NCBI GenBank assembly: GCA_964608065.1
Contig: CAZSMA010000001.1
Location: 16,572-66,759 of the forward strand
Length of the DNA stretch: 50,188 nt
Reading direction: 5' to 3'
DNA from: an uncultured Methanosarcinales archaeon
Lineage (GTDB): Archaea; Nanobdellota; Nanobdellia; Woesearchaeales; CAYXTQ01
In this document: piece after piece, positions 1 through 50,188 of the stretch
Layout: each line of letters opens with the position of its first letter
Numbering within the stretch: position 1 is the stretch's first letter
The notes under the pieces: model-generated
Databases searched by the model: none
Told to the model about the DNA's origin: nothing
Seen by the model: only the letters and a program-made list of their open reading frames with translations
Translations under genes and position numbers: made by a program

Positions 1-3
1 TAT

Positions 4-3000
4 TTAAACCTTACCATTATCCTTAACAATCTTAGCAGCACTCACAACTTTATCTCCTTCTGACAAATTCATTAACCTAACTCCTTGCGTGTTTCTTCCA
101 ATAACAGAAATATCTTTAGCTACAGTCCTTATTGCAATACCTTTCTTGCTCATAAACATCAATTCATCTTCTTCATTCAAAGACTTGACAGCAACAGCTT
201 TGCCGTTTCTATCAGAACATTGTATATTAATTACTCCTGATCCGCCTCTATGAATTAAACTATAGTCTGAAATCAAAGTCCTTTTCCCATAGCCATTCTC
301 AGTTATTGTCAATAATGTCTTTGAATCTTCAGCTATGACCATTCCAACAACTTCATCTGAAGCATCTTTCAATCTAATTCCTCTTACACCCATTGAACTT
401 CTTCCAGAAGCTCTTACATCTTTTTCACTAAACTTAACAGCATTTCCATTTTTTGTAGCAATCATTATATTATTATTTCCATCTGTCAAATTAACACCAA
501 CTAACTCATCATCTGATGTCAAAGTCAAAGCAATTATACCAGTTTTCCTTGGATTAGAAAACAAATTCAAAGGAATCCTTTTAACAGTACCTTTTTTAGT
601 TGCCATGACTAAATACAAACCTTCATCAAATCCTTTTACAGGAATAAACGCATTAACTTTCTCATCTTTTCCTAAAGGAAGCAGATTAACTATAGCCTTG
701 CCTGTTGCCTGCCTTGAAGTTTCAGGAATATGATAAACCTTCATCCAATAAATCTTTCCTTTATTTGTAAAAAACAAGATATAATCATGAGTATTTGCAA
801 TAAATAAATCCTCAACAAAATCCAGCTCCTTAGTTGTAGCTGCTATCACGCCCTTACCCCCTCTCTTCTGCCTCTTATAAGTATCAGGACTCAGTCTTTT
901 GATATAGCCTGCATTTGTTATACTTACAACCATCTGCTCATCTTCAATCAGATCCTCAACCTCTAATTCTTCATGAGACTCAACAATGCTTGTCTTCCTC
1001 TTGTCACCATACTCTTCTCTTATCTCCAGACTTTCTTTTTTAATAATATCCAGAACTTTCTGCTCAGAATCTAATATTGACTTTAACTCCTCAATCAATT
1101 TCAATAATGATTCATATTCTTTCTTTATCTTATCCTGCTCTAAAGAAGTTAATTTCTGTAATCTCATCTCTAATATAGCAACAGACTGCTCAGAACTTAA
1201 TTTATAATTACCCATCAAACCTTTCTTTGCTTCATCTACACTCTTGCTTCCTTTAATTAATTTAATTACATTGTCAATATTTTTCAAAGCAATTAACAAA
1301 CCATCAAGAATATGCTTCCTCTTTTCTGCTTTGTTCAAGTCAAACTTTGTCCTTTTAACAATAATATCTTTTCTATGATCAATATAATACTGTATCATTT
1401 CTTTAAGATTCAGAACTCTAGGCTGATTATCAACCAAAGAAAGCATTATAACTCCAAACGTAGTCTGTAATCTTGAATGTTTAAACAATTGATTTAGTGT
1501 AACATCAACATTGCCCCCCTGCTTTAACTCTATCACAATCCTCATTCCTTCCCTATCGCTTTCATCCCTTAAATCAGATATTCCTAAAACTTTTTTCTCT
1601 TTTACCATATATGCAATCTCTTTCATAAGCAGAGATTTATTGACCATATAAGGAATTTCAGTAACAATTATCTTTTTCTTGCCTTTAACTTCTTCAACTT
1701 CAGTTTTAGCCCTTACAGTCAATTTTCCTCTTCCGTTTTTATAACTGCTTTCAATACCTTGTCTTCCACATATCATACCACCAGTAGGAAAATCAGGACC
1801 TTTAACACTCTGCATTAATTCTCCAATTGTAGAATCAGGATTATCAATTAACTTGACAACACCATCAACTACTTCTGTAACATTATGTGGGGGAATATTA
1901 GTTGCCATTCCAACAGCAATCCCAGAACTTCCATTAATCAATAGATTAGGTAGTTTAGAAGGCAGAACAGAAGGTTCTTTCAGGCTTCCATCAAAATTAG
2001 GAACAAACTTTACTGTATCTTTTTCTATATCCTTCAGCATTTCTTCAGCTAATTTATTCATTCTTGCTTCAGTATTATGGTTAATGAACCCGTTAGCAAC
2101 AAAAGAATGACATTTACTGTTTACTTTTACAGAAAAAACTTCTTTTGTTTTTTTTTTTCCCCCTATTTCTGTTATTTGATCAAAATAGAAATTGTTTTTT
2201 AGAATAAAATCAATTAAAAGCTTATCTTCTTTATCAATTATTTTTATTAATCTTGCATAATTTCTTTTTAAAGAGTTATATCTGTCAAAATTGTAATGTT
2301 TTAATATGTATGAAGAATATTTGTTTCTCAGATAATCATTTAAGAAAGGTACAAAATCTGTTTTGCTTAATCTTGTAGGATTTATTTTTTTTATTGATTC
2401 TAAAATTTTATTTTTTCTATCTGAAAAAAATCCAATGTTCTTGTAAAACCTATATACGTTATCAAAACCTGGGACATAAATCTTAAAACATCTGTTTCTT
2501 TTATCTTGGTAAGGTTTTCCAGAGATTACTCCAAAGTTCAGCAATAATGTCTTTAATTGACTAATTAGCTTATCGCTTTTCGAATCATAAGTTAATTGTA
2601 CGCTTTTACCACCATGCCTTCTATCAACAACTAGTTGAGCACCTCCATCACCTTCGAATAAAGCTGTTAAAAATGATTTAATGTTTTCTTTAGTAGATAA
2701 AAGAACCGAAAAAGGAATTTCTTTTTCATGAGACTTATGAGATTTTAGACCTATATTATCTAGAAACATAACAATTTTTTGTTCATATATACTCAATTCA
2801 GTACATTTGCCTTTTATTTTTCTTTCGTATAATTGAACGCCTTTGAATTGAGATAAAATTATTGATTTAACTTTGTTATAAAATTCTTTATCTTGATTAT
2901 TGAATAAAATTTGTTTGTTGTGGAAGCTTCCTTCACTTACCAAAGCCCCTAATAAGAAAGCCAGTTCATTATTCATTATTGTTGGTAATTTTATATCATT

Positions 3001-3753
3001 TCTAAAGCCGGTTTTTGGAAAATATTTTTTTAAATCTAATGGTGTGTTACTGAAAAAGCTATGTTCTCTGTTTATGATAGCAATATCTCCTTCTTCTAAC
3101 TGTTCAAGAAGTTTCCATGATATTTTTGGTTTGAAATTGCCCCCTAATTTCCAAGTCAAGATTGGGTGGTTATAAGACCCCTCTATAGAATAACCGGATT
3201 TAGTAGCAATTCTGATGGTTTTGTGTTTTCCAGAGTTAAAGAATTTTGCTGCAGAGTTTTTTTTTCCGTTATAAGATTGTATTTTCATATCAATTAAAGC
3301 TTCCTTTTTGTTGGAAATACAACTTATAGGCAAAATACCTCGGTCTGTTAAAATTAATGAATCTCCTGTAATACAATACCTCATTGCTGCTGCTGAATCA
3401 CCATCTATACTTCCAAAATTACCCTGTCCTTGAATCAAAGGATATCTTAAAGAAAAATCCTGTGCCATTCTTACTAAAGCATCATAAACAGCAGTATCTC
3501 CATGTGGATGATATTTACCTAAAACCTCTCCAACAATTCTTGCGCATTTCTTATAAGCTTTGTTATGAAACATGCCCATATCATGCATTGCAAAAAGAAC
3601 TCTTCTGTGTACTGGCTTTAGCCCATCTCTTACATCAGGTAAAGCCCTTCCAACAATAACTGACATAGAATAATCTAAATAACTCTGCTTCATCTCTTCT
3701 TCAATTACTCTTTGCACTATTTTTTCCTTTATTTCAGCAGATTTATCATCCAT
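4..3753 (-). CDS. gyrA: DNA gyrase subunit A, interrupted in frame by an intein
   Basis: 1249-aa ORF. N-extein has GKYHPHGD...QGNFGS...AAMRY (catalytic Tyr). C-extein resumes [13 protein letters not shown], followed by a typical GyrA tower and C-terminal beta-pinwheel repeats. Confidence 0.95.
2074..3375 (-). mobile_element. GyrA intein (434 aa) with LAGLIDADG homing-endonuclease domain
   Basis: Starts [11 protein letters not shown] directly after AAMRY (Cys codon 3375-3373). Ends [10 protein letters not shown] (Asn codon 2076-2074), followed by Thr+1. Two LAGLIDADG blocks: [14 protein letters not shown] and [12 protein letters not shown]. Confidence 0.9.
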
Positions 3754-3844
3754 TTTTTTTTTCTACTTAGAATCCCCTGTAAATGCTAATACCTTTCTAT
3801 TTAAAAGTCTTTTGGTTCTAAAATGGCAATACAGCCTCTGTAAT

Positions 3845-3891
3845 GCCTGAATTCAAGCGAATTAGAAGTTCGAATATCAGTGAATTAGGGC
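3845..3891 (-). terminator. Imperfect 11-bp hairpin directly after the stop of the zinc-ribbon gene
   Basis: GCCTGAATTCA (3845-3855) pairs with TGAATTAGGGC (3881-3891), with one mismatch and one G-U. An inner CGAA/TTCG stem is present. No clear T-run follows. Confidence 0.25.
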
Positions 3892-4038
3892 CTATTTCAA
3901 CCTTTTGATTATACAATCTTTTACAGAAAAATTTCTTCCACAATATACGCATGATTTCCTTTTCTTAAACAATGTTTTGTCCCTAGTTTCATACTTCATA
4001 TTATGCTTGCATTTAGGGCATTTTAACAGAAATAACAT
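3892..4038 (-). CDS. Small zinc-ribbon protein (48 aa from internal Met)
   Basis: CPKC...(17 aa)...CVYC motif. Starting at MLFLLKCPKC avoids overlap with scpB (stop at 4043). TAG stop. Confidence 0.5.
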   Translation of the reverse strand: MLFLLKCPKCKHNMKYETRDKTLFKKRKSCVYCGRNFSVKDCIIKRLK

Positions 4039-4042
4039 CTTT

Positions 4043-5047
4043 TTATTTATTTTCTTCCCCCATATTCTCAAATTCTTCTTCACTAACTTCTTCATCTTCT
4101 TTATTCTTAGGAGGATGTATCAATTCATCTACTTTTTTATCAACTTTTTTCTCAAACTCTTCTTCTGCTTTCTTCTCCTCTAATTTTTCCATCATATCTT
4201 CTTCAAAATTTTCTGAAACTTCATCAACAACTCCTTCAGGAACTTCTTGAGGCACTTCTTCAAAATTTTCTTTTTTTTCTTTTTTCTCTTCCTCTGGCTC
4301 TTCAACCTTCTGCTCTGGTTCATCAAATACTTCTAGATTACCAAGTTTTTCTTTATCTTCAACAACTTCAATTTTTTTATCTTCCTCATAAACTTCTGGC
4401 TCATCAATTACTTCTAATTTTATTTTCTTGCCTTCTTCATCAACTAAATCTACTTCTTTTTCTTTAACTACTTCTGTCTTTTCTCCTTCCTTGGATTCCT
4501 CGCTCCTTTCCTTTTTCATCTTCTCGATAATCTCTTCTTTTTCTTCTATAGCATTAGCTAAACTGTCAAAGTCTTTAAACTTTTCTTTTAATTTATCTCT
4601 TGGAAGGTCAAAATAATCAAAAAATTTCTGGGCTAATTTTATCAACCTTGTTCTTCCATACTTCTGCCTTGTTATAAAACCCAGTTCTTCTAACTCTCTT
4701 AAATGATCATAAGCCTTGTTAGTCCTCATCTTGATAAGGTCTGCCTGTTTTATAGGATACTTGAATGCAATAACAGCCAGTGTTTCCATCAAAGTTTTAC
4801 TTAACTCAGTCTGTGTCACAATCGAAGAAACCAAAGACATATATCTATCTCTTACAGTCATTTTCCAATGATCGGCTTCTTGGATTAATTCAACACTTTC
4901 ATTGCCGTCATACTTTCTCTTTAATTCTTCCAATGATTTCTTAATATCCTCAACACTAACCTTAGTCAAATTGCTAATCTCATCTACATTCATACTTCTG
5001 CCTGAAGAAAACAGCAAAGCTTCAACTTTATTTATCACTTCTTGCAT
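4043..5047 (-). CDS. scpB: Segregation and condensation protein B-like (ScpB) with a ~185-aa acidic/K-rich tail
   Basis: MQEVINKVEALLFSSGRSMNVDEIS... plus a second wHTH (IKQADLIKMRTNKAYDHLRELEELGFI). The 17 codons upstream of Met18 are the translated repeat element, so the start is set at 5047. Confidence 0.75.
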   Translation of the reverse strand: MQEVINKVEALLFSSGRSMNVDEISNLTKVSVEDIKKSLEELKRKYDGNESVELIQEADHWKMTVRDRYMSLVSSIVTQTELSKTLMETLAVIAFKYPIKQADLIKMRTNKAYDHLRELEELGFITRQKYGRTRLIKLAQKFFDYFDLPRDKLKEKFKDFDSLANAIEEKEEIIEKMKKERSEESKEGEKTEVVKEKEVDLVDEEGKKIKLEVIDEPEVYEEDKKIEVVEDKEKLGNLEVFDEPEQKVEEPEEEKKEKKENFEEVPQEVPEGVVDEVSENFEEDMMEKLEEKKAEEEFEKKVDKKVDELIHPPKNKEDEEVSEEEFENMGEENK

Positions 5048-5050
5048 TTT

Positions 5051-5095
5051 CCAACGAAGTTGGTGCCGAAAATTATTTTTTCCTTCATTTTCAAG
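5051..5095 (+). repeat. Two-hairpin intergenic element, copy A
   Basis: CCAACGAAGTTGGTGCCGAAAAT-(13 nt)-ATTTTCAAG. Fills the gap between the stop at 5091-5093 and the scpB ATG at 5047. Confidence 0.8.
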
Positions 5096-5717
5096 CATAC
5101 TTATTCAAAGAATACTTTTCTCCTTCTAATTTAATCTTTCTTTTGTCATTCATTTCCTTGACAAAATTACCTAAGTGCTCTTCACCAATCCCAGTTATCT
5201 TTGCAATCTCTTTTAATGTCTTAGGTTTTCCTGATAAAGCTATTATTATCAGATTTCTTAACAAATTAGAAGCATTCTCATTCAATATCTGATTCTCAGC
5301 CCTTAATCCCTTCAAAACCATATCTGCTTTGTGAAGATGAGCTAATAAATCATTCAATAAATTTGCAAAATGATTAGTATCTAAATTCAAGCCTTTTGGT
5401 TCCAATATCTCTAAAGAAGAAGGCATATAATCAAAACAGAATCCAATTAATTTAGGTATATTCTTGAACAAAATTTCCATCTCAGTATAAGTGCTGAATA
5501 ATTTTCCTTTTTCCTTTACTTCCTTAAGCTCAACTTCTTTTGCCTTAAAAATATCGCATGACTTCAATATCAAATCTTTTCCTTCACTCTTTTTTATAGT
5601 TTCTATAACTAGCTGCATTGTCTTCTCTATATGGCTTTTGGGTGTTCCAGCTACTTCAACTATAGTTCTGCATAATATATAACCTTCATCTATCTTCTCT
5701 TTCAGTTTTTGATCCAT
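5091..5717 (-). CDS. Hypothetical protein with C-terminal winged-helix-like region, upstream partner of scpB
   Basis: 208-aa ORF with a GGAGGA SD about 10 nt upstream of the ATG. C-terminus reads LSGKPKTLKEIAKITGIGEEHLGNFVKEM. No motif I can assign. Confidence 0.6.
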   Translation of the reverse strand: MDQKLKEKIDEGYILCRTIVEVAGTPKSHIEKTMQLVIETIKKSEGKDLILKSCDIFKAKEVELKEVKEKGKLFSTYTEMEILFKNIPKLIGFCFDYMPSSLEILEPKGLNLDTNHFANLLNDLLAHLHKADMVLKGLRAENQILNENASNLLRNLIIIALSGKPKTLKEIAKITGIGEEHLGNFVKEMNDKRKIKLEGEKYSLNKYA

Positions 5718-5741
5718 GCTAAAAAATCCTCCTGACTCTTT

Positions 5742-5791
5742 AAAATTTCTATGAAATTTTCAAGACACCGAAAATTTGCAAACAAATTTTC
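5742..5791 (+). repeat. Variant two-hairpin element, copy G
   Basis: AAAATTTC-tat-GAAATTTT, then CAAG ACA CC, then GAAAATTTG-caaa-CAAATTTTC. Shares the TTTTCAAG and CCGAAAAT blocks with the main family. Confidence 0.6.
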
Positions 5792-5899
5792 CAGTGTTTT
5801 TGCACCATTCAAATCAAAGATTTTCATGGTTTTAGTATATCCATTAAAATAAGTATTATAAAAAGGTTTCTAAATTAGCTATAGAAATAATAATCACAT

Positions 5900-6871
5900 C
5901 TATAATACCTTATCTCTAATTAATCTATTACGGAATGATATATTAGTCAGTTCTTCTTCAACATCTATTATAAGACGTATTAAATCACCAAGATATTTAA
6001 TTATTTTAAAATCACTTATATGTTCAATATCATTCAAGAGTTTTTCAAAAACAGCACGTTCAGTTTTAATAAATGCTTTTCTTTCTTTATTAAGGAAAAA
6101 AGACATATTTTTTTCTATTTTTTTTTTTATAAACAAGAAAAAAGTATCCAATTTTGTAATCTTTTTACTTTTTGACATGTGAGAAGCAAGCATATAAACT
6201 TTGTCTGCAATATTCTCTAGTTTTTTTCCTAAAAGAAGATATGAGGGTATAAAAGACATATGTTTTATTTTAGAGGATATTAACACACTTGTATTTGTCT
6301 GTGATAACACGATTATTTTTGTTATCAAGTTATATAATCTATCAATCTCATCTTCATTCCTCTTTATTTCATTTAAATTTTTTTTAGAATAATAGATTAG
6401 GTCTATTGAAGATGAAATAAGAAGGAAAGTTCTATAGAAAAGCTGATTTATATCAACCTTTGATTTATCAAGCAAAACTTTTAATATAATTTTATTTTTA
6501 TCCTCATAAAATATTTCTGTACCAACCATATGTCTTAATGCTTCTTTTGTTTTAGACCTTTGATCAATTGTTAATTCTTTATTTGAGGTTATAATTATAT
6601 TTTCAAAACCCAAATAATAAAGGACAAATAGTATCTGACTTATATCTTCTTCATAGTCTTCAATAATAAGTTTAAATGTATCCCTACTATCAATCTTTTT
6701 ACTAATTTCAGGGAATATGCTTAATGATTTATCTCCTTTCCTTGTAATAAACACTTCTTCTTTCTCTTTAAGCTTATTTTCCAAAACCCATCCTTTGGGC
6801 AATGATACAGAATAGGTGCTTCCTGCAATAAGCTGGATTTTTCTCCTGATTATCTCATCTTTATGTACCAT
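5900..6871 (-). CDS. AbrB/SpoVT-domain + PhoU-like phosphate uptake regulator
   Basis: N-terminal IQLIAGSTYSVSLPKGWVLENKL (AbrB-type swapped hairpin) followed by a helical PhoU-like region. Divergent from the Na/Pi transporter gene. Confidence 0.6.
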   Translation of the reverse strand: MVHKDEIIRRKIQLIAGSTYSVSLPKGWVLENKLKEKEEVFITRKGDKSLSIFPEISKKIDSRDTFKLIIEDYEEDISQILFVLYYLGFENIIITSNKELTIDQRSKTKEALRHMVGTEIFYEDKNKIILKVLLDKSKVDINQLFYRTFLLISSSIDLIYYSKKNLNEIKRNEDEIDRLYNLITKIIVLSQTNTSVLISSKIKHMSFIPSYLLLGKKLENIADKVYMLASHMSKSKKITKLDTFFLFIKKKIEKNMSFFLNKERKAFIKTERAVFEKLLNDIEHISDFKIIKYLGDLIRLIIDVEEELTNISFRNRLIRDKVL

Positions 6872-6980
6872 AATATATTATTAAATATATCAACTATATA
6901 AATTTTTTTATATTTATATAGTTTATGAAGGTAATTTATATAAATGTCAAACTCATTATTTGTAATTAAAAGAGATAAAA

Positions 6981-8063
6981 ATGAATTCAAGTAGGTTAAG
7001 TACTATAAAGAAAATAATTATTTTAATCGTCTTGTTATACATATTTCTGCTCAGTATAAACTTGATGGGCGCTTCTTTCAAGCTTTTTGGAAAAGATTTT
7101 GCTGAAACCTTGATTAAAACAACTTCTAACCCTTTTGTCGGTTTGTTGATAGGCATATTAGCAACATCTATTATCCAAAGTTCCTCAACAACAACTTCAA
7201 TAGTTGTAGGTAGTGTTGCAGGAGGTATATTAACACTTGGAGGCGCTATCCCTATAATAATGGGTGCTAATATCGGAACAACTGTAACAAACACAATTGT
7301 TTCTATGGGTCATATTGGTAGAAAACAAGAATTCAAAAGAGCATTTGCTGCAGCTACTGTCCATGATTTCTTTAATATATTAGCAGTCATAATCTTATTT
7401 CCATTAGAACTAAAAACACATTTTCTAGAAAAGTCTGCTTCTGTACTAGCTAACTTATTTGTTGGTGTTGGTGGCATCAAATTTTTAAGCCCTCTAAAAC
7501 TGATTACAGAACCTATGGTCCATTTAATAAAAAACTTAATACACAATCCAATAATAATGGTGATAATTTCATTGGTTTTATTGTTCTTCGCATTAGTCAC
7601 AATAGTAAAAATAATGAGGTCTTTAGTCCTGACTAAAATAGAAATTTTTTTAGACAATTATTTGTTTAAAAATGATTTTACAGCTTTTTTGCTTGGTATA
7701 ATATTCACAGCAGCTGTCCAAAGTAGTTCCATTACAACTTCATTAGTCATTCCTTTAGTTGGAGCTGGTTTATTAACAGTAAGAAAAATATTCCCCTATA
7801 CTCTAGGAGCTAATATTGGAACAACCATTACTGCAATCCTAGCTTCATTTGTAACCTTAAATCCAGTTGCTATTACAGTTGCTTTTGCTCATTTGTTATT
7901 TAATGTATTTGCTATTATTATATTATATCCAGTAAAAAAAGTACCTATTTGGTTAGCAGAGAGTTTTGCAAGATTAACTACAAAATCAAAGAAAAATACA
8001 ATCATATTTTTAATAATATATTTTTTATTACATATAGTTCCATTGGTTTTTATATTATTTTAA
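6981..8063 (+). CDS. Na+/phosphate cotransporter (NptA family)
   Basis: Duplicated QSSSTTTSIVVG / GANIGTTVTN and QSSSITTSLVIP / GANIGTTITA signatures. Polytopic membrane protein. Confidence 0.85.
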   Translation: MNSSRLSTIKKIIILIVLLYIFLLSINLMGASFKLFGKDFAETLIKTTSNPFVGLLIGILATSIIQSSSTTTSIVVGSVAGGILTLGGAIPIIMGANIGTTVTNTIVSMGHIGRKQEFKRAFAAATVHDFFNILAVIILFPLELKTHFLEKSASVLANLFVGVGGIKFLSPLKLITEPMVHLIKNLIHNPIIMVIISLVLLFFALVTIVKIMRSLVLTKIEIFLDNYLFKNDFTAFLLGIIFTAAVQSSSITTSLVIPLVGAGLLTVRKIFPYTLGANIGTTITAILASFVTLNPVAITVAFAHLLFNVFAIIILYPVKKVPIWLAESFARLTTKSKKNTIIFLIIYFLLHIVPLVFILF

Positions 8064-8120
8064 AAAAAAAAAGAAAAATAGATAAATATTTATAAAATAA
8101 AAAAAACAAAGGTGATTAAT

Positions 8121-8825
8121 ATGGTATTTAAAGAAATAATTAAAATTTGGAAAAAAGAAAATTTGCTAAAACAATCTCTAAAGAGTGTTGAGGAGATGTT
8201 TGAACACAGTGAATTTATGTTTAAAAATTCAGTTACTGCTCTAATGCATAACACAAAAACTGAAATTAATGTATACAAAAAAGATAAAATCTTAAATAAA
8301 TTAGAGATTGAAACCAGGAGGAAAATATTTGAACATCTTACTATAAATCCTGTTCAGGACACAGCAGCATCCTTAATATTAGTTGAAGTCATTAGAGACT
8401 TAGAAAGGATAGGTGATTTTTCTAAAAATATTGTAGAAATTAATATGATGTACCCAAAAAAGTTTGGAAAGGATAAATATATCAAAATATTAGTAGATAC
8501 GGGAGATAAAGTCTTTAAAATGTTCAATGCAACAAAAAAAAGTTTCAAAGAATGCGATAAAGAAGAAGCAAATAAGATTGTTAATTTACATAAGGATGTA
8601 ATTACTAAAACTATCGATAAATTAATTGAAAATATTATGAATGACAAAAAAATTAAGGTAAAGGAAGCTGTTGCATATGTTTTATTAGCTAGATACTTAA
8701 AGAGGATTAGCGCTCATCTAATGAATATAGCATCTAGCGTAGTTAACCCTTTCCACAGGATACGCCATAGGGGGCGTGTTACTTTAAAAGGTTATTCACC
8801 TTCTCCACAACAAAGCAACACTTAA
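8121..8825 (+). CDS. phoU: PhoU-domain protein
   Basis: LERIGDFSKNIVE and ARYLKRISAHLMNIASS PhoU repeats. AAAGGTGAT SD lies 5 nt before the ATG at 8121. Confidence 0.75.
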   Translation: MVFKEIIKIWKKENLLKQSLKSVEEMFEHSEFMFKNSVTALMHNTKTEINVYKKDKILNKLEIETRRKIFEHLTINPVQDTAASLILVEVIRDLERIGDFSKNIVEINMMYPKKFGKDKYIKILVDTGDKVFKMFNATKKSFKECDKEEANKIVNLHKDVITKTIDKLIENIMNDKKIKVKEAVAYVLLARYLKRISAHLMNIASSVVNPFHRIRHRGRVTLKGYSPSPQQSNT

Positions 8826-8917
8826 AAAAGATAGTATCCCAATAATAAAATAACCAATTAATTTCTTAACTTTATAAGTAGAGTTTTCATATATCACTTG
8901 TGACCTGAACTCCCTCT

Positions 8918-11275
8918 CTATCCCATTTTTTTTTTCTCTTCTATTGTTTCATTCTTCTCAATCTCTTCATTTACTGCTTCAACTTTAATGGATTTTGTAA
9001 TCTCATAATCAGTTTTCTGATTGTTTTTATTTATCTTAACTTTTAATTTATACTCTCCAGATTCTGCATCCAAAACAATATTTTTCAGCTCAACAACTTT
9101 TGATTTTCCAGCACCCAATACAAATTCCTCAATATTAGCTTCTTGATCACCAGTATAACTTTTACTGCCTCTGTAAACATAGCTCCAAACTTTAATATCA
9201 TAATCTTCATTGTCATTATTCTCTAACTTAACTTTAACTATAAATTCCTCTTTTACTTTAACATAAGATTCGTAATCAGTAACTTCATAATCAAATTTCT
9301 TTTTTGAGTTCTCAGAACTTGTTTCAGTAGAAGATGTTCCTGTAGAAGTTTTAGGACATAAAGAAGTTTTTACACCTGCTATCTCTATCATTCCTCTCTC
9401 TTCTAAACCAAACCCACTCAAAACAACATCATAGCTGCCGTCCTCTAAATTATTATCGCAGTTATTATCAATATTTACTGGCAATTGTCCATTATAATAA
9501 GAATATTTATCATACATATGTATTTTTGTAATATCACTTATCTTCTTGCCATCTTCCTCAACCCACAAACTTATTGAATATTTGCCTGTATCGCCTTTAT
9601 ACAACTTAACCTTGATATCAGCTACTTCTCCAAATTTAACATTGTCATCAACTTTAACTATTTCTAAGCTGGAATTCTCATTTTCAATTTCTTCTTCACC
9701 TTCTCCACTGTAATTAGACTTAACAATAAACATTTTAGAAGCAGAATTATCAGACAAGTCAGTATCATTGCAGTTTGGATAAACTATTGCCTTAACAAAT
9801 AATACCCTATCTTCCTCTTCAATATTTGTTTTCCATGATTTTTGATTAGTATTAGTTGTATTATACTGATTCTTATACACTTTACCAAAAAAATCCTCTA
9901 TCCAGTATTCAATAACAAATGGAAATTCTTTATTATTTAAGTTATTATAAAATTTAATTGATTCTCCTTCTATATATACATCTTTATCTACTATTATGCT
10001 TAAGGTTATATTGCATGGAATTTGGCTGGTGTCAACAACTGCAAATCCTTTGCAGTCTTTATCATTATCAGGATTGTTGTCTTCAACACTTGAATTAATT
10101 ATCCTTCCACATAATGTATATTGCCCAACCCCCTCAGGCAAAAATGATCCTGTCCCTGTTGTGGAATAGGAATTCACTTCATCCTTTACAAAAAAATCTT
10201 CCTTTACTAGAACGTTGTCTTTGGTTATATTGAAGTGAACTGTTATATTGTATGCCCTGCCTATCTCCGGATTTAAGTTTGTAATTTTAAAAAGCTTTGT
10301 TTGTTCTATACCAAGGTTAATTTCGTCATCAAGGTAAGTCTCTAATTGGATATCATGACCTGTTAGGGCTTCATTCCAAATACCAAGACCTCTTTCCTTA
10401 GCTTCACTTTCTGCATCAGCAAACTCATCTTTATATTTTGTATTTGGCTCATATGGGTAAACACTAGCATAACCTTCCTGTACTAAAACTAAATTAACAA
10501 ACCAATTATCAACATAAACATACCTTAATAATCTATCATAAATATCTCTGTATTCTATATCTCGTTCTAAAATAACAGATTTTCCTTCAACAATCTCTTT
10601 TAATCTATCCTTAGCTTCTTCATAATAATATTCCCCTACTTCTGGAGTATCAATACCTATTAATCTAACTCTCTCGCCAGTTTCTAATTCAAGAGTATCA
10701 CCATCAACAACATACTCAACAATACCTATTTCAGTGGGGGTATAGCTATTTTCAGTTCCAGGCGTACCCCTAACAATAGAACTTTCATACCAATTTCCAT
10801 TATAGAATTCTAAAGTTTTTCCATTACCATCTGCCCCCCACTCATTAGAATAAATTAAACTGTCTATAACTTCCCCATTATTGTCCTTTAAGATTATAGT
10901 ATCTCCTCCGCTATTCTTAAGAGTAAAATAACCATCTACTGCTTTGTAGTTTCCATCATTAGAACCCCAAATAAAATCTTTATTTCCCCAATATGCTTCA
11001 AAACTATTTCCACCATCTAAGTCTATTAATTCTTTTGCCACGATTATATATTCATCTGGTAAAATAACTACATCCTCAAAACTGTTATCATCAACTGTCC
11101 ATCCATTAAGTTCTACTAACAAAGCCCCATTATTATATAATTCAATCCATTCACAATTAGCATCAGGACATTGTACAGAATCATAAGGATTATACATAAT
11201 CTCATTAATAACAACATCAGCTAAAGCTATTTTAGAAACTATTAACAAAAATAAAATAATCAATAACTTTTTCAT
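8918..11275 (-). CDS. Secreted nuclease: signal peptide + lamin-tail domain + staphylococcal-nuclease (SNase) domain + Ig-like C-terminal region
   Basis: MKKLLIILFLLIVSKIALA signal peptide. LTD: VVINEIMYNP...CEWIELYNNG...LNGW. SNase: VVDGDTLELETGERVRLIGIDTPE...DRLLRYVYVD...EAKERGLGIW. GGGAGGAAGGGG SD precedes the ATG at 11275. Confidence 0.85.
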   Translation of the reverse strand: MKKLLIILFLLIVSKIALADVVINEIMYNPYDSVQCPDANCEWIELYNNGALLVELNGWTVDDNSFEDVVILPDEYIIVAKELIDLDGGNSFEAYWGNKDFIWGSNDGNYKAVDGYFTLKNSGGDTIILKDNNGEVIDSLIYSNEWGADGNGKTLEFYNGNWYESSIVRGTPGTENSYTPTEIGIVEYVVDGDTLELETGERVRLIGIDTPEVGEYYYEEAKDRLKEIVEGKSVILERDIEYRDIYDRLLRYVYVDNWFVNLVLVQEGYASVYPYEPNTKYKDEFADAESEAKERGLGIWNEALTGHDIQLETYLDDEINLGIEQTKLFKITNLNPEIGRAYNITVHFNITKDNVLVKEDFFVKDEVNSYSTTGTGSFLPEGVGQYTLCGRIINSSVEDNNPDNDKDCKGFAVVDTSQIPCNITLSIIVDKDVYIEGESIKFYNNLNNKEFPFVIEYWIEDFFGKVYKNQYNTTNTNQKSWKTNIEEEDRVLFVKAIVYPNCNDTDLSDNSASKMFIVKSNYSGEGEEEIENENSSLEIVKVDDNVKFGEVADIKVKLYKGDTGKYSISLWVEEDGKKISDITKIHMYDKYSYYNGQLPVNIDNNCDNNLEDGSYDVVLSGFGLEERGMIEIAGVKTSLCPKTSTGTSSTETSSENSKKKFDYEVTDYESYVKVKEEFIVKVKLENNDNEDYDIKVWSYVYRGSKSYTGDQEANIEEFVLGAGKSKVVELKNIVLDAESGEYKLKVKINKNNQKTDYEITKSIKVEAVNEEIEKNETIEEKKKMG

Positions 11276-11335
11276 CCCCTTCCTCCCTATCACCCCTTTT
11301 GTAGTAATAAATTATCTTTTATTTTATAAAATTTA

Positions 11336-12340
11336 TTATTCCCAAACACCAGCTATTTCCTCACCACACTTACATTTACCATCTTTAATGTTATTCTTCA
11401 ATATTGAAAATCCTGTTCTTTCTATAACTACTTCTTTACATTTAGGACAATAGGTATTTTCTGCTCCTTCTACATAAGTATTTCCAACATAAACAAAATT
11501 AATGCCAATTTTCAAAGCAATATCTCTTGCTTTAACTAAAATCTCAGAACTAGTAGGGGGAACATTCATCAACTTATAGGTTGGGTAAAAAGCAGTAAAA
11601 TGTAACGGCACATTTACACCAAGATTCTCTTTCACCCATTCACACATCTTCTTAATTTGCTTCAAATCATCATTTAATCCCGGAATTATTAAATTTGTTA
11701 TCTCAAACCAGGTCTTACTCTTGCTTAATCTCTTCAACGTATCAAGAACAGGCTCTAACATGGCTCCAGTAATCTCTTTATAGAATTCATCATCAAATGC
11801 CTTAAGGTCAACATTAGCTCCATCTATATATTTATACAATTTTTTAAAAGGCTCTTGATTAATAAAACCATTTGTAACCATTATATTCTTCAACCCTTTC
11901 TGCCAGGCAATCTTCGCAGTATCATGCACAAACTCATAAAAAATAGTTGGCTCATTATAAGTATATGAAATACTTTTACATTCGTGTTTTAAAGCTTCAG
12001 AAACAGCATTAGAAGGACTCAGTTCATAACCAGGAGCATCCTCAACTTCAACTTGTGAGGTAGTATAATTCTGGCAATGCTTGCATTTTAAATTACATCC
12101 TGTTGTTCCAATTGAAAAACTCTTATGTCCTGGCAAAAAATGAAACAAAGGCTTTTTCTCAATAGGATCTACCTGTACAGAGCATGGTCTGGAATAAACC
12201 AGAGCAATCAATTTTCCGTCTTTATTCTCCCTTACCCTACAAAAACCCCTTTTACCTTCTGGAATAATACACTCTCTTGGACAAAGCAGACATTGAACTT
12301 TCTTATCATCTAATTTCTTATAAAACAAAGCTTCTTTCAT
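11336..12340 (-). CDS. amrS: AmmeMemoRadiSam-system radical SAM enzyme (PflA-like activase fold)
   Basis: N-terminal CLLCPRECIIPEGKRGFCRVR. Radical-SAM CNLKCKHC (CxxxCxxC). C-terminal CPKC...CKC. Confidence 0.8.
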   Translation of the reverse strand: MKEALFYKKLDDKKVQCLLCPRECIIPEGKRGFCRVRENKDGKLIALVYSRPCSVQVDPIEKKPLFHFLPGHKSFSIGTTGCNLKCKHCQNYTTSQVEVEDAPGYELSPSNAVSEALKHECKSISYTYNEPTIFYEFVHDTAKIAWQKGLKNIMVTNGFINQEPFKKLYKYIDGANVDLKAFDDEFYKEITGAMLEPVLDTLKRLSKSKTWFEITNLIIPGLNDDLKQIKKMCEWVKENLGVNVPLHFTAFYPTYKLMNVPPTSSEILVKARDIALKIGINFVYVGNTYVEGAENTYCPKCKEVVIERTGFSILKNNIKDGKCKCGEEIAGVWE

Positions 12341-12357
12341 TGGTTAAAATTTAACCT

Positions 12358-12392
12358 CCAACGTAGTTGGTTCCGAAAACTAAAAGTTTTCG
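12358..12392 (+). repeat. Two-hairpin intergenic element, copy B
   Basis: CCAACGTAGTTGGTTC then CGAAAACT-aaa-AGTTTTCG. Preceded by the palindrome GGTTAAA-A-TTTAACC (12342-12356). Confidence 0.75.
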
Positions 12393-12407
12393 ATACCAAA
12401 TTTTTAC

Positions 12408-12430
12408 CTTGAAAATGCATTAGCATTTTC
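12408..12430 (-). repeat. GAAAAT/ATTTTC hairpin unit in opposite orientation
   Basis: The minus strand reads GAAAATGC-taat-GCATTTTC-AAG. It overlaps the stop (12429-12431) of the upstream gene. Confidence 0.55.
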
Positions 12431-13013
12431 ATTGTATCATTCTAAATTTAATATTCTCTGTATTGTAAGTATTAACTTCAATTTCTTTTCCTTTTAAGTC
12501 ATATTCTGTAAAATTAATAAAAGCAGTAGACGCAGCCAATGTATCTTTTGCATCATAGCCTGCTATTAATAACTGATATTTTCCATAATTATTATACAAT
12601 CTAATCTTTGCAAAATCTTGTTTAAAACCAGAAGCACATTCTGGCCATGTCGTTGGCTCATTCATTATCCTTGCTGCTATTGGATTAGCACAAGGCCCGC
12701 CTACAATAATAATATTTTTCTCATACAAGTTAGTTATATCTCCTGGTCTTTTCAAAGGTTTTTCATAAATAAAATTCAAAATTTTTGCTTCACTAAAATT
12801 TCTACCAAGATAATACTCACTAAGCTTTAAGCCATTTATAATATTCAGAGCAGCAGGCGCATCTATATTATTATCTCCAATAACTAATATTGTATCAATA
12901 GTTCTATTGTTAATAAAAAAATTAGGATATTCAGTTAAATCAAAAGCAAGAACTATTGGTATTAAGATAATGAATATTAAGATTATTTTTTTTAAATCTA
13001 TTTTCATATTCAA
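12429..13013 (-). CDS. Secreted/anchored hypothetical protein
   Basis: N-terminal TM/signal IILIFIILIPIVLA. IIIVGGPCANPIAARIM motif. No enzyme motif. Confidence 0.55.
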   Translation of the reverse strand: MNMKIDLKKIILIFIILIPIVLAFDLTEYPNFFINNRTIDTILVIGDNNIDAPAALNIINGLKLSEYYLGRNFSEAKILNFIYEKPLKRPGDITNLYEKNIIIVGGPCANPIAARIMNEPTTWPECASGFKQDFAKIRLYNNYGKYQLLIAGYDAKDTLAASTAFINFTEYDLKGKEIEVNTYNTENIKFRMIQ

Positions 13014-13040
13014 AGAATAAGCTAGTAACCTATAAAAATT

Positions 13041-13748
13041 TTACTCAAAAACTCTCACTAATTCTTTCGCGGCCTTATTAATATTCTTAGCCTGATACAA
13101 CCCTCTGCCAACTATTGCATGCCACTTATTACCAGCTGCTTTTGCAGATTCAGTCAAATCTCCTCCCTGAGCAACCAATCCAGGACTGTACAATACAGGC
13201 TCTACACCCAAAGACTCTATAAAATTTTTATACTCTTCAATCTTCTCAGGCTTATTTCCAGGAACAACAAAATCTTTAACACCTAATTTAACAGCTAACT
13301 CATAAATTCTTTTAGGAGCACTATCTGAAATAAATCCCTTATCTGATTCTAAATAACCTGGATGAGTCATCTCTCCTCCAACTATAACACCAAACTTCTC
13401 TGCTTGTGCTGCTTTTATCCATTCTTCTTCTGTAACAGGACCAGCTTGTGGAAATAAGATAACAGCATTAACACCCTTGCATGCATTCATAAACTTTATT
13501 CCAACATCAGGTATGTCAGTAGCTGCTTTCTGATGATCATAAATTATTGGTAAATCTGTCAATCCTCTTATCACATCAACAACTTTTTGAATTCCAAAAG
13601 GAATAACCAACTCAAAACCAATCTTATAGCCCCCAATACATTTAACAGAACAAGTCTCACTAACTAACTCTTTAAGCTTCTCTAATGTAGCTACATCACA
13701 TGCAGGAATAATGCTTTTATCTAATTTTATTATCTTCATGGTTTCCAC
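13041..13748 (-). CDS. pyrF: Orotidine 5'-phosphate decarboxylase
   Basis: IIPACD, YKIG, DHQKAATDIP, YSPGLVAQGGD and IVGRGLY match the layout of archaeal OMP decarboxylases. Overlaps pyrE by 13 nt. Confidence 0.8.
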   Translation of the reverse strand: METMKIIKLDKSIIPACDVATLEKLKELVSETCSVKCIGGYKIGFELVIPFGIQKVVDVIRGLTDLPIIYDHQKAATDIPDVGIKFMNACKGVNAVILFPQAGPVTEEEWIKAAQAEKFGVIVGGEMTHPGYLESDKGFISDSAPKRIYELAVKLGVKDFVVPGNKPEKIEEYKNFIESLGVEPVLYSPGLVAQGGDLTESAKAAGNKWHAIVGRGLYQAKNINKAAKELVRVFE

Positions 13749-14359
13749 TCATTAGGGTTTTTGTTCCACTCCAAAACCTTTTCTTTATCTTCTTCTTTAA
13801 TATAATTTTCTTTAGCAGCTTCATTAATCAAAGTTGAAAAATTAGTCAATGTAAACAAATTACAATTTGCTTCTTTAAAACCATTTAGACTTTTTTCCAT
13901 TTCATAAGTAAATATTGCAATACAATCCTCAACCACTCCATCTTGATCCCTTACTCCTTGTATTGCCCTCAAACTAGAACCTCCTGAACTAATTAAATCT
14001 TCAATAATCAAGACTTTCTGTCCTTTCTCTAATTTTCCCTCAACTAAATTTTCCTTTCCATGATCTTTTGATTTATTTCTGATATAAATCATGGGCTTCC
14101 TTAATTTTTCAGCAATCCAACTAGCCCAACATATCCCTGAAGTTGCTATTCCTCCAATAACATCAAACTTTAATTTATTCTGTTTTATTGTTTTAACAAA
14201 AAACTTTACAATTTTCTCTCTTTCTTTTGTATAACTCATCAAAATTCTATTATCACAATATATAGGACTTAATATTCCAGAAGCAAAAGTATACAGCTTA
14301 CCAGGACTTAAAGTAACTGCTTTAACATTCAATAATATTCTTGCAACTTCTTCCTTCAT
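13736..14359 (-). CDS. pyrE: Orotate phosphoribosyltransferase
   Basis: PRPP-binding loop VLIIEDLISSGGSS. Sits within the pyr operon. Confidence 0.9.
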   Translation of the reverse strand: MKEEVARILLNVKAVTLSPGKLYTFASGILSPIYCDNRILMSYTKEREKIVKFFVKTIKQNKLKFDVIGGIATSGICWASWIAEKLRKPMIYIRNKSKDHGKENLVEGKLEKGQKVLIIEDLISSGGSSLRAIQGVRDQDGVVEDCIAIFTYEMEKSLNGFKEANCNLFTLTNFSTLINEAAKENYIKEEDKEKVLEWNKNPNEWKP

Positions 14360-15660
14360 TCTACCACCTTATCTTCATTAGTATCTTCATTAATATTTAT
14401 ATCTTTTCCTTCTTCTTCTACATTTTCCTCTTTAACTTCTTCTTTGACTTCAACTTTCTTTTTCTTAAAAGGATTTTCTTTCTCAATCTGAATTTCCTTA
14501 GCTTTAATATCATTTATCTTACCATTCTCAAAAATAATCTTTCCATTGACAATAGTCATAACAGGCCATCCTTTCAGTTTCCATCCATTAAAAGGGCTCC
14601 AGCCACATTTTGTAAACAATTCCTCATCTTTAACCTCTTTCTCAAGATTCATATCAACAATAACCACATCAGCATCATAACCTTCTTCCAGATGACCTTT
14701 ATTCTTAATCTTAAATATCTTAGCAGGATTATGACAGCAAAGCTCAACTAATTTCTGCAAACTTAACTTCTCTTTATTCACAGCATCTAGCATTAAAGGC
14801 AACAAAGTCTCAACACCAGGCACACCATAAACCTCTTCTTTCTTATCCTCTTTTGTATGTGGAGCATGGTCACTTCCTATTGTATTAACTTTTCCAGACT
14901 TTATAGCATCCCAAAGCGCTTGCTGATCTTCTTTACTTTTAAGGCAAGGTTTCATCTTAAAGAAATTGTTCTTCTCATCCTCTTTTGTCAGAAACAAATG
15001 ATGTGGAGTAACTTCAACAAAAGCCTTATGCTTAACCTTGCTTTTAATCATCTTCAGTTCTTCAGCAGCAGAAATATGGCATAAATATAATTTATTCTTT
15101 GTATTAGAAATAAGCTCTAAAGCTTTAGCAATATTCTCACCTTCTGCATGAACTGAAACAACCATATAGCTGGAAAAAGCATTCTGCAAAACACTTGTAT
15201 CTTCCATTAATAATTCTCCTGTTGTTATATCCATAAAAACCTTTACAGAAGCAATATTCTTCACTTTCTTTATTTCATCTAATTTACCATCTGAAGCTCC
15301 AAAATGAAAACCATAATTTACAACTGATTTCTTAGCTAACTCTCTTTTCTGCTCCAACAACTCAGCTGTTACTGTTGGAGGATTTGTATTAGGCATATCT
15401 AAAACAGTTGTTACACCACCTGCTGCTGCTGCTTTTGAACCACTAAAAAAATCTTCTTTTTGAGTCAATCCAGGCTCTCTAAAATGAACATGAGGGTCTA
15501 TCACACCAGGTAAAATAATTTTCCCAGAAGCATCAATAACCTTATCAACAGTAACTATCTCACTAGTTATTTCATTAATTATATTGTCTGTTATCAAAAT
15601 ATTTTTCTCTACTAATTCTCCTTCTTGCAAAATTTTTCCGTTTTTGATTAACAATGACAT
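14356..15660 (-). CDS. pyrC: Dihydroorotase with K/E-rich C-terminal tail
   Basis: VIDPHVHFREPG, amidohydrolase His/Asp pattern (SDHAPH). About 45-aa low-complexity tail. Confidence 0.9.
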   Translation of the reverse strand: MSLLIKNGKILQEGELVEKNILITDNIINEITSEIVTVDKVIDASGKIILPGVIDPHVHFREPGLTQKEDFFSGSKAAAAGGVTTVLDMPNTNPPTVTAELLEQKRELAKKSVVNYGFHFGASDGKLDEIKKVKNIASVKVFMDITTGELLMEDTSVLQNAFSSYMVVSVHAEGENIAKALELISNTKNKLYLCHISAAEELKMIKSKVKHKAFVEVTPHHLFLTKEDEKNNFFKMKPCLKSKEDQQALWDAIKSGKVNTIGSDHAPHTKEDKKEEVYGVPGVETLLPLMLDAVNKEKLSLQKLVELCCHNPAKIFKIKNKGHLEEGYDADVVIVDMNLEKEVKDEELFTKCGWSPFNGWKLKGWPVMTIVNGKIIFENGKINDIKAKEIQIEKENPFKKKKVEVKEEVKEENVEEEGKDININEDTNEDKVVE

Positions 15661-15661
15661 C

Positions 15662-16426
15662 TTATTTATAGTACTCCTTCAAACTAACCTTCTCACCTGT
15701 CTTCAACAAAGCGCTTTTCCCAAAATCTTTCATCTTCCTCAACTGTTTTGAATTAAATACTGGACCATCTTTGCAAACTAGTCTATCACCACAAGCACAA
15801 CTTCCGCAAACTCCCAAACCGCAGAACATATACCTCTCCAACGAAACTTCACAATAAATATTATGCTTCTCGCAAATATCAAAAACAGCTTTCATCATCA
15901 TCTCAGGACCAACAGCATAGACAGCATCAAACTTTCTTTCTTTCAACAACTTCTCCAGCATCTGTGTTGTAAACCCTCCAAAACCTTTGCTGCAGTCATC
16001 AGTACAGATATGAGGATTATACTTCTTTAACTTATTCTCAAACAACAACAGATTGCAAGTCCTTGCTCCTTGTATAACAACCGCATTTTCTAACTTCTCA
16101 ATCAATCCTAGTAAAGGTACTATCCCTAATCCTCCAGCTATAACACAAGCATTCTTCTTAACAGAAAAACCATTTCCATAAGGCCCTCTAATTCCAATTT
16201 TATCTCCTACTTTCAACTTAAACATAGCTATAGTAAACTTTCCTTTTTTCTCTATTGTAAATCCATTAGAATAAGAAAGTGCAAAAGGCTTTTCGTCAAC
16301 TCCAGGAAACCACACCATAAAAAACTGTCCTGGATTACATTTAATTTTTTTATCTATAAAAAATGTCTTAACACTATTATTCTCACTTACAATTAGTTTT
16401 ATATTTACAATCTCTGGAATTTCCAT
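15662..16426 (-). CDS. pyrK: Dihydroorotate dehydrogenase electron-transfer subunit
   Basis: FAD/NAD-binding fold and C-terminal 2Fe-2S motif CGLGVCGSCAC. Confidence 0.9.
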   Translation of the reverse strand: MEIPEIVNIKLIVSENNSVKTFFIDKKIKCNPGQFFMVWFPGVDEKPFALSYSNGFTIEKKGKFTIAMFKLKVGDKIGIRGPYGNGFSVKKNACVIAGGLGIVPLLGLIEKLENAVVIQGARTCNLLLFENKLKKYNPHICTDDCSKGFGGFTTQMLEKLLKERKFDAVYAVGPEMMMKAVFDICEKHNIYCEVSLERYMFCGLGVCGSCACGDRLVCKDGPVFNSKQLRKMKDFGKSALLKTGEKVSLKEYYK

Positions 16427-17325
16427 TATCCATGTGCCCTACCAATTATTTCTTTAACTGATTTATAACCATTCTTTTTCATCAAAGATTCCATCTCTTT
16501 GACAATCTTACCAAAAACCTCAACACCATCATAATAAACAGCACTTCCAACACCAATAGCACTAGCACCTGCCATCATCATCTCCAAAGCATCCCTTCCA
16601 TTATTTATTCCACCCATTCCCAAGATAGGAATCTTAACTTCTTTGTAAATATCATAAACACATCTCAAAGCTATAGGCTTAATCAAAGGTCCGCTAAGGC
16701 CCCCTTTCACATAACTCAAAACAGGTTTTCCAGCTTCAACATTAATTGCCATTCCTGAAACAGTATTTATTGCACTGATTGCATCTGCTCCAGCTTTCTC
16801 ACATTCTTTTGCAATAGAAACAATATCTGTAACATTTGGAGTTAACTTAGGCATTATTGGAACTTTACTTACTTTCTTAACAGATGAAACTAATTTTCTT
16901 GTTAACTCTTTATCACAGCCAAAAACCATTCCATCATCTTTATTTGGACAGCTGATATTCAGCTCAATCATGTCTGGCTTATACTTGACAATCTCTTTTG
17001 TAATATCAACATAATCTGCAATAGAGCTTCCGTATATGCTCCATATTACTGGAAATTTTAATTTCTGCAGCTCCAGAAACTTCTTATTCATATTTTTATA
17101 TCCTGCACTTGGAAGTCCTATGCAATTTATCATGCTGTCCTTTAAGACAAGCAGCTTAGGATTCGGATGTCCTTCTCTTAACTTAGGACCAATTGATTTT
17201 ACAGTTACAGCTCCTGCTCCATTATCATAAACTCTCTGTAACAAAGCAGCAGTTGTTCCGAGAATTCCAGAAGCAAGCACTGTAGGATTTTTTAATTTCA
17301 AACCGCAAAACTTTGTTTCCATCAT
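16426..17325 (-). CDS. pyrD: Dihydroorotate dehydrogenase, class 1B catalytic subunit
   Basis: NPTVLASG, ELNISCPN, GGLSGP and GGI..G.DA motifs. Confidence 0.92.
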   Translation of the reverse strand: MMETKFCGLKLKNPTVLASGILGTTAALLQRVYDNGAGAVTVKSIGPKLREGHPNPKLLVLKDSMINCIGLPSAGYKNMNKKFLELQKLKFPVIWSIYGSSIADYVDITKEIVKYKPDMIELNISCPNKDDGMVFGCDKELTRKLVSSVKKVSKVPIMPKLTPNVTDIVSIAKECEKAGADAISAINTVSGMAINVEAGKPVLSYVKGGLSGPLIKPIALRCVYDIYKEVKIPILGMGGINNGRDALEMMMAGASAIGVGSAVYYDGVEVFGKIVKEMESLMKKNGYKSVKEIIGRAHG

Positions 17326-17774
17326 TTTAATTCTATATCTTCACTTGCCATGCTTCTTTCGCAATGATTACATCTTATTTTCAAAGGATCTTTATTTACA
17401 ATAAAAAACTTAGTTGTCACATCTTCCTGATTAGTTATACACTTTGGATTAGAACATTTCACAATCTTATTTACAACATCAGGAGCAACTAACTTTATCT
17501 TTTCCTTTACTTCATAATTTTTTATTATATTTAATGTTGCTGCTGGAGCTATTACTGCAATCTTATTTACTTCTTCCTTGCTCAAAAACTTGCCTCCAAC
17601 TTTTATAATACCTTTTGTTCCAAGGTCTTTACTCAACAGATTCATTGCAACAGAAACAACATTACCATGCTCTTTCAATCCAAGTATCTCTGCTATCTTG
17701 AAAGTATTCTTGCTTGGAATATGATCTATTACAGTTCCTTCTCTTATTGCGCTTATCTTAAGTGTTTTTTCCAT
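17322..17774 (-). CDS. pyrI: Aspartate carbamoyltransferase regulatory chain
   Basis: ISAIREGTVIDHI. Zn domain CSNPKC...CNHCE. Confidence 0.92.
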   Translation of the reverse strand: MEKTLKISAIREGTVIDHIPSKNTFKIAEILGLKEHGNVVSVAMNLLSKDLGTKGIIKVGGKFLSKEEVNKIAVIAPAATLNIIKNYEVKEKIKLVAPDVVNKIVKCSNPKCITNQEDVTTKFFIVNKDPLKIRCNHCERSMASEDIELK

Positions 17775-17822
17775 CTGTTAAAACCCCCAGTTTTAATATT
17801 GAAAATATGAAATGTTTTCATA

Positions 17823-18749
<927 letters not shown>

Positions 18750-18790
18750 CTATGATTATTATGTTTTATTTTGTTTTTAAATTTATCTAT

Positions 18791-21700
18791 TTAATTATAC
18801 TCATCCCAGCTCTTTATTTCAATCTTATCCTTTCTGTCTATTGCTGCTATAAAAGCCTGTGCTAACCTCATATTTGTTAAAAGAGGAACATTAAAATCAA
18901 CTGTAGCCCTTCTGATTAAATAATCATTAGTAAGTTCCTCTTTTTCATAATTTTTTGGTATATTTATTACTAAATCAATTTTCCCCTGCTTGATATAATC
19001 TATTGTATTTGGCTTCTTATTGTCCATTGGCCAATGTAAAATCTCTACATTAACTCCATTCTGTTCAAGAAATCTTGCAGTACCTCCTGTTGCATACAGC
19101 TTAAATCCCATCTTCTCAAGTAATTTTATACTGTCAAGAAGCTCTGCTTTTGTTTCAACAGGTCCTGTTGACAAAAGCACATTTTTTCTTGGAATCTTAA
19201 ACCCTACTGACAGCAAAGATTTCAATAATGCCTCGTGAAAATTATCTCCTATACATGCTACTTCTCCTGTAGAAGCCATCTCAACACCTAAAACAGGATC
19301 TGCACCATGCAGCCTTGTAAATGAAAACTGAGGAGCTTTCACACCAACATAATCTAATTCAAATAAAGATTTCTCCAGCTTCGGAATCTTTTTTCCTAAC
19401 ATGACTTTTGTTGCAATATCTATAAAGTTCACTTTCAAAACTTTTGAAACAAATGGAAAACTTCTTGAAGCTCTTAGATTGCATTCTATAACTTTTATAT
19501 CATTCTCCTTAGCTAAAAACTGGATATTAAATGGACCTTGTATCTTCAGATTGCTTGCAATCTTCTTAGTAATCCTTTTTATCCTCCTCACAGTCTCTAA
19601 ATAAGTTTTCTGCGGTGGAAAAACCATTGTAGCATCTCCACTATGAACTCCTGCAAACTCAACATGCTCTGTTATTGCATAACACACTAACTCTCCTTCC
19701 TGTGCAACAGCATCAATCTCAATCTCTTTAGCTCCTTCAATAAACTTGCTTACAACAACAGGATGCTCTTTAGAAACATCTGAAGCCATCTTAAGGAAAT
19801 GGTTAAGCTGATCTCTGTCTGTAACAATATTCATTGCAGCTCCGCTCAGAACATATGAAGGTCTTACAAGAACAGGATATCCAACTTTTTCAGCAAATCT
19901 ATCAACATCATCCAGATTAGTCAGTTCTTTCCATTCAGGCTGGTCAATCTTAAGTTTGTCAAGCAGTTCTGAAAACTTGTGCCTGTTCTCTGCATTATCA
20001 ATCGACAAAGCTGAAGTCCCAAGTATCTTTACTTTTTGTTTATTTAATTTCATAGCCAAATTGTTTGGAATCTGACCTCCTGTTGATATTATAACGCCTT
20101 CAGGACTTTCAAGATCATATATATCAAGAACCCTTTCAAATGTCAGCTCATCAAAATATAATTTATCGCAAGTATCATAATCAGTACTTACAGTCTCTGG
20201 ATTAAAATTTATCATTATAGTCTTATAGCCTTCTTTAGCTAAAGAAAAAACAGCATTAACACAGCACCAGTCAAACTCAACACTGCTTCCAATCCTGTAA
20301 GCTCCAGAACCAAGCACAATTACGCTTTTACCGTCTGAAAACTTAATATCATGCTCTATAGCATTATAAGTCAGATAAAGATAATTTGTTTTAGCAGGCC
20401 ACTCAGCAGCTAAAGTATCTATCTGTTTTACATAAGGTAATATTCTTTTTTGTTTTCTATAGCTTCTAACTTCTAAAGCACGATTAACATCTTTGAAAAC
20501 AAACCTTGCAATCTGAAAATCAGTAAATCCTTTTTTCTTAGATTCCAACAATAAATCATCAGGCAAGCTCTTCAAAGAATCGTGCGTTTCAATTTTTTGT
20601 TTTACATCAACAATATTTTTCAGTTTGTATAAAAACCATTTATCAATCTTTGTATAATTGTGTATTTTATCAACAGAATATCCTTTTATCAAAGCAGCTG
20701 CTATCGCAAATATCCTTCTGTCTGTAGGGCCCTTTAACTCTTTATCTATATCATCAAAACCAATATCTCTATTGCCAACAAAACCATGCATTCCCTGCCC
20801 TATCATACGAAGTCCTTTTTGTATGACTTCTTCAAAATTCCTTCCAATAGCCATTACCTCTCCAACACTTTTCATTCCACTTCCAATTTTCTTTGACACC
20901 TGTTTAAATTTAGTTAAGTCCCATCTTGGAATCTTACATACAATATAATCCAAAGCAGGCTCAAAGCAAGCAGTTGTTATTTTTGTAATAGAATTCTTCA
21001 GTTCATGAAGACTATAACCTAATCCGAGCTTTGCAGCAACAAACGCCAATGGATAACCTGTTGCCTTTGAAGCAAGAGCACTTGATCTGGAAAGCCTTGC
21101 ATTCACTTCTATAACTCTATAATCCTCTGATTCAGGGTCCAAAGCAAACTGTATATTGCATTCTCCAATAATTCCTATATGCCTTATAACCCTTATTGAT
21201 ATTTCTCTTAATTTGTGATATTCATTATTTGTCAATGTTTGTGAAGGTGCAACAACAATACTTTCTCCTGTATGAATTCCCATCGGATCAAAGTTCTCCA
21301 TATTACAGACAGTAATACAATTATCATACTTATCCCTGACAACTTCATACTCAACCTCTTTCCAGCCCTTGATTGACTCTTCAACCAGTATCTGGTTAGT
21401 ATAAGATAATGCTTTGGAAGCTAATTCAACCAACTCTTTTTCATTAGAACAAAACCCACTTCCCTGCCCTCCAAGTGTGTATGCTGCTCTTATTATAATC
21501 GGATAACCTAATTTTTTTGCAGCTTTCTTTGCTTCTTTAATAGATGTTACTGCAACACTCCTAGGAACTTTAACTTCAATTTCAGCAAGCTTCTTACAAA
21601 AAAAATCCCTGTCTTCAGTATCTATTATTGATTGCACAGGTGTTCCAAGAACTTTAACATTATATTTTTCCAATATTTTTTTTTTAAATAATTCTACACC

Positions 21701-21985
21701 ACAGTTCAAAGCAGTTTGCCCTCCAAAACTCAACAATATTCCATCTGGCTTCTCTTTCTTAATAACTTGCTCAACAAAATAAGGAGTTACAGGCAGAAAA
21801 TAAATCTTATCTGCCATTCCTTCTGAAGTTTGTATTGTAGCAATATTTGGATTAACTAATACTGTTTTAATACCTTCTTCTCTTAAAGCTTTCAGTGCCT
21901 GGCTTCCACTATAATCAAACTCACCAGCTTCACCTATCTTCAAAGCTCCTGATCCAAGCACTATAACTTTTTTTACTTTTTCCAT
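18791..21985 (-). CDS. carB: Carbamoyl-phosphate synthase large subunit
   Basis: 1064 aa. Duplicated ATP-grasp halves and an MGS-like C-terminal domain. Confidence 0.97.
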   Translation of the reverse strand: MEKVKKVIVLGSGALKIGEAGEFDYSGSQALKALREEGIKTVLVNPNIATIQTSEGMADKIYFLPVTPYFVEQVIKKEKPDGILLSFGGQTALNCGVELFKKKILEKYNVKVLGTPVQSIIDTEDRDFFCKKLAEIEVKVPRSVAVTSIKEAKKAAKKLGYPIIIRAAYTLGGQGSGFCSNEKELVELASKALSYTNQILVEESIKGWKEVEYEVVRDKYDNCITVCNMENFDPMGIHTGESIVVAPSQTLTNNEYHKLREISIRVIRHIGIIGECNIQFALDPESEDYRVIEVNARLSRSSALASKATGYPLAFVAAKLGLGYSLHELKNSITKITTACFEPALDYIVCKIPRWDLTKFKQVSKKIGSGMKSVGEVMAIGRNFEEVIQKGLRMIGQGMHGFVGNRDIGFDDIDKELKGPTDRRIFAIAAALIKGYSVDKIHNYTKIDKWFLYKLKNIVDVKQKIETHDSLKSLPDDLLLESKKKGFTDFQIARFVFKDVNRALEVRSYRKQKRILPYVKQIDTLAAEWPAKTNYLYLTYNAIEHDIKFSDGKSVIVLGSGAYRIGSSVEFDWCCVNAVFSLAKEGYKTIMINFNPETVSTDYDTCDKLYFDELTFERVLDIYDLESPEGVIISTGGQIPNNLAMKLNKQKVKILGTSALSIDNAENRHKFSELLDKLKIDQPEWKELTNLDDVDRFAEKVGYPVLVRPSYVLSGAAMNIVTDRDQLNHFLKMASDVSKEHPVVVSKFIEGAKEIEIDAVAQEGELVCYAITEHVEFAGVHSGDATMVFPPQKTYLETVRRIKRITKKIASNLKIQGPFNIQFLAKENDIKVIECNLRASRSFPFVSKVLKVNFIDIATKVMLGKKIPKLEKSLFELDYVGVKAPQFSFTRLHGADPVLGVEMASTGEVACIGDNFHEALLKSLLSVGFKIPRKNVLLSTGPVETKAELLDSIKLLEKMGFKLYATGGTARFLEQNGVNVEILHWPMDNKKPNTIDYIKQGKIDLVINIPKNYEKEELTNDYLIRRATVDFNVPLLTNMRLAQAFIAAIDRKDKIEIKSWDEYN

Positions 21986-23061
21986 AGTTTCACCAATTCA
22001 ATAAACTCATCAAACAAAAACTCAGTATCAACAGGTCCTGGTGTTGCTTCTGGATGGAACTGCACACTTCTGAATGGTTTAATCTCATGAATTATGCCTT
22101 CATTAGTGTTATCATTTGCATTAAAAAAATAAGGTTTCCATCCGCGAGGAAGTGTTTCTGTATCAACAGCAAAGCCATGGTTCTGTGATGTAATAAACGC
22201 TCTTTTTGTTCCAACCATGACACAAGGCTGGTTCTGGCTTCTATGGCCGTATTTCAGCTTATAAGTGTCTGCTCCTGCAGCTAAAGCTAATAACTGATTA
22301 CCAAGACAAATTCCAAATATTGGCTTGCCATACTCCATAGCTCTCTTAATCTTAGCTATTGTCTCCTTGCACATCTTAGGATCTCCTGGCCCATTAGATA
22401 TAAACAACCCATCATATTCTTCTTTATTAAAATCATAATTCCATGGAACTCTTATAACAGTCACATCTCTTTTTACAAGGGATTTTATTATATTATATTT
22501 AGCTCCGCAATCAACAAGCACAATTTTATACTGGCCATTACCATATACTACCTTCTCCTTGCAGCTTACTTTCTCAACTAAATTATCCTTATCAGGATCA
22601 TAAAATCCTATATCTTCATCAAAAACAATTTTTCCAAGCATTGTTCCTTTTTCCCTTAATTTTTTAGTAAGTGCTCTTGTATCTATACCATACAAAGCAG
22701 GAATCTTATGTTCTTTTAACCAATCACTTAAGCTTTTTTTAGCATTCCAATGACTATATTCAAAAGAATAATCAGAAACTATTAAACCAGTAATCTGTAC
22801 CTTATCAGACTCAAAATTCTTCAATAATCCCTTTTCTTCCTCATTCCCAGGCACACCATAGTTTCCTATCAAAGGGTATGTTAAAGTTAAAATCTGGCCT
22901 TTATATGATGGGTCTGTCAAGGTCTCAGGATAGCCAACCATTCCTGTATTAAAAACAACTTCACCTGAAACACTTTCTTCATAACCAAAGCTATAGCCAG
23001 AGAAAATAGAACCATCTTCCAGAACTAGTTTTGTTTTTCTTTTTAGGAGTTTATTAGTCAT
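21973..23061 (-). CDS. carA: Carbamoyl-phosphate synthase small (glutaminase) subunit
   Basis: GICLGNQ nucleophile elbow and QFHPE. Overlaps carB by 13 nt. Confidence 0.95.
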   Translation of the reverse strand: MTNKLLKRKTKLVLEDGSIFSGYSFGYEESVSGEVVFNTGMVGYPETLTDPSYKGQILTLTYPLIGNYGVPGNEEEKGLLKNFESDKVQITGLIVSDYSFEYSHWNAKKSLSDWLKEHKIPALYGIDTRALTKKLREKGTMLGKIVFDEDIGFYDPDKDNLVEKVSCKEKVVYGNGQYKIVLVDCGAKYNIIKSLVKRDVTVIRVPWNYDFNKEEYDGLFISNGPGDPKMCKETIAKIKRAMEYGKPIFGICLGNQLLALAAGADTYKLKYGHRSQNQPCVMVGTKRAFITSQNHGFAVDTETLPRGWKPYFFNANDNTNEGIIHEIKPFRSVQFHPEATPGPVDTEFLFDEFIELVKLWKK

Positions 23062-23087
23062 CCTAAAAAAAAAATAAAAGTGAACAC

Positions 23088-23097
23088 TTATATAAAA
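23088..23097 (-). promoter_or_regulatory. TATA box for the carA-pyrF operon (near-leaderless)
   Basis: The minus strand reads TTTTATATAA, ending 26 nt upstream of the carA ATG (23061). Confidence 0.5.
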
Positions 23098-23296
23098 GTA
23101 TTATTGTAATAAAATATACACGTCGAGAAAAAAATGAAATAAGATATCCTATAGAAACCGTTTTTATACCTAATTTGTGATTTTATCATACTATTTAAAC
23201 TTTACTATTCCTACCTAAAAAAGTTACTATTCAAAAATACTACACAAAGTTTTAATACTGAGGTAGTTAATCTTAATTTTGAAAAGGGGTGAATTA

Positions 23297-23809
23297 ATGG
23301 CATTATTTAAAAGAAAAAGGAGAAAATTAGATATTCCTCCACCGCCGCCAACATTAGATATTCCTCCGCCCCCTGAAGACTTTGATTTGCCTGAATTACC
23401 AGACTTACCCCCTTTACCTGAAATTATGCATGAATATGAAACATCAGGAGGTTTTCCTGAAAATATTCCTAAACACCCAGACATAAAACCATTTAAAGAA
23501 GAACATGTTCCAGCAAAACCTATTCTTAAATCTCCAGAATCAAAAAGAGTAGAACCTCCATCCGAACCTGATAAAGAAGAGGAAGCAGAAGTAAAGAAGA
23601 AAGAGATATTCCTAAAAGTTGATCATTATAAAAATGTCCTGCAAAATATTAATATTGTAAAGCAAAAAATAAACCAATCAGAAAAAATAGTTGATAGATT
23701 AAACGAAATAAAGAATAATAAAGACAAAGAGTTTGAGAAATGGAGAACTCTTTTGGAAGATATGGAAAGAAAGTGTATTTATATTGATAAAACATTTTTT
23801 GAAGGGTGA
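23297..23809 (+). CDS. Hypothetical protein: basic N-terminus, poly-proline repeats, C-terminal coiled-coil module
   Basis: MALFKRKRRK LDIPPPPPT LDIPPPPED FDLPELPDLPPLPE. AAGGGGTGA SD before the ATG. The C-terminal ~65 aa are paralogous to the next gene. Confidence 0.7.
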   Translation: MALFKRKRRKLDIPPPPPTLDIPPPPEDFDLPELPDLPPLPEIMHEYETSGGFPENIPKHPDIKPFKEEHVPAKPILKSPESKRVEPPSEPDKEEEAEVKKKEIFLKVDHYKNVLQNINIVKQKINQSEKIVDRLNEIKNNKDKEFEKWRTLLEDMERKCIYIDKTFFEG

Positions 23810-23814
23810 TTTTA

Positions 23815-24054
23815 ATGGAAGATGATAAAAGTGGTATGCCTGTTTTTGTCAAAATCGATGAATACAGGGAAATTTTAGATGTAATGGACCTAGTTAAAAG
23901 TAAATTGGAACAAGCAAGGTCTGCACTAAAAAAAATAGAGGATCTAAAAATCCAAGAAGATAATGAAATACAGGAATGGCATAAAGACATAGAAGATATA
24001 GAACAAAAGATTGCACAAATTGACGGTGAATTATTCGAACCAGAAGGTATGTAA
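23815..24054 (+). CDS. Hypothetical short coiled-coil protein (paralog of the C-terminus of 23297-23809)
   Basis: MPVFVKIDEYREILDVMDLVKSKL... aligns with EIFLKVDHYKNVLQNINIVKQKI... AAGGGTGAT SD. Confidence 0.65.
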   Translation: MEDDKSGMPVFVKIDEYREILDVMDLVKSKLEQARSALKKIEDLKIQEDNEIQEWHKDIEDIEQKIAQIDGELFEPEGM

Positions 24055-24056
24055 AG

Positions 24057-24437
24057 ATGCCCAAGGCTGAAAAAGAAAAAAAATTCTATGTAGGATTAAA
24101 TAATCCTTCAAGTATAAGAAGAAATCTGCTTGAAGCTTCTAAAGATATTATAAAATCCCTGCAGAGATATGAAAAATCTAAGAGTATAAGGAAGGAAAAG
24201 ATTGAAACAATATTTGAAGTAAGAAAAATTATAAGGGACATTAAAAAAAATATTTCTTTATTAAATTCAAAATTACCTGGTTTCCCAAATGAAATTAAAA
24301 GAAAAGTAAGAAAAGAGAAAGTAAAGGTTGATCCTGAACTAAAAAAAGAGATAGAACATGCAAAGTCTTCTGAATTAAAGAAATTAGAAGATGAACTCAA
24401 GAATATTGAAGGTGAGCTAAGTAAGCTAGGCTCTTAA
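24057..24437 (+). CDS. Hypothetical K-rich coiled-coil protein
   Basis: 126-aa ORF starting 2 nt after the previous stop. Same strand-plus-long-helix pattern (KKFYVGLNNPSSIRRNLLEASKDIIKSL). Confidence 0.6.
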   Translation: MPKAEKEKKFYVGLNNPSSIRRNLLEASKDIIKSLQRYEKSKSIRKEKIETIFEVRKIIRDIKKNISLLNSKLPGFPNEIKRKVRKEKVKVDPELKKEIEHAKSSELKKLEDELKNIEGELSKLGS

Positions 24438-24439
24438 TT

Positions 24440-24479
24440 CCAACGAAGTTAGTGCTTAAAATCATTTATGATTTTCAAG
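24440..24479 (+). repeat. Two-hairpin intergenic element, copy C (slightly degenerate)
   Basis: CCAACGAAGTTAGTGCTTAAAATC-atttat-GATTTTCAAG, followed by T16 (24480-24495). Confidence 0.7.
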
Positions 24480-25682
24480 TTTTTTTTTTTTTTTTATTTT
24501 TTTAATTTTAAAATAAAAAATAAAAACCATGTTTATTAATATTAACACTGCTAATACTATTATAAAAGTATTATCCTTTTTCTCCTCATTCTCCTCTTTT
24601 GCTTCAATTTTCTCTATATACCTATCTTCATCAGATACATTCATAATAATTTCTAATTCTGCTGTTGGAGCTGTTCCTGTAAAATGTCCATCTGGAACAT
24701 ACCTTGCAATAATCTTAGTCTTATGAACTCCTAGATCCATCTCTTTTGGAAGTACAATTTCATACTCTATCTCTTCAAACTCCTTGTCTGGTTCAAATTC
24801 AACAAAAGAGTTATGTAATGTTATGCTATTATTCAACACACCTTCCACATACACCACAACATTGAAATCCTTGTTTTCACTATTCAATATTCTGAATGTC
24901 TTTTTAGTATAAAGGCCTGGTTCAAATATTATTGTTTCTGTCTTAGGATCCATATCCAAATCAATGATATCCACTGCAAAATATTCTATGGAATCTAATC
25001 TAACTTCTGTATCTTTCAGTTCAAATCTTAATTTATATGATTCCTGCTCGTGGTTGAGATAACATGACTCCATACAATCTCTGCTAAGATTTACTTTATC
25101 CTTGCCTTCTTCTTTATAATAAATCAAATAGTCTTTAGTGTCTGTAACTAAATATATCTTAGCATAACCTTTTCCAGTAATCTCTCCTGATAACATTACT
25201 GAATTTAATTTTCCAGGTTTTGTTGGAATCCACACATACTCTGAAGAATTATTAAACCCTAAACTCACCTTATCAGTATTTGCAACAACTTCTCCAAAAG
25301 TAACATAACCGGTTGTTTCAGGCTTAAAAAAAATAAAAGAACCTATCATTAAAGCAACAATTAGTACAGGTATCAAATATACAATCTTATTTGGTCCTTT
25401 AGATAATCTATCAATACTTAAATTATATTCTCTAATTTTGTCAGAATAAATTTCTATATAATTATCATATTCTTTTAACCAGCTGTCTAAAGGCCTGTTG
25501 CTTAAACCCTTGTTCAGATAATGATAATACTTATCAAAACTTATTTGATTATTTTCTAATCTTAACTTTAAATCATATACAAAATTAACTAGCTTATTCT
25601 TGTAATTATAGCAAAGCCTTATTCTTCTGTCTACTTTTTCTATCTTCCCCCTTATATTTTTTATTTTGCTTTGCTTATTCAT
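24462..25682 (-). CDS. Hypothetical bitopic membrane protein (cytoplasmic N-domain, beta-rich ectodomain, C-terminal TM anchor with poly-Lys tail)
   Basis: TM segments IVYLIPVLIVALMIGSFIFF and FIIVLAVLILINMVFIFYF. ATGA overlap with the upstream HTH gene. Confidence 0.65.
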   Translation of the reverse strand: MNKQSKIKNIRGKIEKVDRRIRLCYNYKNKLVNFVYDLKLRLENNQISFDKYYHYLNKGLSNRPLDSWLKEYDNYIEIYSDKIREYNLSIDRLSKGPNKIVYLIPVLIVALMIGSFIFFKPETTGYVTFGEVVANTDKVSLGFNNSSEYVWIPTKPGKLNSVMLSGEITGKGYAKIYLVTDTKDYLIYYKEEGKDKVNLSRDCMESCYLNHEQESYKLRFELKDTEVRLDSIEYFAVDIIDLDMDPKTETIIFEPGLYTKKTFRILNSENKDFNVVVYVEGVLNNSITLHNSFVEFEPDKEFEEIEYEIVLPKEMDLGVHKTKIIARYVPDGHFTGTAPTAELEIIMNVSDEDRYIEKIEAKEENEEKKDNTFIIVLAVLILINMVFIFYFKIKKIKKKKKLENHK

Positions 25683-26155
25683 TTTTTTATTGCCCTATTA
25701 TAAACGGTCCAGATTGTCTTGTAATCACGTTTCAACAATTTTGAAATCTGATGATATGATAATTTTAGAAAATCCTTTAAGTGCAGAACAATTGATTCAA
25801 GAACACTTAATTTCCTATTCTGTAAAACGCTAAGTGGAAAGTTTTTCCTTGATTTTAAAATAAATTTCCCAGGATACTTTCTTTTTGCAGAATTATAAGC
25901 CTGCCATATTGTTTTCTGGCTTCTGTTAGTTAGTAAAGCAATAGTCTTCTGGTTTAATCCAAGATTCTCAATACAATATTTTGATATTGTTTCCAGAGAA
26001 CTAAGGTTTTTATTAAATATGTCCAAAGGAATTTTAATATCTTTAACCAAAAAATCCAGAATTTCCTTATAGCTTAGCTTATAATCCTGCCTTAATCCCC
26101 TCAATAAGTTCTTTAATTCTATGCTTCTTTCATCATCTAATATATTTTTATACAT
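25679..26155 (-). CDS. Tandem helix-turn-helix protein (two sigma70-region-4/LuxR-like repeats)
   Basis: Internal duplication: IPLDIFNKNLSSLETISKYCIENLGLNQKTIALLTNRSQKTIWQAYNSAKRKY versus FPLSVLQNRKLSVLESIVLHLKDFLKLSYHQISKLLKRDYKTIWTVYNRAIKK. Confidence 0.65.
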   Translation of the reverse strand: MYKNILDDERSIELKNLLRGLRQDYKLSYKEILDFLVKDIKIPLDIFNKNLSSLETISKYCIENLGLNQKTIALLTNRSQKTIWQAYNSAKRKYPGKFILKSRKNFPLSVLQNRKLSVLESIVLHLKDFLKLSYHQISKLLKRDYKTIWTVYNRAIKK

Positions 26156-26347
26156 TATTTTCTATATATGTAAGAATCATATTATTTAAATATTACTATT
26201 TAATTCTGTCTATGTAAGAATCAATATTTTTATATTTATATTTATCATTAAGTTTAAATAATAAATGAAGAACCCTTCACTTAATGATGAGGTGCGTTAA
26301 AATTTCCATTCGGGAATTCACTGACCTCCTTGTTCGCAAAAGCTCAC

Positions 26348-26485
26348 TGCGGAGGTGCCGGAGCGGCCAAACGGGACAGACTCAAGGCATTTGAGTGCAG
26401 AGTGCTCATATGAGTGCGATGAAGAAATCAATGTAAGTCATCTGTTGGCTTAGTGCCTACGAGGGTTCAAACCCCTTCCTCCGCA
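26348..26485 (+). tRNA. tRNA-Leu (anticodon CAA) with a 54-nt intron at the canonical 37/38 position
   Basis: Acceptor GCGGAGG/CCTCCGC plus discriminator A. 3-bp D stem CCG/CGG with a GG-containing loop. Anticodon stem ACAGA/TCTGT, loop CUCAAG|intron|A. Long variable arm GGC-ttagt-GCC. T arm GAGGG-TTCAAAC-CCCTT. Intron is 26386-26439. No encoded CCA. Confidence 0.85.
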
Positions 26486-26495
26486 TTTTTATTTT
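26486..26495 (+). terminator. Oligo-T terminator after the tRNA
   Basis: TTTTTATTTT immediately follows the discriminator base. Confidence 0.5.
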
Positions 26496-26532
26496 CACAA
26501 ACTATTTAAACAAACTCTTTCTCTTTTAGTAT

Positions 26533-27855
26533 ATGATTGAAATAATAACTGTAGGCGGCTATAACGAAGTAGGAAAAAACTGCACAGCTATTAAAATTGA
26601 TGACCAAGTCATATTAATGGATCTTGGATTGCATCTTGATGCTTATATCTCATATACAGAAGATGAAGACTTATTTGCTATTAATCCTGATGAATTGATT
26701 AAAGTCGGAGCTGTCCCTGATATTTCTGTTCTAAAAGACTGGAAATCAAAAGTCAAAGCTATTGTCCCAACCCATGCTCATCTGGACCATGTGGGTGCTA
26801 TCCCTTATTTAGCTCATAACTTCAATGCTCCTGTCATATGCACTCCTTTTACTGCAGCTGTACTAAAAACAATAGTAAAAGACGAAGAACTAAATCTAAA
26901 AAACCCAATAAAAATACTAAATGTAAATTCATCCTACAAATTATCTGATGGTATAAAAATAGAGTTCATCAACATGACCCACTCTACACCTCAGACAGTT
27001 ATGGTTGCTCTGCACACAAAATATGGAGTTATAATATATGCAAATGATTTTAAATTTGACAATTTCCCTGTTCTTGGAAAAAAACCTAATTTAGAAAGAT
27101 TAAAGCAGCTAAAAGGAAAAGTTATTGCCTTATTTTGTGACTCAACTTATGCTGCATCTCACAAAAAAACACCATCTGAGTCTGTAGCAAAACAAATGCT
27201 AAAAGATGTTTTATTGAGTACACACAGCAAAGGCAAAGCAATCATTGTTACAACCTTTTCCTCTCACTTAGCAAGACTCTCGTCAATTGTAAAATATGGC
27301 AGGATCCTTAACAGAAAAATAGTGTTTCTTGGAAGATCACTTGCAAAATATGTTGCTGCTGGCGAAGAATGCGGAATTATAAATTTCTCTAAATATGTAG
27401 AGATAGTAAAATACGGCAGCAAGATAAAAAAAAGGCTAAAAGAATTAGACAAAAAAAGAAAAAAATATTTGTTAGTTGTAACAGGCCATCAGGGAGAGAG
27501 AAAAGCAACTTTATCTAAAATAGCCAGAAGAGTGTTTCCATTCCATCTCAAGCCTGAAGACCATATAATATTCTCATGCACAGTTATTCCTTCTGAAATA
27601 AACATCAAACACAGAGAAATCTTAGAAGACCAATTAAAAAAACATCATGTCAGAATATTCAAAGACATCCATGTATCAGGCCATGCTGCAAGAGAGGACC
27701 TAAGAGATCTTATAAACTTAGTAAAACCCAAACACATAATCCCAGCACACGGAAACATTAAAATGAGATCTGCATTAGCTGATTTAGCATATGAGATGGG
27801 TTATGATAAAAGCAAGGTCCATATTGTTTCTGACGGTAAAAGAATTAAGTTATAA
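26533..27855 (+). CDS. rnj: Archaeal RNase J (beta-CASP metallo-beta-lactamase)
   Basis: GGYNEVGKNC, HAHLDHVGAIPYL, beta-CASP motifs and HVSGHA. TATTTAAA box ends 22 nt upstream of the ATG. Confidence 0.85.
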   Translation: MIEIITVGGYNEVGKNCTAIKIDDQVILMDLGLHLDAYISYTEDEDLFAINPDELIKVGAVPDISVLKDWKSKVKAIVPTHAHLDHVGAIPYLAHNFNAPVICTPFTAAVLKTIVKDEELNLKNPIKILNVNSSYKLSDGIKIEFINMTHSTPQTVMVALHTKYGVIIYANDFKFDNFPVLGKKPNLERLKQLKGKVIALFCDSTYAASHKKTPSESVAKQMLKDVLLSTHSKGKAIIVTTFSSHLARLSSIVKYGRILNRKIVFLGRSLAKYVAAGEECGIINFSKYVEIVKYGSKIKKRLKELDKKRKKYLLVVTGHQGERKATLSKIARRVFPFHLKPEDHIIFSCTVIPSEINIKHREILEDQLKKHHVRIFKDIHVSGHAAREDLRDLINLVKPKHIIPAHGNIKMRSALADLAYEMGYDKSKVHIVSDGKRIKL

Positions 27856-27922
27856 AATGGAAACTTATAAATATAGGTAAATTATCTTAATATATATAAA
27901 CAGATAGTTTGGGGGTATTAAT

Positions 27923-28669
27923 ATGAAATTAAGTTTAGCTGAGCCAAAATACTTTAAAGATAGCATTACAATAATATCAGACCTAGTTAATGAGGCAAGA
28001 TTCAAGATAAATTCCAACGCTATGGAACTTGTAGCTATGGATCCTGCTAATGTAGCAATGGTCATATTCAGGATGTTAAGCAGTGCTTTTACCGAATATA
28101 GTGTAAAAAAAGAAGTTGATCTGGCAATTAGCTTGAGCAATCTAAAGCAAATCCTAAGAAGAGTTTCTCCTTCAGACATGCTAACACTTGAGTTAGACCC
28201 AGACAACAAACTAAAAGTACAGATAAAAGGGGCTTCAACAAGAACATTCTCTTTACCTATAATAGATATCGAAGAAAAAGATCAAAAAATACCAGACTTA
28301 AAATTCCCAGTAACAATAACTATGAATTCTTCTATGCTGAATGATGCAGTAGAAGATGTTGATATTGTAGCTGAATCTGTAACATTTGTAGCAGAACAAA
28401 AAAAGTTAATGATAAACGCTGAAGGAGATTTATCACAAGCCAGCATAGAAATTAAAGAAGGAGAAAACACAAAAATCCTAACAACAGGTTCAGACAAAGT
28501 AAAATCCAAATATTCAATTGAATACTTGAAAAAGATGATTGACGGATCAAAAATAGCAGATAAGGTAGTAATTAACTTTGACAAAGACTATCCTTTAAAG
28601 CTGGATTACAATGTAGTAGACAAACTGCAATTGTCATTTGTCTTAGCCCCAAGGGTTGAGAACGAATAA
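27923..28669 (+). CDS. pcn: DNA polymerase sliding clamp (PCNA)
   Basis: 248 aa. Typical archaeal PCNA N-terminus (F..ISDLVNEARFKI...ELVAMDPANVAMV). Confidence 0.92.
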   Translation: MKLSLAEPKYFKDSITIISDLVNEARFKINSNAMELVAMDPANVAMVIFRMLSSAFTEYSVKKEVDLAISLSNLKQILRRVSPSDMLTLELDPDNKLKVQIKGASTRTFSLPIIDIEEKDQKIPDLKFPVTITMNSSMLNDAVEDVDIVAESVTFVAEQKKLMINAEGDLSQASIEIKEGENTKILTTGSDKVKSKYSIEYLKKMIDGSKIADKVVINFDKDYPLKLDYNVVDKLQLSFVLAPRVENE

Positions 28670-28705
28670 TTTAAATATTCTTTTTTATTTATTCCTTCTA
28701 TTGCT

Positions 28706-29179
28706 ATGAAAGACTTAAATAAATTCCTAACAGAGTGGACTAAGATATACATCAAAAACAAGGATATAATAAATAAAAGTATAGAAAACATTAAAGAAGA
28801 AAAAAATACATTAATTGTAAAACACAAAGATAAAGAAGAATTTTACATTATAGAACCTTTCATAAAAGATATAGAAACAATACAAAACAAGTTAGATAAG
28901 GAAAAAACAATAACACTTGTAATTTTCAACTCTAAAGAAAACTTTGATATAATCATAAAGCACTGGAAAGGGTTTATTGATTTAAAAAATTTTAAGATTT
29001 GTTTTTGTAATCCTTTCTCAGAAACAGACAAAAAATGGATAATAAGCCCGTATATGCACCATAAAATCTCCGATGAATCTTCATTAAAGTTAGGATTAAA
29101 AAGCATGTTTGATAGTGTCGCAAATATTAATGAAAATTCAGCTAAACAGGAAATTCAAAACCAAAAAGAATTTATATAA
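28706..29179 (+). CDS. Hypothetical protein
   Basis: 157-aa ORF with native composition, directly downstream of PCNA. No recognisable motif. Confidence 0.55.
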   Translation: MKDLNKFLTEWTKIYIKNKDIINKSIENIKEEKNTLIVKHKDKEEFYIIEPFIKDIETIQNKLDKEKTITLVIFNSKENFDIIIKHWKGFIDLKNFKICFCNPFSETDKKWIISPYMHHKISDESSLKLGLKSMFDSVANINENSAKQEIQNQKEFI

Positions 29180-29200
29180 GGCTTATTCAGATATTTGAAG

Positions 29201-29731
29201 ATGGCGACACAAGAAGAACTAGTAGAATACATAGAAAAAGGCTTAAGCCAGGGTTTTAACATAGATTATATAAGAGAAACTCTAGTTCAGCACGGCCATG
29301 ACGCAAACAGAGTCAATGAATCTATAAAAATAGTCAGAGACATAAAACACCCTCCAAAAGTAGAAAAACATCTTGAAAGATTAAAGCCAAAAACAAAAAC
29401 AAAGAAGATCTATTTTGCTATAACAGCACTTCTTGTGATAATCATCATAATTCTTGCTGCATCTAATATAAACAACAGTATGTCTGAAAAAGAGATTGAG
29501 TCTACTTTAGAAGAAGTCAGCAGATTAAGCTCAATTATTGATGAAAAACAAAACATAATTGACAAAAAAATAAAAGAAATAGAAGATATAGACACAAATA
29601 CTGATGACAAAGAAGGATTAATACAACAACAATTAGAGGACCTAAAAGAACTGAATGAATACATAAAAAAAGAAAGAGTAAAGACACGTGATTTACTGCT
29701 TGAATTAATGGATTTTATACTCAAGAAATAA
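29201..29731 (+). CDS. Hypothetical single-pass membrane protein with coiled-coil
   Basis: N-terminal EELVEYIEKGLSQGFNIDYIRETLVQHGHD module. TM IYFAITALLVIIIIILAAS. Coiled-coil C-terminus. Confidence 0.6.
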   Translation: MATQEELVEYIEKGLSQGFNIDYIRETLVQHGHDANRVNESIKIVRDIKHPPKVEKHLERLKPKTKTKKIYFAITALLVIIIIILAASNINNSMSEKEIESTLEEVSRLSSIIDEKQNIIDKKIKEIEDIDTNTDDKEGLIQQQLEDLKELNEYIKKERVKTRDLLLELMDFILKK

Positions 29732-29829
29732 AGACAAAACAAAGCATTTGGGACCTACTTAAACAACAGGACTTTGTCCAAATTTATTTCGGTTCCCACG
29801 CTTTTTGATTGCTCAAAATTGGTTTATAC

Positions 29830-29853
29830 TATCACACACCATAGTGTGTGATA
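29830..29853. repeat. Perfect 10-bp inverted repeat with (CA)n/(GT)n arms
   Basis: TATCACACAC-cata-GTGTGTGATA, in a 148-nt convergent intergenic region. Confidence 0.9.
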
Positions 29854-29879
29854 TCCAGTTTTGGGGCTGCAAAGAATTA

Positions 29880-30707
29880 TTACTTTTTTCTGTTCCTAAG
29901 ATAATAAACACTTCTTTTTATCAAAGGAAATGGATTCTTAAGAGGATATTTAATTGTCCCCGCATGTAGTATTGCTTTATTAATCAACATAAGTTCTTTT
30001 CCAATAACAAAATTCTTGTGATTTAATATTGATTCCAGAAAATTATTTACATCTTGTTTTTCTTTTGTGTATGTTAAGATTCTTCCTAATTCAGTTAGTG
30101 AATGACCATCACTACCTGCTGTGATTGCCTTGTTATTCTTCTGTGCAAATTCTAATGCCATAAGATTCCTTTTTCTTAAGTTACTTCCTATCATAACTTC
30201 CATAGCATGTACTTTATCTATTGTTTCTTGAGTTACATACCCTCTATGAACTGATTTGCAAAGACCAGCTGTTCCTGGGATAAAAGGATGTGCTGCGCTC
30301 ACTATACAACTAAAATTTTGGGCGTCATCTAATATTTTATTAATACCTGTTTTCAAGTAAACTGTTCTACCCTTATAAGGTTCTATATGTTTTTTATAAA
30401 ACTCTTCTAAATCTTTAATACTAAAAAAATAAAACAACATATGAATTCCTTCATAAGTAGTTGTTTCTATCCCTGGAATAAGCATAATATCTTTGTTTTC
30501 TGATGCCTTAATACAACCTTTAATCTCATTATGGTCTGTTATTGAAACCCCTATACCTAAACGCCTTATTTTTTTTATTACTGTTTTTATTCTACTTATA
30601 CCATCAGAATAGTGGGTATGAAAGTGCATATCTACTAATGTACTTTTTTTTTTTCCTAATTCTTCTATGTCTGGCTTTTTAAAGCAAACTCTAGCTTGTG
30701 TTAACAT
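29880..30707 (-). CDS. PHP-family metal-dependent phosphoesterase (COG0613/TrpH-like)
   Basis: VDMHFHTHYSDG...SITDHN...AAHP...GSDGH. Start set at the ATG (MLTQARV). ATTTAAAC TATA lies 25-32 nt upstream. Confidence 0.8.
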   Translation of the reverse strand: MLTQARVCFKKPDIEELGKKKSTLVDMHFHTHYSDGISRIKTVIKKIRRLGIGVSITDHNEIKGCIKASENKDIMLIPGIETTTYEGIHMLFYFFSIKDLEEFYKKHIEPYKGRTVYLKTGINKILDDAQNFSCIVSAAHPFIPGTAGLCKSVHRGYVTQETIDKVHAMEVMIGSNLRKRNLMALEFAQKNNKAITAGSDGHSLTELGRILTYTKEKQDVNNFLESILNHKNFVIGKELMLINKAILHAGTIKYPLKNPFPLIKRSVYYLRNRKK

Positions 30708-30818
30708 TAAAAAAAAATAACAAAATAACAAGTTTAAATAATTATTGTTTTTTTATTTATTTATTTATTATGTTTAAATTCAAAAGTTATTTAAAGTAGA
30801 GATATAAAAATAAATTTC

Positions 30819-31589
30819 ATGGATAGGATATTATTTGAAAAACCAAACATAGCTCTTCTAAAAAAAGAAGGTTATGAATGTTTTGACATGCATGTGCATA
30901 GTGAACATTCTCCAGACTCTGACAGCAAAGTTATTGATATAATCAAAAGAGCTGAACAGCTTGGAATTAGTGTTGCTATCACAGACCATAATAAAATACA
31001 AGGTTCTTTAGAAGCTTACAAAATAAACAAAAAAATCATAATCCCAGGTATAGAAGCAAGGTCAAAAGAAGGATTAGATATTTTATTTTATTTTTATAAA
31101 ATAGACGAACTAAAAAATTTCTATGAAAATGTTATTAAACCAAACAAAAAAAGATTAGGGGGTTCAAAGTTATCTGCTATTGAATTAATTGAAAAATCAA
31201 AGCCTTATAACTCAATTTCATGCATTGCCCACCCCTATCGACCTTACCCAAAAAAAATAATTAATGCGACAATAAGGAACAAGAATACTAGATCAATATT
31301 TAATAAAATAAAAATTTTTGAAGTTATAAATAGCAAAAACTTTAGGATATTCAATAATCAAGCTATAAAGAATGATAAGAAAAAAAATAAAGGCATAATT
31401 GGAGGTAGTGATTCTCATAACATAAGAAAGATAGGAAGTACTGTAACCTGTACAAAAAATAAAAAAAATACTATAGCTCATGTTTTAGATGAAATTGCAT
31501 CAAATAATGTAATTGTAGTTGGTAAAGAAAGAAGTCCAATTTTTGATTTAATTGAATCAAGTATTGTAATGATAAAAAAAATCATATAA
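30819..31589 (+). CDS. PHP-family metal-dependent phosphoesterase, divergent paralog
   Basis: FDMHVHSEHSPDS...AITDHN...IAHP...GGSDSH. Confidence 0.8.
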   Translation: MDRILFEKPNIALLKKEGYECFDMHVHSEHSPDSDSKVIDIIKRAEQLGISVAITDHNKIQGSLEAYKINKKIIIPGIEARSKEGLDILFYFYKIDELKNFYENVIKPNKKRLGGSKLSAIELIEKSKPYNSISCIAHPYRPYPKKIINATIRNKNTRSIFNKIKIFEVINSKNFRIFNNQAIKNDKKKNKGIIGGSDSHNIRKIGSTVTCTKNKKNTIAHVLDEIASNNVIVVGKERSPIFDLIESSIVMIKKII

Positions 31590-31659
31590 CAATAATAAAA
31601 TTATTTAAAAAAAAAACATACAATAAGTTTTTAAATAATCGTTGTTTTTAAAACTAAAT

Positions 31660-32268
31660 ATGGAATTAATTATTATTTTAATTTTAGTGTTTATTTCATT
31701 AATAATTATTATTTTAATTTTTTATAAATTTATTTTTCTTAGGGATCCTAAAAGAAAGATTACAAAAGGGCAAAATATATTAGCTCCTGCTGATGGAAAA
31801 ATCATTGAGATTGTTGATATAAGTAAAAATGTTAACATTAAGGGAGAAGAAGTTAACATCAAAAAGTACTCTTCAGATACTTTAGAAGAAGGTTATTTTA
31901 TATCTATTTTTATGTCTTTGTTCAATGTACATGTTAATAGAGCACCAATTGATGGAAAAATAAATTTTGTTAAACACAGTAGTGGAACATTTGTTGGTGC
32001 TTATAGTCTAAAATCTTTAACTAATGAAAAGAATGAAATCATTATTAAGAACAAGAAAATAGGCAAGGTAAAGGTTATTCAGATAGCAGGATTTTTGGCA
32101 AGAAGAATTGAATGTTTTGTAAAGAAAAACCAATATGTTAATAAAGGGGAAAAAATAGGTTTAATAAAGTTAGGAAGTAATGTATCATTAATAATACCAC
32201 AAGTTAAGTTATTGGTTAAAAAAGGAGACAAAGTTAAAGCTGGTGTTAGTGTTATAGCAAAATGTTAA
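31660..32268 (+). CDS. psd: Archaeal-type phosphatidylserine decarboxylase proenzyme
   Basis: LAPADGKI, FNVHVNRAPIDGKI and the self-cleavage LGS site (IKLGSNVSL). Confidence 0.85.
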   Translation: MELIIILILVFISLIIIILIFYKFIFLRDPKRKITKGQNILAPADGKIIEIVDISKNVNIKGEEVNIKKYSSDTLEEGYFISIFMSLFNVHVNRAPIDGKINFVKHSSGTFVGAYSLKSLTNEKNEIIIKNKKIGKVKVIQIAGFLARRIECFVKKNQYVNKGEKIGLIKLGSNVSLIIPQVKLLVKKGDKVKAGVSVIAKC

Positions 32269-32771
32269 AAAAAAATTTAGCAAATTTTGTAACTTTATTG
32301 AATGCGGCATCTGGGTTTTTAGCAATTATCTCGTTATTTCTGAATCTTAATTTTCTCTTTTATTTATTTATATTTGGAGCAATGATATTTGATGGTTTAG
32401 ATGGATTTTTGGCAAGGAAACTTAAAATAACAACAAAAATAGGAATAGAGCTTGATTCTCTTGCTGATACTATTTCTTTTGTTTTAGCTCCAGCATTGTT
32501 TGTATTCATTAAATTCTTCAATAAAGACTTAATTGGTTTAATTCCATCTATATTGATAATTTTTTTCGGATTATATAGGCTTGCTGTTTTCAATATCTCT
32601 GAGAAAAAAGAGTATTATGTTGGACTCACAACCCCCGTCTTTACTTTCATAATCCTTATTATATCTTTTTTTAATATTCAAATAAACAAGTATGTTTTAT
32701 TAATCTTAATCATTTTATTATCTTACTTGATGGTTAGTAAAAGAATCAGACTACCTAAGCTAAAACTATAA
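32262..32771 (+). CDS. pssA: CDP-alcohol phosphatidyltransferase (archaetidylserine synthase-like)
   Basis: DGLDGFLARKLKITTKIGIELDSLAD matches D-G-x2-A-R-x8-G-x3-D-x3-D. Confidence 0.85.
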   Translation: MLKKNLANFVTLLNAASGFLAIISLFLNLNFLFYLFIFGAMIFDGLDGFLARKLKITTKIGIELDSLADTISFVLAPALFVFIKFFNKDLIGLIPSILIIFFGLYRLAVFNISEKKEYYVGLTTPVFTFIILIISFFNIQINKYVLLILIILLSYLMVSKRIRLPKLKL

Positions 32772-33451
32772 GTAATCTTTCCTTCCCTTTCTTTTTTTAT
32801 CAAATCCAGAATCTCTTTCTCATGCCCTGCTCCAACTATCGCTAAAACCTTCTTATCTTTATTTTTCTCTAATAAATTAAATAAATTATGAGCCATTATA
32901 TAGTTCCTTTGCTTTACCAAGATTTTATACACATTAGGATATCTATCTTTAACTTCTTTTATTAACTTCTTAATAACTCTCTCATCAGGAACTTTTGTTA
33001 AATCAAACTCTATTTTTCTCTCTTTTAAAATTACTGCTTTAAAAACATCCACAACAAAGTTAAGCTTTTCTCTCCAAGTTATAGCCTTAGAAAAATTTCT
33101 CAAAGTAACTTCAATATCCTGATCTATTAAAGCTAATTTTATTTTATTCTTTCTGGCTAACTTAACCGCTTCCAACATTTCAGAACCAGGACTTACTCCA
33201 ACTATCTGTCCAAGCTTTTTCTCTGCCCACGCCCCTAATAAAGAGAAAAAAAAGCCCTTTACTCCAACTCTAAATATATTGTAAATCGAAATCTTCTCTT
33301 TTTGTTTATGTAATAATGAATATAATCTTTTATTATCTAGCTCTAAAGCAATTATATCTGGCTTTTCTTTATTAATAGTGTTTCTAACTTCATCTATACT
33401 TTCTTTTGCTATATGAGAGCTGCCTATTAAAACTAAGTTTTTATACTCCAT
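32723..33451 (-). CDS. TraB/PrgY family protein
   Basis: LIGSSHIAKESIDEVRNTINKEKPDIIALELD ... VGAGH. Confidence 0.75.
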   Translation of the reverse strand: MEYKNLVLIGSSHIAKESIDEVRNTINKEKPDIIALELDNKRLYSLLHKQKEKISIYNIFRVGVKGFFFSLLGAWAEKKLGQIVGVSPGSEMLEAVKLARKNKIKLALIDQDIEVTLRNFSKAITWREKLNFVVDVFKAVILKERKIEFDLTKVPDERVIKKLIKEVKDRYPNVYKILVKQRNYIMAHNLFNLLEKNKDKKVLAIVGAGHEKEILDLIKKEREGKITYSFSLGSLILLLTIK

Positions 33452-33525
33452 TTTCCAATGGTAATAATAGCAAACTTTAAATACTTTAACATTTTAGGTT
33501 TACTTAAAATTAAAGGGTGATATTA

Positions 33526-33807
33526 ATGCTAAAGATGAAAAGAATAAGTGAAACTTATGATATGAAGGTGTTTACTGACACTGGTGAATATTTTGGAGAT
33601 GTTGAAGAAAGCATAGTTACAAAAAATAAAATATTTGGATGGAGAGTAAGAGCAACAAAAAGCTCATTCTTAACCAAAGTCCTTGGAAGCGCAAAAGGAG
33701 TTATTGTTCCACACCAACTAGTCAAAAGCATTGGAGATGTAATGATTATCAGCAAAGCAGCAGTCCCAAGTTATAGTCCTGAAGAAGACTCATCAGAAGC
33801 AGAGTAA
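33526..33807 (+). CDS. PRC-barrel domain protein
   Basis: MKVFTDTGEYFGDVEESIV...VIVPHQLVKSIGDVMII. AAGGGTGAT SD lies 5 nt before the ATG at 33526. Confidence 0.7.
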   Translation: MLKMKRISETYDMKVFTDTGEYFGDVEESIVTKNKIFGWRVRATKSSFLTKVLGSAKGVIVPHQLVKSIGDVMIISKAAVPSYSPEEDSSEAE

Positions 33808-33809
33808 TT

Positions 33810-33851
33810 CCAACGTAGTTGGTACCGAAAATCCATTTTTAGATTTTCAAG
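33810..33851 (+). repeat. Two-hairpin intergenic element, copy D
   Basis: CCAACGTAGTTGGTACCGAAAATC-cattttta-GATTTTCAAG. Starts 2 nt after the TAA stop. Confidence 0.8.
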
Positions 33852-33859
33852 TTTTTTTT
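33852..33859 (+). terminator. T8 tract following copy D
   Basis: Hairpin followed by TTTTTTTT, which is an archaeal oligo-T termination signal. Confidence 0.5.
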
Positions 33860-33934
33860 ATTTTCTTTCTTTGTCCCTCTTACATTATTAAAACCAAAAT
33901 ACTTAAATACTTCTATAATTATGATTAATCTAAA

Positions 33935-34717
33935 ATGCCTATGTACGGTTGGTCTGATTTAATAGATAAAACAAAAAGATACTTTAAGTTTACAAAGGAA
34001 GATTCTAAGGCTTTAATAATTTCTACGCTTATTCTGGCTTTTATTGTTTCTTTCAAAGAATGGGGCACAGGTTCTGAATTCAGCTTTGTAATAGGCATAA
34101 AAAATTGGATTATTGCTATATTCATGGTAGGAATAGCTTTATTTGTGCATAACGCTGGACAGAAAATAATGGGGTTGCATCTTGGTTTTAAGGTTGAATA
34201 CAGGATTTGGTGGTATGGTCTGTTAATTGGATTAATAGTTGTTTTTGTTTCTCGCGGAAGTCTATGGATTTTAGCTCCAGGAGGAATCTTTTTGCACCAC
34301 ATGGCTCAGCACAGATTAGGGTTCTTCAGGTATGGAACAAACCTAAGCAGTGTTGGAAATATTGCTTTTATGGGTGCGTTAGCGAATATTCTACTTGCTA
34401 CAATTCTGAAATTTTTACAGGTAAACTTGCATTTAATCTCATTAGATAATGTTTTTTTCAACAAATTATTCTTAATAAACTGGGCAATAGCAGCTTACAG
34501 CCTTATCCCTATTCCACCATTAGACGGTTCAAGGGTCTTCTTTGCATCTAGACTAACATTAATGTTTTTATTTGGCTGCATAGGTGGATATGTCATGTTA
34601 ATATTGTTATTCGGCATATACTCTTTTATATGGGCTTTGATTATTGGTGTATTAGTATGGTTTATTTACTTAATAACAGTTGAAAGAAAAGCATGGCCTG
34701 CTGGGCCTTCTGGATAA
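33935..34717 (+). CDS. M50 (site-2 protease)-like membrane protein lacking the HExxH motif
   Basis: Polytopic. NWAIAAYSLIPIPPLDGSRVF (NxxPxxxLDG) is retained, but the HExxH position reads HNAGQ (34148-34162). Confidence 0.65.
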   Translation: MPMYGWSDLIDKTKRYFKFTKEDSKALIISTLILAFIVSFKEWGTGSEFSFVIGIKNWIIAIFMVGIALFVHNAGQKIMGLHLGFKVEYRIWWYGLLIGLIVVFVSRGSLWILAPGGIFLHHMAQHRLGFFRYGTNLSSVGNIAFMGALANILLATILKFLQVNLHLISLDNVFFNKLFLINWAIAAYSLIPIPPLDGSRVFFASRLTLMFLFGCIGGYVMLILLFGIYSFIWALIIGVLVWFIYLITVERKAWPAGPSG

Positions 34718-34718
34718 A

Positions 34719-35042
34719 ATGGTAAGATTTTGGGAAGATTGGGCTGAAATAATTGGTTTTTTTCTATTAGTTATAGGTTTCTTTCTTGCAACACTTGCAG
34801 GAAGTGCTGTTATAAGCTATGTTGTAGTAACCTTATCTGGTATGATGGGTGGCAGGGTGTGGTACAGGATCAGGGAAAACATGAAAACACCATGGATAAT
34901 CATCTTGTTTGGATTCTTAGTCGGATTTGTCTTAGGAAGCTTTTATGGAAATAAAAAAATTATAATCTTGTTATACTTAGTTGGAATCGCAATGAGTTAT
35001 TATCTTCATTTAGAAGGTTATGTCAAGAGTTTAGAGTATTAA
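34719..35042 (+). CDS. Small membrane protein (3 TM)
   Basis: The ATG at 34719 lies 1 nt after the previous stop. Hydrophobic segments IIGFFLLVIGFFLATLAGS and IIILFGFLVGFVLGSF. Confidence 0.55.
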   Translation: MVRFWEDWAEIIGFFLLVIGFFLATLAGSAVISYVVVTLSGMMGGRVWYRIRENMKTPWIIILFGFLVGFVLGSFYGNKKIIILLYLVGIAMSYYLHLEGYVKSLEY

Positions 35043-35192
35043 TTCTGTCAAAAACCACCCATCAGAGAATAGGGCGGTATGATTTGTGACAGTACACATT
35101 CGGTGGTTTTTGATGCTCGGAATTCCACCAATGATGGATGGTTTTCGAGCACTACTCATACCACCAATCACAGATTGGTGGTATTCCGTTGT
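35043..35192 (+). promoter_or_regulatory. Structured, GC-enriched leader or small RNA upstream of the MBL hydrolase
   Basis: Three inverted repeats of 12, 5 and 11 bp. Repeated CCACC/GGTGG blocks. The last hairpin ends 8 nt before the ATG. Confidence 0.55.
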
Positions 35193-35750
35193 ATGAAATA
35201 CGTAGAAAAGATAACAAGTAATGTATGGAAAATAAAAGCAGACAGTAACATGTATGTTTTATTAGATGAAAAAACAATTATTGATACTGGAAATAGGTCT
35301 TCCAGAAACATATTGGAGACTTTCATGAGCAATGTAATTCTATTTGACAAAGTTGAAAAAGTTATATTCACACATTTGCATTATGACCATATTGGAAACT
35401 TTGACTTATTCAAAAAAGCAAAATTCTATGCTTCTGAAGAAGCAATCAATTCATTAAAAGAAAATAAATTAAACACAATATTAAACAAAGATATTGCAGA
35501 AAGATTCAATATTGAATTAAATAAACTGGAATCTTCTGAAAATTTCAAGATAATTAAAACACCTGGCCACACTAAAGGCTCTGTTTGCATTCTCTATAAA
35601 GATGTTCTTTTCAGCGGAGATACAATATTCAGCAAAGGTGCTGTTGGAAGAGTCGACCTACCTACTTCTGTTCCAGACAAATTCAAAGAAAGCCTTAACA
35701 AACTCTCAAATCTAAAATTCAAAATATTAGCTCCAGGACATGATTATTAG
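35193..35750 (+). CDS. MBL-fold metallo-hydrolase (glyoxalase II-like)
   Basis: THLHYDHIGN, TPGHTKGS and PGHD. Start set at MKYVEKITSNVW. Confidence 0.8.
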   Translation: MKYVEKITSNVWKIKADSNMYVLLDEKTIIDTGNRSSRNILETFMSNVILFDKVEKVIFTHLHYDHIGNFDLFKKAKFYASEEAINSLKENKLNTILNKDIAERFNIELNKLESSENFKIIKTPGHTKGSVCILYKDVLFSGDTIFSKGAVGRVDLPTSVPDKFKESLNKLSNLKFKILAPGHDY

Positions 35751-35793
35751 TTAATTATTTAAACCATTAATTTTAACAAGCAAAAGGGGGAAC

Positions 35794-38004
35794 ATGATAA
35801 AGAACTTTGAACCTAGACTTTACCAGCAGACTATTCTTAACACTGCTGTGAGCAACAACACTTTAGTTGTACTTCCAACTGGAATGGGGAAAACAAACAT
35901 TTTCCTGATGCTAGCAGCACATCGTCTCACTCAATATCCTAACTCTAAGATTCTCTTCATCGGACCAACCCGTCCTCTAATTGATCAATACAAACAAGTC
36001 TTCTTAAAACATTTTGAATTAGAAGAAGATAAGATTGCAATATTTACAGGTTTTGTCTCGCCAAAAAAAAGAGCAGAGCTTTGGAAAACTTCAAAATTAA
36101 TATTTTCAACACCACAAGGCCTGGAAAATGATATAATCTCAGGTAGAATCAACTTAGAAGAAGTCTCTTTATTGGGAGTTGATGAAGCGCACAGGGCTGT
36201 TGGTGACTATGCTTATGTTTTTGTTGCAAGACAATACCACAAACTAGCTAACTATCCCAGAATATTAGCTCTAACTGCTTCCCCTGGAGCTGAACTGGAA
36301 AAAATAGAAGAAGTATGCAAAAATCTTTTTATAGAAGATATTGAAGTAAGGACTGCTGAAAGCGAAGATGTTAAACAATACATACAGGAAATCAAAGTAG
36401 ATTTTGTTAATGTTGATCTTCCTCCGGTTTTCACAGATATAAAGAAAGACCTAACCAACTTCTTAAAGGATAGATTAGAAAAACTGAAAAAATGGGGTGT
36501 TTTAAGAAGAACTAACGTTAACTTTGTAAGCAAAAAAGATTTGTTAAGCCTTCAGGCACAAATCCGCGGAAGAGTTTCTTCTGGAGAAAAAGACTTCTTG
36601 ATGTGGAACTCTATCTCAGTATTAGCAGAGCTTATGAAAATCTATCATGGCCTGGAACTATTAGAATCTCAGGGAATTGTTTCATTACACAACTACTTAG
36701 ACAGACTGTATAAAGATTCTTTCTCAACTAATGTCAAAGCTGTAAAAAACATTGTAAAAGACCCTTATTTCAAATCGGCTTTGTTCAGAACACAAAAGCT
36801 TTACAATGAAAAAGTTGAGCATCCTAAATTGATAGAACTGCAAAAGATTGTAGAATCTGAATTTAAAAAAAATAAAAATATAAAACTTATTGTTTTCAAT
36901 CAATATAGAGATAATGCAAAAGACATTGAAGAAAAACTGAACAGGATAGAAAATATCAAAGCAAAAATCTTTGTAGGACAGCAAAGAAAAAAAGATACAG
37001 GGCTTTCGCAAAAAGAACAAAAGTTAATGTTAGATGAGTTCAGAGAAGACAAATTCAATGTCTTGGTCGCAACATCTATAGGAGAAGAAGGTTTAGATAT
37101 CCCTAAAGTTGACTTAGTTATTTTTTACGAACCAATACCTTCTGCAATAAGAACTGTCCAGCGTAGAGGAAGAACAGGAAGACTTGAAAAAGGCAGAGTT
37201 ATAATGCTTATTGCAAAAAACACAAGGGATGAAGCTTACAGATGGTCTGCATTCCACAAAGAAAGAAAAATGCACAAACATTTGCTGAATTTAAAAAAAA
37301 AACTAAACATAGAATATAATGTTCAGCCAACTTTGCAGAAATACACTCCAAAAGAAGAAAAACTAAAAATATTTGCAGACCACCGCGAGAAAAGTGCTGG
37401 TGTTATCAGAGAATTAGTTGACCTTGGTTTTAATATTTCAATGGAAAAACTCGATGCAGCAGATTATCTTGTAAGCAGTAGATGCGGTATTGAACTAAAA
37501 ACAGTGCATGACTTTGTCGGCAGCATCATAGACGGAAGGTTACTTGAACAGATAAAACAGTTAAAGCAAAGCTATGAACGTCCGCTGATTATTATAGAAG
37601 GTACAGAAGATATTTTTTCAGTCAGGAATGTGCATGCTAATTCTATAAGGGGTATGTTAGCTACAATCACGATAAGCTATGGAATCCCCATAGTAAACAC
37701 AAAAAATCCAAAAGAAACTGCAGCTTTAATCAATATCATAGCTAAAAGGGAACAAGAGAGTACAGGAAAAGAATTTACTTTACACTTTGAAAAAAAGACT
37801 TTAACACTAAAGGAACAACAAGAATATATTGTAAGCAGCTTGCCAGGAGTTGGAGCTAAATTAGCTAAACCTCTATTAAAAAAATTCAAGACAATAAAGA
37901 AAATATTCAATGCAAAAAAAAGCCAGTTAGAAAAAGTAGATAAAATTGGAACTAAAAAAGCTGAAGATATAAGAAAAGTTCTAGATTCAGAATATGAGTC
38001 TTAA
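35794..38004 (+). CDS. hef: Hef-type helicase-nuclease (SF2 DEAH helicase + ERCC4/XPF nuclease + HhH2)
   Basis: LPTGMGKT, VDEAH, TASPG and QRRGRTGR. Nuclease domain ADHRE...AADYLV...IELKTVHDF. C-terminal LPGVGAKLAKPLL HhH. Confidence 0.88.
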   Translation: MIKNFEPRLYQQTILNTAVSNNTLVVLPTGMGKTNIFLMLAAHRLTQYPNSKILFIGPTRPLIDQYKQVFLKHFELEEDKIAIFTGFVSPKKRAELWKTSKLIFSTPQGLENDIISGRINLEEVSLLGVDEAHRAVGDYAYVFVARQYHKLANYPRILALTASPGAELEKIEEVCKNLFIEDIEVRTAESEDVKQYIQEIKVDFVNVDLPPVFTDIKKDLTNFLKDRLEKLKKWGVLRRTNVNFVSKKDLLSLQAQIRGRVSSGEKDFLMWNSISVLAELMKIYHGLELLESQGIVSLHNYLDRLYKDSFSTNVKAVKNIVKDPYFKSALFRTQKLYNEKVEHPKLIELQKIVESEFKKNKNIKLIVFNQYRDNAKDIEEKLNRIENIKAKIFVGQQRKKDTGLSQKEQKLMLDEFREDKFNVLVATSIGEEGLDIPKVDLVIFYEPIPSAIRTVQRRGRTGRLEKGRVIMLIAKNTRDEAYRWSAFHKERKMHKHLLNLKKKLNIEYNVQPTLQKYTPKEEKLKIFADHREKSAGVIRELVDLGFNISMEKLDAADYLVSSRCGIELKTVHDFVGSIIDGRLLEQIKQLKQSYERPLIIIEGTEDIFSVRNVHANSIRGMLATITISYGIPIVNTKNPKETAALINIIAKREQESTGKEFTLHFEKKTLTLKEQQEYIVSSLPGVGAKLAKPLLKKFKTIKKIFNAKKSQLEKVDKIGTKKAEDIRKVLDSEYES

Positions 38005-38237
38005 ACAACATCACTACTTATCAAAGTTTCAGTTCCTTCAACACCAGAAACAGCTTTAACATTTTTGAAGATAAATGTATCCAGTTCTTTTATTTCTTTT
38101 ATTTCTACTTTAGTAATAATGTCATACTGTCCGTATAATATATGAAGCTCTTTAACTTCTTCTAATTTCATTAATTCTTCAGCTACTTCTTCATTTGTTC
38201 CGTGCCTTACAGTTATTAAAACATATGCTATTACCAT
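38001..38237 (-). CDS. Stand-alone Lrp/AsnC ligand-binding (RAM) domain protein
   Basis: 78 aa. VIAYVLITV...EVKELHILYGQYDIITKVE...VSGVEGTETLI. Confidence 0.7.
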   Translation of the reverse strand: MVIAYVLITVRHGTNEEVAEELMKLEEVKELHILYGQYDIITKVEIKEIKELDTFIFKNVKAVSGVEGTETLISSDVV

Positions 38238-38270
38238 TTTAACCCCAGCGCCTTAAGAATTAGTATTTGT

Positions 38271-38624
38271 TTAAAAATGTTGTTGTTTATTAATATAACT
38301 CAAAATCCCCTCAATCTGCCTTAACTTAGTCTTTTTAAAAAGAAACTCTCTAAATTTATTATCAACTTTAACTCCATGGTACTGTAACCCTGAATTCAAC
38401 TTTCCAAACAGCTTCTTGCCTTCTTTATCTAAATCAACTAATATTACAGCTTCTTTTGTTTTCTCAGCTACATCTTCTATAACATGAAAAATAGGCTTCT
38501 TACTCAAAGTAACTATATTAATAAGACATAATTTCTCTAAAGCTTCCTTATCCTTTTTACCTTCAACAATTATCAATTTACCAGATTCTTTTAAACTATC
38601 AATATAATCTATAATATCTTCCAT
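38271..38624 (-). CDS. Small Toprim-domain protein (COG1658-like)
   Basis: LIIVEGKKDKEALEKL (conserved Glu) and VILVDLDKEGKKL (DxD). Confidence 0.75.
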   Translation of the reverse strand: MEDIIDYIDSLKESGKLIIVEGKKDKEALEKLCLINIVTLSKKPIFHVIEDVAEKTKEAVILVDLDKEGKKLFGKLNSGLQYHGVKVDNKFREFLFKKTKLRQIEGILSYINKQQHF

Positions 38625-38680
38625 AGAACCAAAATAAATTTATATACTATTAAACATTTGCATATCTGGGGTCTTATTTA

Positions 38681-40150
38681 ATGATTGATAAAAGCACTTT
38701 ATTGACTTATTACAAAAGAAAAGACATACAGGAAGAGATCATAGCTAATGCAAAGAACAGAGAAATAGCTATAAAATTCGGTGATAAAGGCTTTGGTCAA
38801 AGACCTGATATTCTGCAATATCCTGGAGATATATTAGAATTAGCAAAACAAGGAGCAACTTCCTTCCATGCTTCTGAAGAACTATGGAGCAACCCATTAA
38901 GACTAACTCCAGATATGAAAAGAAGAGAACTTGAAGATCTAAGGATTGGATGGGATTTAGTTATTGACATTGACAGCCCTATCTGGCACTTATCAAAAAT
39001 AACTGCATGGCTTATTATAAAATCTTTAAAAGAGCACAATATCATATCAATCTCAGTAAAATTCTCAGGAAACAAAGGATTCCATATAGGTGTTCCTTTT
39101 GAAGCTTTCAAAAAAGAAAACAAAACAGAATTTCCTGAAATACCAAAAAAAATTGCCCTATACCTTCTAGACTATATTGGAAAAAAACATGTTAAAATTA
39201 TAAATAATGAACTAAAGTTTGGAAAAAAGTTCAAGATCAATATAAACAAACTAAGTAAAACTATGGGCAAAAGTATTGATGACCTGAGTTACTGGTTTTG
39301 CACTAGCTGTGAAAAAAAAATTGAAAAAAAAAGTGAACAGCAGGAAGAATACATCCTAAGCAGCGACGATATTGACTTTATCAATGAACCTCACCAAAAA
39401 AAGAAAATAAAAAAAGAGACATTTAAAAAAAAATTATGCAGCTGCAAGAATCCTGAATACATAAAGAAATTTAATCCTGCATCTATAATAGATATTGACA
39501 CAATCTTAATCTCATCAAGACATCTTTACAGAACACCTTACTCTCTTCATGAAAAATCAGGCTTAGCTTCTATACCAACAGACCCTGAAAAAATATTAAA
39601 TTTTGATGTAAAGCTTGCTGACCCTAATAAAGTCAAAGTGTCTAAATTCAGGTTTTTAGACAAAAGCAAAATTAAAATCAATGAAGCCTCTAATCTGTTG
39701 AATGCTGCTCTTGCATTCCATCCTGAAGAAAAAGGAGAAATAAACCTAAAGAGAGCGTATGATATACCAACAACAGCATTGCCTGAAAAATTTTTCCCAC
39801 CTTGCATGAAAAAAATTATAAAAGGTGACTTAGAGGATGGAAAAAAAAGATCATTGTTCACATTAATCAATTTCTTAAGCTCTGTTGGCTGGAGTTATGA
39901 TAAAATTGAATCCTTCCTCAAAGAATGGAATAAAAAAAACAAGGAACCTCTAAGAGATAATTACTTGTTTGGGCAACTACGTTACCATAAACAACAAAAA
40001 AAGAAAATACCTCCTGCTAACTGCGACAATTCAATGTATTATAAAGACCTAAGATTTTGCATCCCTGATAACCTGTGCAATAAGATAAAAAATCCTGTTA
40101 ATTACAGCAGAAGAAGAGTTTTTTACCTAAATAAGAGTAAAAAACAATAA
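38681..40150 (+). CDS. priS: Single-chain archaeo-eukaryotic primase: PriS catalytic domain fused to a PriL-like Fe-S C-terminal domain
   Basis: AEP motifs WDLVIDID, FSGNKGFHIGV and SSRHLYRTPYSLHEKSG. Cys pairs CTSC/CSC. C-terminal FFPPCMKKIIKG...KRSLFTLINFL...PPANC..(11)..C..(5)..C. Confidence 0.85.
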   Translation: MIDKSTLLTYYKRKDIQEEIIANAKNREIAIKFGDKGFGQRPDILQYPGDILELAKQGATSFHASEELWSNPLRLTPDMKRRELEDLRIGWDLVIDIDSPIWHLSKITAWLIIKSLKEHNIISISVKFSGNKGFHIGVPFEAFKKENKTEFPEIPKKIALYLLDYIGKKHVKIINNELKFGKKFKININKLSKTMGKSIDDLSYWFCTSCEKKIEKKSEQQEEYILSSDDIDFINEPHQKKKIKKETFKKKLCSCKNPEYIKKFNPASIIDIDTILISSRHLYRTPYSLHEKSGLASIPTDPEKILNFDVKLADPNKVKVSKFRFLDKSKIKINEASNLLNAALAFHPEEKGEINLKRAYDIPTTALPEKFFPPCMKKIIKGDLEDGKKRSLFTLINFLSSVGWSYDKIESFLKEWNKKNKEPLRDNYLFGQLRYHKQQKKKIPPANCDNSMYYKDLRFCIPDNLCNKIKNPVNYSRRRVFYLNKSKKQ

Positions 40151-40155
40151 CCTAT

Positions 40156-40200
40156 GAAAAACTTCGTTTTTCAAGGTCCCGAAAATATATAAACATTTTC
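40156..40200 (+). repeat. Variant two-hairpin element, copy F
   Basis: GAAAAAC-ttc-GTTTTTC, then AAG GTC CC, then GAAAAT-atataaac-ATTTTC. The following GATACC is shared with copy B. Confidence 0.6.
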
Positions 40201-40215
40201 GATACCTTTATAAAT
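40179..40215 (+). promoter_or_regulatory. Candidate BRE/TATA promoter(s) upstream of the ribosomal protein operon
   Basis: CCGAAAATATATAAAC (BRE-like CCGAAA + TATA) and a second TTTATAAAT at 40207-40215. Both lie about 200 nt upstream of the uL3 ATG. Confidence 0.45.
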
Positions 40216-40416
40216 GACTGCTGAATTCTTAGCCTAAACCTAAAAGTAGCGTTTATTTAACATTAAAACGTTATAGTTCACATAAAACAAGCCTGAAAAG
40301 TAGCTTCTTTTCAGTACAGTTTTTTATTTAACTAACTGTCTTTCTACAAGAAGCTTCACAAAAAGGCTTTTTATGCAAAAGTAAAAGCATATTAGCTTTA
40401 CTTATCTAAATAAAAA

Positions 40417-41415
40417 ATGGGAAAAGCACATAAACCAAGAAGTGGAAGTATGCAATATTGGCCTAGAAAAAGGGCTAAAAGACATTATGCTAGAGTCAGG
40501 TCTTGGCCTATGAGCAAAGAAGCTAAATTGCTCGGCTTTGCTGGCTATAAGGTTGGCATGACACACCTTGCTTTTATCGACAACAAAAAACAAACATTAA
40601 CAAAAGGACAGGAAATTAATTGTCCTGTAACAATCATCGAATGTCCTCCTTTAAAGGCTGCTTCTGTTCGTTTCTACAAAAAAAATAATTCCTGTTCAAA
40701 ACTTGTTTCTGAGATTTTTGCTGAAAAACTTGATAAAGAGCTAGAAAGAAAAATAAATATGCCTAAAGCTCAGAAGCCGAAGACTTCTGAAGGCTCGGAA
40801 AAAACAAAGAAAAAAATCGAAGATATCAAAGATTATGATGATATTACAATCCTTGTTTATACTCAACCAAAACTAACAGGCATAGGTAAAAAAAAACCTG
40901 AAATGTTTGAGATAGGTATGGGAGGGGATAAAGAAGCAAAACTTCAATATGCAAAATCAATATTAGGAAAAGAAATCTCAGTAAAAGACATATTCAAAGA
41001 AGGCCAGCAAGTTGATATTCATGCTGTTACAAAAGGAAAAGGGTTTCAGGGCCCAGTAAAAAGATTTGGTATAAGCATAAGGGCAAGTAAGTCTGAAAAA
41101 ACAAAAAGAGGCCCTGGTTCATTAGGTGGTTGGAAAGCACAAGGCCATTTCATGTATAGAGTTGCACATGCAGGCCAGACTGGTTATCACACAAGAACTC
41201 ACTATAACAGCTGGCTATTAAAGATTTCAGACAAGCCTGAAGAAATAAACCAAAAAAGCGGATTTAAACATTATGGTGTTGTTAAAAACCAATATATCTT
41301 GCTTAAAGGTTCTGTGGATGGTTCTACAAAAAGACTGATTAGAATGGTCAATTCATTATATCCAAACAGAAAAACACCAGTTGAAGCTCCTTCAATAACC
41401 CATATTACAAAATGA
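40417..41415 (+). CDS. rpl3: 50S ribosomal protein uL3
   Basis: KPRSGSMQYWPRKRA...GYKVGMTH...GKGFQGPVKRFG. Confidence 0.96.
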   Translation: MGKAHKPRSGSMQYWPRKRAKRHYARVRSWPMSKEAKLLGFAGYKVGMTHLAFIDNKKQTLTKGQEINCPVTIIECPPLKAASVRFYKKNNSCSKLVSEIFAEKLDKELERKINMPKAQKPKTSEGSEKTKKKIEDIKDYDDITILVYTQPKLTGIGKKKPEMFEIGMGGDKEAKLQYAKSILGKEISVKDIFKEGQQVDIHAVTKGKGFQGPVKRFGISIRASKSEKTKRGPGSLGGWKAQGHFMYRVAHAGQTGYHTRTHYNSWLLKISDKPEEINQKSGFKHYGVVKNQYILLKGSVDGSTKRLIRMVNSLYPNRKTPVEAPSITHITK

Positions 41416-42218
41416 AACTAAAGATAATAGGCACAGACAATACTTCAGTAGGAGAACAAACTTTGCCTAGTCAGTTTAGTGAAGAAATAAGACCTGACCT
41501 GATAAAAAGAGCGGTTCATGCTTTACAAGCTAATAAAAGACAGCCATACGGAGCTAAAGAAGAGGCTGGTAAAAGACACTCTGCATTCCTTTCAAAAAGA
41601 AGAAGAAAGTACAGAGGAACATATGGAATAGGCCAGTCAAGAACTCCAAGAAAAGTAATGACCAGAAGAGGAACAAGATTTTTTTATGTAGGAGCTGTCG
41701 CACCACAAACAGTAGGTGGAAGAAGAGCTCATCCTCCAAAAGCAGAAAAAAATTGGGGGAAAAAGATAAATAAGAAAGAAAGGAGGAAAGCAATAAGATC
41801 TGCAATATCTGCCACAATCATCAAAGATATGGTCAAGGAGAGAGGCCATAAAGTTCCTGACAATTTCCCTTTCATTATAGATAGTAAAATTGAAAAAATA
41901 AGCAAGACAAAGGAAATAAAAATTTTTTTAAAAAAAATAGGATTAAAAGAAGAACTTGCAAGATCTGAAAAAAAAAAAGTTAGAGCGGGAAAAGGTAAAA
42001 TGCGTGGAAGAAAATACAGGAAAAAAATAGGACCTTTATTAGTTGTTTCAAAAGATTGTAAATTATTAAACTCTGGAAAAAACATTCCAGGAATCAGTGT
42101 TGTTAAAGTCAATAATCTAAATGCAGAGATTTTAGCACCAGGAGCTATGCCTGGAAGATTAACTTTATGGACAAAAGACTCAATAGAACTATTGGAGAAA
42201 AAAAAATTATTCATATAA
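41412..42218 (+). CDS. rpl4: 50S ribosomal protein uL4
   Basis: RQPYGAKEEAGKRHSA...GIGQSRTPR...GRRAHPPK. Confidence 0.95.
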   Translation: MKLKIIGTDNTSVGEQTLPSQFSEEIRPDLIKRAVHALQANKRQPYGAKEEAGKRHSAFLSKRRRKYRGTYGIGQSRTPRKVMTRRGTRFFYVGAVAPQTVGGRRAHPPKAEKNWGKKINKKERRKAIRSAISATIIKDMVKERGHKVPDNFPFIIDSKIEKISKTKEIKIFLKKIGLKEELARSEKKKVRAGKGKMRGRKYRKKIGPLLVVSKDCKLLNSGKNIPGISVVKVNNLNAEILAPGAMPGRLTLWTKDSIELLEKKKLFI

Positions 42219-42220
42219 AA

Positions 42221-42257
42221 CCAACGAAGTTGGTGCCGAAAACCGGAGGTTTTCAAG
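42221..42257 (+). repeat. Two-hairpin intergenic element, copy E (uL4/uL23 spacer)
   Basis: CCAACGAAGTTGGTGCCGAAAACC-gga-GGTTTTCAAG. The 22-mer is identical to copy A. Contains the GGAGG SD of uL23. Confidence 0.85.
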
Positions 42258-42258
42258 C

Positions 42259-42519
42259 ATGGACCCTTACAAAATAATCAAATATCCAACATCAACTGAA
42301 AAATCAATAAGGTTGATGGAATCAGAAAATAAACTGATGTTTGTTGTAGATAAAAAAGCAACTAAAGCCGATATTAAAAAAAGCATTGAGAAAATTTTCA
42401 AAGCAAAAGTGATAGATGTTAACACATTTAATGATCAGCACGGAAATAAAAAAGCTTATGTTAAATTCAGTGATACAACACCTGCAATAGATATTGCAAC
42501 TGAAATGGGTCTGATGTAA
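42259..42519 (+). CDS. rpl23: 50S ribosomal protein uL23
   Basis: IIKYPTSTEKSIRLMESENKLMFVVDKKATKADIKKSIEKIF. Confidence 0.95.
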   Translation: MDPYKIIKYPTSTEKSIRLMESENKLMFVVDKKATKADIKKSIEKIFKAKVIDVNTFNDQHGNKKAYVKFSDTTPAIDIATEMGLM

Positions 42520-43227
42520 ATGGGAAAATCTTTAATTCAGCAAAAACGTGGAAAAGGTTCTCATACTTACAGGGCTCCAAGTTTCAGGTATTATGGTAAT
42601 GCACATTATCCAAGGGAAAATAAAGATATAGAAGGTAAGATTATTGATTTAATTGGGTGTCCTGGTCACTCTGCCCCCCTAATACGTGTAAAATATGATA
42701 ATGGAGAAGATGTTTTAATGCTTGCTCCAGAGGGTGTGAGAGTAGGTGATATGGTACAATCAGGAATAAAAACACCTGTAAATCCAGGAAATGTAATGCC
42801 TTTAAAAAACGTTCCAGAAGGCACTTTAATTTATAATATTGAATCACAGCCGGGAGATGGAGGAAAATTCGTAAGGTCTGCAGGAACATTTGCTAAAGTA
42901 ACTGGAAAAATGAAGGGTAATATAATGGTCTTGTTGCCTTCAAAAAAAGAAAAAAATTTCAATCCTGACTGCAAAGCCTCAATCGGAATCTTAGCTGCAG
43001 GAGGTAGAAAAGAAAAACCATTCCTGAAAGCAGGAAATAAATATCATGCTATGAGGGCTAAAAACAAGCTTTATCCAAAAGTATCAGGAGTAGCTATGAA
43101 CGCTGTAAGCCATCCATTTGGTGGATCAAGTTCACATGCAAAAGGAAGACCTACACAATCTCCTAGAAACGCTCCTCCTGGAAGGAAGGTTGGAAAAATA
43201 GCTCCAAGAAGAACGGGTAGAAGATAA
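42520..43227 (+). CDS. rpl2: 50S ribosomal protein uL2
   Basis: GDGGKFVRSAGTFA...MNAVSHPFGGS..GRP. Confidence 0.96.
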   Translation: MGKSLIQQKRGKGSHTYRAPSFRYYGNAHYPRENKDIEGKIIDLIGCPGHSAPLIRVKYDNGEDVLMLAPEGVRVGDMVQSGIKTPVNPGNVMPLKNVPEGTLIYNIESQPGDGGKFVRSAGTFAKVTGKMKGNIMVLLPSKKEKNFNPDCKASIGILAAGGRKEKPFLKAGNKYHAMRAKNKLYPKVSGVAMNAVSHPFGGSSSHAKGRPTQSPRNAPPGRKVGKIAPRRTGRR

Positions 43228-43235
43228 AAAAAAAA

Positions 43236-43619
43236 ATGGCAAAAAAAGAATTCACTTACAAAGGAAAAACATTAGAAGAACTAAAATCAATGGATATAAA
43301 TGAATTTACGGGGTTTCTACCTGCAAGACAAAGAAGATCTATTAAAAGAGGATTTACTGATCAACAAAAAATATTACTAAAAAAAATCAGACAAAAAAAA
43401 AAAAATATAGAAACCCACTGCAGAAACATGATAATACTGCCTGAGATGGTAGGGATTGTTATTAAAATTCACAAAGGAAATCAGTTTACAACTATAAGCA
43501 TTGAAGAGGACATGATTGGCCATTGCCTTGGAGAGTTCGCTTTAACAAGAAAAAGACTAGAACACTCTGCTCCTGGTGTTGGAGCAACAAGGTCAAGTGC
43601 AAGTATCTCAGTTAAATAA
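43236..43619 (+). CDS. rps19: 30S ribosomal protein uS19
   Basis: MIILPEMVGIVIKIHKGNQF...GHCLGEFALTRK. Confidence 0.95.
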   Translation: MAKKEFTYKGKTLEELKSMDINEFTGFLPARQRRSIKRGFTDQQKILLKKIRQKKKNIETHCRNMIILPEMVGIVIKIHKGNQFTTISIEEDMIGHCLGEFALTRKRLEHSAPGVGATRSSASISVK

Positions 43620-43679
43620 ACAAAAATGAAACTTATGAGCAAAGCGAATAAGGTTTGAGATTTTAAAAAAAAAAAAAAA

Positions 43680-44180
43680 ATGTCAAAAACAAAATATTCA
43701 ATGAAAGATTACAATAAGGAAACAATGGCTAAGTCTATTGGGTCTTCATTGTCAATATCCACAAGACACAGCATAGAGATTTGTAATTTCATTAGAAACA
43801 AGAACTTAAGCAAAGCAAGAGACTTGCTAAATGATGTTGTAAGTGAGAAAAAGGCATTACCATTCAAAAGATTCACAGGTGGTGTAGGTCATAGAAAAGA
43901 AAACGGCCCAGGAAGATATCCAAAAAAAGCAACAATAGAATTCATAAAATTACTTGACACTGTTGAAGCTAATGCTCAATTCAAAGGTCTTAACACATCA
44001 GGTTTATTCATTAAACATATTTGCGCTAATAACGCCTCAAGACAATGGCGTTATGGCAGGCAAAAAAGAAGAAAAATGAAACGAACGCATGTCGAAGTTG
44101 TAGTTGAAGAAAAAAGCAGTAAGAAAGAAGTCAAAAAAGTAGAAACAAAAACACAAGAGAAAAAGGAACAAAAAAAATGA
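43680..44180 (+). CDS. rpl22: 50S ribosomal protein uL22 (K/E tail)
   Basis: AKSIGSSLSISTRHSIEICNFIRNKNL..A...L and operon position. Confidence 0.92.
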   Translation: MSKTKYSMKDYNKETMAKSIGSSLSISTRHSIEICNFIRNKNLSKARDLLNDVVSEKKALPFKRFTGGVGHRKENGPGRYPKKATIEFIKLLDTVEANAQFKGLNTSGLFIKHICANNASRQWRYGRQKRRKMKRTHVEVVVEEKSSKKEVKKVETKTQEKKEQKK

Positions 44181-44914
44181 TCGAAAGGAAATTCATAGAA
44201 CAAAAAGTGAAGGAATTTCAGATACAGGAGTTCATAGCTAAAAATCTGAAAAGGGTAGGTCATAGTCATACAAGATTACAAAGAACACCTTTAGGAGACA
44301 AAATAATTATTTATGCTTCACGTCCTGGACTAATAGTTGGAAGAAAAGGACAGAGTATAAAGAAACTAACAAAAAGCCTTAAGAAAAAATTTGATTTAGA
44401 AAATCCTCAAATAGAAATAAGTGAGATTGAAGAAGTCAACTTAGATGCTCGGATAGTTGGAGAACGCATTGCTAATACATTAGAAAGATTTGGAAGTACA
44501 AAGTTCAAAGGAATAGGTCACAAGGTTATGACAGATGTTTTGAATAGCGGTGCTTTAGGAATAGAAATCCTAATCTCAGGTAAAATACCTAGTGCAAGAG
44601 CCAAGAACTGGAGATTTTATTCGGGTTACTTAAAAAAGTGCGGAGACGTAGCATTAGGGGTAAGAAGGTCATATACAAGTGCTCAGTTAAAAACAGGAAT
44701 GGTAGGCATTAAAGTCAGTATAATGCCTCCAGACATAAAGCTGCCCGATAAAGTTACGATTTTAGATAAAAAAGTTGAAATTGTAGAAGAACTTAAAGAT
44801 AAAGAATCCGAAGAAGTTGAAAAAGAAATTAAAGAAAAAAAAGGGAAAGAAGAAAAGAAGCCTAAAGTTGAGGAGAAAAAAGCAAGCCTCAATAAAGAAG
44901 AAAAGAAAAAATGA
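44177..44914 (+). CDS. rps3: 30S ribosomal protein uS3 (K/E tail)
   Basis: KH domain: LGDKIIIYASRPGLIVGRKGQSIKKL. Confidence 0.95.
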   Translation: MIERKFIEQKVKEFQIQEFIAKNLKRVGHSHTRLQRTPLGDKIIIYASRPGLIVGRKGQSIKKLTKSLKKKFDLENPQIEISEIEEVNLDARIVGERIANTLERFGSTKFKGIGHKVMTDVLNSGALGIEILISGKIPSARAKNWRFYSGYLKKCGDVALGVRRSYTSAQLKTGMVGIKVSIMPPDIKLPDKVTILDKKVEIVEELKDKESEEVEKEIKEKKGKEEKKPKVEEKKASLNKEEKKK

Positions 44915-45114
44915 AAAAAAAAGAATTAAAGTTAATGAGTAACGCTGATATGAAAGGGAAATTAGATGATTTAAAAAAAGAATTAATGAAATTTAATACT
45001 CAAATTGCGACTGGGACCACTCCAAAAAGTCCTGGTCAGATTAAAACTACGAAAAAGGATATAGCACGTATTTTAACAATTTTAAAAACCAAGGAGGACA
45101 AAAAAAAAGGATGA
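44911..45114 (+). CDS. rpl29: 50S ribosomal protein uL29
   Basis: 67 aa. LKLMSNADMKGKLDDLKKELMKFN. Operon position. Confidence 0.9.
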   Translation: MKKKELKLMSNADMKGKLDDLKKELMKFNTQIATGTTPKSPGQIKTTKKDIARILTILKTKEDKKKG

Positions 45115-45419
45115 GTGAAATATGTTCAGTTTGCGGGCTGCCTAAAGAATTATGTGCTTGCGAGACAATCGCAAAAGAAAGCCAAAAAATTGTAGTAAAA
45201 ATTGAGAAAAAAAAGTTTGGAAAAACATACACTGTGATAACAGGACTTGATGAAAAAGAAATCAACATGAAAGATTTGTCAAAGAAGCTGAAGACAGAGT
45301 TTGCATGCGGAGGAACAGTGAAAGATCACAAGATAGAACTGCAAGGAGATCATAAAAAGAAAGTAAAACCATTTTTGGTAAAAACAGGCTTTGCCCAGGA
45401 AGCTATTGAAATAATATAA
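45111..45419 (+). CDS. Translation initiation factor aSUI1 (eIF1 homolog)
   Basis: N-terminal CSVCGLPKELCAC Zn knuckle and SUI1 fold KKFGKTYTVITGL...EFACGGTVKD..IELQGDH. Confidence 0.9.
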   Translation: MSEICSVCGLPKELCACETIAKESQKIVVKIEKKKFGKTYTVITGLDEKEINMKDLSKKLKTEFACGGTVKDHKIELQGDHKKKVKPFLVKTGFAQEAIEII

Positions 45420-45443
45420 TCAAACAAAAAGGAAAAAAAAAAA

Positions 45444-45875
45444 ATGAAAGACAATATAGGTATCAATGTAAAATCACCTGAAAAAAAATGCGAAGATAAG
45501 AACTGCCCATTTCATGGCAATCTAAAAGTCAGAGGGCGTTTATTCACAGGCATAATCACAAATACAGATGCTCACAAAAGCGCAACAATCGAATTTGAAA
45601 GAAGGTTTTTTGTTCCAAAATATGAAAGGCATGAAAAACGTAGAACAAGATTAAGAGTTCACAATCCTTCCTGCATTGACGCAAAAAAAGGCGATAAAGT
45701 CAAAATAAGTGAATGTAGACCTTTAAGTAAAACAAAGAAGTTTGTTATAATAGAAAAAATAGGAACAGACATCTTATTCAAACAAAGAGAAGATGCATTA
45801 GAAGAATCAAAATTCAAGGAAAAAGAAAAGAAGAAAATTGATGATAATCAAAAAATAAAAGAAGAAAAAGGTTGA
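45444..45875 (+). CDS. rps17: 30S ribosomal protein uS17 (K/E tail)
   Basis: CEDKNCPFHGNLKVRGR...KKGDKVKISECRPLSKTKKFVI. Confidence 0.94.
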   Translation: MKDNIGINVKSPEKKCEDKNCPFHGNLKVRGRLFTGIITNTDAHKSATIEFERRFFVPKYERHEKRRTRLRVHNPSCIDAKKGDKVKISECRPLSKTKKFVIIEKIGTDILFKQREDALEESKFKEKEKKKIDDNQKIKEEKG

Positions 45876-45881
45876 TTAAAT

Positions 45882-46283
45882 ATGCAAGCTTTAAAAGCAA
45901 AAGTAACTAGAGGATTACCTGTTGGAAGTCGTATTGAAACATGCGATAATTCAGGTGCTAAAGTAATCAAAATATTCTCAGTCAAAGGTCATAATACTGT
46001 CAAAGGTAAAAGGTCTGCAGCAGGTATCGGAGACATGGTTTTAGCTACTGTAAAGCGAGGCCGTCCTGAAATGAGAAAACAGGTTGTTCTTGCAGTAATA
46101 GTCAGACAAAAAAAAAGCTATAGAAGGCCAGACGGTACCAGAATAAAGTTTGAGGATAATGCTGCAGTTATCTTAAAAGATGATAAAGGAAATCCAAAAG
46201 GAACTTTGTTTAAGGGCCCTATAGCAAAAGAAGCTTGCGACAGATGGCCTGGAATATCAAAATTAGCTAATATAATTGCCTAA
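45882..46283 (+). CDS. rpl14: 50S ribosomal protein uL14
   Basis: CDNSGAK...GDMVLATVK...FEDNAAVI. Confidence 0.96.
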   Translation: MQALKAKVTRGLPVGSRIETCDNSGAKVIKIFSVKGHNTVKGKRSAAGIGDMVLATVKRGRPEMRKQVVLAVIVRQKKSYRRPDGTRIKFEDNAAVILKDDKGNPKGTLFKGPIAKEACDRWPGISKLANIIA

Positions 46284-46284
46284 A

Positions 46285-46674
46285 ATGAAGAGATTTTCAA
46301 TAAGCTGGAAAAAAAGCAAAAAGCCAAGGAAACAGAGAAAATATAGGTATAACGCTCCATTACATATAAAACAAAAGTTTATGAGTGCACATCTATCTAG
46401 CGAACTAAGAAAAAAATACAAAAAAAGATCTTTAGGCTTGAAAAAAGGAGATAAAGTAAAGATTATGAAAGGTCAATTCAAAAAAAAAATAGGCAAAATC
46501 GAAAAAGTAGATTTAAAGGGAAATTATGTTTATATAACTGGGATAGAAGTAACAAAAAAAGATGGTACTAAAACCCAATACCCTTTGCAACCTTCAAATT
46601 TGATGATTACTGAACTAAATTTAGATGATAAAAAAAGACAAAGAATATTAGACAGAAAGGTAAATAAAAAATGA
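46285..46674 (+). CDS. rpl24: 50S ribosomal protein uL24
   Basis: KOW motif KKGDKVKIMKGQFKKKIGKI. ATG lies 1 nt after the uL14 stop. Confidence 0.93.
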   Translation: MKRFSISWKKSKKPRKQRKYRYNAPLHIKQKFMSAHLSSELRKKYKKRSLGLKKGDKVKIMKGQFKKKIGKIEKVDLKGNYVYITGIEVTKKDGTKTQYPLQPSNLMITELNLDDKKRQRILDRKVNKK

Positions 46675-47372
46675 CAAAAAGACACTTAAAAAGACTAGCT
46701 ATCCCAAATTCGTGGGATATAAAAAGGAAAGGGATAAAATTCACAACAAGGCCAGCTCCTGGAGCACATCCTTTTGGATTGGGAATGCCTATAAATTTAA
46801 TAATTAGAGATATGTTAAAATATGCTAAAACAAATAAAGAAGTAAAAAAAATATTAAATAACAAGGAAATTTTAGTGGATGGTAAAGTGAGGAAAGAATA
46901 TAGGTTTATTACAGGGTTTATGGACTCAATCTCATCACCTAAATTAAAAGAACATTATAGAATAATTCTAAATAAAAAAGGGAAAATATCATTATTACCT
47001 ATAACCGAACAAGAAGCAAAAATTAAGATTTGTAAAATAACTGGCAAAAAACTTATCAAAGGTAAAACTCAATTAAATCTGTTTGATAGCAGGAATATTT
47101 TAGTTGATAAAGACACCTATAAGGTTGGAGATTCTATAGTTATAGAACTTCCTAGTCAGAAACTAAAAGAACATCTTAAGTTAGAAAAAGGTGTGATCGT
47201 TTTTGTTATAGGTGGTAAAAACATAGGTACTGTCAGTACAGTAGAAGACATCTCAGGAAGAAAAATAATTTGCAAACACAACAATACATTATTTGAAGTT
47301 CCTTTTGATTATGTTTTCGTAATGGGTAAGAATAAAGGTTTAATAAAATTAGATGAAGACAATAAAAAATGA
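46671..47372 (+). CDS. rps4e: 30S ribosomal protein eS4
   Basis: KRHLKRLAIPNSWDIKRKGIKFTTRPAPGAHP. Confidence 0.95.
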   Translation: MTKRHLKRLAIPNSWDIKRKGIKFTTRPAPGAHPFGLGMPINLIIRDMLKYAKTNKEVKKILNNKEILVDGKVRKEYRFITGFMDSISSPKLKEHYRIILNKKGKISLLPITEQEAKIKICKITGKKLIKGKTQLNLFDSRNILVDKDTYKVGDSIVIELPSQKLKEHLKLEKGVIVFVIGGKNIGTVSTVEDISGRKIICKHNNTLFEVPFDYVFVMGKNKGLIKLDEDNKK

Positions 47373-47884
47373 GTGTAATGAAAAATATCAGGATAGAGAA
47401 AATCACTTTAAACATAGGTGCTGGTAAAGATCATGCTAAACTAGAGAAAGGTATAACCTTACTAAAGAATATTACAGGGTTAATGCCTGTGAAAACCATC
47501 ACTTCAAAAAGAATTCCTGAATGGGGTTTAAGACCAGGCCTACCTATTGGATGTAAATTAACTTTAAGAGGGAAAAAGGCAATAGAAATCCTAAAAAGGC
47601 TGTTAGATGCAAAAGATTTTAAGCTAAAGACGAGCCAATTTGATAATAACGGCAATGTTTCTTTTGGCATTCATGAATATATTGATATTCCTGGAGTTAG
47701 ATATGACCCGAAAATAGGTATAATAGGTCTTGAAGTTTGCGTTACACTTGAAAGACCGGGTTACAGGATAAAAAGAAGGAAAAATAAACGAAAAAAAATT
47801 TCAAAAAAGCACCGCATCTCAAAAGAAGAAGCAACAGAATTTATGAAAAAAAGCTTTAATTTAAAATTAGAGGATGAAACATGA
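47369..47884 (+). CDS. rpl5: 50S ribosomal protein uL5
   Basis: [11 protein letters not shown]...[16 protein letters not shown]. Confidence 0.95.
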
Positions 47885-48111
47885 CTACTAGCTCACATAC
47901 AAAAGTATTCAAACAATTGAAAGTCAAACCTGCAAAACTGAACAAGTTTTTGAAGCATAATTCTCCAAAAGAGAGAAGCTGCGGTAAAAATCTTAAAAGC
48001 TGTAAAAGATGTGGAAGAAAAGGAGGCCATATAGATAAATATGGTTTAGACCTTTGCAGACAATGTTTCAGAGAAATCGCAAAGGATATAGGATTTAAAA
48101 AATATAGTTAA
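47881..48111 (+). CDS. rps14: 30S ribosomal protein uS14 (zinc type)
   Basis: [25 protein letters not shown]. The N-terminus is longer than the usual 50-60 aa form. Confidence 0.9.
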
Positions 48112-48123
48112 GGTGTATAAAAA

Positions 48124-48516
48124 ATGTCTTTAAATGATCCATTAGCAAACGTTTTATCAAAAATTTTGAATGCTGAAAATAGAGGTAAAAGTGAATGTTC
48201 ACTAGGTCCTCTATCTAATATACTAAAGAAAATACTGGACTTAATGCACGAACACCATTATATTGGAAGTTATAATGAAGTCAGCAGTGCAAGGGGTGGA
48301 ATGATAGATCTTAATTTGATAGGTCGTATCAATAACTGCGGAGCTATTAAACCAAGATTCCCTGTTAAATCAAAAGATTATGAAAAATTTGAGAAAAGAT
48401 ATCTGCCTGCTAAAGATTTTGGCATTATTTTCGTATCGACAAACAAGGGAATTATGACACATACTGAAGCAAGAAAAAAAAAGCTAGGTGGAAAACTTAT
48501 TGCTTTTGTTTATTAA
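48124..48516 (+). CDS. rps8: 30S ribosomal protein uS8
   Basis: NDPLANVLSKILNAE...GIIFVSTNKGIMTH.EARKKKLGG. Confidence 0.95.
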   Translation: MSLNDPLANVLSKILNAENRGKSECSLGPLSNILKKILDLMHEHHYIGSYNEVSSARGGMIDLNLIGRINNCGAIKPRFPVKSKDYEKFEKRYLPAKDFGIIFVSTNKGIMTHTEARKKKLGGKLIAFVY

Positions 48517-48521
48517 CCAAG

Positions 48522-49067
48522 ATGACAAAAAAGAAAAGAAAAATAGAAGAAAAAGTAAAAATCCCTGAAGGGGTTAAAGTTAAGTTAGATGACTGCATTA
48601 TAGATTTCAACGATGGAAAAAATACTATGGAAAAAAATTCGTCAGTAAACGTCGAAATTAAAAATAATGAAATTATTTTAAGTGCTAAAAAAGCAACAAA
48701 AAGGGGTAAAACTCTTGTTGGAACATGTAAGGCTCACATAAATAACATGATTAAAGGTGTACAAGAACCTTATAGGTATACATTAAAAATATGCTCAGGG
48801 CATTTTCCAATGAATGTCTCTGTAAGCAATGAAGAATTTATTGTAAAAAACTTTTTGGGAGAAAAAACCCCGAGAGTATTAAAAATAAAAGAAAACGTTA
48901 AAGTTAAAGTAGAAGACGACCTAGTGATAGTAGAAAGTGTAAATAAAAATTTAGCTGGACAGACGTCTGCAGACATAGAAAAACTATGCAAAATCACAAA
49001 TAGAGATCCAAGGGTATTTCAGGATGGGATATGGATAAACAATAAAGCTGGTAAAGATATAAAATGA
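48522..49067 (+). CDS. rpl6: 50S ribosomal protein uL6
   Basis: Two-domain uL6 pattern (YRYTLKICSGHFPMNVSV...) and operon position. Confidence 0.93.
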   Translation: MTKKKRKIEEKVKIPEGVKVKLDDCIIDFNDGKNTMEKNSSVNVEIKNNEIILSAKKATKRGKTLVGTCKAHINNMIKGVQEPYRYTLKICSGHFPMNVSVSNEEFIVKNFLGEKTPRVLKIKENVKVKVEDDLVIVESVNKNLAGQTSADIEKLCKITNRDPRVFQDGIWINNKAGKDIK

Positions 49068-49672
49068 GTGATATTAATAATTTACTAAAAGTAAGAAGAA
49101 ATGTAAAGGTAAAAAAACCTGCTTTTATTAGACAGGATATCCAAAAGAAGAAAAGATTAAAGAAAAAATGGAGGCGTCCAAAAGGAATCCAGTCAAAGAT
49201 TAGATTAAACAAAAGAGGTCACAGAAAACAGGTTGAAATAGGTTACAAAAGCCCTAAAGAAGTGCATGGTATGCACCCATTGGGTTTAAAGATAATATTG
49301 GTTAATTCATATAACGACATAAATAACATTAACACAGAAAAAGAAGGAGTTATAATATCAGGCACTGTAGGAATGAAAAAGAAAATAAATTTGATGAAAA
49401 AAATAATGGAAAAAAAAATAACAATCCTTAACATCAAGAACCCAGAAGAATATCTGAAAAAAGTTGAAGATATTTTGGCAAAAAAGAAAGGCGAAAAAAG
49501 AAAGAGGAAAGAAGTTAAAGAGAAAAAAACGAAAGAAAAGGAAAAGAAAGCTGAGAAGAAAGAAGGAAAAGAAAAGGAAAAAGGCAAAGAAGAATTAACA
49601 GAAAAAATAGAGAAAGAAGAAAAGGATAAAGAGAAAAAAGAAAAAGACAAGCTTTTAACTAAGAAGGTTTAA
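49064..49672 (+). CDS. rpl32e: 50S ribosomal protein eL32 with ~64-aa K/E-rich C-terminal extension
   Basis: WRRPKGIQSKIRLNKRGH...GYKSPKEVHG. The tail starts about aa 139. Confidence 0.93.
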   Translation: MSDINNLLKVRRNVKVKKPAFIRQDIQKKKRLKKKWRRPKGIQSKIRLNKRGHRKQVEIGYKSPKEVHGMHPLGLKIILVNSYNDINNINTEKEGVIISGTVGMKKKINLMKKIMEKKITILNIKNPEEYLKKVEDILAKKKGEKRKRKEVKEKKTKEKEKKAEKKEGKEKEKGKEELTEKIEKEEKDKEKKEKDKLLTKKV

Positions 49673-49693
49673 AACTTAAAAAAAAAAAAAAAA

Positions 49694-50140
49694 ATGAAGC
49701 TGAATTTACAAAAAAGACTTGCAGCAGCAGTTGCTGGTTGTCCAGAGAAAAGAATAAGGTTTGATACTGAAAGACTGGACGAAATAAAGGAAGCTATAAC
49801 AAAAGTAGATATAAGGGGGTTAATTAAAGATAATGCTATCATTATAAACCAAAAGAAAGGTAGTTCCAAGTCTAGGATAAGAAAAAACAAAAGACAAAAA
49901 AGAAAGGGTCGTCAAAAAGGTTTTGGCAGCAGAAAAGGTAAGAAAACAACAAGACAAAAAAAAGGGTGGATCAAAAAAGCAAGATTACAGAGAAATTTCC
50001 TAAGTATGTTAAGAGAGAAGAAAATTATAACAAAATCTATTCACAGAGACCTCTATCTCAAAGTAAAAGGTGGTTTTTTCAGAAGTAAAAGGCATATCAA
50101 GTTATATATTGAGGAGCATAATCTAGCAAATAAAAAATGA
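49694..50140 (+). CDS. rpl19e: 50S ribosomal protein eL19
   Basis: LQKRLAAAVAGCPEKRIRFD...KGRQKGFGSRKG. Confidence 0.95.
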   Translation: MKLNLQKRLAAAVAGCPEKRIRFDTERLDEIKEAITKVDIRGLIKDNAIIINQKKGSSKSRIRKNKRQKRKGRQKGFGSRKGKKTTRQKKGWIKKARLQRNFLSMLREKKIITKSIHRDLYLKVKGGFFRSKRHIKLYIEEHNLANKK

Positions 50141-50188
50141 ACTACCATCGGGCTAAAGCCCGAGGTATCATTTAAGCAAAAGAACCAA

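What the first reader, a model, noticed from the sequence alone, without database searches (positions are those of the whole stretch)
35043..35192. GC-enriched 150-nt structured leader with mutually exclusive pairings that would sequester the SD of an MBL-fold hydrolase (riboswitch-like or novel sRNA)
Seen: the ORF track starts the hydrolase at 35079. Those 38 extra codons (MICDSTHSVVFDARNSTNDGWFSSTTHTTNHRLVVFRC) contain no Lys and are S/T/H/D/G/W-rich, unlike every real protein in this K/E/I-rich proteome. The MBL fold starts at the ATG at 35193. The gap is visibly more GC-rich than neighbouring spacers and contains three inverted repeats:
- IR1: TCAAAAACCACC (35048-35059) / GGTGGTTTTTGA (35102-35113), 12 bp perfect, 42-nt loop
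- IR2: GCTCG (35115-35119) / CGAGC (35146-35150)
- IR3: ATACCACCAAT (35158-35168) / ATTGGTGGTAT (35174-35184), 11 bp perfect, loop CACAG, ending 8 nt before the ATG
ATTCCACCAAT (35122-35132), inside the IR2 loop, is a near-copy of the 5' arm of IR3 and could pair with the same 3' arm. CTGTCA (35045-35050) can alternatively pair with TGACAG (35087-35092). CCACC occurs three times and GGTGG twice.
The only SD-like sequence for the hydrolase, GGTGGT (compare the AAGGGTGAT or AAGGTGAT SDs before 8121, 23815 and 33526), is the 3' arm of IR3. This is the architecture of a translational switch. Riboswitch-type leaders are rare in archaea, and I cannot match this one to a known class. An alternative reading is a MITE, given the perfect 12-bp terminal inverted repeats of IR1.
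Basis: partly seen in the sequence, partly recalled or inferred. Interest (0 to 1): 0.62.

Follow-up and report, generated by a model that had tools for sequence, protein, structure and literature searches.

The report
Mobile hairpin repeat, not a riboswitch
The 150-base "structured leader" in front of the hydrolase gene is one copy of a small, hairpin-rich, selfish DNA repeat scattered through the genomes of tiny DPANN archaea, so it is an insertion rather than a riboswitch.

Summary
The hydrolase does start at ATG 35193, because its orthologs are 183-188 aa. The segment is not a conserved leader. Five syntenic relatives (76-81% aa identity) have only 4-25 nt between the membrane-protein gene and the hydrolase ATG. 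The window carries a 147-bp insertion (35046-35192) at that junction.

The insertion belongs to a large repeat family. Two more copies lie in a Nanoarchaeota MAG. The left-end 19-mer matches 119 metagenome loci, giving 62 distinct full-length insertion sites. Assembly-graph branching and 2-4x depth are seen in the groundwater runs that hold the window.

Copies are 110-315 bp (mode 146), non-coding, almost always intergenic, and in all four orientations relative to their neighbours. There is no target duplication. 53 of 62 copies abut TTNAA on one side only; here that pentamer is ATGAA, the native start codon. Both the local hairpins and a long-range helix show compensatory changes.

Best reading: a non-autonomous PATE/SMR/REPIN-like element, probably moved as single-stranded DNA by an enzyme supplied in trans that I did not find. 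The SD-sequestration idea is not supported.

The parts
35046..35192 (+). Complete 147-bp copy of the repeat element (TGTCAAAAACC...GGTATTCCGTTGT). It is an insertion relative to syntenic relatives.
   Evidence: Alignment A1 with L001-L004 shows ...TAATTCT[0-5 nt]ATGAAATA... without it. Logan unitigs branch to other flanks at 35046 and 35192/35194. nhmmer with the family profile matches 35046-35192 at E 8e-38.
35046..35114 (+). Module 1. The long-range stem is GTCAAAAACCACC / GGTGGTTTTTGAT (35047-35059 with 35102-35114). It encloses a degenerate copy of the family's hairpin A: CCACCCATC 35055-35063 with GAATAGGGCGG 35067-35077 (canonical GATGGGTGG).
   Evidence: (I7). In 34 distinct copies the stem is 98% paired and hairpin A 95% paired.
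35115..35192 (+). Module 2. It holds hairpin B (35114-35122 with 35143-35151), hairpin C (35158-35169 with 35173-35184), and the competing long-range helix S1:S3 (35118-35132 with 35174-35188).
   Evidence: I13, I8, I3. Compensatory changes occur in 3 pairs of hairpin B, 5 of hairpin C and 7 of S1:S3 across the family.
35193..35197 (+). ATGAA, the pentamer directly 3' of the element. It corresponds to the family's one-sided TTNAA target and is also the native start codon of the hydrolase gene.
   Evidence: 53 of 62 unique copies have TTNAA at this position, against 1.2% background and 1 of 62 on the other side. ATGAAATA is conserved in relatives that lack the element.
35193..35750 (+). MBL-fold hydrolase gene, 185 aa, with its true start.
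   Evidence: Orthologs are 183-188 aa at 98-100% coverage. Pfam Lactamase_B E 4.4e-19.
35079..35192 (+). Spurious 38-codon N-terminal extension: an open frame through the right part of the element.
   Evidence: The same artefact occurs at another copy (L117 ORF 4861 starts MSTTHSTNLRLVEFRC... inside the element), and ORFs begin inside the element in L022, L074 and L085.
34680..35042 (+). Upstream small membrane-protein gene. In relatives its stop lies 4-25 nt before the hydrolase ATG.

Best explanation
Positions 35046-35192 are one copy of a non-autonomous, hairpin-rich mobile DNA repeat that is widespread in DPANN archaea (Woesearchaeota/Nanoarchaeota-type genomes).

The element consists of two tandem inverted-repeat modules built from about six half-sites of one CCACC-containing motif in alternating orientation. 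Each end carries a near-terminal palindrome.

It inserted into the 4-25-nt junction of a two-gene operon, directly 5' of a TTNAA-like pentamer (here ATGAA, which contains the hydrolase start codon). It did not duplicate the target.

Shown:
- it is an insertion;
- it is multi-copy;
- there is no target duplication;
- the target motif is on one side only;
- the hairpins are kept by compensatory changes;
- it has no fixed relation to neighbouring genes.

Inferred, about 40% likely: it moves as single-stranded DNA through an HUH-type (IS200/IS605-like 'peel and paste' or RAYT-like) enzyme supplied in trans, which recognises the end hairpins. The rest of the probability falls on another mechanism that leaves no duplication or on an unknown one.

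Inferred for the local effect: the element is a passenger. It breaks the tight coupling of the two genes, and it places a T5 tract (35106-35110) and a 12-bp hairpin ahead of the ATG, so its effect on hydrolase expression is neutral to inhibitory rather than ligand-responsive.
For: Insertion. Five syntenic relatives (TraB-PRC-258 aa-107 aa membrane protein-MBL-Hef) have 4-25 nt at the junction. Alignment A1 places 147 extra bases between TAATTC(T) and ATGAAATA.

Multi-copy.
- Unitigs of groundwater runs X1-X3 branch at 35046 and 35192/35194 into at least 4 other flanks, and depth inside the element is 2-4x higher.
- Two copies lie on other contigs of the Nanoarchaeota MAG B4T1B8.
- The left-end 19-mer hits 119 metagenome loci, giving 62 unique full-length sites of 110-315 bp, with a mode of 146 bp.
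- Several contigs carry 2 or more copies.

No target duplication, and a one-sided TTNAA target in 53 of 62 copies against 1.2% background.

The four neighbour-orientation classes number 14, 13, 8 and 7, and no neighbouring gene family recurs apart from ORFs that overlap the element and housekeeping genes.

Compensatory changes occur in 8 pairs of the local hairpins and 7 pairs of the long-range helices. These structures are 92-97% paired, against 30-53% when the 3' partner is slid by 1-3 columns.

No ORF, no Rfam hit and no tRNA.

Y1 (IS200-type) transposases are present and abundant in the same kind of contigs. Haloarchaeal PATEs and SMRs are defined by the same features: near-terminal palindromes, no target duplication and a short targeting oligonucleotide (PMC3119063).
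Against: No autonomous partner was found. None of the 122 matches to the left-end 19-mer (121 in fetched loci plus the window's own copy) is followed by a transposase gene.

The IS200 family present in these contigs has unrelated ends and hairpins (ATTGTCCTAGGCA... / ...AGGAGGTCA) and different flanks. No element copy lies near it. No TnpB was detected with E. coli InsQ as seed in 0.69 Mb.

Whether the two end hairpins are direct or inverted relative to each other cannot be decided.

Only one copy lies in the 50-kb window.

The family sample is biased by the exact 19-mer used to collect it, so module 1 shows no variation.
Confidence: 0.85

Rival explanations
1. A riboswitch-like or thermosensor-like translational switch. 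Alternative pairings of the leader expose or sequester the GGTGGT Shine-Dalgarno sequence of the MBL hydrolase in response to a signal.
For: The fold is stable and non-random. The competing pairings are real and are conserved with covariation across the family. Hairpin C ends 8 nt before the ATG.
Against: The segment is absent from all five syntenic orthologous loci. The same element sits next to unrelated genes in all orientations, including convergent gene ends. There is no Rfam match. GGTG ends 12 nt from the ATG, against 5-6 nt in the window's best SD-type genes, and orthologs have no SD at all.
Confidence: 0.02
2. A dispersed family of structured non-coding RNA genes or RNA modules, for example regulatory sRNAs or transposon-derived guide-like RNAs. 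On this reading its conserved helices act at the RNA level, and this copy acts on or with the flanking mRNA.
For: Compensatory changes maintain several helices. Some copies carry extra hairpins nested in the loops, as in expansion segments. A T5 tract follows module 1 on the + strand.
Against: No conserved promoter-like box lies inside the element, and the left flanks are random. Orientation relative to neighbouring transcription is random. The one-sided TTNAA target and a clean insertion point to DNA-level mobility. No RNA run holds the window copy, and the six RNA runs listed for the canonical copy (same sample or study) hold next to none of its words. Hairpin covariation is equally expected for ends recognised as single-stranded DNA.
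Confidence: 0.08
3. A classical MITE: a cut-down DDE-transposon with terminal inverted repeats, mobilised as double-stranded DNA, whose target duplication is too short or too decayed to see.
For: It is short, non-coding, multi-copy and intergenic. The two ends resemble each other when one is reverse-complemented (score 13, against a shuffle maximum of 9, in the window copy). A Woesearchaeal genome is reported among the most MITE-dense archaeal genomes (PMC11602168).
Against: No direct repeat of 2-5 bp flanks the 62 unique copies at any boundary offset. The only exception is an element-borne TGT that is missing from the empty sites of relatives. The target motif is on one side only. Compensatory changes within each end's own palindrome are not needed for a DDE enzyme. 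The direct comparison of the two ends scores almost as well as the inverted one.
Confidence: 0.1

Closest known systems
PATEs (palindrome-associated transposable elements), the transposase-free derivatives of IS200/IS605-type elements described in Haloquadratum walsbyi (PMC3119063)
   Same: Too short to encode a transposase. Near-terminal palindromes at both ends that resemble each other. No target duplication. A 4-6-nt targeting oligonucleotide on one side only. Heterogeneous subfamilies. Other small repeats are nested in them.
   Different: No IS605-type parent with matching ends was found. The distance from the end to the palindrome is about equal at both ends (8-9 nt), not longer at the target side. 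The element has an additional internal inverted-repeat organisation of two modules. The host is DPANN, not a haloarchaeon.
SMR-A small mobile repeats of Haloquadratum (PMC3119063)
   Same: About 110-150 bp, inverted-repeat ends, no target duplication, a strong target preference, ends unrelated to any known transposon, and an unknown mode of mobilisation.
   Different: SMR-A elements preferentially insert into the palindromes of PATEs and IS605 elements, whereas this family inserts next to TTNAA in intergenic DNA. No sequence comparison with SMR-A elements was made here.
REP / REPIN / BIME repeats of bacteria, mobilised by RAYT (Y1 HUH) transposases (PMC3116915, PMC3733652)
   Same: Hairpin units are arranged as inverted doublets in alternating orientation and can fold either as small hairpins or as one long hairpin. 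They are intergenic and have no target duplication. Structure is kept by compensatory change.
   Different: There is no unpaired GTAG/GTRG tag at the foot of the stems. No RAYT gene flanked by the repeats was found. The unit has defined ends and a TTNAA target. In the survey read here (PMC3733652), GTAG-tagged REPs were found only in bacterial phyla.
Classical MITEs (for example Sulfolobus SM elements, Correia elements)
   Same: Short, non-autonomous, multi-copy and intergenic, with presence/absence differences between related genomes.
   Different: No target-site duplication, and no demonstrable parent DDE insertion sequence.
Riboswitches and translational RNA switches
   Same: A stable multi-hairpin fold with mutually exclusive helices just upstream of a start codon.
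   Different: Not conserved with the gene, not fixed in orientation, and present next to unrelated genes. It is a DNA insertion.

Membership tests
Riboswitch / cis-regulatory leader | Conserved upstream of orthologous genes | tested here: not met
   Five syntenic orthologous loci have 4-25 nt in place of the 150-nt segment. nhmmer with the family profile finds nothing in L001-L005.
Riboswitch / cis-regulatory leader | Fixed position and orientation 5' of the regulated gene | tested here: not met
   Neighbour classes are (-,+) 14, (-,-) 13, (+,-) 8 and (+,+) 7 among 51 copies with flanks.
Riboswitch / cis-regulatory leader | Match to a curated RNA family | tested here: not met
   There is no hit at gathering score. 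The only sub-threshold hit is the animal mir-237 model (26 bits against an 80-bit gathering score). Canonical copies give no hit at E<=1.
Riboswitch / cis-regulatory leader | Ligand-dependent structural change | not testable with these tools
   Needs in-line probing or SHAPE.
Non-autonomous mobile repeat (generic) | Many copies with unrelated flanks | tested here: met
   62 unique full-length sites from 119 metagenome loci, 2 copies in a MAG, and at least 4 other flanks in runs X1-X3.
Non-autonomous mobile repeat (generic) | Filled versus empty site in related genomes | tested here: met
   Alignment A1: window against L001-L004.
Classical MITE | Target-site duplication | tested here: not met
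   No 2-5-bp direct repeat at any boundary offset other than an element-borne TGT. The empty sites lack TGT.
Classical MITE | Terminal inverted repeats shared with a parent insertion sequence | tested here: inconclusive
   The ends resemble each other, but the inverted and direct comparisons score similarly because each end is itself palindromic. No parent element was found.
PATE / IS200-IS605 derivative | Near-terminal palindromes at both ends and too short to encode a transposase | tested here: met
   Hairpin A lies 8-9 nt from one end and hairpin C 8 nt from the other. Length is 110-315 bp with no ORF.
PATE / IS200-IS605 derivative | No target duplication, and a short targeting sequence on one side only | tested here: met
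   TTNAA abuts one end in 53 of 62 copies and the other end in 1 of 62. Background is 1.2%.
PATE / IS200-IS605 derivative | Ends and palindromes match an IS605-type transposon (tnpA and/or tnpB) of the same organisms | tested here: not met
   The IS200 (Y1_Tnp, E 2.9e-20) found in L117, L012 and L128-L137 has unrelated ends and hairpins. No TnpB hit. Only about 0.7 Mb was screened, so a partner elsewhere is not excluded.
REP / REPIN-RAYT | Inverted doublets of a hairpin unit that can form one long hairpin | tested here: met
   In module 2 the outer arms pair (S1:S3, 96% paired, 7 covarying pairs) and enclose two unit hairpins. Module 1 has one full unit and one truncated unit.
REP / REPIN-RAYT | GTAG/GTRG tetranucleotide tag at one end of each unit (PMC3733652) | tested here: not met
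   GTGG occurs only inside the stems, paired with CCAC, not as an unpaired tag at the stem foot.
REP / REPIN-RAYT | Single-copy RAYT gene flanked by the repeats | tested here: inconclusive
   No recurrent neighbouring gene within 1.5 kb of copies.

The most novel reading that the evidence does not exclude
The family may be an archaeal counterpart of bacterial REPIN/BIME populations. On this reading it is a vertically persisting set of double-hairpin modules in DPANN genomes, maintained by a dedicated single-copy HUH (RAYT-like) enzyme. Its conserved alternative foldings would be used by the host at the RNA level, as orientation-dependent attenuators or mRNA-stability elements, so this copy would modulate hydrolase expression.
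Probability: 0.12. Interest if true: 0.6.

Novelty: new member of a known kind. Interest (0 to 1): 0.3.

Why it matters
For this locus the result removes a false lead. There is no archaeal riboswitch here, and the hydrolase annotation should start at 35193.

More generally, it defines the boundaries, architecture, target and subfamilies of a widespread, apparently undescribed family of hairpin repeats in DPANN archaea.

- The repeats break metagenome assemblies: many copies sit at contig ends.
- They create spurious N-terminal extensions in gene calls.
- They can split operons.

DPANN genomes are small and streamlined, so abundant selfish palindromic elements without a visible transposase raise the question of what moves them.

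Tried and rejected
- **Known RNA:** Rfam at gathering and at permissive thresholds on the window region and on canonical copies, plus ARAGORN, gave nothing.
- **Small guide RNAs:** I looked by eye for C/D-box, H/ACA (ACA after the stem on the - strand) and hammerhead-like CUGAUG motifs. None fits the spacing rules, and none is supported by Rfam.
- **Replication-origin (ORB) array:** rejected, because the element is dispersed and there is no adjacent AT-rich unwinding element or orc1/cdc6 gene.
- **Operator array for a transcription factor:** rejected, because copies lie between convergent genes and at random orientation.
- **Target duplication:** tested at all boundary offsets; none found.
- **TTNAA as part of the element:** rejected. 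The middle base varies among otherwise identical copies, and the window's pentamer is the native start codon.
- **Outward promoter or TATA targeting:** rejected, because distances to downstream starts range from 4 to 373 nt and half of the right-hand neighbours point the other way.
- **Autonomous partner:**
  - none of the 122 matches to the left-end 19-mer is followed by a transposase gene;
  - no gene family recurs among the neighbours;
  - the IS200 family found has unrelated ends;
  - no TnpB was detected with InsQ as seed.
- **Viral contigs:** no match.
- **RNA-seq evidence:** no RNA run holds the element.
- **MITE census supplement (PMC11602168):** not held, so I could not check whether this family is already catalogued.

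Full report
**Observation.** The region reads exactly as described. The repeat finder recovers IR1 (35048-35059/35102-35113, 12 bp perfect), IR2 (within 35114-35122/35143-35151) and IR3 (35158-35169/35173-35184, 12 bp perfect with a 3-nt loop). It also recovers the competing pairings 35118-35132/35174-35188 (15 nt, 93%) and 35045-35057/35080-35092. A 13-nt motif, AWWCCACCMATSA, occurs five times at 0-1 mismatch inside 35052-35184, and only one other window site (22402-22414, 1 mismatch) is that close. Read on both strands there are about six half-sites in alternating orientation. Both strands fold far better than shuffles: -53.8 kcal/mol at z -4.05, and -55.4 at z -5.02. GC is 0.43-0.44 against 0.25-0.35 nearby, although coding DNA here reaches similar values. 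No Rfam family and no tRNA match.

**Gene start.** The 223-aa ORF from 35079 exists. However, 120 listed homologs of the hydrolase are almost all 183-195 aa and cover 98-100% of the 185-aa protein that starts at ATG 35193. Named homologs come from Candidatus Woesearchaeota or Nanoarchaeota, so the window is from a DPANN archaeon. The 38 extra codons are an open frame through non-coding DNA.

**The segment is an insertion.** The closest homologs (76-81% identity) lie on contigs with the same gene order: TraB-like, PRC barrel, 258-aa protein, 107-aa membrane protein, MBL hydrolase, Hef helicase-nuclease. In those contigs the membrane-protein stop and the hydrolase ATG are only 4-25 nt apart. In the DNA alignment the relatives read ...GAGTATTAATTCT[0-5 nt]ATGAAATACGTAGAAAA. 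The window has 147 additional bases between TAATTC and ATGAAATA. So this is not a leader inherited with the gene.

**It is a repeat family.** Contigs of three groundwater metagenome runs that hold the window break exactly at 35046 and at 35192/35194, continue into at least four other flanks, and show 2-4x higher depth inside the element. A 22-base pattern from hairpin B found two further copies on other contigs of the MAG 'Nanoarchaeota archaeon B4T1B8'. The window's own copy was not returned, so its genome is not in that collection. The left-end 19-mer GTCAAAAACCACCCATCAG matched 119 metagenome loci, many at contig ends as expected of repeats. This gave 62 distinct full-length insertion sites of 110-315 bp, with a mode of 146 bp. 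A profile search finds one copy in the 50-kb window, none in the syntenic relatives, and additional diverged copies on several contigs. Two earlier notes of this scan describe look-alikes in other genomes.

**Anatomy.** The canonical copy reads:

- (T)GTCAAAAACCACCCATC-aga-GATGGGTGG-CATG
- about 22 variable nt
- GTGGTTTTTGA(Y)
- GCTCGGAATTCCACC-loop-GTGGTTTTCGAGC
- ACTACTCA
- TTCCACCAAT-loop-ATTGGTGGAATTCCGTTGT
- followed by TTNAA in the flank

This makes two tandem inverted-repeat modules:

- **Module 1** (window 35046-35114) is closed by GTCAAAAACCAC/GTGGTTTTTGAC and holds hairpin A, which shares CCAC with that stem. In the window copy hairpin A has decayed (GAATAGGGCGG in place of GATGGGTGG).
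- **Module 2** (35115-35192) is closed by CGGAATTCCACCAAT/ATTGGTGGAATTCCG and holds hairpins B and C. Hairpin C uses the same 3' strand as the closing helix.

The 'mutually exclusive pairings' are therefore built into the family. On 34 distinct copies the local hairpins are 92% paired with 8 pairs changed on both sides. The long-range helices are 97% paired with 7 such pairs. Sliding the 3' partner by 1-3 columns drops pairing to 30-53%. Stem C occurs as CCACCAAT/ATTGGTGG, CCACTTAT/ATAAGTGG, CCACTCAT/ATGAGTGG, CCATCAGT/ACTGATGG, CCGCCAGT/ACTGGCGG and others. Module 1 shows no variation because the sample was collected with its sequence. Some copies carry extra GC-rich or GAAAAT-type mini-palindromes nested in the loops.

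**How it inserts.**

- The left flanks show only AT-richness.
- The right flank is TTNAA in 53 of 62 copies, against 1.2% per position in the same contigs and 1 of 62 on the left.
- The middle base varies among otherwise identical copies. In the window the pentamer is ATGAA, the native start codon region conserved in relatives without the element. TTNAA is therefore a target, not part of the element.
- No 2-5-bp direct repeat flanks the copies at any boundary offset. The one exception is a TGT carried at both ends of the element, which the empty sites lack.
- Copies are almost always intergenic and occur in all four arrangements relative to their neighbours: 14, 13, 8 and 7.
- Apart from ORFs that overlap the element and housekeeping genes, no gene family recurs next to the copies.

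**Mechanism.** The element has a one-sided short target, no duplication, near-terminal palindromes kept by compensatory change, and no coding capacity. These are the defining traits of IS200/IS605-type elements and their transposase-free derivatives, the PATEs. The related but unexplained SMR repeats of Haloquadratum share them too (PMC3119063). The inverted-doublet layout also recalls bacterial REPINs and BIMEs. I therefore favour movement as single-stranded DNA by an HUH-type enzyme acting in trans, at roughly 40%.

The partner was not found:

- None of the 122 matches to the left-end 19-mer is followed by a transposase gene.
- The Y1 transposase detected in L117 and L012 (Pfam Y1_Tnp, E 2.9e-20) belongs to an abundant IS200 family in such metagenomes.
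- That family's ends (ATTGTCCTAGGCA... and ...AGGAGGTCA), hairpins and flanks are unrelated, and no element copy lies near it.
- No TnpB was found with E. coli InsQ as seed in 0.69 Mb.
- The REP hallmark, a GTAG tag at the stem foot (PMC3733652), is absent.
- Whether the two end hairpins are direct or inverted relative to each other cannot be decided.

**Consequences at this locus (inferred).** In relatives the two genes are nearly contiguous and the hydrolase has no SD, so it is probably translated by coupling. The insertion separates the genes by 150 nt. It puts a T5 tract (35106-35110) after a stable stem and a 12-bp hairpin 8 nt before the ATG. The GGTGGT in hairpin C is part of every copy of the family. 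Its GGTG ends 12 nt before the ATG, whereas the window's best SD-type genes (8121, 23297, 21985, 14359) have it 5-6 nt before, and most genes have none. Nothing suggests a signal-responsive switch. The element is more likely a tolerated, neutral-to-inhibitory passenger. No RNA run holds the window copy, and the RNA runs listed for the canonical copy hold next to none of its words.

**Novelty.** A census of prokaryotic MITEs noted a Woesearchaeal genome among the most MITE-dense archaea (PMC11602168). I could not check whether this family is in that catalogue, because its supplement is not held. Searches for DPANN or Woesearchaeota repeat elements found no description of it. An earlier follow-up in this same window described a different 39-nt two-hairpin insertion element, so small palindromic parasites seem common in this lineage. 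I class the finding as a new member of a known kind: it is informative for annotation and for mobile-element biology, but it is not a riboswitch.

**Limits.** The family sample is biased by the exact 19-mer used to collect it.

Noticed in passing
L117:3186-3800; L128-L137 (for example L128:1130-1900): An abundant IS200-type insertion sequence (143-147-aa Y1_Tnp) occurs in the same kind of DPANN metagenome contigs. Its ends can be read from 11 copies: ATTGTCCTAGGCAAGGATACTACACACGTTAGTGTGTAG... on the left and ...CTTGGGACTTTAGTCCCAAGAGGAGGTCA on the right. Dozens of 70-92%-identical protein clusters sit mostly on short contigs. The ends are unrelated to the element studied here.
   Followed up: partly
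L007: about 4856-4897 and 4938-4978; also L028, L033, L047, L062, L090, L094, L104, L111, L115: Some copies of the family carry extra small palindromic cassettes nested in the loops of their hairpins. One type is GC-rich (GAATGCGAGTGAGC...GCTCACTCGC). The other is a mini-palindrome of the form xGAAAAT-N5-7-ATTTTCx. They look like further tiny mobile repeats that target hairpin loops, as SMR-A repeats do in haloarchaeal PATEs.
   Followed up: no
window 35079-35192; L117:4861; L022, L074, L085: The right half of the element is open in one frame. ORF finders therefore extend the downstream gene into it, giving spurious N-termini such as ...STTHSTNLRLVEFRC. In L097 an ORF that starts 477 nt upstream runs on through the whole element, and shorter upstream ORFs reach 33-67 nt into the copies in L007, L048 and L054.
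   Followed up: partly
L109:2382-2519 and 2676-2848: Two copies of different subfamilies lie about 150 nt apart in opposite orientation. One has a covarying variant of hairpin A (CCACCAGTC/GACTGGTGG), which shows that module 1 also varies outside the 19-mer-selected sample.
   Followed up: no
window 26348-26485: ARAGORN reported no tRNA in the whole window. I did not check this.
   Followed up: no
window 35122-35147 (pattern used): The genome-contig scan returned two copies in another MAG but not the window's own copy. The window's genome is therefore not in that collection, or it is masked there.
   Followed up: no
L010 / L021 / L091 (L091:418-1524): About 0.85 kb from one element copy lies a 369-aa ORF. 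It has an N-terminal CxxC...CxxC zinc ribbon and a C-terminal motif (GHIDIL...ILDYK) that looks like a PD-(D/E)xK nuclease. It was seen at one site only and was not run against Pfam.
   Followed up: no

Follow-up and report, generated by a model that had tools for sequence, protein, structure and literature searches.

A 39-Nucleotide Two-Hairpin Repeat in a uL4/uL23 Spacer and Its Relatives: A Probable REP/RPE-Like Miniature Insertion Element of Woesearchaeota

Genes and Repeat Copies in the Window

The window, meaning the whole stretch of 50,188 nucleotides that was analysed, has a G+C content of about 31%, and its genes include a gyrase with an intein, ScpB, a fused PriS-PriL primase, and Hef; its uL4 has its best similarity to proteins labelled Candidatus Woesearchaeota. 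Among the ribosomal protein genes uL3, uL4, uL23, and uL2 (identified by Pfam), the 40-nt spacer that separates the uL4 stop codon from the uL23 ATG is filled by a two-hairpin element, copy E, and five full copies of this element (A to E) are present in the window, all of them on the + strand (Table 1). An earlier note on this DNA had listed the five copies, a 22-mer and an end common to A and E, and a GGAGG motif in the loop and 3' arm of hairpin 2 of copy E, and each of these was found again: A and E share CCAACGAAGTTGGTGCCGAAAA and end alike in TTTTCAAGCAT. With CCAACGWAGTTRGT as the hairpin-1 pattern, up to two mismatches allowed, and 100 shuffles as the background, 6 matches were obtained versus 0.42 expected, a number that none of the 100 shuffles reached, and these comprise the five copies and a palindromic reverse match of E. 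Similarly, the hairpin-2 pattern CCGAAAAY-N3-20-RTTTTC has 6 matches in the window versus 0.06 expected. A covariance-model search, as proposed in the same note, recovered exactly the five copies at 45–60 bits, together with one degenerate copy, and matched further loci outside the window.

The copies occupy different kinds of spacers. Copy A supplies the stop codon TGA (5093-5091) of an MJ0538-like gene, and copy B, which joins hairpin 1 to a variant hairpin 2 with the 3' end GATACC, lies between two minus-strand genes, S-layer-like and radical SAM; the GATACC tail also occurs in the module at 40179-40206. Copies C and D each begin 2 nt past the stop codon of the preceding gene, copy C inside the downstream T-run of that gene and copy D with a T8 after it. 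The whole of copy E folds at -13.7 kcal/mol, and its GGAGG is partly sequestered in the hairpin. The degenerate copy is a hairpin-2-type module, ACA-C-CGAAAAT...ATTTTC-CAG-TGT, without a canonical hairpin 1, and the two tandem modules upstream of the uL3 operon read GAAAAAC-TTC-GTTTTTC and CCGAAAAT..ATTTTCGATACC.

Apart from the repeats, gyrA is split by an intein that includes a LAGLIDADG homing-endonuclease domain, and upstream of gyrA lie a conserved non-coding sequence and a small zinc-ribbon reading frame. In the uL3 operon leader, a hairpin, AAGCCTGAAAAG..CTTTTCAGTACAG, is conserved between the window and its closest relative (L057 2940-3125), in which the leader has two additional hairpin modules. 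Rfam searches at an E-value threshold gave no match either upstream of gyrA or in the uL3 leader.

Table 1. Positions of the repeat copies, related modules, and neighbouring features in the window.
Feature	Position	Strand	Remarks
gyrA with intein	4-3753	-	
Conserved non-coding sequence	3754-3891		About 140 nt, upstream of gyrA
Zinc-ribbon ORF	3892-4038	-	48 residues, CxxC...CxxC; between scpB and gyrA; conserved in L062, L063
scpB, public gene call	4043-5098	-	351 aa
Copy A	5051-5097	+	47 nt, loop TATTTTTTCCTTC; covariance model 55.8 bits; antisense, between MJ0538-like gene and scpB
MJ0538-like gene	5091-5717	-	208 aa
Degenerate relative	5760-5797	+	Covariance model 23.8 bits, E 9e-5
Copy B	12358-12396	+	39 nt; covariance model 48.6 bits
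Hairpin-2-type module	12409-12431		
pyrC	14356-15660	-	Without element
pyrK-like gene	15662-16426	-	Without element
Hairpin-2-type module	17801-17819		
Gene before copy C	24057-24437		
Copy C	24440-24481	+	Degenerate (GTTAG, CTT); covariance model 45 bits
PRC-barrel gene	33517-33807		
Copy D	33810-33853	+	44 nt, outer stem TAC/GT; covariance model 52.9 bits; RNA/DNA folds
Primase, small and large subunits fused	38681-40150	+	489 residues; fusion conserved in L057
Two tandem hairpin modules	40155-40206	+	Upstream of uL3 operon; related modules, not full copies
uL3 operon leader	40230-40416	+	
uL4 stop codon	42216-42218	+	
Copy E	42221-42259	+	Canonical 39 nt, uL4/uL23 spacer; covariance model 60.5 bits, E 3e-15
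Copy E, hairpin 1	42221-42233	+	RNA and DNA folding
Copy E, outer stem	42234-42236 with 42257-42259	+	TGC pairs with GCA
Copy E, inner stem	42238-42244 with 42248-42254	+	Loop GGA, 42245-42247
Copy E, SD-like GGAGG	42245-42249	+	Loop and 3' arm of hairpin 2
Copy E, last A	42259	+	A of uL23 ATG
Empty uL22/uS3 junction	44170-44185	+	A8-TGA overlap

Structure of the Element

Canonically, the unit measures 39 nt (13 codons) and runs from CCAAC to AAGCA, with the general form CCAAC-GNA-GTTGG followed by YRC-C-GAAAAY-loop-RTTTTC-R-A-GYR; in the consensus, the outer triplets are TGC and GCA, and a T usually comes next. In hairpin 2, a 3-bp outer stem (TGC/GCA) and one further pair, C-G or U-A, are followed by a bulged A, the inner stem GAAAAY/RTTTTC, and a free loop. 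Both hairpins are predicted by folding as RNA or as DNA, both strands fold, and wobble pairs favour neither strand; as the inner stem is self-complementary, the hairpin folds in either orientation.

The pairing was assessed by covariation among 41 distinct copies, in which 95.6% of cells are paired versus 29–43% when the partners are slid by one to three columns. Compensatory changes on both sides occur at 8 pairs, at values that 0 of 500 shuffles reached, and the view that structure rather than loop sequence is conserved is supported. Three forms of the hairpin-2 outer stem occur, TGC/GCA, TAC/GTA, and CGC/GCG; the adjoining pair is C-G in 22 sequences and U-A in 6, and hairpin 1 has the fully compensated variants TCCAC/GTGGA and ACTAC/GTAGT. 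As a result, the CC and AAG that the earlier note had described as unpaired must be redrawn, since they belong mostly to an extended covarying helix in which a single A is bulged. The G and A of the triloop and its closing C-G pair are invariant, with a free middle base; C-GNA-G triloops are classic hyper-stable DNA mini-hairpins, typical of single-strand DNA signals. The loop of hairpin 2 can be as short as 3 nt or, where structures nest, reach about 70 nt, and several loop classes recur across genomes, namely short loops, TTTTTTCCTT, loops of about 16 nt with a GTCTGT motif, and loops containing GGAGG. Terminal inverted repeats are absent, the termini CCAACG and CAAGCA not being complementary, and the inverted repeat is internal, made by the arms of hairpin 2.

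A search of the whole window with Rfam 15 at the gathering score gave 0 matches, and around copy E an E-value threshold yielded chance-level matches only (E of 1 or more). On inspection of the consensus, K-turn, SECIS, attC, and bulge-helix-bulge readings were dropped because their register or geometry is unsuitable. A link to tRNA or split tRNA was likewise set aside, as the window has no tRNA and 45 loci yielded a single unrelated one, and a protein-coding repeat is ruled out because loop lengths differ and several frames are used.

Occurrence in Other Genomes

Exact-pattern scans returned 19 loci in species-representative genomes and 37 metagenome loci, of which about two thirds of the latter are true copies and the remainder are chance matches or a coding repeat (L-numbers below label the related genome and metagenome loci compared with the window). 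The genome loci come from Woesearchaeota, Nanoarchaeota, and MAGs labelled 'uncultured Methanosarcinales'; one of the MAGs so labelled, CAYXTQ, has a uL4 that is 77% identical to that of the window. Across 43 related loci, the covariance model, which was built from the aligned 41 distinct copies, gave 47 matches of at least 43 bits, plus weaker variants. The element is found in at least 7 Woesearchaeota/Nanoarchaeota MAGs and about 24 metagenome contigs, with a modest 4–7 canonical copies per MAG as exact-pattern matches in CAYXTQ, CAYVTQ, and JADFLA. Nested or tandem copies are present at L021, L031, L043, L019, and L038, and copies occupy the same site in different genomes at L005/L045, L040/L048, and L017/L033. 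Viral contigs contained no copy, and the literature that could be searched yielded neither the motif nor an account of an element of this kind.

Modules of the hairpin-2 type without hairpin 1 (xyz-C-GAAAAY-loop-RTTTTC-RA-z'y'x') lie between genes, singly or in tandem arrays, both in the window at 5760-5797, 12409-12431, 17801-17819, and 40155-40206 and elsewhere (L057 9340-9465; L016 7100-7230; L007 4650-4780); their outer triplets differ but compensate, and they look like a broader related module family. At L012, a pair of 240-nt inverted repeats (2855-3098 and 7249-7513), 86–90% complementary and each with two element variants in opposite orientation, brackets 4.2 kb of housekeeping genes. 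An autonomous element with cargo was considered there and rejected, as the repeats enclose housekeeping genes and no transposase; a second candidate, at L041, has hairpin 1 and the 5' arm with no matching 3' end, in an unrelated context. Positions 4575-4745 (-) of L018 hold what resembles a tRNA gene, with at least one long intron and the acceptor ends GCGGGG...CCCCGCA; ARAGORN made no call for it, and an element copy lies in its downstream T-run.

Occupied and Empty Sites

The three closest relatives, L057, L058, and L060, whose uL4 is 77–81% identical to that of the window, have the uL4/uL23 junction without copy E. Their spacers are 2, 11, and 9 nt long and consist of A's only (TAA-A(n)-ATG); in L057 the junction reads TAA-AA-ATG, and in the window these flanks stand on either side of the element. 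The expectation that this junction is normally almost spacer-free is borne out in these three relatives, where the spacer proposed for checking lacks the element. Longer uL4 homologues (292–324 aa) were also considered as possible read-through products of the element, and they have ordinary K/E/P-rich tails only.

Other sites tell the same way. Copy C interrupts a T-run that is unbroken in the syntenic L018 (TCTTAA-T18), and taking out the 47 nt of copy A restores AAG-TAA-AA-ATG, i.e., the upstream stop codon, a 2-nt spacer, and the scpB start; with copy A in place, the MJ0538-like gene ends two codons later, at the TGA inside the element. The same junction in L062 and L063 has other spacers and a conserved ScpB N-terminus. 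Conversely, the uL22/uS3 junction, which is empty in the window, holds a 39-nt copy in L030 and L055 that matches E without a difference over 40 nt. This copy supplies the final 13 residues of uL22 there and leaves the ATGA overlap intact (uS3 80% and uL22 64% identical to the window). In L057, four hairpin modules lie between uL24 and S4e, genes that overlap in the window. No target duplication was seen in the comparisons of E with L057/L058/L060, of L051 with L022, of C with L018, or in the reconstructed site of A. To judge by these sequence comparisons, the element behaves as an insertion and not as conserved operon sequence, and we infer its mobility from differences between species (uL4 77–81%, uS3 80% identity).

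As for the gene beside copy A, the public scpB call starts at an ATG inside the element and is 17 residues too long; the true initiation codon is the ATG at 5047, for a protein of 334 aa whose N-terminus, MQEVINKVEAL, is conserved with relatives.

Copies Inside Genes

The element had been thought to be strictly intergenic, which does not hold elsewhere, as copies in either orientation lie in-frame in pyrC, pyrK, nop5, uL1, uL22, D-aminoacyl-tRNA deacylase, and transketolase. Four different reading frames are used, and 5 of the 7 coding copies are antisense. In L022, for instance, an antisense copy in pyrC adds MLKNQRFSAPTAL, and in L051 an antisense copy in the pyrK-like gene, read in a frame differing from that of pyrC, adds AGKSKIFGTNSVG as an exact 39-nt insertion relative to L022. 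The uL22 copy is read as PTKLVPKTGGFQA, the deacylase copy (L039) is sense, and the uL1 copy lies in the tail of the protein (L016/L027). The copy at the N-terminus of the transketolase C-terminal subunit (L040/L046/L048) differs by 3 nt between two relatives, and that in nop5 (L008) lies inside the Nop domain match, in a protein whose 49% identity to its L012 counterpart is too divergent for sizing the insertion. Pfam matches extend across the insert in pyrC and nop5, and the four other host genes scanned have the expected Pfam family beside it (uL22 was outside the scan). The pyrC, uL1, deacylase, and nop5 proteins, the four that were looked up, appear exactly as translated in public gene calls, and uL1 and the deacylase with the insert are present in several independent assemblies.

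The length of the element is divisible by three at 37 of 43 distinct sites (33, 36, 39, 42, 45, 51, 54, 93, and 108 nt), and each copy has on average 4.07 stop-free frames, versus 2.6 in shuffles and 2.9 in random 39-mers of the window. The L051 copy has CCAGCA in place of CAAGCA, which removes a TGA in the frame that is read. These sequence features argue that the in-gene copies are translated rather than spliced out and that the family has been shaped by residence in coding DNA.

Insertion Sites, Orientation, and Alternative Roles

A T follows the element at 33 of 42 sites, A or T occupies the three positions preceding it at about 88% of sites, and homopolymer runs host many copies, from which we infer a preference for A/T-rich sites immediately 5' of a T. 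The uniform + orientation reported earlier stands within the window, where it persists across a switch in gene orientation and leaves A and B antisense to their flanking genes, but not as a general rule, since orientations are mixed in L005, L009, and L012. The top strand of the element is the locally T-rich strand at 28 of 43 sites (p = 0.07, a trend only), and this trend may explain why A, B, and the copies in terminator T-runs, C and D, are all on the + strand.

A host cis-acting RNA element, i.e., a processing site, 3'-end stabiliser, terminator helper, or translation-initiation module, would account for C and D, which precede T-runs in the manner of a hairpin with oligo-U, and for the copies with GGAGG or AGAGG loops (E, L030/L055, L005/L045), which are sense and place AGC-ATG at a start codon; the self-complementary inner stem would moreover let such a signal fold either way round. 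However, an RNA signal would hardly be expected in both orientations relative to genes, as in A, B, and most coding copies, nor within essential genes, where the element is read through in four frames under length and stop-codon constraints. Close relatives keep the genes without the element at the same junctions, and no Rfam family corresponds to it, which together make this explanation unlikely.

A strand-specific DNA site for a chromosome-organising or replication protein, e.g., a loading or priming signal, is suggested by the five full and the degenerate window copies, which all remain on the + strand whichever way the genes run, and by the C-GNA-G triloop, which background knowledge associates with single-strand DNA signals. 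However, the copies are not conserved at orthologous positions, and their orientations are mixed in L005, L009, and L012; the loop of 3 to about 70 nt, the nested copies, the copies within coding sequences, and the low copy number per MAG add to the difficulty, and we regard this role as quite improbable.

The archaeal bulge-helix-bulge intron has two 3-nt bulges with a 4-bp helix between them. Small independent RNA genes, or mini-introns cut out by the archaeal splicing endonuclease, could explain the compact, conserved, covarying structure and the T-runs beside many copies, but are very improbable, as no promoter-like context is evident and several copies lie 0–2 nt past a stop codon within operons, the consensus has, in place of a bulge-helix-bulge, either a 1 x 2 internal loop or just one bulged A, with a 7-bp inner stem, and splicing needs neither the lengths divisible by three nor the open frames, such as the one kept free of TGA in L051.

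A Putative Route of Insertion and Persistence

The uL4/uL23 spacer probably represents one copy of a woesearchaeal family of REP/RPE-like miniature insertion elements, and the element is best regarded as selfish DNA of the small palindromic kind rather than as a signal that regulates the ribosomal protein operon. Three roles had been proposed at the outset: the REP/MITE-like selfish repeat is upheld by presence and absence at orthologous sites, nesting, genome-specific subfamilies, both orientations, and in-frame copies, and RNA processing or stability and a fixed protein-binding site are unsupported as its primary identity.

Copy E would have entered TAAAA^TG between uL4 and uL23, whereby its terminal A would rebuild the uL23 ATG and its loop would bring GGAGG 9 nt upstream. 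In the relatives, uL23 translation probably depends on the stop-start distance of 2–11 nt; since copy E would rebuild the ATG and carries GGAGG, translation of uL23 could still start. The element itself would be non-autonomous, and an enzyme acting in trans would copy it, recognising its top strand in the form of folded single-stranded DNA. Mobilisation in trans via a folded DNA strand is suggested by the C-GNA-G triloop, by the lack of inverted repeats and target duplication, and by parallels with IS200/IS605 and REP/RAYT, and by analogy with these systems a single-stranded DNA hairpin is probably the mode of action. In a tblastn search for a Y1 TnpA over 383 kb from many genomes, four IS200/IS605 TnpA queries had no match below E = 0.5, and no transposase or other candidate enzyme was found in the same 383 kb; with neither terminal inverted repeats nor target duplication, no known transposition chemistry is demonstrated. 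A novel class of ultra-small hairpin transposons in DPANN archaea, 13 codons long, coding-compatible, and moved in the form of folded single-stranded DNA by an enzyme that has so far had no link with transposition, is a tentative proposal that we hold possible and somewhat doubtful.

Insertions would survive only where they do no harm, namely in terminator T-runs, at stop-start junctions, in surface loops, and in protein tails. All loops with GGAGG or AGAGG lie directly before a start codon, which points to selection for harmless insertions or else to a subfamily that was pre-adapted. Given these loops and the persistence of copies at the same site, some individual copies may have been co-opted.

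Implications for DPANN Genomes

DPANN genomes are tiny, densely packed, and usually thought to be poor in repetitive DNA, and small palindromic selfish DNA of the REP/RPE kind would now extend to them. A 39-nt element would be tolerable inside ribosomal proteins, Nop5, and enzymes of pyrimidine synthesis, and it corrupts gene calls: scpB is too long, and uL22, uL1, and others carry element-derived peptides in public databases. Insertion sites could be used as strain and lineage markers, and the putative enzyme recognising a C-GNA-G DNA mini-hairpin gives enzyme discovery a definite target. Copies with their own Shine-Dalgarno sequence and a rebuilt start codon would offer a route by which insertions into operons are neutralised or co-opted. 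If the ultra-small transposon were real, it would be an archaeal counterpart of RPEs and a source of small protein insertions and ready-made ribosome-binding sites.

Comparison with Known Systems

Miniature inverted-repeat elements (MITEs; Correia, ERIC, and Woesearchaeal ones) are similarly non-autonomous, multi-copy, and mostly intergenic, with occasional in-frame fusions. However, MITEs have terminal inverted repeats and target-site duplications, neither of which was found here, and usually measure 50–500 bp, so that an element of 39 nt lies below their size ranges as described (PMC10969869, PMC11602168). About 105 MITEs per Mb were found in one Woesearchaeal genome by MITE-Tracker (PMC11602168).

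Like the present element, IS200/IS605 elements and their miniature derivatives (PATEs) have neither terminal inverted repeats nor target duplication, possess hairpins near the ends, and insert strand-specifically beside a short A/T-rich target. In IS200/IS605, however, similar left and right hairpins lie tens of bases apart and flank a specific 4–5 nt target, whereas this element spans 39 nt in all, has two unlike hairpins, and shows a clear preference only for the T after it; its flank logo shows nothing beyond A/T at -3 to -1 and T at +1 (33/42). According to a 2018 survey, the IS200 type is the only archaeal subclass of Y1 TnpA, and the RAYT type was not reported in Archaea (PMC6006769).

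REP and REPIN sequences are likewise imperfect palindromes of 20–40 nt in which a bulge asymmetry gives orientation, and they are multi-copy, persistent through speciation, thought to act as single-stranded DNA hairpins, and free of target duplication. REPs are extragenic and of high copy number, with a single-copy Y1 (HUH) RAYT gene flanked by REPs in the same genome. The present element has the size and imperfect palindrome of a REP, with only 4–7 canonical copies per MAG by exact pattern, but its ends are CCAAC... and ...AGCA instead of a GTAG or CGTC head (GTAG is present only when T is the free triloop base, e.g., in copies B and D), it forms no inverted REP pairs, and several copies are also inside genes.

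The Rickettsia palindromic elements (RPEs; described in PMC10969869) are short palindromic selfish repeats that occur between genes and in-frame in unrelated housekeeping genes, add a tolerated peptide, have no transposase gene associated with their copies, and reside in host-dependent organisms with small genomes. A palindromic repeat in-frame in protein-coding genes is equally found here, in seven gene contexts. RPEs, however, are about 100–150 bp long and fall into defined sequence families in alphaproteobacteria, whereas this element is of 39 nt, archaeal (DPANN), unrelated in sequence, outside their sequence families, sizes, and Rickettsia hosts, and built of two unlike hairpins; RPEs are read as one conserved peptide, and this element is read in several frames and both orientations. 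The element is an analogue of RPEs and not a member; by analogy, RPEs are its closest functional counterpart, and REP/RAYT is closest in size and presumed chemistry.
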